A DNA stretch of 48,396 bases from Vitrella brassicaformis CCMP3155 (taxonomy: Eukaryota > Protista > Chromerida). Under the pieces are notes generated by a model. That model ran no database searches. It worked only from the letters and a program-made list of their open reading frames with translations, and had not been told where the DNA came from. Positions 1 to 48,396 of this stretch are shown in pieces; the first letter of the stretch is position 1, and the number at the start of each line of letters is the position of its first letter. The stretch lies in NCBI GenBank assembly GCA_001179505.1, contig CDMY01000577.1, positions 1 to 48,396 on the forward strand, in the 5' to 3' direction. The position numbers and the translations under genes were made by a program.

Positions 1-175
1 GTGAAACGAGCAGCAGAACCAAACATAATACCGTCTGGCCAGTTACCCCTGGCCAGAGCCCAGGGAGATACCCGCTTTCTTAGGTAGCTTCGTGAAACGG
101 AGCCTACTATTCTAGCGGAAGCCCAACGCCATAGCGTTAGGCAGACTGGGTCTTTCCAAAGCGAAAAGACTCTGA
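1..175. other. Densely structured segment with 5-6 hairpins, cut by the window edge; possible ncRNA or element terminus, identity unknown
   Basis: Stems read by eye: 34-42/49-57 (perfect 9 bp), 63-65/71-73, 72-76/114-118, 84-92/98-107, 121-129/134-142, 148-155/165-172. No family motif recognised. Confidence 0.3.
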
Positions 176-436
176 CTCCATCTGCTTGGTCATCAACTAC
201 TCTACCAGCAACCTGAGCACGCTATTTATCCGACATGTCTTTTCGTCCTTCTCGAGATTCATATGCGAGCTTAGCCAACAAAACAGCCCGGCAAAAGAGG
301 TATCTGCGCAGTTAGCGTTCTCTGGGTTGCAGCGCAGAGGGGACAATACCAACGATGTCTGTCGTGAAGATCTTCCGATCGGTACGCAAAATCACGGTGC
401 CGCCGCCTCCTTTCGTTCATCGTTCAGTATCTTCCC

Positions 437-1645
437 GTGATGTGCGTGCAGGATCTGCCCAAGAAGGATCAGAAGTTCGTGCGCGACGCCATCGTCGCGC
501 TCGACGAGCAGCTGCGGCTCAACACCAAGGATGGACGTGTGGACCCCCGGGCAGATGAGTTCGCCGCTGCCATTCAGCGAGTGCTCGACAAGCGATTCCA
601 GCCCTCGTTCCACGTGCTCGTCGGCTTCGGCACACAGCTGGGCTATGCACTCAAGTATCGGCCAGGCACTATGGGCCTATTCCGGCTGAATGAGACCACC
701 GTGCTGGTCTACAAGAGCCCACGAGTAGAGATCCTGCCGAGTGGACGGGTGGCTGGTGCGCCGAGCGACCCGGCAGCGCCGCACAGCGAAGAATATGGCG
801 CGTCTAGGACAGGTACACATACAAGGGAAGAAGGGACAGGAATGAGCCAAGAAGCGCCCAGCTGATGTGTTCGTATCGCAGATAGTGGTGCCACTCCTGC
901 AGAGGACGACAGCAGAGAGGATGGATCTCCTGGCGGCAAGCGCATCAGAGTGGTGGAGGCCTCACCCGACCCAGATGACCAGGACAGCCCCGCCAGCTGT
1001 GCCGTCAAGCGGGCGCTCTCCATTGTCACTCAGCGCGTCAAGACTGAGGACACCAAGGACTTCCAGCTGCTTGCACAGGAGGTCAGGCGGCAGCTGACGG
1101 ACCAGCTGGGCCCCATATGGCACGTCATGGTGGGGAGGGACTTCGTCACGTGCCGCCCCAAGGGGTGCCGGAGCTATCTGCTGCTGCAGTGGGGCAGGCA
1201 TCGCGTGCAGTGCTACCAGCATGAGCAGGGGGCGTCGCAAGGGGGGCTGCTCGGGCTCATGATGAAGGGCGACATGTGGGGCTTTGTGACCTTCCTGGCC
1301 ATGGTGCTCTTCTTTCTCGTGCTCACTTTTCGGAAGCAGCTGTGCGGTGTGAATGCGGTGGAGATCCCGAGCGACTTTGGCATCGTGGGCACCATCCTCA
1401 CCGACATATATCGCACGTAAGGCTTGGGGACGGGAGATGGAGGGATGGAGGGAGGGGCACAGAGAGAGACGCACAAGCATTGACGCCCCTTTGCGCTGTG
1501 TTTGTGTGTTTGTGTGTGTGCGTGTGTGTTTCTGGGCAGTGTGTGTTCGGAGGCGGCGTCAGACGTGCTGCTGTTCGGTCTGTTCGTGCTCTTCGTCGCA
1601 TCCATGGCCATGAAGTTCGTCAAGGCCAGAATGAAGAGGGAGTGA
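437..1645 (+). CDS. Tandem dynein light chain type 1 (LC8)-like domain protein with two C-terminal transmembrane helices (3 exons)
   Basis: Introns 813-881 and 1417-1539 (GT-AG) join the ORFs in frame. Two LC8-like segments: 'DEFAAAIQRVLDKRFQPSFHVLVG' and 'QLLAQEVRRQLTDQLGPIWHVMVGRDF'. Hydrophobic segments 'MWGFVTFLAMVLFFLVLTF' and 'VLLFGLFVLFVASMAM'. Ends KARMKRE-stop. Confidence 0.75.
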
Positions 1646-2468
1646 TGCGCTGATGGCCGGCTTTTCGCTGAAATAAGGCATTGGTGCATATTTGTGCTGT
1701 GTGAGCGACAGCCGTACCCAGTTGCGGGAATCACACACACCAGTTGCGGGAATCACAAACCGCTGATCAAGCAGAGGGGCGAACGACAATTGTGACAGGC
1801 GGTGGTTGGTGGGGGTAGCTGTCTGAATGTGTTTTAGTTTGGCCGCCAGGGGCAGCACGGAGGGTGGGGAGCTTTCTGCCATGGCAATCCAATCTGCTCA
1901 GCGATGCGTGGCTATGTAAATGGACCGTACAAATGCCTACCACACTTCATCGTGGTACCATGCCACATGGGAGCATTTCAGCGTATCTGTGAAGACAGAG
2001 TCCATCCGTCGATCACCAATGTACGCACAGGGAGGGCAGCCATCGCTCAGCCATGAAAGTACGCACACTTCGACAGGCGGAGGGGGGCGGGGACGCAGCG
2101 GCATCCAACACCTATGCGTCAATCGAAACCTGCCTGCCTGCCTGCCTGCCTCTCGTCTGGTCCGCATGTGTGGTTGCTCATTGCCAAAGAAAGAGTGTTG
2201 GCTGTCAGGAAATAGAAAGAGGGAGTCCGATGCCCATACAAACAAAATCACCTACGCTAGTATACATGCTCCATACAAAGAAGCAACCCCAACTGATCCA
2301 ACCCTACCCCTGCGTCGCTCTCCAGCATAGGGTAGGCCGCCCACTGCGCCGCATTCGGTGCCAGCAGAGAGACAAACGTCCATGTGCCTGTGAGGCAGCC
2401 CTTCCCATTCTCACCTTGAAGTCACTGTCCATTGCACGCAACCGCTTCACGCACCGATAAAGCTGTTC

Positions 2469-2867
2469 ATGGGGCTCTTGAAGGTCTGTGCTGTGACTGT
2501 GTTGCTCTTGGTCGCCTCCCGACCAGAGTGAATCTGCCACACAAAGTGAACGCAGACAGGCGGCCGCTGCTTGTACCCATTCACGCGCAGATGTGTCTCT
2601 ACCTGGTCGTTGAACAACGAGGACGCCCCTGCCGACGGACTGGCTCTGGTCTGTTCGCCACGAAAAGGGAGTTGTCGAAGTTGACCTCTCCGTCAGCTCA
2701 AACTGAATGGGCGACCTTATCGGCCACCGTGATGACAACTTCCGTGACATTTTCTCGGTCGACTCCTGCCTTCACAGCTTGTAGATGACGAGAATGGAGT
2801 TGTCGTTGATCCACTGAGAGCCCAGCTGGGCGGCGCGCCACCCACATTGGCAAACTCTAGCGCCTGA
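2469..2867 (+). CDS. Possible small secreted peptide (~68 aa, 3 exons), unknown function
   Basis: MGLLKVCAVTVLLLVAS looks like a signal peptide. Two GT-AG introns give a consistent in-frame model ending LVDDENGVVVDPLRAQLGGAPPTLANSSA-stop. No homology recognised. Confidence 0.25.
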
Positions 2868-3238
2868 GGCGCGGCCGCTATCACGATGTGCTTCCCATAG
2901 GACCCAGCCTGCCAAATCTCCCTCACCTGCAGTGACCCCTTGCGAAGGAGGCTGTGTCCAGCTGTTCGAGAGGAGGAAAACGGAGAAGGAAGGGTCGAGG
3001 GTCTGGGTTTCAGGGTTCGTTCGGCTCGCATTTCCGGAGGTTGGCGCTGAATGCAGCCCAGATGCTTGAGCAGCCGTGGTTGCGGTGGTTTAGCTTGGTG
3101 GTAGAAAACACTGCAACTTTCCCAAATCCTGAAACACGGTCAGCTGGATACTCGGGATGTCATCTACCTCCCTCTCCTCTCCTTTCTCCCGCGCACGATC
3201 TCCATGAATGCAGGTAGTTACCCTATCGCAACAACAAC

Positions 3239-6200
3239 ATGGATAGACAATGGATGAGGAGCGAGAAATGCCAGCGTGAATGGCGCAGGGGTCGGTCAGT
3301 GTGGGGTACGTGGTGGTTATCTGGGTTGCTGCTGCTGCTGATCCTGCCCGGGAGCAATGCATGGTCGGCGGCAACCACTGCTGGCCATTTGCAGTGGGCG
3401 CAAGTGACTTCGAGGTCTCCTCTGTGTGTGTTATTTCCATCAGGATGTTGGTATCGAAGGAGGGAGAGATCACGCTCCTTGGGCCTGTCGATATCAGTAA
3501 GCACACGCTACACGTCCTCATGCGTCGTCCTCCTCTGGGTGTATGTGTGTCTGAACCATTCATTCCAGACCCATCGTACACCACATCACGGCTGTCCTTC
3601 AAGAACGCCGGCGTACGTCAGTGGGACCTATATAACGATGCCACCAATCGTTTCAGGATCCGCAATACGGATCAAATCGACTACCTTACGCTATCTACTG
3701 CCGCCCTGTCCATTCTCAACGCAGCAGAGCTCGGCAGCACGCTGTGGGTGGAAAAGATGGCTACTATGGGTTCTGAGCTGTCCGTCAGGATGAGGACAGA
3801 CTTGGGATCGACACTGTCGCTGCACAACTATGCGGAGCTGGGCAGCAGCTTGTCGGTGCGATCTTACACTCGCCTGGGTTCCACATTGTCGGTCAGAGGT
3901 CGGTCGGTGTTTCATGCTGCCGTCTCCCTCGTCGATTCTGCGTTGGTCGGGAGCTCTATGTCTGTCAAGGAGTTTGTGCGCCTCGGCCGAAGTCTTTCCG
4001 TGTTCGACGTCGCGCAGATAGGGCGAACTCTTTCGGTGCTTGATATGACAACTATTGGCTCTTCCCTCTCTGTCCAGTCATTTTCTCGCCTGGGCAGCAG
4101 CCTGTCGGTCTACGGAACGGTCCGGTTTGGGTCTTCTTTATCAACGCTGGACTTCGCGCTTCTCGGTAGCTCCCTATCTCTGCGCGGGTCCGCACAATTC
4201 GGGTCGTCTCTCTCCATCCATGGCTCCACTACGGTGGAAGGAGCAATGTCGATTCATGACTTTACTCTGCTGGGCAATTCACTGTCTGTGATGGAGTACG
4301 CTTACCTCGGCAACGTCCTGTCTGTCTATAACCGAGCCGATATCGGCAGCAGTTTGTCGGTGACCAGCTTTCTCGACGTCGGCAGCAGCCTCAGTGTGGC
4401 TTCTTTCAGTCGGCTGGGGTCCTCCTTGAGCGTTTACGGAATGGCTCGGTTGGCGTCTTCGTTGTCGGTGCTTGATTTTCTCTTGTTGGGAAGCAGCCTT
4501 AGCGTGAGAGAATTTGCCCGACTGGGAAGCAGTCTATCACTCAGAAGCTTTGCGCAACTGGGGAGCAGCTTAAGTGTCGTTTCCTTTACGAGACTCGGCT
4601 CATCCATGTCCGTCTTCGGCCTGATGAGACTTGGATCGGCGCTCTCTGTCCTAGACGACATTAATATCGGAAGTTCGCTCAGCCTGCGATCGTTTGGGCG
4701 ACTCGGTTCCACCTTGTCAGTTTATGGCATCGCTAGACTGGGCAGCGCTCTGTCAGTGCTCGACAACGTAGCACTGGGCAGCAGTATAAGTGTTCGCTCA
4801 TTTGGAAGGCTTGGTTCGTCCTTGTCAGTTTACGGCATCGCTAGAATGGGAAGCAGTCTATCAGTCCTCGACAACGTCACTTTAGGTTCTTCTCTCAGTT
4901 TGAGGTCCTTTGTGGACTTCGGATCATCTCTCAGTCTTCAGTCTTTCGGGCGTCTCGGGTCTTCGTTGTCGGTTTTTGGCATTGCAAAGCTCGGAAGCGC
5001 TCTTTCGGTTCTCGACTATGTGGGGCTGGGGAGCAGTTTGAGCGTACGGAGTTTCGTTCAGCTGGGGAGTTCGCTATCACTGAGATCATTTGCGCGTTTT
5101 GGAAGTGGGCTGTCTATCTATGGGTATTCAGCAATGAAAGGCATGCTGTCTATCCAAACGTACACTGGCAAGACAGTTATGTATACCAAGGATGGAGCAG
5201 CTTATGGAGGCAGGCTTATTGGCAACTGGATTCTCGATGAGGTCTTCCCTTTCAGTCTTTCTGTGGCGTCGTACACTATAATTGGAAGCTCCCTGTCATT
5301 GCGAAACTTTGCAAGACTCGGTGCAGACCTTTCTGTCTGGGGTGTGGCGCGTTTGTCCTCAACTTTAAGCGTCTTGGACAACGTAGCACTGGGGAGCAGT
5401 TTGAGCGTGCGGAGCTTCGTGGAGCTGGGGAGTTCGCTATCACTGAGATCGTTTGCAAGAATGGGTGACACTTTGTTTGTGTTCGGCTTGGCCCGTCTCG
5501 CCAGCACCCTGTCCGTATTGGACTCCGTGGAGCTGGGAAGTTCGCTATCACTGAGATCCTTCGCGAGAATGGGTGACACTTTGTCGGTGTTCGGCTTGGC
5601 CCGTCTCGCCAGCACCCTGTCCGTATTGGACTCCGTGGAGCTGGGAAGCTCGCTATCACTGAGATCGTTCGCGAGAATGGGTGACACGTTGTCGGTGTTC
5701 GGCTTGGCCCGTCTCGCCAGCAGCCTTTCCGTATTGGACTCCGTGGAGCTGGGGAGCTCGCTATCACTGAGATCGTTCGCGAGAATGGGTGACACGTTGT
5801 CGGTGTTCGGCTTGGCCCGTCTCGCCAGCAGCCTTTCCGTATTGGACTCCGTGGAGCTGGGAAGCTCGCTATCACTGAGATCGTTCGCGAGAATGGGTGA
5901 CACGTTGTCGGTGTTCGGCTTGGCCCGTCTCGCCAGCACCCTGTCCGTATTAGACTACGTGTCTTTGGGCAGTTCTTTATCTGTCCGTCAGTTTGCATAT
6001 CTTGGCAGCACACTGTCTGTTGAAGACTCATCGACATTCAACAATGTTGAAATCCGCGGTACTTTGAATGTCGTCAGTGGAGCGACCCTTAATCTACAGG
6101 CTGGTTCGACATTCATACTGGATTCTAGCAGTCCGGGGGCGGTCACAATGGATACAACTGCTTGCAGTGTTATCCACGCCAGCGGTTGCAATAGTTCATC

Positions 6201-7592
6201 AGACAGACGACTGAAGAAGGCTATTCAGTCAGTGGAAGTTTATCTTTCGTCGGCTTCCCGTTCTGGGAGGCAGCAATTCTCGAGAAGCAAACGGAACCTT
6301 TCAGTTGTCTCGTCGGGGGATCGTGACAGCGTCGAGCATCTTATCGACAGGTTGCACCCCGTCAAGTTCGAATGGAAACAGGTACACATACGCCTCGTCA
6401 AGAAGCATCACAAATGGTCTATGCTGTGCAGACTCAAGAAGGCATCAAGGGATCGAATAGAGTGCACTTCGGCCTCATAGCGCAAGTCAGCATGCTCTTG
6501 ACCCAATATCCATTCGCCACTTTGCTCTGTCTTCAGGATGTGGCAACTTTGTTGCCTGAAGTTGTCTCAAAGGAACCCAGGACGGGCACATTGAGGATTC
6601 GCTACATGGTGTGTGTACACTCGACAAACGAGAAATCACATAAGGATCGATACAATATGTTGCTGCTCGTAACCATCAGGACTTGATTTCAATTCTTTTG
6701 GAGAGTGCCAAGCGGCTTAATCGTCGTCTCCGGGTATCTGCATTGCAGCAATGAAAAGGCAATCTTCATTTGTTTCCTTACTTGTCGCGGGTCGCAGGTA
6801 ATGGAGCGACAAGTTTCCAGCCTGCACTCCCCCGTGACCGCCCAATATGCTAATACCACAACGACTCCACGACCACCTGATGGCCCGATCGATACAGCAG
6901 TCAACCACCTCAACGCGCCTATGGACGCCCTCTCCTCTTTTTCTCCAAGCAAGCTTTTGTCTTGCCTCACAACTAACAGCACCCATGTGTCTCGGCGTCA
7001 TCCATTAATACTTTCAGTTGAGCGTCGTCTCAAGAGAACAGCAGTACATCTAAGGCATGTCTTCCAGAGGGAGGTGAGATATCTCTTGGCTGCTGTGAAG
7101 GCAAGTAGGTACCGCAAGATTGTCCACTCTGGCCTTCTTCATCGCATCCATGCTTGGGAGAAGCGGACTCCAAGTCTTCAACAGTTAGAACGACCGGCAA
7201 CAACACCTTTGGGTCCCGGAAGACGTAGACGGAGCTCGTTCGATGGCAGGTGGTGGTGGCCATGGAGAATATCGCAGCCCCCAAGCGTGGTTATGCTTAG
7301 GCGATATGCGAGTGAGAGAACGGTTGAGAGGAGAGAGGTCGACACTGTCAAGTCGCTGAGACGCAGGATGGACGACGACATCGTAAGGCGGCATAGTGAA
7401 GAGATTCGGCAGCTCAAGAAAGAGACAACGCGTCAGAATGAAGAGGTCACGTCACTGAAGGAACAGATCAGGCGACAGGAAGAAGAGACTAGGTTGCTCA
7501 AAGAGCAGCTGAAATCTCTTCTAACCTGGCAAGCCTCCTCTTTGCGCGCGCCAGCGCACGATGATTATACACGTGAGGAGGCACCACGATGA
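3239..7592 (+). CDS. Secreted 12-residue-repeat (predicted beta-solenoid) protein with a C-terminal Peptidase_S74/ICA autoprocessing chaperone domain and coiled coil; tail-fibre-like architecture
   Basis: Signal-like 'WWLSGLLLLLILPGSNA'. Introns 3394-3443 and 3497-3568, then a ~2.8-kb exon of LGSSLS[VL]xxxxx repeats. S74 motifs: SDRRLKK (6199-6219), RLHPVKFEWK, then after introns FGLIAQ-DVATLLPEVV and Y-MDLISILLESAKRLN. Late coiled coil 'EEIRQLKKETTRQNEEVTSLKEQIRRQEEETRLLKEQL'. The 3' end is approximate. Confidence 0.8.
5419..5958 (+). repeat. Intragenic tandem array of 5 near-identical 108-bp units (36 aa = 3 x 12 aa)
   Basis: Units start with gtggagctg at 5419, 5527, 5635, 5743 and 5851. 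Peptide unit VELGSSLSLRSFARMGDTLSVFGLARLAS[TS]LSVLDS. Confidence 0.95.
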
Positions 7593-8020
7593 TGTGGCGA
7601 GACAGCCTCTGCTTGTCGTCATATACTATATAATCGGTGTGTATGCTGTACAGTCATTATCATGCCTTTCGACAATTGCAATTGTGTGATGCAATTGAAT
7701 TTGTACAGTCAACTTCGTACCGTATTTGTACGGGGCAGTTGTGTATGTGGGTCAGCTGGGCTGAATCACTCTGTACACAGTCAAAAATGGGTTAGATAAC
7801 CTGGTCACCTCCCAAAGAGACTCAAATCACACCACCAGGGCGGAACAAGTGCAAAACCAGACAGGGCCCCCAACGGAAAAACCCGCTGCCCCATGCACTA
7901 AACCGGGCCTTTGCAATTGGAGAAGTGGGTTTTGGAGGCAGAAAACTGAGTTTCGGCTGTGTATGAGTTCGACTACAGATGTGTATGAATTCGACTTCAA
8001 ACTCTGAAGGATCTGTTTTA

Positions 8021-8086
8021 ATGCGTGTGTTGACTGTTTTGCTCTGGTCTGTGAGTCCCACCAGAGCAAGACAGTCACATCAGCAT
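8021..8086. other. Long intergenic hairpin (18-bp core stem)
   Basis: tgactgttttgctctggt (8031-8048) pairs with accagagcaagacagtca (8060-8077) with one G-U pair; 11-nt loop; weaker extension to 8021/8086. Confidence 0.6.
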
Positions 8087-8185
8087 GCATATATACACCC
8101 AAGAAACCCCCCGCTAGGCAGAAAATAAAACAGTAAGTATCCACTTCCCCTCCTTCCCCCTTGGCCTTTGCTGAATACATCAATG

Positions 8186-8800
8186 TCATTCGCTGTCCCA
8201 CCTTGACTCATGCACCGGCTCGCCTTGGCTATCGAACTCAGATACCCTCCCCGTCCGGATTGATCGATACAACAAGGTAGAAAGGGGCGACGAGCCCACC
8301 CATCCATTTACATCCGCACTTTGTACATGGCGAGACTGGTCGCCCCTTACGCGGAGGCAAGGCAGATGTTGGTTGTCCAGCACAAACGTCAAAGGCGAGT
8401 AGCCACATTCGGGCGTCGAGCAGATCGTCGAATCAGCATCATCTGCAGGGCAACGCAGATCTCGCCTCCAACACCTTTGCAAGCTCCTAACACACGCACG
8501 CGAGGGACCGAGGAGAACAGAAGGACGCCCAATGAATGCGTGAAGCGGACGTCTCTTTCCCTGTGGGGCCGCTCTTGAGGTCCGAGGTGAGGCCCGAGAT
8601 GGTGATGTTGCGCTTCTTCACCATCAGCCGACACGCATTCACACACTCTCACCTGAATGAACACCACACACACACACACAGAAGCATTGCACACATTTAC
8701 CCCGCCTATGCATTTAGGGGCGGTCAATAGGCGCCACTCTCAAGGTCTTACCTGCGCATACTCACTTCTGCACGCGCTCTGCATGTATGCACTTGGTGCT
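8186..8800 (-). CDS. Possible coding exons of an unidentified minus-strand gene
   Basis: Splice-like signals and a C-ending codon run (LMVKKRNITISGLTSDLKSGPTG, ~8560-8630). No consistent full model could be built. Confidence 0.2.
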
Positions 8801-9024
8801 GTTACACAGAGTGCAGACGAATCGCCAATCCCGCGGCAGCTGTTTTCGGAGCTGCCTCTCTTCACTTCCTCACCCAGATCTGACGAATCGCCAGGCACAC
8901 AAGCACCCTCAAGCTTTTATTGCTTGTGCAGATCGTCGATCGGCAGATCTGCGAGCTTTTTCCAAAGGAAGGCATTTCCTCCCCCTCTCCCCCCCCGACT
9001 GAACAAGGCGTGAAGCAGCGGACC

Positions 9025-11243
9025 ATGTGTTTTCAAAGAATGCTCAGCACTCTTGTCACCCTCATGCACCTCACCATCACCATCTCGCTATCAACACGCC
9101 ATCTATCATCCGCCCTGCGGCCCTCAGTGGCAGATCGGCACCTGCCTGCATTCCAGCTGTCGGCCACTGACGCTCTGCAGATCTTCGGTCGTCTGGCTGG
9201 GGACTTTCGTGGCGAGCGGGGGATCTTTTGTTCGCACATCACGCCGGAGGGGGAGGTCCTATTCCAGGGCAAGGAGAGGGTCACTATGGCCGAATTCCGG
9301 GTCAGAAAGGACGCAGGAAGGAAGGGGTCGATGTGTGTCCTCACATCATCATGTGTCTGTGCCTGTGTGCGCTCAGGACCGGCTTGCCAAGCTGCCATTT
9401 ACATGGTGCGTGGGATGGGAGGGCACGCCACTGGGGGCGAGAGGAATGCACTCGCGTGCGTATGAAATATATGTGCATGTGCCGTGGTGTGTGGCGGTTC
9501 TGAATGTCAGGCCCGCCCTTTCTGACGGTGAGGCGGCCGAGGCCGACACTTTCATGCGCCGCCTGCTCAAGGTCGGTATCGACCCAAAGTTCGACTATAT
9601 CATCTCGGAGGAAAACAGACGGTCGACCAATGAAAGACTCAGGTGGGCAGGCAAGCAATGACAAGGACAGGACGCACTCAGCAGGTGCACACAGATGCTT
9701 GCCTACCTGCTGCCTGCCCTGCCCACTTGTTGCTCAGGTCTGGTCGCGTGAAGCGTTCGAATGCGTTGATGGCTCTGCTTGACCCTAACAAGCGCACGGA
9801 TGAGGAGCGTGTGGAGCGTGCTATTCAGCGAGTCAACGAGTTTATGAGCCTCGACCCGCCAAACCCATATGCCGTCTACGAAGGCAGGACTGAGAAAGGA
9901 AAGACAACCATCTGCATCAGTGTGCTCGTCTGATGTGTGCAGTGTTCGGTCGCTTTGCTGGAATGGACAAGGCACAGTACTTGCACAAGTGAGCAGCGCA
10001 CCACAAGACACATCCGTCCATCCATCCATCCACCCATCGTTTCCCTATCTGTTCGGACGTGACAACCAGGAACCAGTTCGGACGTGTCGTTGAAGCTTGG
10101 GGCAGCGGTGAGGAAGGCCACTCACACACTGCATTCACGCAGTGACATCCCCCATTCATTTGTTTCCTTCTCTCGCCTTTCAGAGGCCGACGGTCTAGAC
10201 TTCCCCAGCTTCCTGGTCTTCTGCGGCGTGCAGGCGGGCGTGGGCAGCGGAGGCAAACTCGTGGGCGCCACACAGAGAGCAAAAGACGCCGGCGAAGATC
10301 CACTCAGGTAGGAACCATCGGCAATGATCCACCCGCAATCCTGCCGACGAACACTCCCTGTGTGGTTTGGCAGCGATCTGTCTTTGACTGAGATCGAGCA
10401 GTTCCGCGCCAAGCTGATGAAGGGGCCTGGGCCTGATGGGGCGCAGGCACTTGAAGACGAGGACGCTTCGGTGTCCGGTGAGGACAGAGCCCAAAAGCTG
10501 GCCGCTGTGCTCAACAGCCCAGCGCCTGAGCTCGGACCCAGCCAAGAGGCAAGCAGCTGCTTGCCTGAGACCTAATGTGAACTTTCTTTCTGCATACACG
10601 CCATGCCGAGCTCTCCTTGTCTTCTGTTGTGTGTGTGTGACAGGTGTCATGGCTGGACACGCGGTGGCGCGAGCAGTTCAATGGTGAGCAGCTGGCGGAC
10701 CTGATAGTGCAGAAGTACGGCGTGCCGTACGTCATCCACCCCAACCGACTTGACTGGATGGGAGGGCGGCGAAAGATGTTCTACCAGATCACGTGGAGAT
10801 ACCTGGGCGAGCCGGGATTTGAAATGACCAAGGTGAGCTGAGCGGGACTCAGACCCGTGTGCGGCTTCGCGTGGGTGTATGGTCGTGTCCGTACGTTTGT
10901 GTGTGCAATGCAGGATCAGTATTTGGATCTGATGGAGACATTGGCGTATCTGTTGGTGCGATGGAACCGAGTCGACCACTTCAGAAACCAAGTGGCAAAG
11001 TCAGCACGCACCACCAACACCCACACCCACTCTCACACACACGTGTGCAGTGCATACGCAAACAAATGATTGATGCGTTGTGTCCACACGTGTGTTGTGT
11101 TGTGTCTGGTGGTGTGCAGGACCCGTAAGGTGCCTGATGCGTACTTCGGTCGTGCGGTGCCTATTGCTCTGGATGTGCCAGAAGAGGAGGTGTCGGTCGC
11201 ACTGCAGGAAATCGACAGGCTACAGGAGCTATTCGGCCTGTGA
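9025..11243 (+). CDS. Probable plastid-targeted protein with a C-terminal DUF3067 domain (multi-exon); the DUF3067 part may be a separate gene
   Basis: Hydrophobic then Ser/Arg-rich N-terminus (MCFQRMLSTLVTLMHLTITISLS-TRHLSSALRPS). Spliced C-terminus FNGEQLADLIVQKYGVPY...QITWRYLGEPGFEMTK-DQYLDLMETLAYLL...FGRAVPIALD matches the remembered DUF3067 pattern (TGQELRQLLLDKWG.SYD...MWKYLEQ.SFP.SE.EY...LGKAVSIPLD). Confidence 0.65.
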
Positions 11244-11928
11244 ACGAACGGGAGGACGTCTGTCTCTTGGCATTTTTCCGACGCTGGCTGCATGGGCAGT
11301 TTTGCATTGCACAGAGTGCCTGCCTGCGATGTCTGTCTGATTTATGGAAGACTTGCCTGCCTACCGTGCATCATACATATCATGCATTGCATCGGGCTGC
11401 GTGGCCACCGTGGGTTTTCTTTCCCTCTCTGTGTGTGTGTGTGTGTATGTTGTGTGTGATCCGGGGGGGGGTGCGAGCTGCTGTACATAACATACCAACT
11501 AGACAGACAGACCCGTAGTAGGGGAGGGAGGGAGGTGGCGACTTTCGATGCGCCTGCAAATGCAGCATTGTCACCTCCCTCCTTTGCCTGCCTCACTTGG
11601 CCACCCACTTGATGCGATGCCTACGTGCGTCACGGTTTGGTGCAGGCGTGTAGATTAAGCAAGCTGAGAACCAACCGGAGTTTGTGGTGAGCAAGTAACT
11701 TACAGCTGGTCAGCTGAGCTGCATACATTACACGGCTGGGCTGCCACGCCACGCCACCCTGTCTACTTCCTTCGTGTGTGCGTCCGTGCGTGTACAGAGA
11801 GGTGTGAATGCGTGCGTGTCTCCTGCTGGCTTCTCGGACACTTCCACTGCCACTCAATGATCGACTGATTTCTGATGTCTCACTTTATCCGACACACCAC
11901 ATATCATATCACGCACCTCTGTCCCATG

Positions 11929-12671
11929 TCACGACGCCTTAAGTCTTCCTGCCTGTTCTCCCCCCGTTGTCACTCGGGCACGAGTATCTTCCTCACTTCG
12001 AGCGTCTTGGCTTCTGTCGTGCTGTCTGCTATTCACTTCCTGGCGTGTCGATTGGTCCCGCCCCGCGATGTTGATGAGATGACTGACGCGCTGGCGGCAC
12101 TCGTGGCAGCGGTTGTTGACCAGGCGGGCCGCGCAAAGCCTGCAGGAGCGAGAGGCCCTCAGAAATGCAGGCACACATCTTTCACGACACACCTGCAGTA
12201 GAGATGGCCGCAAGACAGAACAACTTGCACTGGACAGTCACAGCACACTGGGCATGTCTCGAGCGTCGACAGGGGCGGCCCCTCGCTGAGACGCCGAGCG
12301 TACTCATCCCTCTCGGCCGTCACTCGACCCAAAGCCCGCACGAGGGTCTCGAAGTACCTTCGTTCCATAACGACATCACTCCCGGACAGTGCCGGTGTCT
12401 CCAGCTCCAAGTGCACCTCAGGTGGGGGAAAGTGACTGACTGGCGTCGGGGCTTGCGTTGGGGCTTCAGATGCGGGGGTCGGCCGGCTGCTGCTGGTGCT
12501 TGTTGCGGGCTGCGGTGGCCGGTCTGGTTGTATCTCCCCCCTGATCTGGTACGTCATGGGGGGGTGGCTGGCAACGAGCGCTCGCACTTGTTCATGTGAC
12601 AGAGCTCCCGAAGGCAGGACGTACGATGGGCCAGAGGGGCGCTGAGGGGGACCACCGGAGGAACTCGACAT
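11929..12671 (-). CDS. RING-HC (C3HC4) zinc-finger protein, putative E3 ligase (2 exons)
   Basis: One short intron (~12141-12194) completes CPVC...CGHLYC-RLC...CHEC. Pro/Ser-rich N-terminus and a short coiled coil precede the RING. Confidence 0.8.
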
Positions 12672-13329
12672 GTGGAGGTGTGGAGGCGATCCACATGACG
12701 TTGGAATTCAACGGCAGGAGAGCTGATGGATTGTATGCATTAAAACATGAACGTGACATGCAGTGCCGCATCGCATCCGTCATGTCATGCACACACGCAC
12801 AGCACATGGCATGGCATGAAGAGCAAATAAACACGAAATACACACCTACATAGACACATAGAAGCGAAACTCATGTCCGTACGCATCATCACATCGTTGT
12901 TCTGCCTGCTGGATGGGCACCGCACCGTGCTCAGACGCACGGAAATCAAATGCAGGTAGGCACCCATCCATCTGCGGCCTGTACTGGGCCGGCCAGAGAC
13001 GAGCACAGCACAGCACCCATCCCATCCATCCCATTTCTGTCTGCATCCATCGTCAGTCACTATACAATCGTCAATGCGTACCTGTGCTGTGCGTGGGTAT
13101 GGATGGTATGTATGCACACATATTCGTGTCTGCCCTGCCCAGGGATGCCCGTCTCTCCGTCAAAAGAAGCCCCCAGCCAGCTACCCAGCCAGCTACGGAA
13201 CAATCAATTCACCAAAAACGAGTATTTATTCATTGTCCCGTCCCAACCAATCAATCTGCAGATAGTTCCCCCCTCCCGCTACAGGTGGGCTGGGCGCCTG
13301 TCTGTGTGTCCATTCATGTGTCTACATAT

Positions 13330-14741
13330 CTACAGTTCGTCTTTCTCGGTGCTCTCGGGCGCGTCGAATGGCAGGTCCATGCCGTACTCGTGTGGATACC
13401 GCAAGAGCTCCCCGTAGTCGGTGAGCTTCGACTGCACCACACTCTCAAGCTTCTCCAGCATAGTTGCCAGCGTCAAGGACGCGTCTGCACATAACATACA
13501 CGCACACATACATACATACATACATACATACAAGGGGAAATAAATGGATGCAATGCAGCGCATAGGTTAGATGGGTGGTTGTGTGTCGTGCCGGTGGGTG
13601 GGCGGATGGGTCCCGGGGTGGGGGATTCTGACCTTCATCTAGTCCGGCGTCAGCGAGCATGTCGGTGACGTCCCTCTCGTGGTCGCCCTCTGAGTGCTGG
13701 ACGATGATGGCCTCGATTTCCTTTTCGTCGATGACGCCGTCCTTGTTGGCGTCATAGCTATCGAACTCCTTCTTCATGCTCTCCTCGTCCTCCTCAGACG
13801 CTGACAACGACACTCATGGGCATGCCTGATCTGCTTTACATCTGCCTCCATTTGTCTGGTGCATCTGTTAACTCACCCTCCTGCCCCTTGAACTCGGCGA
13901 AGCTGATCTGCCTGTTGCCATCCGTGTCCTGCTGCTGAAGAAGCACAGCACAACCACATCAGCAGCAGAGGCAATCAGCCGTCGATGCACATCGCATGCC
14001 GTTGGCCTCGCCTCTTTTCTCAGCTCACCTTGAGTATTTCGTCTATTTCGACCTTCATGAGAGCTGGATCTTCGCCCACATGCAGCAGCTTCTTGAACTC
14101 CTCAACCGTCAGCTTGCCGTCTGGATATACACACGACACATGCACGACACGAACAAGAGAGAGGTGCATGAGTGTGTTGAAAGCAAGACCGCTATTCTGC
14201 CACTCACCGCCGTCCTTGTCTACCGTCTTGAACCGAAGCTGCTCTCACACACCAACACCGACGCATCGATCGATCAGTGGCCTGCCTGCATGATCCCCGT
14301 TTCTTGCTCACTCACCGCAATATCCTCCTTGCCCTCTGCCGCCGCCGCCTCATCCTCGCCGAAGTATGCATCGTGCAATTCGCTGAGGTCGACAAATCCG
14401 CTCTTGTCCTTGTCGATGGCATCGAACTCGAGGTTGCTCTGCCGCATCTGCACCTGTGGGTGGAGCCTCTTGAGCCACTCGCTCATCTCCTTCTTGGTCA
14501 GCTTGCCGTCGCCGTCCTTGTCCAGCACCGGGAACAGCTTGCTCATCCGCTCCTCTATCTCAGGGCGCGCCAAGCCCAGCGAGTCCTCCAGCCCCTCGGT
14601 CTCGTCCATCATCTCGTCCGCCATCTCGTCGTAGCCGAAGTCACCCTCGGCCTCCTCGCCGAACGTGATGTCGTCCTCATCCTCCTGAGCCACCGACGCA
14701 GCCACCAGGAAGGCACCGAAGATCAGCAGTGATAATCTCAT
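13330..14741 (-). CDS. ER-lumenal multi-EF-hand Ca2+-binding protein (CREC family, apicomplexan ERC-like)
   Basis: Signal peptide MRLSLLIFGAFLVAASVA. EF loops DKDGDGKLTKKE, DKDKSGFVDLSE, DGKLTVEE, DTDGNRQISFAE and DANKDGVIDEKE. C-terminal KDEL-stop at 13330. Confidence 0.92.
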
Positions 14742-14910
14742 TTCTCCTTCAGCAAATGCTATAGTCCCAAACAGCTGCAGTCTGTCGGAGATGCTGCACG
14801 GCTGTGGGGGGGGAGTGTGGGATCGTCTTGCGAGCTTGGATCTGCAGAAACAATGAACAGCAAGATCCACGACTTCGCCAGCATCTCCGTGTCCTTGTTT
14901 GTGTTGTGGG

Positions 14911-16830
14911 ATGGTTGATCTGTACAAACAAGCTGAGGTGTCCCTTCGCGAGGCCGTCCTTGGTCAGGACTGGAGCCGTGTGAGAGAGTGGAGGCCCTCA
15001 GTTGTGGATGCGCGGGGCGAAATTGGCAGCATGGATGAATTAGTTGACTCGAGTGCAGAGGGGCCGCCTGCAATGACAGAAAGGCAACGACGGGAGGCAT
15101 ACCGACTGAAGACGCTTCCAGGTGGGAAACATGGGAGGGGACGCAGGGCAGGGACGAAGGAGAGCTGAGATCTGGACGGACGGTGATGAATCAATCAATC
15201 GTTTTGGTGTGTGTATTCACTGATTGACTGTGAAGGTTGTGTGTTTCTGCCGGCCTGGCTGAGTGAGGATGAGCAGCTTCTTCTGGCCCACGAGTGCGTC
15301 ACATCCTACATTGAGGCGAGCAACCAAGCCAGCGCACGAGCAGCCAGTGAGTGATTTATAAAGCAGCCAGTACTGCCTATTTGCTGTTTGTGTACTGTAA
15401 TCACAGCCCCCACACAGGACCAATCTCACCGGGTTCGAGGAGGCGGCACGGGAATTCTGGCGTACGTACGCACACTCTCAGCTATCTGCCGGGTGTAAAT
15501 AGAGGTCTGCGCATCTGCTGCTGTCTGTTCGGCTTTCAGCGTCAAATGAGCCAATGTTCACCAGGCTGCGATGGGCCACCCTGGTTGGTGAGAGGAACGC
15601 AAACAAACCTATCTGAGGACATGATAGGTGAATGGTGTCTGTCTGTCTCTGTCTTAGGGCTACCAATACAAGTGAGTGTCTGCGATGCGGCACCTACCTC
15701 CCTCCCCGTCTATCCCCTCCCATCATCATTCATCATGCCCTCCCTCTCCATTCCATTCGTTCGTTGCTTCGCCCGTCCATCAGCTGGACTACCCGCCAAT
15801 ACGACGACCGCCTGCCCTTCCCATATGGGCTCACGTGTCTCTGTCAGGAGATCATGACAGAGCTATCGCGCCAGTGTCCGCTGCTGGCTCAAGAGCTGCA
15901 CCTGACCGGCGACTACACACCGCAGGTCAGATCAGATCTATTGGGTCTCTGGGACAAAGGACCAGAGAGCGTCACCTCACCCGACGGTCAAACGAATGCA
16001 CACAGCTATCTTATCATTCATGTCATGTAGGCGGCCATAGTGAATCTCTACCGGCGGACCGACCGACTGAGAGGTGGGGAAGCACACCTCGCCAGTTGGT
16101 GACCGATCGATCGATCGATGCGGAAATATGCGGTGCGCGTGTGGCTGGCAGGGCACCAGGATGATGCCGAGACCGACACCACTTCGCCGCTCGTGTCCAT
16201 TAGGTAGGTACTTCTCGCCTCATGGTTACTCACAGTGTCCACACACGTGTCCCGTCCCCTGCCTGCGTCCCCTGCCTGCGTCCCCTGCCTGCTTTGTTCG
16301 CAGTTTGGGTTTGCCTGGCCTCTTCCTCGTTGGTGGCGACACAAGACAGTGAGTGAGCTGGCGGCTGAGGGAGGCAGGGAGGCAGTCAGAACAGAGCGAC
16401 ACCAATATGTGTGTGCGCTGCGCTATTCAGGCTGTCTCCCCAGCCCGTGGTGCTTCGCGGAGGCGACGTACTGCTGCTGGCCAGCACAGCCAGGAAGTCT
16501 TTCCACGGTACGCAGGCAGGGTGGTGGGACGGCACACACACCCTTGCCAAGAAGTATGCTCGGTTCTTTCTGTTTTCCTCAGGCATAGCGGCCATTATGG
16601 AGCCACAACCTGATGCCGACACACATGGCGGGCCAGACGGAGGGGAGCCAGCCCCGCCAACAGCGGCGGGTGCCGGTGCCGGTGCTGGCAGGAGGTGGCA
16701 GGAATCGACTGCAGTGGGGTCGTTGGAGGGTTTGAGTGGTGATGAGCGTGTGAGGCTGATGGACCTGCTGGCCAAGACACGTATCAATCTGAGCATCAGA
16801 CAGGTCAACCAGGGGGGCAGAGTGACGTGA
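14911..16830 (+). CDS. ALKBH1: AlkB homolog 1-like 2OG/Fe(II) nucleic-acid dioxygenase (many short exons)
   Basis: Spliced motifs PPHRTN, RLRWATLGYQY-WTTRQY, AAIVNLYRRTDRLRGHQDDAE (HxD), SPLVSISLG, LRGGDVLLLASTARKSFHG (distal His) and RINLSIRQV. Start approximate. Confidence 0.88.
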
Positions 16831-17716
16831 CCGTTCTGGGTGAGGGATGCGACAGGTCGCCTAGCTCTGGTGGTCGATGCAATCAATCATGTGGTGCTGA
16901 TGGTTTCTTGTCAGTGACTCTCGTGCATTTCCTTGACAGCAGATTCCGTGTGTCCATGTGTGCATGCATCAGTAATCACACTCCTACGCAATCAGTCCGA
17001 TGCCCACACACATCCACACAACACACGCACACACACCCGTGACAGTCAGCCGATCCTCACCACTCAGAAAAGGCAGTCTGCCGACTGGCCGTAGTAGACC
17101 ATCAGCCAGACCCCCACATGCATACACAGACACACACATCTCACAGCAGGCAGGCTTTGATGGACAGCGAGGCAGGAGTGCTGTCCACGCACGATGGCGA
17201 ATTAGGAGAGGGGAGGGGGCATGCAGACATGAAGACACGGGGACATGGCCACATCATGCACATGTCATGGTATCCATTCCATACGCCAGCCGGCCGACCA
17301 ACACAACAACTCAGCAAGCCAGCCGATGTGGCTACCTACCGGCTGCAGCCATGCACCTGAACTGCACACAGACCGCAGCGCTCTGAGTCAGTCGGCGGGG
17401 CGAGAGCGGCAGAACTTCCCCACCCCCCACAAGCCAATGAGTGAGGCCCACGCGCAGCTCAGCTGGTGGGCTGCTCATTTCGGCCATACACAAACACGAC
17501 AGACAGCCACAGTCACACAGGCAGCGTAGCCCATCACATAGCCACCCAGCCAGAGCAACCACGCACTCAATCCATCCATCCATCCATGTGCAATACTCTG
17601 ACGCATCCATCGGTTCAACCCCCGCTCAGCTGCCGTATGGCCTCTCTCCCACCCGCCCCTCTGCAATGCAATGCACCGTCTCCCTCTCCAGTCTGTGTGT
17701 GTGTGTTGTGTGTTAT

Positions 17717-19088
17717 CTAAGATCCTCTGTCCTTGTTGCCCGTGTGGGCACTCCACAGCCCCTCTCGGCCCAGCAACTCCGAGTACTCGTCGCTACCTGA
17801 TCAACGCACACACACAGACACCCAATCATACAGACAGACGAGTGATGCAGATCGACAGGAGCCAGGGGATCTGTGCTGTGTTGTGTTGCTTACCTCCGCT
17901 GGCCTCTTGGCCGTCGTTGGGATGCATATCGTCGTCATCGTCACCGTCATCGCCACCATCAACGTCTCCATCTGTAGCATCCATCCATCCATCCATCCAT
18001 GTGTGTGTGTGTGAGTGTATGTCCTGCTCTCTCCCCACCGTCATCGTCGTCACCGTCGTCACCCTCAGCCTCACTCTCGCCACCGCCGTCCTCATCTACA
18101 CCACACAGACAGAGAGGGCCCATCCATCCATCCATCCATCCATTCTCATGTGTGTGTCCCTTCCTCCATCCACCAATGTGCCTCCCTGCCTCTGTGCGTA
18201 CCATCGTCGCTGTCATCCACCTCCCACTCTGATGGCTCGTCTTGCACTACTTGGCCGTCGAAGACGACTTCAAGTCCTCGCCCCAGCGCCTCACTGCCCA
18301 GCTGAGTCGTCTGGCGGAAGCGGTCCTTAAAGGCACCGCTCGCACACACAGGTGCCTCGGTCGTGAAAACAAAAACCAACACTGCAGACAGTCAGACAGA
18401 CGACACTGATGACATTTGACCAGCAGAGCTGCCTGTCTGTCGGCCTGACTGTCTGTCACCTGATCTGTCGGCAACATCGCCAAGACGAATCCCCGCGACG
18501 AAGTTGTGGCTGCTATCGGTCAGCACCAGCTCCAGCACCCGCGCACCACTGTAGCTGAATGTGGTGGTGCATCCGGCCACCGGTGTGTGGGGCGACTGGG
18601 TGAGGAGGTCATCCAGACGGCCGCCACCAACACGCTTGAACCACACACACACACACACACACAATCAGACACGCACCCCTCTCGCCACTGGTTCCATTCG
18701 TGTGGTACCTGTTGAGGTGTATCGATGTGCGATTGATCGGGTGAGTCCAGCAGAAGTGGTCGTAGATCATGCCCTTGGCGAACGACGACACCGACGACAC
18801 CGACGCATCGGTGATCCCGAAACTCGACACCCATCTGCGGCCGTTGTAGTAGATGCCGCTACGCACTGGTGGGTCATGCTGCTGTCGGTGCCGCTGATAC
18901 AGATGGTGGGCAGCGAGGGGCGGGTTGACGTCCAGCCGGAAGCCGGGCTCGTCCTTGATGGCCCGCACCTCACCGTTGGCACGGCGGAGGAAACGCAGGC
19001 AGCTGCCGTCCCTGAACCGCACATGGCGGCCGACCACCCTGAGCTGCGCCAACACACGGGGAAGCGACATGTACGCCTACACGACACA

Positions 19089-19137
<49 letters not shown>

Positions 19138-19604
19138 AGGCCTCTCCGCCTTCTCTTCGCCCCCCCTCTGTGTGTGTGCCTTACCGTCTTGCTCCAGTGT
19201 TTGTTGATGTCGTCTGCCGTGAGGCTGAGAGGCAGCGTGCAGCAGTCGCACTGGCTGGCCAGCTGCAGCACCTCAGCGGCCTCGTCCCACCTCTGCTCTT
19301 CCACCATCCAGATGGCCGCCAGCAGCTCACGCGGTTCAGACACCGTCTGGGCGTCGAAGGTCAGCACCGCGTCTAGCTGGTTGCCGTCAGCGAGGCGAAT
19401 GCGATGCAGTGAGCGGTTGAGTCGGCTGCGGAGGACCTGGGCGGGGAAGTCGACCTTGCTGAAGAACAGGGCCGACCTCCTGATGTTGCCGAGGTCCTTC
19501 AGGGTGTGCAGGCCATCGCGCTCGTCCCGATAGACGACGTCGAGCACCTGGCCGTTGAGGGCGGGCGATACCTCGTCGGTGCTCTTGCTGTTGACCGCAC
19601 CCAT
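17717..19604 (-). CDS. Lineage-specific (Vitrella-type) expanded-family protein, paralogue A; N-terminal MGAVNSK myristoylation-like motif
   Basis: Exons read MGAVNSKS...VLQLASQCDCCTLPLSLTADDINKH / AYMSLPRVLAQLRVVGRHVRF.DG / GRLDDLLTQSPHTPVAGCTTT / TTEAP. Homologous to paralogue B and to the gene at 45772. Confidence 0.7.
19084..19132. repeat. Compound (CA)n(GA)n intronic microsatellite, typical of introns across the window
   Basis: acacac...acagagag...gag read directly. Similar tracts at 30361-30388, 42477-42514 and 42850-42900. Confidence 0.95.
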
Positions 19605-20256
19605 CGCACTCGCAAAGGCTACTTGCTACGCCAGGGAATCGCCGTCATTGAAGCTCGCAATGAATGACGATCGAATTCATTGCTGCGCATTGCTCCCCTA
19701 GATGGCGAGAAGTGCGTGTGAGTGTTGCGAATCCCTCCCAGTGAGATGATGTGTGTGGGATGGCCGCCATGGGCAACACACCTGTCAGTCAGTCAGTCAG
19801 TCCATCAACACAGTCAGGCAGACAGGCCAATAAATTCATGTGGGCGACAGAGAGAGAGGGGAGAGCCAGCCATCGTCATGCATCCCCACGACCGACATGC
19901 CCAGGCCGGCCACATGTGACTGAATCAATGAACGCGTCAGTCAGGTGCCACACCATGATCCCTGGCCACGCAGGCAACACAGACACTTCACGAGAGAGAG
20001 AGGCCATCGATGTGTACAGACACATTAATTCCGTATACATGTACAGAGATCGAGGGCCATGCATAAACACAGACAGCGTAGCCCATCACATAGCCACCCA
20101 GCCGGAGCAACCACGCACTCAATCCATCCATGTGCAACACTCTGACGCATCCATCGGTTCTACCCCCGCTCAGCTGCCGTATGGCCTCTCTCCCGCCCGC
20201 CCCTCTGCAACGCACCGTCTCCCCTCTCCAGTCTGTGTGTGTGTGTTGTGTGTCAT

Positions 20257-22020
20257 CTAAGATCCTCTGTCCTTGTTGCCCTTGCCGGCCGGCGCGTGGG
20301 CGGAGTTGGGAGCGCCCTGGCCCTTCTCGCGGAGTTCCCGTATTCCAGGGGACACGCGCACCCCCACCCCCTCACCGCCCCGGCCCCCGCAGCTGGGCTG
20401 CCCTGTGTGGGCACTCGACGGCCCCTCTCGGCCCAGCAACTCCGAGTACTCGTCGCTACCTGATAACACACACACACGCAGACACCCAATCAGACAGACA
20501 GACAGACGAGTGATGCAGATCGACAGGAGCCAGGGGATCTGTGCTGTGTTGTGTTGCTTACCTCCGCTGGCCTCTTGGCCGTCGTTGGGATGCATATCAT
20601 CGTCATCGTCATCGCCACCATCAACGTCTCCATCTGCAGCATCCATCCATTCATCCATGTGTGTGTGTGTGTGTGTGTGTATGTCCTGCTCTCTCCCCAC
20701 CGTCATCGTCGTCACCCTCAGCCTCACTCTCGCCACCGCCGTCCTCATCTACACCACAGAGACAGAGAAGGCACATCCATCCATCCATTCTCGTGTGTGT
20801 CTCCTTCCCTCCCTCTGTCTGTCCGTACCATCGTCACTGTCGTCGGCCCCCCTGCTGCTGCGGATGCTGGGGCTGTTGCGGCGGCTGTTGTCCGTCGAAC
20901 ACGTATGGTGCCACTCGCTCAAAGGCCACACGGGCCAGCTGAGCGGTCAAGCGGAAGCGGTCCTTGAAGGCACCGCTTGCACACACAGGCAACTCGGTCG
21001 TCTCGACTTGAAGCGCCACTGCAGACAGTCAGACAGAAGACACTGATGAAATTTGACCAGCATAGCTGCCTGTCTGTCGGCCTCACCGCCGTTTCCCTCA
21101 TCCAGAATCCAAATCCATACGACGAACTTGTGGCTGCTGTCGGTGAGCACCAGGTATCGCAAACGACCGTCTTGACTGAATGTGGTGATGCATCCGGCCA
21201 CCGGTGTGTGGGGCGACTGAGTGAGAAGGTCATCCAGACGGCCGTCACCAACACGCCTGAACCAACTGCGCACACACACAATCAAAGCACCCCTCTCGCC
21301 ACTGCTGCCATTGGTGTACTACCTGTTGAGTCTAGTAAATGTGCGATTGGTTTTGTGGGTCATGAGGATGAGGAAATGGTCGAGGATCGCACGCTTGGCG
21401 AAGGACGACACCGACGCATCGGGGAACGGGTCACCCACCGAAACCCATTCGCCACGCACGGAAACTGGCGGGTCATCCTGTCGTCGGTGCCGCTGGTACA
21501 GATGGTGGGCAGCAAGGTGCGGGTTGAGGGCGAGCCGGAAGGCGGGCTCGTCCTTGATGGCCCGCACCTCACCATTGGGATGGCGGAAGATCTGCAGGCA
21601 GCTGCCATCACTGAACCGCACACGGCGGCCGACCACCATGAGCTGCGCCAACACACGGGGAACCGACATGTACGCCTACACGACACACACATGGATGGGT
21701 AAACGCGGCCCTTTCTTGCCCGCCCTCCCGCCTGTGAGTCCCACCGTCTCGTCGGCGTGTTTGTTGATGTCGTCAGCAGTGAGGTTGACGGGCAGCGTGC
21801 AGCAGCCGCACTGGCTGGCCAGCTGCAGCACCTCAGCCACCTCCTCCCAGCTCCGCTCCAGCAAGTAGACCACCTTGAAGCCACTCTCGAGGTCACTGAT
21901 GGTGAAGGACAGGACGTCCTGCAGGCCAAGACGGACCAGCTCCTCCTCTATGTGCTGCTGGACGAGCTCGAGCATCAAGTTCACGTCAGCGGAAGGGAAC
22001 TTGTGATCTGTGCCGTGACT
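20257..22020 (-). CDS. Lineage-specific expanded-family protein, paralogue B (5' end uncertain)
   Basis: MLELVQQHIEEELVRLGLQDVLSFTI...VLQLASQCGCCTLPVNLTADDINKH / AYMSVPRVLAQLMVVGRRVRF.DG / GRLDDLLTQSPHTPVAGCITT. The upstream MAMSADD start is out of frame. Confidence 0.65.
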
Positions 22021-22693
22021 GCCGCTCGATTCGAGTCATCAGCCGACATGGCCATGTGGGCGGCCTTCTTGATGGTGGCTGCCTCCAGAGAGGGGACGGG
22101 AGGAGGGCTCGGAGGCCGGTGAGGGGTGGGCTGCTGAGTGGGGCGATGGTCACAGTGAGGCTGGGACGCCATCGGTCGGCGAGTGGTCTGCATGACACAA
22201 AGGCGTGAACACGATGTCACTCAGCACGCCGTGTGCCTGTGTCTGCTTTTCTCGCTTCTTTACGTGCGGGCGATGAATCAACGGCCCTTCCTCTGTGCAG
22301 CAACTGCGGCGCGCCCTGCAGACACGGACATGCAAGCATTCGGAAGCGCTTGCATCGAAGGATGAGCCCGCCACATGTCCGCCGGTCTTTCGCTGACCTG
22401 GTGCCAGACAGTGATGGCCTGAAGCGAGAGGGCAACACGAGATGACGATGGAGAGCTCGCAACGAGATCTGCAACCAGTGACATGGAGGAGCTCAGTCGA
22501 CACAAACAAGTAGGCTTCCTTCGTCTCACAATATCCTTACCTGTTTCGGAGAAAGAGGGAGCACGCCTCAGCGAGCTTGACTTCAAGCCCGCCTTTATTG
22601 GGACGTCGGGAGAGAAGGGAGGGAGGGAAGGAACAGGAGATGGGAGAGAGGAAAACAACTGAAACAACCCTGATTCATCTGTTCGAGATCCTC

Positions 22694-23598
22694 ATGGTGA
22701 TGAAGCTCCGTGTGTGCCTCGGCGGCCTGCTGCTTGCCGGTGTCATCGACGCAGCTCCCGATGCACCACCTGACGGCAAGAAACCCGCTAAGGTATGTTT
22801 GCATGGATCAGATTGAAGTGATCTCGGCATGATGTTCTGGTGTGTTCAGGAGTTGGAATGCCAGTCGTGCATCGAGTGCCGTCAGCCGATCGGCTGCCCA
22901 TGCCAATGCGACAACATGTGCATCTCCGGCAAGTGTCACGATGGCATCTGTAAGTTCTGCTGACTGAGTGGTTGCCTTCGCACGTCCACGCTCATTGTGG
23001 GTGTGGGGTCGTCATGCGTGCAGGCGTTGCTGCTGGCTTCCTGAGGCGCATGCAGGACGACGAGGATGACTCGAACATGCCCATCGACAATGACACTGAT
23101 GAAGATGCGGAGGTGCGACCACACAGAACAGACCAGCCCTCACCTGACGCTTCTTACCCCTTGCTTCTGCTCCTTCTCTCAGGAAGGGGCGCTTGCCATA
23201 CCTGACGGCGTCGAGGTCGCTGATGGAGAGCCGGTCGACCCCGAGGTGGGCGAACAAGACCTACACATACAGACAGAGACCTCCACATTGCACCCAGACA
23301 GACAGAGCCCCGCACGTTTGACTGTCTGCACGTGTGTGTGTGTGTCATGTGTGTGCAGGAAGACGAGGATTCCCCACTTGATGTGGCCGAGACCCCCGGT
23401 GAGGACCTCGCTGCCCCAGAGGACCAGGGCAACGAGGAGGGCAATGGTGGTGCTCAGCTGAGATCGCTGGGGCCCTGGGGGCGTCGCCACCGAAGGCACC
23501 GCCGCAGATGGCGCCGCAGACACCGCAGGTGGCACCGCCGCCACCATGGACACCATCACCATCACCACCACCATGGACATCACCGTCATCACCACTGA
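22694..23598 (+). CDS. Small secreted precursor-like protein: Cys-rich domain, acidic spacer, Arg/Trp/His-rich C-terminal tail (5 exons)
   Basis: Signal MKLRVCLGGLLLAGVIDA. Exon 2 ELECQSCIECRQPIGCPCQCDNMCISGKCHDGIC. Acidic exons follow. Last exon ends RSLGPWGRRHRRHRRRWRRRHRRWHRRHHGHHHHHHHHGHHRHHH-stop. All introns GT-AG and in frame. Confidence 0.75.
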
Positions 23599-24612
23599 GG
23601 TGCACCCACGCGCTTGCATGGCAGAGGTTGGTGTGTACGTATGCTGATCTCTCTGTCTGCGTTTGTGCAGCTGAAGGCCCGAGTGCCGGAGAGGAGGGGA
23701 GGGGAGGGAAGAGTGGGCACACTGTTCTGCTGTTATCGCATCGACAAGATGGCTCTTCGCTGCGTGCCCATACGGTCTACTGACTGCTCTGTCTTCTTTG
23801 CTCAACATATAGTAGGTCTCTCAGGATCTGTGTCTTTTACTGCGTTTTCTTTTTCCTTTTTGTAAATACCAACCGCTCTGCTGGGCTGCGATTGCGCCAT
23901 GTTGTGAGAGGGTGTGGCTCAGGCAGGTAGACCGTGGCCAACTAGTCCCATTTTAGGTCATATTTGATCGATTCAGTAGCCTGCTGCGTGCTCGTCCACC
24001 GAGCCGTCGTGTGAGATGTCCGCCATCCATGGGCAAGGGCAAGGTCATCATTGTTTGTCAGTCGTGGGGCGACATGGGAGAGGGGGAACACATCGCCGGT
24101 TGGTTGTGTCTGGGGGAGGGGGGACGGTCACCAGTGTCAGTCACGAGTATCTGAGTATGTGTGTGTTGTCTCCTGTCTCTTTTTCCGTCGTGGAGTGCTG
24201 CCTTATTGCCTTTCTGTTGGCTACTGCTAGCATTCCCTTGCACTGCTGTCCTGGGTGGTTGATTCGTCGTATGTCTGATTGTATTTGAGGCGGATGCATT
24301 GAGCGTAAGCTGTTCATATCGACGTGATTTACCCAGTACAGTAGGTCTGTGTCGCAAGTTCAAAATTACATGGAGGTGGGAGCCGTCATCTACCCGTAAT
24401 AGACGTGCATGCACTTTACAATCTTTACACCATTTCATTCAGTGACGATGGGTCTGTACACGAGAAGGCAACGGGTGCCTGCGCGGCTGACCTACACATC
24501 TCCCCCCCTCCATCCGACCAAAAAATACGCAACGCCAAAGGTGGACCAGCACGGCTTACACGAGTATACACAAAGTAGATAAAACGCGCGCCTTTCTGGC
24601 AATTTGTCTGCT

Positions 24613-27600
24613 TCACACACTGGTAAGGCCCCACGGCTGGAGTGCGCGGTCGACCGCCTCAGGGGCCGCCACATACGACAAGAGGAGGCCGAAGTTGGTG
24701 ACAGGCACGCCCATCTCGCGCAGATCGTCCACCCTGCATACACACACCACTCATGGCATAGGAGGGGCTGCGGGTCTGTCTGTCTTGACTGTCTGTTTAC
24801 TTACGTCTTAGTAGTTACCTGGCTTGCACCTTTTGTTTGTCGATGTAGCAGCCCCCGCAGTGAATCACCAACGAATACGCCCCCAGACCTGATAGCCAGA
24901 CAGGACACCATCAGCACAGCACGCAGGTGTGTTTGCTTGTGTTCGCATCGTATAATGGATATGCACACATGGATATGCACACACACAGCTCCACCCACCT
25001 TTGTCACTTTGGTCTTCAATGTCAGGAAACTCCCTCCCGAAGGCATGATCGACGGCTATGCTCGCCCCGCCTTGTGCCCTGATGTGTCCCGGAAGCTGCA
25101 CTGTCGCTATGTCGTTGCACAGCTGGGTGATCCTGTTGTGATTGCAGCCCTCAGCTACCAACACACGATCGCCTGCAGAAGACACAATGAAGACAGGGCG
25201 AGATTGTGTCTCCTCCTGTCTGTGTGCGTGACCTTGTTTGATGTGTTTGAATCTCTCGAGGCCCTCCACGAATGTGGGCAGCTGGCCGCCGCTCTGTCTG
25301 TGCAGAAGGGCGATGGAGAATGTGGTGATGTCGATCAGCGGCCGATTGGTGACCGGATCCAGCGTCCACGGGTGCACGATATCCATCGCCTGAACAACAC
25401 ACAGAGACACGGACGGGTCGATCGTTTATATGTTCACGTGCACCCTATGTGTGGAGCGATGGAGCCTACTTGTGAGTCTGTGATGAGCAGCTTGGGTCCT
25501 GCGGTTTGCTGCAGGACCATGTTGAGCATCTTGAGGAAGCGGCTCTTCTCCTCCTGCACCTCTGCTGGGTCGCTGCTGCGAGCCTGAAGCACACACATTG
25601 CCTGCATGATACGCCATGTACGTCAGTGCAGGCTGTGACATTGTACCTTTGCCAGGTCCATCCTGTAGGCGACTGTGGTCCCATAGTGGCGAATGATCGA
25701 CTCCTGCACCATCGCCTGCAGCAAGAACACTCACTCAGATTACTCACATAATAGCCCGACCAATTCAATGGAGGTGTGTGTTTGCGAACATGTACCTGTG
25801 GGCGCAGCAGCCTGCCTGCGGGCGTCTCTGCGTCCATGGGGATGTTAAGGAAGAACACACTGTCGGCCGTCAAGTAGGACTCGGGCACACAGGGAAGGTC
25901 GTCGTGATACATACTGCCGTGAGCAGGGGACGACTGACGGAAGGAAGGACGACACGAGTGTGCACACGTGTGGCTTAGTTTGCTGTCTGTGTTTGTGCTC
26001 ACCTGTATGAACTTGACAAGTCGGTCTGATGCCTCTGGGGCGCCGAGGTCGAGACACAGTACTCTGTGCATCGATGAAGGGTCGAGCATCTCCAGCAGAC
26101 GAACCACGCCATCCTGATTGAGAATCCATCCACACAGGCAGACAGAGCCAGTCACTTCTCATGCGCATTGCATTCGTATGGACGGACAGAGAGACACACC
26201 CATCTGTCTGTCCTGTCTCACAGACCTCGATCTGTCTCCTGGTCCATCCCTGGGTCGCGCCCTCCTGCTCCTTGATGTTAAAGACTATGCTGACCTCCTT
26301 GTGCCTCTTCTCGCCCATCTCGATCAGGTACCGCTCCCACTGCAGGGCATCGGGGGACGCCAAAGTGGGCTCCGTCGGTGAGAGCTTCTGCAACGGGTCC
26401 ACGACCAGCAGCGCGATGTCGCTCTCCTTCAACACGCTGCAAGGATGGAGGACGAAGACGTATACATAGTGCCCGTTGGTTCTTTTGGTGTGTGCGTGCG
26501 TCCCCCACCTGATCGTCTTCCTGCGCTTCTTCTCTCCGAGCTCGCCTCGTTCGTCAATGCCGGCCGTGTCGAAGAGCTTGGTGGGCCCGATGTCGTGCAG
26601 CTCCATCAGAGTGATCTTCGTGTCGGCCGTCGTGCCGGGCGTTGCATCCACAATAGACAAGTTGGAACGTGTCAACCTGCACTCACGTCCATGCGTGTAT
26701 CCAACTGCCCGCCGCATGTCGTGTGTGCACCTACTTGTTCATGAGTGTGGATTTGCCGGCATTCATGGCGCCGAAGAAGCCGATGTTGATCCTGGGCAGC
26801 TCGCTCGCACCGGGGGACTTGGGGGCTGCTGGTGATGGCTTGGAGGAGAAAGATCGCCTTGCAAGTGTGTGGTGGCTGCGGACATGCTGATAGAAATGCG
26901 GTGGGTCGCCCCACACCGCTTTCGCCGCCTCCTTGCCTACAACACATGCATCCGTACGTCCACAGACAGCAGATGGATCCATGTGTTGACTGACGGGTGC
27001 TCTGCTTCTATGTGAGTGCAGCATACCGATGGATTTGAGTCTGAAGTTGAGGCACTCCTTGCACTGCTCGGCCGTGTCGGTGATGCACGGCTTGCCCTCG
27101 TACAGCTGGTAGTTCTCTCTGGACAGACCGGGCCGCACACACAGATGGGTGTCATTCCGTGTGGATGCGTACGTGCGTCTGTCTATGTGTACCTGAATTG
27201 TGTGGGTGTGAGGATGGGCATCAGCACGTTAGCACCTCTCCGCAGTGCGACCTCGCGCCCGTTGGCATTGATCGCTTGCAAAGCTGCAGAGAGGTTGTGT
27301 ATGGACATAGAGAATGCGTGTGTGTGTAAGGGCATGTGTGCGTCCCTCCGTACGGTAGGTACCTGTTGTGGCGGCGATGTTGATGTTGCCCATGGTGATA
27401 CGGCATATGCTGATCAGGACCGTGGTCAAGTCGAACATCTCAGCCATGTGCTCCTTCTTGTCAACATGCCCGTACTGAGCTTGCCTGCGTGTCCATCGGC
27501 ACAAATGTGGACGCAGAAGCGTGCAAGTGGGTACGTGTGTGCCTAGAGTATCTACCACATGTCTGCCACAGGTGTGTCTTCCTGTGTGATGTAGGGCCCC

Positions 27601-29215
27601 ATGCCCACCATGTCGATATCCTCATCGCGAAAAAACACGATGTCCCTGACAGACACGGATGCATCATCGAAACGCACTCTTGTCAGCACAGAGTCCAGCC
27701 ACGCACCTGGCAAGATCCTCGAGAGTCTGTCCCGGGATGCCAATCATCACACCGCTGCCGACCTGAAAGCCAACTTTCTTGAGCAGTCGAAGACACGCCA
27801 GCCGCTTCGCAAAGCTGCATAAAGATGCCCATCGTGTGCACTCAGACACGTCTGTGCACGTTCATGCTTACGGTTGCGTGGGTGGGTGTATCTTGCTGTA
27901 CAGTTCAGGGTTTGACGACTCGATCCGCAGCAGATACCGGTGTCCCCCGGCCTCATGCAGCCGCCGGTAGTCGGCTTCGCTCAACTCACCCACTGATAAC
28001 GCTATGCCGATACCTGCGTCCACATACACATTCAGACGAAGACGTTTGGATTCGTCCTGTGCATGTTCGCGGACTCACGTACCTTTGTCTTTGAATCGTG
28101 GGTCCGAGCCGATGAATGACTCCGACCGGACCTCTTCGATCAGCTCGTCGATTGCGGGATCCTCAGCCTGGTTGCTGTGCCGCCGGTGGCGCTTCTCCTT
28201 CTCCAGATTAGTCAACACCGTCTCGCGCCTACAGATTGACACACATACGTGCCCTTACACACATCTGCATTTGCATTGTTTGCGCCGATCCATGTGTGCG
28301 TGGCGCACCTGATGGCTGTGATGACGTCTGTGAGGTACTTCATTCTTGCAGGGTGGTTCAGCTCGCCACTCTGCAGCATGACGGACCCATAGCCGTTGTC
28401 GTGCGCCCACAGAGCTATCGACAACAGCTGCTTCTTGCTGATCGTGTACCTGATCAACACAACAACCATAAGCCAGCACGTTCGTGGGTATTTGAAGATG
28501 ATCTTGGTGTGTGTGCGTGAATTGGGTGTGGCTCGGCTCACCGCTCCACGTTGGGTTGGTTCTTGCGTATGCCACAGTACAGGCAGTCGTTCTGGCACAC
28601 GTTGGAGAACTCTATCAAGCCACGATAGAACACCTCTGAAACACAACACACATACATACACACAAAGCCAGATCTACCATACCAATCCCACCACACGAGG
28701 AATACAATACGCCTTCCTTCGATGCTTACTTACTGTTGCCAAAGAATCTGCGAGTGACTTCGTTTGCATGAGCGAATAGTGCCTCCCGCACCCGCTCATC
28801 CCTCGATCCCTCCTTCCAGCACATCTCCATCAGCCCATGGATCTCATTCTGTCCCAGACACACCACCTCGCCCAGACCGATGCCCCTCTTCAACACGTCA
28901 CCCAACACACCTAACACAGACAGATCAGATAGACGCTTGCAATGCATCAACACCGAGTGATGGTGTTCCTTCCTTCGTGTACGTACCTGCGGCTGCATGT
29001 GCATCCATCATCGGTGCGTACAGCGGCGCGCCATCGTTGTTGGTGTTGATCTGTGCAGCCTTCGGGATGGCGAGAAAAGGAGATGTCGATGCCCGTGGCA
29101 CAGATGACGACGCCTGTGACGCGAGAGTGGACAAGAACCGGGACGGCAGGATGGACAGCGCCCGCATGGGCTCCACCGAGGACGGCAAAGCCCAGAAAAG
29201 GGGTCGAGCCAGCAT
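24613..29215 (-). CDS. HYDEF: [FeFe]-hydrogenase maturase HydE-HydF fusion (radical SAM + GTPase/FeS scaffold) with a mitochondrial-type presequence
   Basis: HydE: RGLIEFSNVCQNDCLYC (CxxxCxxC, ~28574-28597), LQSGE, GSGVMIGIPGQT, GMGPYI, NIAATTAL, GANVLMP, YQLYEGKPCITDTAEQCKEC (YxxY, Cx7Cx2C). HydF: GAMNAGKST, PGTT, DTAG, ITDSQ, TTFSI, EGCNH, IHCGGC, PVTNFG. Stop at 24613. Confidence 0.95.
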
Positions 29216-29477
29216 CAGCTCTTGATCACCAAAAATGATGTCGGTTTCACTCTGCTTTCGGCATTTCTCTCTGATGTATCATCCTCTGAGTACCGCAGCC
29301 GACTCACCGAGGAGTTCTGTCAGACAAATTGGTGCAACCCAAACACAAGGGAAAAAACCGATCGCGCGCTAAAGGATGCTTGCGACGGATGACGGCGCTC
29401 TCTAAGGATGCACCGACGTCAGCGATAGAAGTAGAGTGAAGCTGTTGAAGAGGATCGACGCCTGAGGACATCTGATC
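29216..29477. promoter_or_regulatory. Putative bidirectional promoter between HYDEF and HYDG (262 bp ATG to ATG)
   Basis: Divergent ATGs at 29215 (-) and 29478 (+). TAA(A)GGATGC occurs twice (~29369 and ~29403). Promoter function is inferred from geometry only. Confidence 0.55.
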
Positions 29478-30354
29478 ATGCTGAGTGTAGTTCGTCACAT
29501 CAGCGCACCATCTGCGGCCTTGCCGGCGCTGTCATGCCTCTCCAGCCGCCTTGCGAGTCCCTGTGCTGCCCGCACGCAGCGGTTTGTCCGTCACTTTGGG
29601 CTGTGGTCCAAGGAATTGGAGAAAGGACATGTGTACAAGGTAAGAGAAGGCAGACAACGACCAGATACACGTACGAGGGCATCGTGGTGGTTGCTGTGCT
29701 GTGTGTTTCGTCCCATCCAGGACGCCAATGAGATCATCAACCATGACCTGATATTCAAGCACCTGGAGGCCACCAAGGGCGCGGCGAAGGACAAGAACGT
29801 CATCAAGGACATCCTCGAACGCGCGAAGGAGCGATCGTTTCTCAAGGTGAGCATACAAGGTACATCCACACGTGTGTGGTGTGGGAGCACAAACAAGGTT
29901 TGGTGTGTTATGCTATGCGTTCAGGATGGTCCTGCGACTGGCGGCAGCGAGTACGTGCGGGGTTTGGAGCTCGACGAGTGTGCGACGCTGCTTAATGTGA
30001 ATCCCGACGACACAGACATCATGGAGGAGATATACAACACAGCATTCGACATCAAGAACCGCATATACGGTGGGTGCGTATGAGTAACTAAGGCGGAGAA
30101 ACACGGGAAGGGAGGCCGCGTGGTGCTGTGTCGATGCACCTATCAGGCAATCGCATAGTGTTGTTTGCGCCTCTGTATTTGGCCAACTACTGCGTCAATG
30201 GGTGTGCGTACTGCGCCTTCCGGTCGTCCAACAAGGCCATACAGAGAACCAAACTGAGCGACCAACAGGTCACCGAACAGGTACGGGACGTGAATCGAAT
30301 CAATGGATGGATAGATAGCGCAGGCCCACACAACCACACAGACGGGACGGGCGC

Positions 30355-30391
<37 letters not shown>

Positions 30392-30824
30392 GTGAGTATA
30401 TTGGAGCGTCAGGGGCACCGCCGCATTCTGGCGCTGACTGGCGAGCATCCCGCTTACACGTTTGAGGACTTCCTGCACGCACTCAAACTCATCACCGAAG
30501 TCAGAACGGAGCCATGCGGCAGCATCAGACGGTATGCAATGCAACGCACCCTCATGTGTGCAGGCATGCCAGTGCATCCTGTGTTGTGTCTGGCTGTCTG
30601 TTTGTCTGTATGTCTGCAGCATCAATGTGGAGATTCCGTCTCTGTCGGTGTCCGACATGAAGCGTCTCAAGGCAGCCGACTGTGTGGGGACGTACACGCT
30701 GTTCCAGGAGACCTACCACAAGCCCACCTTCCACACCATGCACCCATGGGGGCCCAAGAGCCACTACGAAAACAGAGTACTCACACACGACAGAGCCATG
30801 AGAGGAGGTGAGCGAACGAGGGAC

Positions 30825-30855
<31 letters not shown>

Positions 30856-32123
30856 ATGTGAATGCGCACATCTCTGTGTGTCTCATGGTGTCACTCACTA
30901 CAGGGCTTGACGATGTGGGTATCGGTGTGTTGTTCGGCCTGTATGACTATCGCTTCGAGTGCATGGCCATGCTCATGCACTCCAACCACCTGGAAGAGGT
31001 ACGTACTTCCACACACACGAGCAAACCAGCTATGCGCACACACACATATATGGGTGGGGTATTGTGTGCGTGTGTGCAGGAGTATCGTGCCGGCCCCCAC
31101 ACCATCTCCGTGCCCCGCATGCGCCCGGCAATGGGCTCAGGCGTGGCGTCGGACCCGCCTTATCCGGTCGATGACGCCCACTTCAAGAAGCTGGTGGCCA
31201 TCCTCCGCATCGCCGTCCCATACACGGGCATGATCCTCTCGACACGCGAGGCGCCAGAAATGAGAGGTGAGTGAGACGGGAGATAACATACGACAGCATA
31301 CCTGACGACGAGCAATTGACTGTTTTGTGTGCTTGGTCGTGTTTGCGTGTGTGTCACTTTCAGCCCATCTGTTGCGTGTGGGTATGAGCCAGATGTCTGC
31401 TGGTTCGTCCACCGAGGTGGGCGGGTACCACCGCCACGCCACCCAGCGGACAGACGAGTCGCTCGGCGATCTCACCATGCAAGCACTCCTGCCAGAGAAA
31501 TATGGCAAGGCAGCAGCTGGTGACACGGCGATGGATCACGAGCACACGGACCCCAACCTGGGCGGGCAGTTCCAGCTGGAGGACACCAGAAGCAGCGAGG
31601 AGATTGTTCACGACCTGCTCGAATCGGGGTAGGGTTCGCATGGGACGCAAAATGACTGACACAAGAATGGTCCATGTTTGGCTGTGCGTCAGTTACGTGC
31701 CATCGTGGTGCACGGCGTGCTACCGCAAGGGCCGCACAGGGGAGCACTTTATGAAGATAGCCAAGGCAGGCAACATCCACAACTTCTGCCACCCCAACTC
31801 GCTCCTCACACTCCAGGTGAGGGCGTTCGAATATGCTCATTCGACAGCATCCACGTGTGCCCCATATTCTGTCTGGTGTCTCTGTTTTGTGCAGGAGTGG
31901 CTCAACGACTATGCCAGCCCCGAGATCAAGGAACTGGGCAACAAGGTGCGTCTGGAATGCCTTGAGGGGGGCGGTTTTAGGTGTGCATACATATGTTCAC
32001 CTTTCCTTGTTGCCGCAGGTGATAGCCCGCGAGAAGGAGATCGACCTGTCAGACTCGGCCAAGCGGCTGCTGGACCGCAAGATGGAGGCCGTCAACAAGG
32101 GACAGCACGACGTCTACATATGA
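29478..32123 (+). CDS. HYDG: [FeFe]-hydrogenase maturase HydG (radical SAM tyrosine lyase) with a mitochondrial-type presequence
   Basis: GNRIVLFAPLYLANYCVNGCAYC, INVEIP, LFQETY, GLDDVGIGVLFGL, GPHTISVPR, YTGMILSTRE, SQMSAGS, GQF, and the auxiliary cluster motif PSWCTAC-x22-CHPN (Cx2Cx22C). Ends DVYI-stop. Confidence 0.97.
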
Positions 32124-34033
32124 TCCATGCATGATACATTAACGACACGACACATTTCTGGCCTGGCTGCACCGCCCCCATCCCTGCCTGCATGCTGTGT
32201 ACATAGTCAGTCAGCCCTGCCTGCATTGCACATATCGACTGACTGGCTAATGTGCTGCCCGTTGTGTGTGCTGTGCACTGTGTGAATACCTACCTAGTTG
32301 ACTGGCTGGCCCATTTTTCGTCTCGCCACACACGTCTGTCTCGCCACTCTTTTTCGCGCACACGAACACGAAAGGCCGTCTGGCCGATCGAGCCGCGGGT
32401 GCTGGGAGGGAGGGAGGGAGCATGGGGCACACGGGCATCTGCCTGCTCGTGAGGGGCCTGCAGCTAGTCGACTGCGTGGGTGTGTGCATGTAGTCAGGGT
32501 TTTCTTTGCATGGGGGGCGTCGCGTCAGAGGGTGGGCCGTCGGGGGTGTATGCTGGCACTGCAACATGCATTTCGCATCTCCCTCTTACAGGTGTACATG
32601 AAGGTGCCTTAATTGTGCATGTGTCTGTCGTGTGGATGATTGATGTACAGTGAGAATTCAGAGTGTGTTGGGCCGTATTTTTCCTTCCCCTGTGTGTGCA
32701 GTGCACGTTGATTGTTTGCAATGATCGACTGTGTGATTGATTCATGGCTACCGCCACTTTGCATTGCATGGACCTTCTTGTCACTGACTACCCATAACGC
32801 TCCCACACGCCCGCGCGTGAGTCGTCACTCTCCACCCCCCTCCCTATACACAAATCAAGTATATAACCCATCCCTGTTCAAGCAGACATTGCGCTACAGC
32901 CACTCGATTATCCAATGAAAAGTATCTTGGAGGCTGGCTCGGTGAGTGTCGAGGCGGTCAACAGCGCCACCACCACACGCGTGACACAACCAACATAAAA
33001 CAAAGCGACGACCCAGCCACCCCCAACCTACTCCTCCCCTCCCCACACCCCGCTCGTTAATCAGTTTCTGCAGCTGCTAGATTCTCCCAACAGGGCCCCC
33101 GAGGGCTGCCATCCTTCGGTGGGCCTGCCGTGCGTGCTCGTCAACTCCTTCGCCCTCATCAACCCTCTTGACTTCGGTGGGCTTCCTTCGTGTCGTGTCG
33201 GCTGGTGTGACAGCTTTGTTCGTCGGGCAAAGAAGGAGCAGCAGCCACCTGCAGACAGCAACAGCGGCAACCAAGTATGGCCATATGTGCATGGCAGTCG
33301 TCTTTTTCGTGCCGACCTGGTCAGCGTTGGGTGAGCAGGGACCGGCGAAGGCTTGGTGACTGCCTGTGTCGGGCATTCGCCCCTCTACGGGCCTGCCAGA
33401 TGGGTTGTTGGCAGAGAGCGGCCGGTGTTGTCCGAGAGGTCTGGTCCTGATGCAGCGATGCGATGGCACGCTCTCTCTTGTCCCTCCTCTCCTCCGCATC
33501 GCCTCCACTTGGCTGCAGCTCTCGATCCTGGTCCTGCTCCCTGCTGACGGTGCCCCTCTCGCCCGTTGGGGGGGTCTGGCATCGTCGATTGTTGCGACGA
33601 GGATGGGGTGCTGTCCACACGCAGCTGGGCCGGCGATGGTGCGACAGGGCATGAGGGCCTTGCGTGGCCTGAGAGGCCGTCGAATGACACCACCGGCCTT
33701 GCGTGGCCGTCCTGTCAGTGCGATTGGCGGCCGGACCTCTTGAGACGCTTGGACGGAGGCCGGTCCGCCACCCAGTCGTCATGTCAGACACAAAAGCGGT
33801 CCATAAGACGCTCGTGCGCACGGCGGGGAGACGGGGCGTGTGCAGCGCGGTAGGTGATTGTGAAAGTCTTGAGCGGGCCGAGGGTCGATGCGTGACGGAC
33901 CTGAAAGGCGTCACAGGAGAGATTGACGCACACGTGGGCGTGGCGTCTGGCGTCCTCTGTGCTCTGTGTTGATGCTTCTGTACCTCCAGGCAGTAGGTAG
34001 TGAAGCCGTCACTCGTGGTCTTCCACTTCCACT

Positions 34034-35670
34034 CTACAGGCAGACCAAGCACACACACAACCACACCTTTGCCACACGGACGTCTCCAGTATATGCAGGC
34101 CGCTGCTCACCGAGTCGTACGCCCTCGAATGTCCCCCCCATTTCCTCTGTCGTCGCCTCCCGTCGACGGAACCCCAGTCCATCGCAGAGCTGCCCCACAC
34201 TCTCCCTCGCCTTGACTTGCTGACGCAGCTCATCCATCATGCGCCCGGCATCCTCTAGCGCCCTCTCACTGTCACCCACACTGAGGGACGCCTTACTCCT
34301 ATGCGCCGATGCTCCTTTCGCCTTGACGGGCATCGTCATCAACTGCCGCCAGAACTCGTCAGCGAGCTCCTTGGCCTCGATCGAGCCGTGCGTGCCCTCC
34401 GAAAAGGCCTTGTGCGCCCCCATGCCGTGCACCACCCATGCCCTCCTCCCTTGATCATACGACACGCCCTCGGGGACGCTGCCGTGCGACGCAGGCGCCC
34501 GCTTGAATGGTGATAGCGTTGTGCGGCGGATTGGCTTGGCCGCCTTCCTGCTGGTGCTGCTGCTGGTGGCGCGTGACGTGAGGGACTGCCGTCGGCTTCT
34601 GCTCTGTGTGGTGGGGCGAGTCGGGTCGTAGAAGAGTGGCACAGGGGGGAGGGAGTAGGACGAGGGTGAGATGAGTGCTGGGGGGTTGGCGCCTGTATGG
34701 TGGATGGGGTTGCGGGAAACGGGGAGAGCTGAGAGAAGATAAACCACACGTGAGAGCCAGTCGTGAGAGCCCCGTGGATCTTGCCCTGTTCACCTTTGAT
34801 AGTATTCTCCCAGGCCTCTTGTCTCTCGCGCACAAATGCCTCGGCTTGTTCTTTGGCCGTGTCGCTCCCTCCTTCTTGGCTCACAGGGACCTCCAGCACC
34901 CTCAGATACCCGCCACACCGCCACACAGCCCGCCAGCACTTCTTGTCTTCATCATACACCACGCCGGTCGTTTGATGGCTACTCGCCGGCTCCGGCGTTT
35001 CGCCCTGCGTGGTGCGGATCTCCTCGCAGAAGGCCATGGCTTGCTTCTTGGCGCGTTCGGAGCCTCTGTGGCGGCTTCTGTGAGTACACACACACGCATG
35101 TGTCGCTGCGTGTGTGCATATGGAGGTGTGATGGTTGTGGCTGACCTGAAATGTCGCGTGGTTAGTCGTCCGGCGCCGTCGAGATGGATGACGGCCCAGC
35201 CCACGTGGATGGGGTCAGGGTTGAACTCGACGCGGGGCAGGTGGCCAGGCCGGCCGAGGTACCCACCTGACATGACGAGTGCCTGCTTAGCTTATTCTCA
35301 TCCATCTTGTGCACCTGTCTGCTTGTTCCTGCCCGGTTGTTTTTGGTCGCTGTCAGAATTGGTGTGAATGGACTCGGCCTTCATATCCCTATTGTCGTCA
35401 CGCCCATCCCTCGCCAACGGCAACGAACCATCACCCACGGCACATACACCTAAAGACGAAGGCATTTCGACGTGTGATTGATCATTGTTCATACTTCCCA
35501 TCCCACTCACCTTGTCCCACGCCTTTGACCGTCTCGAGCCGCGGCGTGGCCAAGGCAGGTCGCTTCCGGGGCCGCTTTGGCGACGCCTTGCCGGTGTGCC
35601 CATCGTCTTTGTGTAAGCTCTGGTCGGTTGGCCTGAGCCGGGCGTCGCTGGGGTCGCCTCCCTCTACCAT
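34034..35670 (-). CDS. ApiAP2-type transcription factor with three divergent AP2-like domains (gene ends uncertain; may extend to ~33060 and ~36480)
   Basis: LPRVEFNP...WAVIHLDGAGRLTTRHF-RSRHRGSERAKKQAMAF; TGVVYDEDKKCWRAVWR...GGSDTAKEQAEAF; EGVSYDQGRRAWVV...KAFSEGTHGSIEAKELADEF. NLS-like PKRPRKRP upstream. Confidence 0.7.
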
Positions 35671-36494
35671 TGAGTCGGTGCTGTCAGGCGATTTTGATAA
35701 AGGTGCAACCTCATCAGTCCGTCAAACCAGCTGACGCAGATCACACGCGAAAACAGTGGATATCACAGGAATATGCGGGTGCATCTCTTTCCTTCTTACT
35801 CACCTCACCTGCATGTGGTGCGCGACTTCTGCGTGGCAGCAAGGCAGCAGAGGACGGTGACAAAAGGAGCGAATTGAGGTGCGGCACCGATGAGAGATCT
35901 GAATCAGCTCCGCCCCACATTGCGAGGTCACCACGACTCGACCCTAACCCACAAGTAGACTCATCGCAGGGGCGTGATTGCTGCCGCCTTTGCGGTTTGA
36001 TAGCTTCTGGCTGGTTTCCGTCGCCAGCACACGTGGACAGCACACGTGGACTGATCCGCCATGGACGTCAGTGAGGTGAGTTTTCTTGATGGCTCACAAG
36101 GCATGCAGGGCAGAGGATGGATGATACACGAGCACTAAAGAGAGAATCCAGACGGAGAAAGGCCTTCACTGCTTGCTCTGTGTGTTGCTCGGCATTCCCT
36201 GTAGCTTGTTGTTGCGAACGCGCAGGCTGTGAAAGACAGGGTACGCCACACGACGCCATTTCCTTGCCGCTTCTTCGGCTGCACAGTGGTGCTGTGTGTG
36301 TTGTATGTTGTGTGAATAGATCATAGCACAGCTGTCGCGCCTTCTTGAGCAAGACGCCGCCAGCATCGCTGCACCGGTGGGTCAAACTCACTGGCGGATA
36401 AACATGCCGGTCACTGTGCGGTCCTTTGATTGCTTCATCTGACCTTAAGGCGTCGTCTCCTGAGGCATGGGTGCTCAATTATCAGCTGGGCTCG

Positions 36495-39007
36495 ATGGCC
36501 TCCCTGCTGAATGCACTCACCACGCAGCTGGAGCAGGGAGAGCCCGGCCTGGCCGGTGCTGTGGATGCACTCACACCGACCACGGAGGCTGCTGCTGCGG
36601 CGGGCCCTCAACACCCAGAGGCACAGGTGAGATGAAGCAGCGGGTGACCGGCCATCGTTACGCAGGGATCTCTCCATCCTGCATTGCTGTGGTGGTGTTG
36701 TAGGCTCCCGTAGTCGCCGGCCCATCATATCGTTTGATCCATCAAAGCGGCACTCCTCCCCCCATCCACCAAGGACCGGTCAGTCCGACACCATGACAGA
36801 TCTGATACATCGAAACCATCCCGACCTTACTTTGATGTCACGTCGATTGCCACATCAGGCCCGTCGTTGGCTGTCCCGCGACGAGTTGGCCAATGCCTTC
36901 GGCCATCTGCAGCCCTGGGAGCTGACGCGCTACCGCCGGCCCCTCGGCACGCCCCTCTTCCATCAGTCGGCCGCCAACTACACCCACCTGGTCATCGACT
37001 GTGAGGACGACACGGCACGGCGCATGTGGGAGGCCATGCCGCTGGCCGTGGCACACATATGGGGCGAGAGGGCGACCAGCATCCGAGAGATCAAGCACCG
37101 CCACCCCAGGGGGCAAGAGAGCTGGTGTCGCGGCACCTGGGTGGCCGTGGTGGAGGGTCACGGGCGGGGCCGGGCGGCCAATGCAGAGAAGAAACGACGG
37201 GAGAGGGCGGGAGGGGAGGGGGCAGCTGCCGCTGCTGCGGTGGGGCAAGATGATGACGGAGGCCGGTCGGCTGACCAGGGCACATTGGAGATGCTGTTAT
37301 TCGAGGCCGTCAAGCTCCATGACAGCATTGACATGCCCGACTCTATCCCCTCATCTGATCTGCCCCCCGCCCCCACCGCCCCCACCGCCCCCATTCACTT
37401 GCCCGCACTCACGACGATCGACAGCATCCCCAGTGACCACTGCCTGTGGGCACGTGTGGGCCGCCAGTGGCACACACCCGCTGTCAAGACCCTCACCATC
37501 CGAGGCGGCATTGGTGAAGAAGATGTGGAGGGCGCGAGGTCATGGCTGGCCGACTGCGCCGACATAGAGGTGCTGCACCTCAGCAGTTGCGTTATTGACG
37601 GAGGGGACGCAGACGACGTGGCCGGCATGCTGAGTGTGCTGCCCGCCGACGGGAAGTCACTCGCGGCGCTTCGCACACTGCGCGGCGTCGACGTCGAGAT
37701 GTATGACAGAGACCCCGCCGCCATCGACAGGCTGCGTGAGGTGATGGTGGCGAGGGGCGTCAGCCGGTCCATTCGTGAGCTCGAGATCGACATGAGGTCG
37801 ATGGGGAGCACTCCACATGATGTCGAGCGGTGCCAGAGCGTTGCACGGCTCATGTAAGGACACACACACACAGACAGACAGAGAGAGGGAGGGGGGGAGG
37901 GAGAGGGGCTGCAGAGAGACGGTGCAATTCATTCCTGTGCTTTGCCTTCGATCAGTGACGCCATTGCTCATCCCGAGGCAGTGAAGAAGGGCGTCTTCAC
38001 ACTCTGCCACGACGGCACGTGTGGAGAGATTGACGAGGCGCTCCTCTCGCGCAGCAGCACCGGCCCCGCCGCCACCCAGCAGCTCATTCGCGACTTCGCT
38101 AAGAGAGCCGGCACCGTGATGTACCTCGTCGACGACGACGCCGTCCCTGCAACCATCACCGACGCCTCATTCCCCGCCGCGCACACACTGTCGCCCTCGC
38201 CAATGAGGCCAAGAAGAAGCGGGCGGTCGAGATCGCCTCCAACATGCCCAACCTGTCGCGCATCGAGACAGATGTCGCCCCTGTTCGTGAGATGTGGCGG
38301 TTCCTCGAGCAGCTGCAGGCGGCGCTGGTCAGCCGGGGGCGGGAGAGGAGCCTGTCAGTGCATTATCGTCCGTTGGCAAACGCATTCGTGGAGCCGGTGC
38401 ACACTGTCCGGAGCCCCTGTCTGTGGGGGCGGGACACCAACGACAAGCTGCCGCCATAAAGGAAGTGACGGTCACCGTGTTCGGTAAGGGGGGAGGGGAG
38501 TGCAAAGGGGAGAACCAGCAGCCATGGCGTCTGTGTGTGGGTTGTGTTCAATCACTGTAGGCGGTGTAGAGGATGACCAGTTGGAGCAGTTTTACGACAA
38601 CGTGATGGCCTCTGTGGCGTCATTCAGCAACGAGCTCAAGGTGCGCCGCACACCACACCACACAAAGACAGCTGCCGGGCGATGTGTGTGTGCTGCCCAC
38701 TGTCCGGTCGGTTTGAATGGGTGACAGGGCCACAGGAAGACCTGTGTGAGGTTGCTCTGCGATGCCCTGCGCACCGACTTCAAGCGGCGCTTCATGGCGC
38801 AGCAGGCGAACCTCAACCTCAGCGGCGGGCCCTACAAGCTCAGCCTCGAAGCCGACGGGCTGTGTGTCGAGCGCCGCAATGCCGCCACAGGTAGGACACA
38901 CATCACACACACCACACCACCCGCCACAGCGTGCCTTCAGTGTCTGTCTGTCTGGCCGTGTGTGTCGCCCGTCAGATGGTCACTCGGCGGCCCATGAAGG
39001 CTGCTGA
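36495..39007 (+). pseudogene. Lineage-specific (Vitrella-type) family gene with two apparent -1 frameshifts; probable pseudogene or assembly error
   Basis: Motifs WLSRDELANAFGHLQPWEL, WCRGTWVAVVEGHGRGR and FMAQQANLNLSGGPYKLSL. Protein-like reading switches frame at ~38195 (FPAAHTL to LANEAKKKRAVEIASNMP) and at ~38455 (KLPP-stop to IKEVTVTV). Confidence 0.6.
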
Positions 39008-39676
39008 GACAGCCGCGATGCATGCTGGTGTGAGAGAACACCTTGACGGTGTGCAGCGTAGAGCGGTGGGGTGGGAGACAGCTAGATGAGTGAGTGGCTG
39101 GTTAGCGGGAAGAGCTGGCTTCCCTCGCAGCCACCACGGCCCACTGTGGTTGGCTGTGCGGTACGTTGCTGTGGGTGTGCTGAGAACTTCATGCGTGTGC
39201 ATGTCGATGGTGCATACACACATACCTGACTGAGTGGCTGCGACTTAATGCCTGACAGGTCTACATATGGCGTGGCGTCTGTGCAGCTATGCATCACACC
39301 ACCCAGATCAATTCCCTCCCCGGTCACCCAGTCAGTATGTGTGTGTATCAACAAGCAAGAAAATGGCCATTCATCCAGCCAGCCAATTACATAGATGGAT
39401 GAAAATGCATGGCCACACAGGCAGACAGTCATTCCATCTATCTCCTGCCCTGCACTGCCCTGCCAGTCTACACACAGAGACAGCCTCCCTGCTTGTCCTT
39501 CCCTGTTGGCTACGCATCGCGTCAGCCGACGAGTGCACATCACATCACATCCATGCAGCCAGTCCATATCAGTGTGTGTGTGTGGTATGCATTGTCCCCG
39601 CGGCAGGCCATCTACACTACTCACGGTGGCAAATCCATCTACGGCTCCGTGTGTGTGTGCGTCTTCATTCGTTCAA

Positions 39677-42482
39677 TCATCGCTCCACCGGTCGGTATGT
39701 GCCGCGAGTGCCCCTGTTCCGGCCGGCCGACCGGCCCCCCGACCCGCCACGCCACTCGTCTAAGCTGTGCAGCGGACTGGAATCAGCCTTGGCTGCACAA
39801 ACCAACACGCACAGAGGGACACATGAGTGTGCAGAGGAGAGGTGTGTGAGGGGTGGGTGTGAACGTTGCGTTGCGTACGTGTGTCTCTGAATGGCTCGTT
39901 GAGTTGTCTCCTGTACTCTTGGTAGGCGTCGAGGTCGTCGTACCGGCGGCCATCGCTAGGCGACACGGAATGCAGATACGCAATCCAGGACGTCTGATGT
40001 ATTTATTGCAAGGAGGGAGGCAAGACAACACACCCATGGCATCCCACGCCACGTCAGGCACACTCTTTGTTGTGTGTGTATAGGAACGAACGCACCAGCA
40101 GTTGTGTGTTGACGATCATCTCGTGGAAGAATCCGGTCTCGTAGGTCGGAATCGGCTGAATCGTGCTGCATTAGTCAATCCATAACCAACACATCCGACG
40201 TCATACTCGTGTGGGTTTGCCTGTTCTGATTGCATGTCGGTTATCCGTACCGTTTGGTCATGGCGAGTGGTTTGAGCGCTGCCTCCATCATGGCCAGCAG
40301 CGAGTGCAGCAGCTCCTCGGGCCACTTGGTCCACACCGCAACCGACTGACCCAGCCATCAACGCGCAATTCATCAACGACAAATGGAGCGAACGAACAGT
40401 GCAGACACCGACCCACCGCACCTGTTTCTTCTTGGAGCATGTGATTTCGATGCACCACGGCAGCCCGTCCGGCAGTTTGTTGCCCGGATGACCCTTGCCG
40501 TCACGGCTCGACAACCTACCAGTCCAGTCAGCATTCCATCCCCACACATAACATGTGAGGGCGTGGCTTTGGTGAGTGATGATGTGTGTGTCATATGGTG
40601 TGCGGAGTAGAGACCACCCACCCCACCTGTGTGTGAGTATGATGGTGATGCCCTTGGAGGGAGGCGGCTCCGTGTCCAAATCCAATCGCTCGGCCAACTG
40701 GGGAATGCAATGCGACTCCATAAAGTAAAGTCACGTGTGGATGGCTGAGGGAATGTGCGTATGTGCGTACCAGGCATCCCTCGACGACCTTCCAGTAGCG
40801 CAGCACCGTCGTGATAGCCGCGACCAATGGAATGCCCAACGCTGTGTGATGCGATGCACCCACACATACACACACATTTACAGACAAATCAAGTGCACAC
40901 CTCCTTTCGTTTGCCCGCCTTCTGCTGTTCCGTCCTCGTTGTGTCGATCGACTGCCTTACTTACTTCCAGCTTTGTATTCGCGTGTGTTGATGGGCGTGC
41001 CCTCCGCCAGCTCCTTAGCCGAGCACGACGCCAGACGGGACGGCCAGTCACTCACAGGCACGTCACCTGTCATGCATGACACACACACACGACACACGAC
41101 ACACACGTGTGACATGACAACCTAAGCTGCACCCGTATGTGCGTATGTGTGCAGTGAGTGCACTCACAGCGGTCGATGTACTGCCGCATCACCGGAAGGT
41201 TGTTCCTGAACATCACATTAACCACGCACAGCATCAATCAGATCATCCTATCCGCTCATTCATTCCCTTTGGCTGTCTTCTCCCTGCCACCCCACTTACT
41301 CGTCGAGAAACTGGTCGTACGTGGGATGTTTGCCCACCGCTGCGCCATACGCTATGCCGCCAGGGGGCGCTATGGCTGTTGGACACACAACACATGACGC
41401 ACAGAAACAAAGGCAACCACGCGTGAATGAGGCCGGGCGGGGTGGGGTGTCCGCTTTGCTCTGACGAGTTGGTCACCTCACCTGGTGCGAATGCCGATCC
41501 AGGGGGCATCTCGTGTGTGGGGCTGCCGCGACTGGTCGCACTCTGGAACATCCATCGCATCGACAGGTGCGGTGCAGAGAGGGATGGACACGTCACACGT
41601 ATCGATGGAGGCAGGTGGGTATGCCGACTGACTGACCTTGGCGCTGGCTTCGCTGCTGCTGCTGGCGCCCTTGGGCGTGACGAACTCTACATACTTGAGG
41701 CGAGACGACAAATCCGCCTTCCTCAAGGTGCTGACAGACGAACAAATGACACACATACATTGCCAGACAGTGTCTTGCTGTGCGAGCCTTCGAGTGAGGG
41801 TGCATACGTTGTGGTACGCAGGTGGTCGAACCAGGATTGCTGTATGAAGACACACAACATGTAGACAGGGAGTTGTGTGTGTGTGTGTGTGTGTATGGAC
41901 AGCTCGAGGCATATGAGTGTGTTTAGACTACTCGCATACCATGAGTTTGGTGTTGATGATGAAATTGGCGAAGAAGACGGCCTCGTACGTGTCGCACGGA
42001 TGCAGACACTTCCGACCCATCGGCTACACACACACACACACAAATGGAGGGATGGATGGATGGATGGATCGGTGAGTGTGTGTGACCCTGGTCATGGTGC
42101 GAGTGAGATGTCTGACCTTAAACAGGGCTACGATCATCGCTAGGAGGGTGCGCAGGTCATCACACGACCACGACGTCAGCACGGCTATGCACTGACACAC
42201 GCAATCACACATCACATCCACACACACATTTTCGGGCAATGTCAGTACCTGTTTCTTGACGTAGCAGGTGACAGCAACGGTCCAGACGCTGCCGGGGTCA
42301 TCATCCCACGCACGGCTGGCCGCAGGGATGCGATACCTGCACAGCACACAGACGGACATGTCGTCGATGAAGGTACCCACGTATCTGAGTGAGTGAGTGT
42401 GTGTCGGTGCTGTGCTGACTTGTCCATCATGTGCAGCTCGATCTTCTCCGCATCGATGCTCTCACACGGACCAATCTACACA

Positions 42483-42516
<34 letters not shown>

Positions 42517-43746
42517 CGAGGAGTGCTGGCGTGACCTTAAGCAGCCAGCCTCCATAAAGATGCCCGTACCCAGACTCTGGATGCGATGCGCCAGAACTTG
42601 AGGACGCCACACAGTGTGGACAGGAAGGGCATCTCTGAACCCTTCTCCTTCCGGGACACTGGCACTACACATACACACACAGACACAGACACATGGCATG
42701 GGCGTGTGTGCGCCTCTCTGTGCGTGTGAGTGTGTGTACTCTTACCCCTGTTGGTCGGTTCGTATTCGTTTGGCAGGTCGGGCATGTTGGGGGCTTCCTC
42801 AGTCACCAGACGAGACGCCCAGTCCGTCATCGATATGTCAATGTCCGCTGACACACACACACACACACACATAGAGAGAGAGAGGGAGAGAGAGAGAGAG
42901 ACGTAACGTGGATTGCGTGTCAACAAGCGCGTGGTACACACATGGACCTACCTGCGTGGATGTCTGTCGTGACGGTGGCTGAGTCCTCCTCCGTGTAGTA
43001 CTTCCGCGGCAACTCACCCGTGTCGCTGCACAGCACAGCACAGCACAGGACACACATCACGATGCAGACAGACATATCCACGTCACGTACGCTCCCATGT
43101 GTTGTGGGTTGGATGGAGCACTTACACGTCCTTGGCGGCGCCACTTAGATGCGCGGCAGATGACGACCGGGAGGGCTCTGAGAACATATGCGATGAATGA
43201 ATGGATGTGATGCCCCCCTGTCTCCGTGCGTGTCCGGCTGACCCAGCTCTTCTGGTTGTTGCTGCTGCTGCTGTGTGTAGTTGTCGTGTGGTTGATCTTC
43301 CTCACCCTCGACGATCTCGTCTGGCTCGGGACGCAGGATGTTCTCATTCGCATATGCCGTCATGGCTGACATGCACACACGCGCAGAATACACCGAGAGG
43401 CGTAGATACATGTCATGTGCTGCAATGCATTGCATGTGGGGGAGTGGGGTGTGGTGTGCTTTCATACTTGCGCCTCGCATCGGTGAGGACAGTTGCACGT
43501 CGCGGTCTGGCAGGTAGTGGCACACACAAGGAAGCAGACAGATTTGGTGGGTGCATATAACTAATTTATGTGGGCCCCCTGTCCGTGCTGTCAACGTAAC
43601 GTACCAATGGCAGCTTCGATGAGGTTGGCGATGGTGTGTCGGTCCATGGTGAGAATCTCAGACTGCCAGCCACGACGGGTCAACGGGAACGCCTTGACAC
43701 GCACCAGAAGGAGACACATGGATGGATGGATGGATGTGTGTGTAAG

Positions 43747-43781
<35 letters not shown>

Positions 43782-45498
43782 ACCACTTGTTTATCGTCCA
43801 TGATGTGTTTGATGGTGTCGAAGCTCATCATGTCCACCAGCCGCACAAACTCGTCGATCTTGACGATCTTGCCGCACTCTGCACCGCACCCAAACACACG
43901 ACACACACAGGGACACGTCTGTCTGTGCCTGTGTTGTTCCCTGCTGCTGACTGACTGACTGACTGACCGGCCTTTGCCTCTTCCCAGAGGTTGAAGACGA
44001 CGTTTGGGTCACGCCGCTGCACCTCACCCAACACACGCGATAACTCCTCACTGATTGCACACATCACACAGAGAGAGAGAGACATACAGATCCATTGGCT
44101 TGGCTTGACAACAAGGAAGGAGTATGTGTGGTGTGGATGGATGTGCTGTGCACCCCGCCCGCACCGGTCTCGGTAAGGGAAGCTCTTGGCCTCGCACTCG
44201 TCAGGAATCGTATTGACCTGTTCATGCCCATCAAAGCGTTTGCCTCATCTTGCGAAAGTCACGGGTGTGGTGTTTGTGTGCATTTGTACGAGCAGTCGCC
44301 AGTCGATGGGCATGTCGACGAGCATGTCGGCCAAACGCGAGAGCAACGTCGCCAGCTCCGATGCACTCACGTCACCTGCACACACACACACAGAGAGAGC
44401 GAAGGATGAGACGAGGCAACGGAGGCATGGTTTGTTGACATGCCTCGATCGTACCCAGATGCATTTCGTCCTCTGGCTGCTGCCCTGTCCCGGAGCTGCT
44501 GGCTGCTGCAGCAGCGGCCGCCGCCGGGGCTGAGCTATCAGCCGCCTGAAAGCACACTCACGCATAGCATAGGCACTCCCCCATGCCATGCGAGCGATTT
44601 CGTGGCCGCCACCCCACCCACCTCCTTGTGCTGGTCTTTCTTTCTGTCTTTTTTCTTTTTCTCCTTTTGCTGCTGCTGCTGCTGGTGCTGTGCCTCTTGC
44701 TCCTTCAGCCGCTCCTGGGAAGTCTGCCAGGGCTTCAGACCCCTGTCCTCATTCTCCTGTGGGCATAAAGGAAATGAATGCATGACACGACGCGCATCGC
44801 ATCGCATCCATGGCATGGCATGGGAACCATCCATATACCCGGCTGGCTGGCTGTTTGCATTCAGTTGTGTAGGTGTGTACGGTGTGTATCGGTCGGGTCG
44901 GGTCGGCTGACCTTACCTTGTCGCGTTTAGCGTCCGCTATGTTGTTGATGGATATTTGCGGCAGGGGGATCTTCTCCTTGGCCAAGTAATCGCGGATGCA
45001 CTGACACCGAAGCCGACTCGTCTCGACCAACTTCCTGCATTGCACACAATGAATGCAACACACGCACACACACACACACACACACACCTGCGCTCATGGG
45101 ATGGGTCGAGTCGGTGCGTGTGTTGGTTTCAGCCGTGCTTACCATCCGATGATCTCTTCAAATTCCCTCCTCTGCTCTCCAACAATGTTCTCGGCGGGAT
45201 TCCGACGACCCGCCTTCTCATACTGAATATATCACAGCAAATGACCATACAACAAAACGCACACACACGGCATGAGTGGACGTCACAGCAACGCCCAGGT
45301 GTGGTTGTCAGTCAGGCAGATCTGTGTGCGGCAGCCAGCCGTCCATACTATTCTTCCCATCCTGCCGTGATCTTTTTTGTTTCTCACCGCTTTCTGGACG
45401 AGGGCAGACAGGTCGTCGGTGTCAGTGTTGTCGGCGCCGTCTGGATTGTACAGCCCTGACGCATCGTAGTAGGTCCCGTTGGAGCGCAGCTGAGCCAT
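39677..45498 (-). CDS. Large multi-exon protein of unknown function with two tandem copies of an unnamed ~200-aa domain
   Basis: About 25 short GT-AG-bounded exons read in sequence from MAQLRSNGTYYDASG to ...TYRPVER-stop. The two halves align (DW.SRL, VL.[FY]W, TC..KKQ, LLAM, TYE..FF, NT.L..SW). Confidence 0.7.
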
Positions 45499-45771
45499 GG
45501 CGCACAACCAGGAGCTGGTAGATGGATGGGACCACGGACCTCACGGAGTCATCCGCGAGGGACTCCGTTTTTTTACGGAAGAAGATCGCCGGTTCCAGCG
45601 GATAAGGCTAGAGAAAGTGTCGGTGAAACCCTGCCTGCCTGCGAGGGATTGGCATCGCTTCCTCTCGCCATCGTCGGTGTGTGCGTCCATCGCCCATTCT
45701 CACATGAGCTCGTCGTCGGCCGCGCAGCAGCAGGTAGTGTCGGCCAAGGACTACCCGGAACAGACAGAAAG

Positions 45772-47628
45772 ATGACGATGGCATCGTCGAGCTCTTCCGG
45801 GCAAATGACTCATCCACAGGTGAGAGCAGAACGGCACACGACCGAACAGCACAGACGCGCACGGCTGATGTGTCCCGCAGGCGGCTGTCGGTGCATCGCC
45901 GTGTCGGTATGGTGTGGGCAGCCGCGTGCTGATGGTGTCGGAGCGGAGAAGGGACGAAAAGTTCCAGTGGATGGAGGCCGAGGTGTACAAAATGGAGCCG
46001 GCCGAGGGCGGGACGCGGGTGTGCATCCGGGAGGTGGGTGGGATGAATGAGGAGTTTGAGCCGGTCGTGGTGCCCCACACCACAGCAGCATTCCAACAAC
46101 TCGCTGACCTACACGCGGTAGGCACACACACACAGGACAGGCAGGGAGAGAGAGGGGGTAGAATGGGAGCCGTGTGGCATCAAGGCGTGCACACATCCTT
46201 GTATGTGTGTGACTGTGCGTGTCATCAGGGAGGCCATGGGTTCCATTGCTTCGACCATACTCCCCCGCAGCATCTCATCCCTCTGCAAACCGTGGATGAG
46301 GTAGGCCTATTATACAGAGAAGCGGAAGTGACATCTGGCGGGTAATGTGCCGTTTCCCTGGGTGTGCAGGTTGATGCGGAGCGTTTCTGTGTGGACCCGA
46401 GCATCAAGCCGCACGATGCCAAGGACCCGCTGTCCTTTCTGTCCCTGCCGCCCTCCTTCATGCCCCCCCTCCCCACCGACATCATCACCACCACACTCCT
46501 CCCCCTGTGTGGCGGGCGAGAGAACCTCGCACTCAAGCTCAAGAGCACCCTCTGCTGCACATCCACTGAGGTCGGCAACGCTATCGGCTCCGCTGCGGTG
46601 TCGGCCATCGACAGCATCATTGAGAAGAACGGCCTCACGGGAGCCATCGGCTGTCGCCCTCTCCGTCGGCACCTGCAGCGGCAGCCGGGTCGGGCGATGG
46701 ACGTGTGTCGTCCATTCCGGCTGATCCGGCTGCACTACCTGATGGTGACGGGGGGCCACTGGCGGGGCAACGTGCCGCTGCTGCGGCTGGCCAAGAGCTG
46801 CGGGAAGATCCAGCAGCTGCCCATCGAGCTGACCAATGACGACCTGCAGCACGTGGGCAGCAAAGCCGTCATCGACAGCCGCCCAGAGGCCATCCGCCAG
46901 TACAGCCTCTACGCCCATCGACTGGGCCACAACATGCGGCTGACGCGCAGGGCCGACGGGCTGGAAGAGATGGACGGGTATGAGGTGACGGTGCACACAC
47001 GACGGACGGTGCCGGATGAATATCGAAATCGCTTCGATGCCACCAATCCCCCGTGCCGACGTGAGAGAGGGGAGGGCAAAGCACCACAGAAGAGCCAACT
47101 TGACATGGATGGTGTCTGCCGTCTGTTTGTGTGTCTGCAGACGGTGTTTCGACTACGGCAGCTTCAGAGGACTGGTCATCAAGAGGTATGCAGCGACACA
47201 AATGAGAGAAGACAACACACCAATGTGTTATGTTGTCTGCCTTTTCCGCTCCATGCTCTTTCAGGATGGCATTGCTGTCGTCGCGTCAGGTGTCGTATCA
47301 GTCCTGGCGTCCGTCCCCTGCCAAGTGTCGTCGCATCTCCGACCTGGTGGCCCAGCCACCGCCCCTGTGGGACGGCTGCCGCACCATCGACTACACCATC
47401 TTCGGCGACCCACGCCGACTCGTCATCTTGCATGGCGAGGAAGAGGGTGACGAGTTCGCGGCATGCATCGAGATGATCAAGTACCCTAGTGGGTCGGCAG
47501 ACATCTCCCTCTACACCACCGAGGCGCCCCGGCAGGGCGTCAGGCCCACAACAAGATGGACAGCCCCTCCCTGGAGCTGCTGCCAGACATCTGACATTAC
47601 GCGTCAGGTGCGCACACGACACACATGA
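45772..47628 (+). CDS. Lineage-specific expanded-family protein related to the 17.7-22 kb paralogues, with a possible Tudor/SH3-like N-terminal module
   Basis: Exon 2 YGVGSRVLMV...WMEAEVYKM. Main exon contains LLRLAKSCGKIQQLPIELTNDDL, and a late TTEAP motif is shared with paralogues A and B. Confidence 0.65.
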
Positions 47629-48396
47629 GGAAGGAATCGACGCAATCTTGGCGCGTGTCAGGTCACGCACCACACCATCTCTGTGTGTCGGGGGGCGTCG
47701 CGAGCTGAGTGATAGGTGACGTGGGTGCAGTCGCTGTCTGTCGACTGACTGGGAGGGTAGTGGGGGTGGCGAGTTGAGTTGGCGATGGGTTGACTGATGG
47801 ATGAGTGCAGACTTTGTGTGCACTGGATGGATGGATTGATAGCTGACGCGTGTGTGCTGTTTTTCAATTCTCGCTTGACCCTTACATACCCTTGGCCATG
47901 ATCACACAGTCACACAAAGTCTTGCGGTTATCTCATCCCGCTGTCCATCCGCTGGCAGCCGACCAATGACATTCACCACCACAAGCAGCTCATCCCGTCC
48001 TCACTCCTGGAGAGCTGGGCGGTCAATCAGACTGACAAGGTCTCTGCAGAATACTTTCAGGCAGCGATGCCCACCCTCCTCTGTCGCCTGCACCACAACA
48101 CACAGTGAACCACATGCCAACGCATCGAAATGGTTTGTATTGCGCATTCCCCCCCTCTGCGGCCATGCACTGTGTCTCAGACTCCCTCCATTCCCGCTTA
48201 CCGGTGCGTGGGTGTGGTCACCGACTCCCATTGCCCAGACAGCGGTGTGGGGGAGGGGGTCACATCCATCCATCCATCCATCCCGTTTGTCTGTGTGTGT
48301 TTGCCACACACAAGGTGTGCGGTCTCACTACGCCATGTGCGTGTGTGTCTGCGGTGGCAGCTTAGCTGGCCGTGACCCCGTCCATCCACAGGATTG

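What the first reader, a model, noticed from the sequence alone, without database searches (positions are those of the whole stretch)
3239..7592. Secreted phage-tail-fibre-like protein: ~55-60 x 12-aa solenoid repeats plus an S74 autocleaving chaperone
Seen in the sequence: signal peptide, a short beta-rich head (QWDLYNDATNRFRI), ~750 aa of LGSSLS[VL]xx[FVA]x[RE] repeats, then S-D-R-R-L-K, LHPVKFEW, FGLIAQDV..LLPEVV and a coiled coil. Established: Peptidase_S74/ICA domains trimerise and self-cleave through a Ser-x4-Lys dyad to fold triple beta-helices in phage tailspikes and fibres, and in MYRF; the dyad is intact here (6199, 6214). Inference: an alga exports a self-maturing trimeric beta-solenoid fibre, which could be an adhesin, a wall or flagellar-hair component, or an ice/mineral-binding surface (the regular Ser ladders fit that). 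It is fully intronised, so it is a domesticated gene rather than a prophage. I recall similar repeat proteins among unannotated algal predictions, but no functional description.
Basis: partly seen in the sequence, partly recalled or inferred. Interest (0 to 1): 0.8.

Follow-up and report, generated by a model that had tools for sequence, protein, structure and literature searches.

The report
Algal secreted fibre with self-cleaving cap
A chromerid alga carries an intron-containing nuclear gene for a long repeat-built beta-helix rod ending in the self-cutting, three-chain "chaperone" cap of virus tail fibres; the family is shared with dinoflagellates, is labelled only automatically in databases, and is unstudied.

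Summary
On the + strand, 3239-7592, there is a seven-exon gene model of 1331 codons. It has a signal-peptide-like start, about 58 twelve-residue repeats (36-residue super-period) in one 2.8-kb exon, then a complete Peptidase_S74/ICA domain split over four exons. The Ser-x4-Lys dyad is intact (6199/6214). An Arg-rich tail and a coiled coil follow.

No single exon passes Pfam. Taken exon by exon, the pieces tile a family S74 profile collinearly and without gaps. Intact homologues pass Pfam, and a homologue's model matches the MyRF, T5 and endosialidase chaperone structures.

Relatives are chromerid and dinoflagellate proteins, some from transcriptomes. The repeats recur with VIT-VWA and TSP1 domains. 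More distant kin are phage and giant-virus fibre proteins.

- There is no intron between SDRRLK and LHPVKFEW.
- The 3' end is one 795-nt exon.
- The rod is modelled as a single-chain, 18-residue-per-turn beta-helix, not a triple helix; handedness is unresolved.

Not shown: secretion, cleavage, and co-transcription of the repeats with S74 in this gene.

The scan has already noted eight other S74 genes elsewhere in this genome. Verdict: a new variant of a known kind, of moderate interest.

The parts
3239..3393 (+). Predicted exon 1: start codon and signal-peptide-like segment (basic n-region, WWLSGLLLLLILPG, SNA|WS). Unverified.
   Evidence: Sequence. Hydropathy maximum 1.45 over 19 residues. 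Donor gca|GTGGGC. No RNA cover. An alternative start at ATG 3280 in frame 1 is also hydrophobic.
3444..3496 (+). Predicted exon 2 (53 nt), a short linker. Unverified.
   Evidence: Acceptor TTTCCATCAG| and donor tca|GTAAGC. The phases close the frame between exon 1 and exon 3.
3569..6381 (+). Large exon 3. It holds a ~50-residue head (LSF..QWDLYNDATNRFRI..DYLTL), about 58 twelve-residue repeats (3730-6035), a non-repeat beta cap, and the first part of S74 up to KFEWKQ.
   Evidence: Stop-free ORF, repeat statistics. hhalign of 6100-6381 against the family S74 profile: probability 94.8%, E 5e-8, profile columns 308-358.
5130..5260 (+). Break of 61 residues in the repeat register (..MYTKDGAAYGGRLIGNW..). 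It resembles the GGxLHGxW junction that lies directly before the S74 serine in homologues.
   Evidence: The single 61-residue spacing. The motif is seen in P0002, P0004, P0103 and P0130 and in the consensus of alignment A4.
5418..5961 (+). Five near-identical 108-bp (36-residue) super-repeats, the youngest part of the array.
   Evidence: Tandem Repeats Finder: period 108, 5.0 copies, 96% matches. DNA-run depth here is hundreds of times that of the flanks.
6199..6216 (+). S-D-R-R-L-K: predicted catalytic Ser (codon 947 of the model) and Lys (952). The predicted cleavage site is just before the Ser.
   Evidence: Sequence. Ser, Asp and Lys are invariant in the 52-sequence family alignment A4 and in A1.
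6432..6485 (+). S74 exon B: TQEGIKGSNRVHFGLIAQ.
   Evidence: Aligns to profile columns 362-372, E 8.5e-4. Tiles the homologues in A3. Flanked by GTACAC..GTGCAG and GTCAGC.
6537..6608 (+). S74 exon C: DVATLLPEVVSKEPRTGTLRIRYM.
   Evidence: Aligns to profile columns 374-398, E 0.012. Tiles the homologues in A3.
6680..6733 (+). S74 exon D: DLISILLESAKRLNRRLR, the start of the C-terminal helix of the ICA domain.
   Evidence: Aligns to profile columns 400-413, E 0.008. Its last 13 nt (6720-6732, unique in the window) head an RNA-type contig that continues at 6797/6798.
6734..6797 (+). Intron (64 nt, GT..AG), the only one with read support.
   Evidence: Run X1, record 7: 13 loose letters equal to 6720-6732, followed by 6797-7511. 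Only 13 letters lie on the 5' side, under the tool's 31-letter rule, so this is suggestive rather than formal bridging.
6798..7592 (+). Last exon (264 codons plus stop): Pro/Thr linker, Arg-rich region, coiled-coil-like tail. No transmembrane segment.
   Evidence: Open frame. X1 contigs cover 6797-7511 and 7483-7639. Maximum 19-residue hydropathy 0.56. Only weak hits to coiled-coil Pfam families. No relatives among proteins of 145-462 aa.

Best explanation
This is a nuclear gene of a chromerid alga, Vitrella brassicaformis according to earlier scan notes that I did not verify. It encodes a precursor of about 1331 residues.

Shown:
- About 700 residues of 12-residue repeats (LGSSLS-VRSFxR, i.e. 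two hexapeptides, with a 36-residue super-period).
- A complete S74/ICA domain with the Ser-x4-Lys dyad, split by introns.
- Membership of a chromerid and dinoflagellate gene family whose intact members pass Pfam and fold like the ICA domain.

Inferred:
- A signal peptide sends the precursor into the secretory pathway.
- The repeats form a three-faced beta-helix with 18 residues per turn. That gives about 39 turns, roughly 19 nm per chain.
- The C-terminal ICA domain and its coiled coil bring three chains together and template the rod's C-terminal end.
- Ser947, activated by Lys952, then cuts the chain just before itself. This releases the 385-residue C-terminal piece and leaves a stable trimeric fibre outside the cell.
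- The fibre most likely serves as a structural or adhesive element of the cell surface, wall or matrix.
For: Repeats and gene anatomy.

S74 in the window gene:
- The four exon pieces map in order, without overlap, to family-profile columns 308-358, 362-372, 374-398 and 400-413. They also tile the homologues in A3.
- Ser, Asp and Lys are invariant across 52 family members.

S74 in the family:
- Intact homologues score above Pfam's cut-off of 22 bits for PF13884: P0004 49.4 bits, P0031 54 bits, P0058 43.4 bits.
- The AlphaFold model of the P0004 S74 region (pLDDT 77.5, core 88-98) has the MyRF ICA domain as best PDB match (7dc3, E 1e-4, probability 1.00). The next matches are the T5 fibre chaperone 4uw8, then 3gud and 3gw6.

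Solenoid:
- The AF2 model has 4-residue strands every 6 residues.
- VIA-align gives Z 12-13 at about 4 A rmsd over 270-300 residues to tailspike and adhesin beta-helices.
- The nearest ESM-Atlas shapes are a giant-virus cluster (TM 0.70/0.78), a phage cluster and Bactofilin proteins.
- The repeats match phage families phrog_36281 (E 3e-31), phrog_5353 (E 6e-15) and phrog_5070 (E 9e-12).

Host gene rather than virus:
- Six short GT..CAG introns are predicted, one with a spliced contig.
- Dynein light chain and EF-hand ORFs flank the gene.
- The nearest S74 domains are all from dinoflagellates: Alexandrium, Symbiodinium and MMETSP transcripts.
- A second genomic copy, about 92% identical over 6027-6554, differs by 14 synonymous and 13 non-synonymous codons, and only silently in SDRRLK and in VHFGLIAQ.

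Extracellular role:
- The same repeats occur with VIT plus VWA in dinoflagellates (P0055, which has a signal-peptide-like start, and P0067) and with TSP1 in Vitrella (P0001).
- The family's S74 domain occurs with PAN domains (P0130).
Against: - Pfam does not call S74 on any single exon; the best is 12 bits against the 22-bit cut-off.
- RNA-type contigs cover only 6797-7639 and short multi-copy repeat words. No read shows the repeat exon and the S74 exons on one transcript, and the 5' exons are unsupported.
- The spliced contig has only 13 letters on its 5' side.
- The repeat model is of low confidence (pLDDT 58), and the handedness evidence conflicts. NCBIfam LpxA matches at E 1e-22 and Foldseek lists only left-handed beta-helix (LbH) enzymes, at rmsd about 14 A. 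VIA-align and the Atlas favour right-handed, bactofilin-like helices.
- No trimer model was possible.
- Cleavage, secretion and location are untested.
Confidence: 0.65

Rival explanations
1. The gene is part of an integrated virus (giant virus, polinton-like virus or virophage) and encodes that virus's host-attachment fibre, not a cellular protein.
For: S74-capped fibre proteins are reported as ubiquitous across polinton-like viruses recovered from most eukaryotic groups (PMC12220804). They also occur in Ostreococcus and Heterosigma giant viruses (PMC12906663 and PMC13659346). A repeat relative, P0016, sits on a gene-dense, intron-free contig with DHFR-TS, asparagine synthase, RNase HII, YqaJ and glycosyltransferases, which looks like a giant virus. 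The nearest Atlas shape is a Nucleocytoviricota cluster. GC falls to 0.50 over 6001-8000, against about 0.57 nearby.
Against: Six spliceosomal-type introns are predicted, three of them inside the S74 domain, and one has a spliced contig. Ordinary cellular ORFs flank the gene and no viral hallmark was seen nearby. The closest S74 and repeat relatives are chromerid and dinoflagellate proteins fused to eukaryotic adhesion domains. A scan of IMG/VR with P0004 found nothing.
Confidence: 0.07
2. The S74 domain here serves only as a trimerisation module, or cuts in another context (for example inside the cell, as in MYRF), so the product is not a released extracellular fibre.
For: An earlier scan note (s1-231063, unchecked) reports a Vitrella paralogue family that lost the lysine, so non-cleaving use of the domain may exist in this alga. 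The long insert between SDRRLK and LHPVKFEW is 12 residues longer than the corresponding stretch of P0004 and could affect the active site. The signal peptide is unverified.
Against: Ser, Asp and Lys are intact here and invariant in the family. The paralogous copy changes them only silently. There is no transmembrane segment after the domain and no DNA-binding domain before it, so the MYRF logic does not apply.
Confidence: 0.15
3. The model joins unrelated pieces or describes a decaying gene: the repeat exon is a separate gene or pseudogene, and only the 3' part (6680-7639) is transcribed.
For: The RNA-type run covers the 3' exon at depth about 10, yet none of the unique parts of the big exon or of exons B and C. 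No annotated protein of this gene appeared in the protein database within the searched length ranges.
Against: A stop-free frame of 1066 codons is very unlikely without selection. The S74 domain begins in the same exon and frame as the repeats and continues collinearly through three further exons with matching phases. Transcript-derived homologues carry repeats and S74 on one ORF: P0005, P0110, P0116, P0128. Poly-A 3' bias and contig filtering can explain the holes in cover.
Confidence: 0.1

Closest known systems
Phage tailspike and tail-fibre proteins with a C-terminal intramolecular chaperone domain (endosialidase endoNF 3gw6, K5 lyase KflA 2x3h, T5 L-shaped fibre pb1 4uw8, GA-1 appendage 3gud)
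   Same: A beta-helical rod is followed by an S74/ICA domain with the Ser-x4-Lys dyad and a helical C-terminus. A homologue's model matches these chaperone structures. The repeats match phage protein families.
   Different: This gene is nuclear and eukaryotic, with introns and a signal-peptide-like start. It has an insert of roughly 40 residues inside S74 and a 264-residue tail with a coiled coil after the domain. No enzymatic or receptor-binding head was recognised. The rod is a very regular 12/36-residue repeat.
S74-capped fibre proteins of eukaryotic viruses (polinton-like viruses, prasinoviruses, Heterosigma akashiwo virus)
   Same: Large modular repeat proteins carry a single C-terminal Peptidase_S74 domain (PMC12220804, PMC12906663, PMC13659346). 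The nearest predicted shape is a Nucleocytoviricota cluster. Repeat kin lie on a giant-virus-like contig.
   Different: No viral genes surround this gene, it has introns, and its closest sequence relatives are cellular chromerid and dinoflagellate proteins. The viral examples described carry laminin-G, FhaB-like or collagen repeats rather than this 12-residue unit.
MYRF / MrfA membrane-tethered transcription factors
   Same: They are the only studied cellular eukaryotic proteins with the ICA domain (PMC3742443, PMC3828593). The MyRF ICA structure 7dc3 is the best structural match of the family model.
   Different: The window gene has no Ndt80-type DNA-binding domain and no transmembrane segment after the ICA domain. 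A repeat rod takes the place of a transcription factor, and the presumed topology is luminal or extracellular.
Hexapeptide-repeat left-handed beta-helix acyltransferases (LpxA, LpxD, GlmU) and bactofilins
   Same: Six-residue periodicity with 18 residues per turn. NCBIfam LpxA matches at E 1e-22 over the helix part and PDB LpxA at E 3e-4. Relatives hit Pfam Bactofilin.
   Different: Scores are far below the family cut-offs (80 bits against 231). Only the helix part aligns and there is no catalytic or C-terminal domain. The window repeats do not hit PF04519. The resemblance is of repeat type only.

Membership tests
Peptidase_S74 / intramolecular chaperone auto-processing domain (PF13884) | HMM score above Pfam's gathering cut-off (22 bits) | tested here: inconclusive
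Tested exon by exon only. The best score is 12 bits, E 0.27, on 6372-6686, because the domain is split over four exons. Intact homologues score 36-54 bits.
Peptidase_S74 / intramolecular chaperone auto-processing domain (PF13884) | Complete, collinear domain: SDxRLK, L-x-P-V-x-F, GFIAQE, P-x-x-V, and the Y-x-DLIA helix | tested here: met
   The exon pieces align to family-profile columns 308-358 (E 5e-8), 362-372 (E 8.5e-4), 374-398 (E 0.012) and 400-413 (E 0.008), in order and abutting. Alignment A3 shows the same tiling.
Peptidase_S74 / intramolecular chaperone auto-processing domain (PF13884) | Catalytic Ser and Lys spaced Ser-x4-Lys | tested here: met
   S at 6199-6201 and K at 6214-6216. 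Both are invariant in 52 relatives.
Peptidase_S74 / intramolecular chaperone auto-processing domain (PF13884) | ICA fold | tested here: inconclusive
   Met for homologue P0004, whose seven best PDB matches (ten of the top twelve) are ICA domains: 7dc3 at E 1e-4, then 4uw8, 3gud and 3gw6. The window's own domain could not be folded without joining exons.
Peptidase_S74 / intramolecular chaperone auto-processing domain (PF13884) | Trimerisation and autocleavage at the Ser | not testable with these tools
   Needs multimer modelling or biochemistry.
Viral or phage tail fibre (gene of a virus or provirus) | Located in a viral genome or bounded integrated element, intron-free | tested here: not met
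   Predicted introns. Cellular ORFs flank the gene. No IMG/VR relative of P0004.
MYRF-type membrane-bound transcription factor | Ndt80-like DNA-binding domain before the ICA domain and a transmembrane segment after it | tested here: not met
   No such Pfam hit. Maximum 19-residue hydropathy after the domain is 0.56.
LpxA/LpxD hexapeptide acyltransferases | Score above the NCBIfam cut-off, full-length match including the C-terminal domain | tested here: not met
   80 bits against a cut-off of 231. Only model positions 5-172 of 254 align.
Bactofilin (PF04519) | HMM match above the 27.9-bit cut-off | tested here: not met
   The window repeats do not hit it at E up to 1. Distant relatives P0016, P0085 and P0094 do, and P0058 scores 26.9 bits, just under the cut-off. 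The Atlas lists a Bactofilin cluster at TM 0.54.

The most novel reading that the evidence does not exclude
Myzozoan algae (chromerids and dinoflagellates) took a viral fibre-assembly module into their own genomes and expanded it. They now use S74-capped, self-chaperoned beta-helix trimers as a major building material of an extracellular or extrusive structure, such as a wall layer, an adhesive coat or an extrusome filament. That would be the first cellular structural use of this phage-type assembly mechanism.
Probability: 0.25. Interest if true: 0.8.

Novelty: new variant of a known kind. Interest (0 to 1): 0.55.

Why it matters
In studied cellular proteins, the self-cleaving ICA/S74 domain is known only from MYRF-type transcription factors. 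Everywhere else it caps virus fibres and spikes.

A host-encoded, intron-bearing and probably secreted fibre family in chromerids and dinoflagellates would show that eukaryotic cells use the viral "fold, trimerise, cut off the chaperone" route to make their own extracellular rods. It offers a defined candidate for unknown surface or wall fibres in the closest photosynthetic relatives of apicomplexan parasites and in coral symbionts. It is also a clean case for studying gene flow between viruses and hosts.

The claim is directly testable by proteomics of the secretome or wall and by a Ser or Lys mutant cleavage assay.

Tried and rejected
- Pfam on the raw ORFs gave no S74 call: 12 bits.
- I first looked for an intron between SDRRLK and LHPVKFEW. 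I rejected it because homologues carry a variable insert there, and the paralogous copy shows coding-type substitutions in that stretch.
6798-7592 is one open frame, and two overlapping RNA-type contigs cover 6797-7639 without a break.
- The IMG/VR scan with P0004 found nothing.
- The word search with the last exon found nothing among proteins of 145-462 aa.
- PDB sequence search with a homologue's S74 gave only one relevant hit, the S16 long tail fibre 6f45 at E 8e-4.
- Foldseek of the repeat model against the PDB gave no match at E <= 0.001.
- The ESM-Atlas feature search gave scores of 0.86 or less, so leads only.
- Five full-text searches for S74 or endosialidase chaperone together with dinoflagellate or chromerid terms, and look-ups in the chromerid genome paper and the Symbiodiniaceae viral-invasion paper, found no description of this host family.
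- Ice or mineral binding was dropped; no evidence points that way.
- A bacterial promoter and terminator scan is irrelevant for a eukaryote.
- I could not verify the organism myself. The name comes from earlier scan notes and from the best named paralogue, P0001 of Vitrella brassicaformis at 35% identity.
- The large exhaustive protein search was not used, because relatives were plentiful.


Full report
**Observation.**
- A stop-free frame runs from 3280 to 6480.
- Within exon 3 (3569-6381), a loose motif finds 58 repeat units, and 54 of the 57 spacings are exactly 12 residues.
- Residue autocorrelation peaks at lag 12 (0.35), lag 36 (0.47) and lag 72 (0.40); no off-period lag tested exceeds 0.14.
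- The unit LGSSLS-VRSFxR is two hexapeptides. Three units form a 36-residue super-repeat.
- The last five super-repeats are 96% identical at the DNA level (108 bp x 5, 5418-5961).
- One 61-residue break near 5130-5260 (..MYTKDGAAYGGRLIGNW..) copies the GGxLHGxW junction. In homologues this junction lies directly before the S74 serine. This suggests an old fusion of two fibre units.

**Gene model.** The model comes from sequence, homology and one spliced contig.

| Exon | Coordinates |
|---|---|
| 1 | 3239-3393 |
| 2 | 3444-3496 |
| 3 | 3569-6381 |
| B | 6432-6485 |
| C | 6537-6608 |
| D | 6680-6733 |
| E | 6798-7592 (includes the stop) |

- The model has 3993 coding nt, or 1331 codons. The six introns are 50-72 nt long and all are GT..CAG.
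Homologues instead carry a variable 30-45-residue insert at that point, so the stretch is best read as coding.
In fact 6798-7592 is one open frame, and two overlapping RNA-type contigs cover 6797-7639 without a break.
- One of those contigs starts with 13 letters identical to 6720-6732, a word unique in the window. That implies removal of 6734-6797 (GT..AG). The tool asks for 31 letters on both sides of a joint, so I count this as suggestive support for one intron.
- No read supports the two 5' exons, and none links the repeat exon to the S74 exons. The unique parts of the big exon have no cover in the RNA-type runs.
- Two alternative starts both give a signal-peptide-like N-terminus: ATG 3239 with an intron, or ATG 3280 read straight through. 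Secretion is therefore plausible but not established.

- Pfam on raw ORFs gives only 12 bits for PF13884.
- Against a 52-sequence profile of the family's S74 region (A4), the pieces align in order and abutting:
  - end of exon 3 to columns 308-358 (probability 94.8%, E 5e-8);
  - exon B to 362-372 (E 8.5e-4);
  - exon C to 374-398 (E 0.012);
  - exon D to 400-413 (E 0.008). MAFFT shows the same tiling.
- Ser (6199), Asp and Lys (6214) fall in columns that are invariant across the family.
- Intact homologues pass Pfam's cut-off: P0004 49.4 bits over the whole model, P0031 54 bits, P0058 43.4 bits.
- An AlphaFold model of the P0004 S74 region (pLDDT 77.5, core 88-98) has the MyRF ICA domain 7dc3 as its best PDB match (E 1e-4, probability 1.00). 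The T5 fibre chaperone 4uw8, 3gud and 3gw6 follow.
- DNA runs reveal a second copy about 92% identical over 6027-6554. Its listed differences make 14 synonymous and 13 non-synonymous codons, and only silent changes fall within SDRRLK and within VHFGLIAQ. Its indels fall inside the predicted intron 6486-6536.

**The rod.**
- Sequence profiles see a hexapeptide-type helix: NCBIfam LpxA at E 1e-22 (80 bits against a cut-off of 231) and PDB LpxA at E 3e-4.
- Distant relatives hit Pfam Bactofilin.
- The AlphaFold model of 5200-6381, built with 35 sequences, is of low confidence (pLDDT 58; about 65-72 in the best-modelled repeats). It shows 4-residue strands every 6 residues.
- Foldseek lists almost only left-handed-helix enzymes, but at rmsd about 14 A and E >= 0.1.
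- VIA-align superposes the model on right-handed beta-helices of tailspikes, depolymerases and TPS or autotransporter adhesins (Z 12-13, rmsd about 4 A, 270-300 residues). The ranking is flat and generic.
- The nearest ESM-Atlas shapes are a Nucleocytoviricota cluster (TM 0.70/0.78), a phage cluster (TM 0.57/0.82, rmsd 1.6 A) and Bactofilin proteins.
- I conclude that the rod is a single-chain, three-faced beta-helix with 18 residues per turn. That gives about 39 turns, or roughly 19 nm. Handedness is unresolved but leans right-handed. An intertwined triple helix cannot be excluded without a trimer model.
- The repeats also match phage families phrog_36281 (E 3e-31), phrog_5353 and phrog_5070, and weakly a tail collar fibre family.

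**Relatives.**
- The repeat exon finds 95 proteins.
  - Many carry PF13884.
  - Named sources are Vitrella (P0001, TSP1 plus repeats), Chromera, Symbiodinium, Durusdinium, and MMETSP or EukProt transcripts.
  - Transcript-derived ORFs such as P0005, P0110, P0116 and P0128 carry repeats, S74 and a coiled coil on one reading frame.
- The S74 region of P0004 finds 52 proteins. Every named one is from a dinoflagellate. UniRef calls two Alexandrium members 'Peptidase S74 domain-containing protein'.
- Domain partners confirmed by Pfam are VIT plus VWA (P0055, which has a signal-peptide-like start, and P0067), PAN (P0130), EF-hand (P0101), F5/8 type C (P0031), and phage Collar plus Gp10_C (P0085).
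- A repeat relative without S74 (P0016) lies on a contig that looks like a giant virus.
- The last exon has no relatives among proteins of 145-462 aa.

**Context.**
- ORFs with dynein light chain (950-1420) and EF-hand (14274-14927, minus strand) domains flank the gene. Other notes place hydrogenase-maturation genes further along the window.
- I saw no viral hallmark genes near the gene.
- GC dips mildly to 0.50 over 6001-8000.

**Mechanism.** The best-supported reading is a secreted precursor. Its C-terminal ICA domain and coiled coil bring three chains together and template the rod. Ser947/Lys952 then cuts off the 385-residue C-terminal piece, leaving a stable trimeric fibre.
- The anatomy and family membership are shown.
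- Secretion, trimerisation, cleavage and the structural or adhesive role are inferred. The basis is the established behaviour of S74 domains (Schwarzer 2007 as cited in PMC13659346; PMC3742443) and the extracellular domain partners in relatives.
- Rivals, with my probabilities:
  - integrated virus fibre gene, about 0.07;
  - non-cleaving or intracellular use of the domain, about 0.15;
  - chimeric or decaying gene model, about 0.10.

**Novelty.**
- The papers I found describe S74 fibre proteins in polinton-like viruses and algal giant viruses and in MYRF.
- None describes a host-encoded family in chromerids or dinoflagellates.
- Databases label the domain automatically.
- Within this scan the family has been noted before on other DNA of the same genome. 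Eight notes describe S74 genes, one of them a 10-kb twelve-residue-repeat fibre locus. Those notes name the organism as Vitrella brassicaformis and mention Perkinsus relatives; I did not test either point.
- I rate this a new variant of a known kind, with moderate interest.

Pfam, SignalP-type and structure runs on the joined spliced protein were not done.

Noticed in passing
window 5410-6025: In two DNA runs the summed contig depth over the 108-bp repeat block is about 4000-11000, against 14-25 on the single-copy flanks. In the RNA-type run it is 20-250 against 10. The five assembled copies cannot explain this. The unit must be present in many paralogous arrays, or arrays are collapsed in the assembly.
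   Followed up: partly
window 6027-6554: A second genomic copy, about 92% identical, shows up in both DNA runs as extra contigs with depth added on top of the single-copy level. Ser, Asp and Lys are kept, and the indels fall only inside the predicted intron 6486-6536. It is probably a close paralogue elsewhere in the genome.
   Followed up: partly
window 5202-6037, minus strand: Two long antisense ORFs (245 and 253 aa) run through the repeat block. They consist of the same 36-residue periodicity read backwards, and I take them to be by-products of the repeat rather than genes.
   Followed up: no
L002:7586-10345 and L003:2084-4843: P0016 is a 919-aa repeat relative with a Bactofilin-type helix and a conserved N-terminus shared with P0023, P0032, P0048 and P0057. 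It lies on a gene-dense contig with DHFR-TS, asparagine synthase, RNase HII, YqaJ exonuclease and glycosyltransferases. The contig looks like an algal giant virus carrying a related fibre.
   Followed up: partly
window 950-1420 (+) and 14274-14927 (-): ORF fragments with dynein light chain type 1 (E 5e-7) and an EF-hand pair (E 6e-11) flank the gene. These are ordinary cellular neighbours.
   Followed up: no
P0008, P0011, P0012, P0014, P0043 (Symbiodiniaceae and unnamed): Many long dinoflagellate relatives keep the 12-residue rhythm but with degenerate, proline-containing units (for example LDFLHLGPSALLRS). They may be fast-evolving or decaying members of the family.
   Followed up: no

What the first reader, a model, noticed from the sequence alone, without database searches (positions are those of the whole stretch)
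24613..32123. Complete H-cluster maturation set (HYDEF fusion + HYDG) as a divergent pair, apparently mitochondrion-targeted, in a chromerid-type alga
All catalytic motifs look intact. A HYDEF fusion next to a divergent HYDG is established in Chlamydomonas, where the system is chloroplastic. Here both N-termini are Arg/Ser/Leu/Ala-rich, nearly acid-free and lack a signal peptide (MLARPLFWALPSS...PSRFLST; MLSVVRHISAPSAALPALSCLSSRL...VRHF). Complex-plastid import in this lineage needs a bipartite leader, so these look mitochondrial. That implies a facultatively H2-producing mitochondrion in a photosynthetic apicomplexan relative. The same fusion and synteny in a distant lineage would point to transfer of the pair as a unit or to deep conservation. 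No HydA lies in the window. Caveat: tight head-to-head pairs also occur at 14741/14911 and 45498/45772.
Basis: partly seen in the sequence, partly recalled or inferred. Interest (0 to 1): 0.75.

Follow-up and report, generated by a model that had tools for sequence, protein, structure and literature searches.

The report
Vitrella hydrogenase-maturase gene pair HydEF/HydG
The window carries a real, expressed, back-to-back pair of genes (a HydE-HydF fusion and HydG) that build the metal cofactor of [FeFe]-hydrogenase in the alga Vitrella brassicaformis; their presence and the fusion are already published, and only the suggested mitochondrial location remains an untested prediction.

Summary
The window is the whole 48,396-bp contig CDMY01000577.1 of Vitrella brassicaformis CCMP3155.

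- **Genes.** HydEF (988 aa, 22 exons, minus strand 29215-24613) and HydG (573 aa, 12 exons, plus strand 29478-32123) sit head to head, 262 bp apart.
- **Models.** My models equal the deposited proteins (HydEF CEM24053.1, Vbra_296; HydG Vbra_297). One spliced RNA contig confirms every intron.
- **Motifs.** All cluster and GTPase motifs are intact.
- **Novelty.** The set is already known. A 2021 review tabulates Vitrella as having HYDA, PFO, HYDG and a fused HYDEF. A 2019 paper calls the chromerid anaerobic gene set "well known".
- **Fusion range.** It also occurs in Paulinella micropora and Amoebidium parasiticum.
- **Synteny.** The divergent HydG-HydEF/HydF arrangement recurs in six of seven other loci examined.
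- **Trees.** Chromerid HydG and HydF fall in the "green-type" clade, not with diatom and pelagophyte sequences.
- **Location.** The mitochondrial reading is plausible. The leaders are basic, nearly acid-free and much less hydrophobic than real Vitrella signal peptides. They resemble HydG presequences of diatoms, pelagophytes, Chromera and hydrogenosome-bearing protists. No dedicated predictor or experiment was available.

The scan had already noted Vitrella's HydA on other DNA.

The parts
24613..29215 (-). HydEF gene (CDS, 22 exons, 988 aa; Vbra_296 / CEM24053.1): a HydE radical-SAM maturase fused in frame to the HydF GTPase scaffold
   Evidence: Gene model; identical to P0177; spliced RNA contig L009; NCBIfam HydE 298 bits and HydF 242 bits; PDB HydE and HydF matches
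28987..29215 (-). HydEF exon 1. It encodes about 76 residues upstream of the conserved HydE core, including the basic, Ser/Leu/Ala-rich leader MLARPLFWALPSS...
   Evidence: An in-frame stop lies 23 codons upstream with no ATG in between. The exon is present in RNA contig L009.
27027..28910 (-). HydE domain exons (residues about 77-478), with the radical-SAM motif CQNDCLYC at residues 149-156
26790..26936 (-). HydE-HydF linker (KEAAKAVWGDPPHFYQHVRSHHTLARRSFSSKPSPAAPKSPGASELPR), read through in one exon
   Evidence: RNA contigs cross it.
24613..26789 (-). HydF domain exons (residues about 525-988): P-loop GAMNAGKS, DTAG, and the CNH...HCGGC cluster ligands
   Evidence: HydF tree
29216..29477 (.). 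262-bp spacer between the two start codons, presumably a shared bidirectional promoter. RNA contigs run through it.
   Evidence: sequence; X11 contig reaches 29383; L009 is collinear over 28985-29640
29478..32123 (+). HydG gene (CDS, 12 exons, 573 aa; Vbra_297): a radical-SAM tyrosine lyase with the C-terminal CX2CX22C cluster site
   Evidence: identical to P0309; NCBIfam 491.9 bits; PDB 4wcx at 6e-137
29478..29600 (+). HydG leader: 41 residues before the conserved WSKELE block, with no acidic residue and an R-x-F motif at its end (VRHF/GL)
   Evidence: A stop lies 5 codons upstream.
24256..24612 (-). HydEF 3' untranslated region (at least this far)
   Evidence: The L009 block 8135-8615 aligns to 24736-24256

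Best explanation
Shown: these are the two nuclear genes of Vitrella brassicaformis that encode all three accessory proteins needed to build the 2Fe subcluster of [FeFe]-hydrogenase. They are intact, spliced and transcribed.

From established knowledge of the families: HydG is a radical-SAM tyrosine lyase with an extra C-terminal cluster, and it makes the Fe(CO)2(CN) synthon. The HydE half of HydEF, also radical SAM, processes that synthon. The HydF half, a GTPase scaffold with CxH...HCxxC ligands, holds the finished 2Fe unit and hands it to apo-HydA. HydA is encoded elsewhere as Vbra_650.

Inferred: the two genes are transcribed divergently from a 262-bp spacer, which should keep their expression coupled.

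Shown by synteny and trees: the fusion-plus-divergent-HydG cassette is an old unit. It is shared with green algae and other eukaryotes, and it belongs to one 'green-type' lineage of eukaryotic maturases that was already present in the chromerid ancestor.

Inferred, not shown: the products are most likely imported into the mitochondrion by N-terminal presequences, as is HydA. That would give Vitrella an aerobic mitochondrion able to make or consume H2 under hypoxia.

My confidence in gene identity and function is about 0.97. My confidence in the mitochondrial location is about 0.55.
For: Identity: searches give the family scores, motifs and PDB matches. Searches show the models equal the deposited Vitrella proteins.

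Expression and structure: one search shows spliced contigs in two runs. Searches show one RNA contig with all introns removed. P0309 is also recorded from MMETSP.

Organism.

Cassette conservation:
- HydG lies divergently upstream of HydEF or HydF in Chrysophaeum, Parachlorella, three ENA contigs and GCA_006365155.1, but not in Pedinophyceae.
- Locus tags or gene numbers are adjacent in Micractinium, Tetradesmus, C. schloesseri, Edaphochlamys, Gonium and Hariotina (gene12305/12307), and two apart in Paulinella.

Phylogeny:
- In the HydF tree, every fusion plus the pelagophyte and Chromera HydF form a 100/100 clade, with Vitrella and Chromera basal (they are sisters at 52/44).
- In the HydG tree, Vitrella and Chromera group at 98*, inside a 99* clade with Viridiplantae, Paulinella and Rhabdomonas.
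- Joining chromerid HydG to diatom and pelagophyte HydG is rejected (AU p = 0.0003).

Location:
- The leaders are basic with 0-1 acidic residue in the first 40 residues.
- Their hydrophobic maxima lie below those of the two Vitrella plastid SUF proteins scored; the two secreted proteins of this window were judged by eye only.
- HydG ends its leader in an R-x-F motif.
- HydA Vbra_650 carries a similar leader of about 95 residues.
- HydG leaders of diatoms, pelagophytes, Nannochloropsis and Chromera are the same short basic type as those of Stygiella, Tritrichomonas and Pelomyxa.
- Chromera's stand-alone HydF and the HydEF of plastid-less Amoebidium carry comparable leaders.
- Chromerid plastid import uses a signal peptide plus a transit peptide (PMC6668581).
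Against: - The location rests on crude hydropathy and charge counts, two scored signal-peptide controls (plus two judged by eye) and analogy. No SignalP, TargetP, MitoFates or ASAFind run was possible.
- The HydG leader has a 16-residue uncharged stretch (ISAPSAALPALSCLSS; maximum 9-residue hydropathy 1.88). That is not far below the weakest plastid control, SufE at 2.13.
- The Phe motif after the cleavage site is weak in Vitrella, so a non-canonical plastid leader cannot be excluded.
- Vitrella's PNO/PFO model (Vbra_21448) starts directly at the mature domain with no leader. An obvious electron source is therefore not predicted to be in the same compartment.
- The HydF half scores below the NCBIfam equivalog cut-off.
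- No H2 production by Vitrella is documented in the papers I could read.
Confidence: 0.6

Rival explanations
1. The same functional cassette, but its products go to the complex plastid, as in Chlamydomonas. There the hydrogenase would draw electrons from photosynthetic ferredoxin, and import would use weak or non-canonical signal peptides.
For: The genes belong to the 'green-type' clade whose best-studied members act in the chloroplast (references 125-126 listed). The HydG and HydA leaders contain moderately hydrophobic uncharged stretches (maximum 7-residue hydropathy 1.9-2.0). ASAFind+ misses about 10% of Vitrella plastid proteins, and the Phe motif is weak there.
Against: Real signal peptides from the same genome are clearly more hydrophobic: 2.4-3.0 over 7 residues in the two scored plastid controls, and two secreted proteins of this window have obvious hydrophobic cores by eye. 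The HydEF leader has an acidic residue at position 15, and its hydrophobic run is 5-7 residues long. At 41 residues the HydG leader is short for a bipartite signal. HydG leaders in diatoms and pelagophytes, where the plastid-import rule is strict, have no hydrophobic core at all.
Confidence: 0.15
2. The same functional cassette, but the proteins stay in the cytosol. On this reading the N-terminal extensions are not working targeting signals.
For: Vitrella's PNO/PFO model has no leader at all. From my own recollection, not checked here, Naegleria hydrogenase and maturases were found in the cytosol despite predicted presequences. Mitochondrial predictors reach only about 0.7-0.86 precision on Vitrella.
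Against: Three separate proteins (HydEF, HydG, HydA) each carry a 40-95-residue basic, acid-poor extension. The Chromera orthologues have the same feature. That is hard to explain without selection for import.
Confidence: 0.15
3. Artefact: a bacterial or green-algal contaminant contig, or decaying genes that are no longer used.
For: The closest named relatives of HydG outside the chromerids are green algae.
Against: The pair carries 32 canonical spliceosomal introns, all removed in RNA. The contig also carries an AP2-domain gene and other eukaryotic genes. The stretch is held by runs from seven studies. Both reading frames are intact with every motif present. Identity to any green-algal sequence is at most about 50% for HydEF and about 69% for HydG. 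Chromera has an orthologous HydG.
Confidence: 0.02

Closest known systems
Chlamydomonas reinhardtii HYDEF (Cre06.g296750) and HYDG (Cre06.g296700)
   Same: HydE and HydF are fused in one polypeptide. The neighbouring gene is HydG (adjacent gene ids; their divergent orientation is my own recollection of Posewitz et al. 2004). The motifs are the same, and both belong to the same HydF and HydG clades.
   Different: Sequence identity is only about 45-50% for HydEF. Vitrella branches outside the chlorophyte cluster. The Chlamydomonas proteins work in a primary chloroplast behind a simple transit peptide. Vitrella has a four-membrane plastid that requires a signal peptide, and these leaders lack one, so a different compartment is predicted.
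Stand-alone HydE, HydF and HydG of hydrogenosomes and anaerobic mitochondria (Trichomonas/Tritrichomonas, Stygiella, Pelomyxa, Mastigamoeba, Acanthamoeba)
   Same: These are the same three families, with N-terminal presequence-type leaders of similar length and composition ahead of the conserved WS.E block of HydG. The Pelomyxa entries are annotated mitochondrial (PMC8887013).
   Different: There the proteins are separate rather than fused. They fall in other clades of the HydG and HydF trees. The hosts are anaerobes or microaerophiles without plastids.
Maturase gene clusters of ochrophyte algae (Chrysophaeum taylorii hydE-hydG-hydF; the Nannochloropsis 'hydrogenase gene cluster' mentioned in PMC3897525)
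   Same: HydG is divergently transcribed from HydF with a very short spacer, 75 bp in Chrysophaeum. Chrysophaeum HydF belongs to the same 100/100 clade as the fusions.
   Different: HydE and HydF are separate genes. The Chrysophaeum genes appear intron-less. Pelagophyte HydG belongs to a different HydG clade from the chromerid one.
HydEF fusions of Paulinella micropora and Amoebidium parasiticum
   Same: Both are full-length E-F fusions of 994-998 aa. Amoebidium is the sequence most similar to the Vitrella HydF domain (59%). Paulinella HydG (g3521) lies two gene numbers from its HydEF (g3523).
   Different: They come from unrelated supergroups, Rhizaria and Opisthokonta. Amoebidium has no plastid. 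I saw no genomic context for either.

Membership tests
HydG ([FeFe]-hydrogenase maturase, TIGR03955) | Whole-protein score above the curated equivalog cut-off | tested here: met
   491.9 bits against a cut-off of 312.15. The best PDB match is HydG 4wcx at 6e-137.
HydG ([FeFe]-hydrogenase maturase, TIGR03955) | N-terminal radical-SAM CX3CX2C motif plus the C-terminal CX2CX22C site for the auxiliary cluster, which separates HydG from ThiH | tested here: met
   CVNGCAYC at residues 160-167 and CTACYRKGRTGEHFMKIAKAGNIHNFC at 487-513. ThiH scores 275.7 bits, below its own cut-off of 380.
HydG ([FeFe]-hydrogenase maturase, TIGR03955) | Tyrosine lyase activity producing CO and CN ligands | not testable with these tools
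   Needs biochemistry.
HydE (TIGR03956) | Score above the curated cut-off, and a radical-SAM CX3CX2C motif | tested here: met
   298.2 bits against a cut-off of 254.6. CQNDCLYC lies at residues 149-156. PDB HydE 3cix and 7o1p match at 2.7e-69.
HydF (TIGR03918) | Whole-protein score above the curated equivalog cut-off | tested here: inconclusive
   242.2 bits against a cut-off of 325.55. It is still the best GTPase family hit, covering profile positions 6-385 of 392. The model is calibrated on prokaryotes, and the eukaryotic sequence has insertions.
HydF (TIGR03918) | GTPase P-loop, HydF dimer/tetramer domains, and a C-terminal CxH...HCxxC cluster site | tested here: met
   GAMNAGKS at 533, DTAG at 581, CNH at 898 and HCGGC at 956. 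Pfam PF01926 and PF18133 are on record for P0177. PDB HydF 3qq5, 5lad and 5kh0 match. The domain sits inside the HydF tree.
HydEF fusion class (known from green algae) | HydE and HydF are read in one frame with no stop, and are present as one transcript | tested here: met
   The junction lies within one exon (26735-26936). The full CDS is 988 aa. The spliced RNA contig translates exactly to the fusion. It sits in a 100/100 clade with the other fusions.
Mitochondrial matrix presequence | An N-terminal 20-60-residue extension that is basic, acid-poor and amphipathic, with an R-2/R-3 processing motif and no signal peptide | tested here: inconclusive
   The composition fits: HydG has 5 R+K and 0 D+E in its first 40 residues, a hydrophobic moment of 0.61, and VRHF just before the mature block. 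HydEF has 3 R+K and 1 D+E. No trained predictor or experiment was available.
Bipartite plastid leader of chromerids (signal peptide plus transit peptide) | An N-terminal ER signal peptide with a hydrophobic core | tested here: not met
   The maximum 9-residue hydropathy is 1.37 for HydEF and 1.88 for HydG. The Vitrella plastid proteins SufE and SufS reach 2.13-2.43, and two secreted proteins of this window show clearly hydrophobic cores by eye, not scored. This is a crude test with few controls. The import rule is taken from PMC6668581.

The most novel reading that the evidence does not exclude
Vitrella, and probably Chromera and several ochrophyte algae, run the [FeFe]-hydrogenase system in an otherwise aerobic mitochondrion rather than in the plastid. 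They would use a 'green-type' HydEF/HydG cassette whose simple leaders default to the mitochondrion in a cell with a four-membrane plastid. The HydE-HydF linker would be a relic of HydF's own presequence: the motif R-x-[FY]-[SH]-[ST] recurs in several of the fusion linkers examined and in the leader of Chromera's stand-alone HydF. It might be cut after import to release two proteins.
Probability: 0.35. Interest if true: 0.6.

Novelty: already known. Interest (0 to 1): 0.3.

Why it matters
If the location prediction holds, a photosynthetic relative of apicomplexans would have an oxygen-respiring mitochondrion that can also handle H2. That bears on how the anaerobic tool-kit is distributed between plastid and mitochondrion in algae with complex plastids, and on the metabolic starting point of apicomplexan mitochondria.

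The gene content itself is not news. The session's modest additions are:
- the wider spread of the HydEF fusion, now seen in Paulinella and Amoebidium;
- the conserved head-to-head HydG-HydEF/HydF cassette;
- the shared 'green-type' ancestry of both chromerid genes;
- the observation that HydG leaders in all the red-plastid algae sampled look mitochondrial.

These sharpen a hypothesis that a localisation experiment can test.

Tried and rejected
- An Rfam scan of the window found nothing.
- The papers most likely to discuss chromerid hydrogenase location are not held: Flegontov et al. 2015 (doi 10.1093/molbev/msv021) and Stairs et al. 2015 (PMC4571565). I cannot say whether a mitochondrial prediction is already in print.
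- The localisation tables of Füssy et al. 2019 do not list Vbra_296, Vbra_297 or Vbra_650.
- A search for a Chromera organelle proteome paper found nothing usable.
- A supplement search by gene-id prefix failed because of how the ids are stored, so only two plastid control leaders were collected.
- Word searches cannot reach the roughly 1000-aa fusion from exon-sized queries. I therefore spent the single exhaustive protein search on a HydF C-terminal piece. It did not return Vitrella's own protein, but it gave the first full-length fusions.
- I considered contamination and pseudogene readings and rejected them (see rivals).
- A recent transfer from a sampled chlorophyte is unlikely: HydEF identity is at most about 50%, and Vitrella branches outside the chlorophyte clade.

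Full report
**What is there**

The region contains two intron-rich genes on opposite strands.
- Translated pieces hit the NCBIfam equivalogs for HydG on the plus strand, and for HydE followed by HydF on the minus strand.
- Contigs of two public runs (X11, X12) lie on the stretch with GT..AG gaps on the plus-strand gene and CT..AC gaps on the minus-strand gene, so they are spliced RNA. Two other runs cover it without gaps, as DNA.
- From those junctions and canonical splice sites I assembled both genes:
  - HydG: 29478-32123, 12 exons, 573 aa.
  - HydEF: 29215-24613, 22 exons, 988 aa.
- Both translations are identical to database proteins P0309 and P0177.
- A Logan contig of run ERR558152 (L009) carries both coding sequences with every intron removed. 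It is collinear with the genome from HydG exon 1 through the spacer into HydEF exon 1.
- Both N-termini are therefore confirmed at RNA level, and no extra 5' coding exon is spliced on in that assembly. In-frame stops lie 5 codons (HydG) and 23 codons (HydEF) upstream of the start codons.

**Organism**

- The supplement of PMC8003979 lists these exact proteins as jgi|Vitbras1|16622|Vbra_296.t1 (HYDEF) and 16623|Vbra_297.t1 (HYDG).
- The protein database names P0177 as CEM24053.1 / A0A0G4G6Q7 of Vitrella brassicaformis CCMP3155, on a contig of 48,396 bp. The record is GCA_001179505.1:CDMY01000577.1.
- The window is that whole contig.

**Family membership**

- Full-length HydG scores 491.9 bits against a cut-off of 312. 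The HydE half scores 298.2 against 254.6. The HydF half scores 242.2 against 325.6, below a prokaryote-calibrated threshold, but it is aligned end to end and is the best hit.
- Solved HydG (4wcx, 4rtb), HydE (3cix and others) and HydF (3qq5, 5lad, 5kh0) are the top structural relatives.
- All motifs are present: both radical-SAM CX3CX2C sites, the HydG CX2CX22C site, the HydF P-loop, and CNH...HCGGC.
- The set HydE, HydF and HydG is complete within 7.5 kb.
- HydA is not among the genes called between 14613 and 39215; I did not scan the remainder of the window. It is Vbra_650, a hydrogenase fused to an FAD/NADPH reductase module. An earlier finding of this scan, s1-201650, covers it on another piece of the genome.

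**Is it new?**

No.
- Table 4 of PMC8003979 (2021) marks Vitrella as PFLA+, PFO+, HYDA+, HYDE/HYDF fused, HYDG+ and HCP+.
[quoted passage not shown] It reports expression of hydrogenase maturases in aerobically grown Chromera.
- None of the papers I could read discusses where the proteins reside in chromerids.

**Evolutionary context added here**

*Distribution of the fusion.* Starting from a HydF piece and then a profile of four fusions, I recovered about 40 full-length HydEF fusions.
- Most are from chlorophytes.
- One is from Paulinella micropora (Rhizaria) and one from Amoebidium parasiticum (Ichthyosporea), and several come from unnamed metagenomic eukaryotes.
- PMC3897525 treated the fusion as a green-algal invention, so its range is wider than that.

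*HydF tree* (careful, 51 rows).
- All fusions, together with the stand-alone HydF of pelagophytes and of Chromera velia (A0A0G4HYN4, 621 aa), form a 100/100 clade.
- Vitrella, Chromera and Amoebidium sit at its base, outside a 92/99 clade of chlorophytes, Paulinella and pelagophytes.
- Vitrella and Chromera are sisters in the best tree, with weak support of 52/44.

*HydG tree* (quick, 64 rows).
- Vitrella and Chromera are sisters (98*, 69-71% identity).
- They lie inside a 99* clade with Chlorophyta, Chara, Coleochaete, Paulinella and Rhabdomonas.
- That clade is separate from the diatom/pelagophyte, red/glaucophyte and anaerobe clades.
- Forcing chromerids together with diatoms and pelagophytes costs 115 log-likelihood units (AU p = 0.0003). 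A caveat: I named this group after seeing the tree.

Both genes thus tell the same story. They are a "green-type" pair already present in the common ancestor of the two chromerids, and not a recent gift from a sampled chlorophyte.

**Synteny**

| Source | Arrangement |
|---|---|
| Parachlorella kessleri | HydG divergent, immediately upstream of HydEF |
| ENA contig ERZ25039514 | HydG divergent, upstream of HydEF |
| ENA contig ERZ18440741 | HydG divergent, upstream of HydEF |
| ENA contig ERZ27247445 | HydG divergent, upstream of HydEF |
| NCBI assembly GCA_006365155.1 (unnamed) | HydG divergent, upstream of HydEF |
| Chrysophaeum taylorii | hydE(+) hydG(-) hydF(+); 75 bp between HydG and HydF |
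| Pedinophyceae sp. YPF-701 | not adjacent |

- Consecutive locus tags or gene numbers indicate adjacency in Micractinium, Tetradesmus, Chlamydomonas schloesseri, Edaphochlamys, Gonium and Hariotina. In Paulinella micropora the gene numbers are two apart.
What carries weight is the conservation of this particular pair across lineages. It supports "inherited or transferred as a unit".

**Targeting**

Chromerid plastid proteins need an ER signal peptide followed by a transit peptide (PMC6668581). I could not run dedicated predictors, so I compared simple properties.

| Protein | Role in the comparison | Max mean hydropathy, 9 residues (first 40) |
|---|---|---|
| HydEF | test | 1.37 |
| HydA Vbra_650 | test | 1.78 |
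| HydG | test | 1.88 |
| SufE | Vitrella plastid control | 2.13 |
| SufS | Vitrella plastid control | 2.43 |
| Two secreted proteins of this window (MVMKLRVCLGGLLLAGVIDA..., ...VGYVVVIWVAAAA...) | signal-peptide controls, judged by eye, not scored | clearly hydrophobic cores |

- The Hyd leaders are rich in Arg, Ser, Ala and Leu and have 0-1 acidic residue in their first 40 positions.
- The HydG leader ends in VRHF just before the conserved WSKELE block.
- HydG leaders of Seminavis, Amphora, Aureoumbra, Chrysophaeum, Nannochloropsis and Chromera are short basic presequences with no hydrophobic core. They are very like those of Stygiella, Tritrichomonas and Pelomyxa, whose maturases act in mitochondrion-derived organelles.
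- Chromera HydF and Amoebidium HydEF have similar leaders.

These points favour mitochondrial import, but the test is crude and the controls are few. The uncharged stretch in the HydG leader is not far below the weakest plastid control. The Vitrella PNO/PFO model has no leader at all. I put the mitochondrial reading at about 0.55, with plastid and cytosol at about 0.15 each.

**Mechanism**

- From the known chemistry of the families: HydG supplies the Fe(CO)2(CN) unit, HydE converts it, and HydF assembles the 2Fe subcluster and delivers it to HydA.
- Shown here: the genes are intact, spliced and transcribed in ordinary cultures, and RNA covers the spacer that separates them.
- Inferred: co-regulation from a shared bidirectional promoter, the compartment, and any physiological H2 production.

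**Verdict**

The localisation idea is reasonable, still untested, and applies more widely than Vitrella.

Noticed in passing
window 26790-26936 (- strand); P0182, P0172, P0158, P0231, P0180, P0023: The HydE-HydF linker of Vitrella (..TLARRSFSSK..) carries an R-x-[FY]-[SH]-[ST] motif. The same motif recurs in the linkers of other HydEF fusions: SRRSFSTH, TRRFSSG, ARSYHTS/ARTYSS, TRMYHTS and RRYYSTS. It also occurs near the end of the N-terminal leader of Chromera's stand-alone HydF (SVRSFSSS). The linker looks like a relic of HydF's own presequence.
   Followed up: partly
L009 (Logan contig of ERR558152), equivalent to window 24256-35930: One spliced RNA contig joins three genes: the AP2-domain gene (- strand), HydG (+ strand) and HydEF (- strand). 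Transcripts therefore overlap, or at least abut, both 5'-to-5' across the 262-bp spacer and 3'-to-3' between HydG and the AP2 gene.
   Followed up: partly
L001:6756-11488 (Chrysophaeum taylorii JAQMWT010000351.1): The pelagophyte has an apparently intron-less three-gene cluster hydE(+) hydG(-) hydF(+), with only 75 bp between HydG and HydF. Its HydF groups with the pedinophyte HydEF fusion (100/99), while its HydG groups with diatoms. The cluster may have a mixed origin.
   Followed up: partly
P0231 (Amoebidium parasiticum), P0024 and P0314 (Paulinella micropora): Full-length HydEF fusions exist in an ichthyosporean (an opisthokont without a plastid) and in Paulinella, well outside green algae. 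Amoebidium is the sequence most similar to Vitrella's HydF domain, at 59%.
   Followed up: partly
Vbra_21448.t1 (supplement of PMC8003979), not in this window: Vitrella's 'PFO' is a PNO-type fusion with a C-terminal NADPH-P450-reductase module. In this model it starts directly at the mature domain (MKLDIVDGNTAAAH...) with no leader, unlike HydA, HydEF and HydG.
   Followed up: no
window 24600-32200, runs X13-X17: Marine sediment metagenomes from 2023-2025 hold 7-29% of the sampled 31-letter words of this stretch. This suggests Vitrella or a very close relative occurs in sediments. I did not lay these runs on the stretch.
   Followed up: no
window 30349-30397 and 30817-30861: Short simple repeats (CA/GT-type runs, read as CVCVCV in translation) sit inside two HydG introns. 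Genomic contigs break there.
   Followed up: no
HydG residues about 421-460 (window about 31480-31600): Vitrella HydG has an insertion of about 40 residues (..TQRTDESLGDLTMQALLPEKYGKAAAGDTAMDHEHTDPNLGG..). It lies between the TIM-barrel part and the C-terminal cluster domain, relative to the solved Thermoanaerobacter HydG.
   Followed up: no
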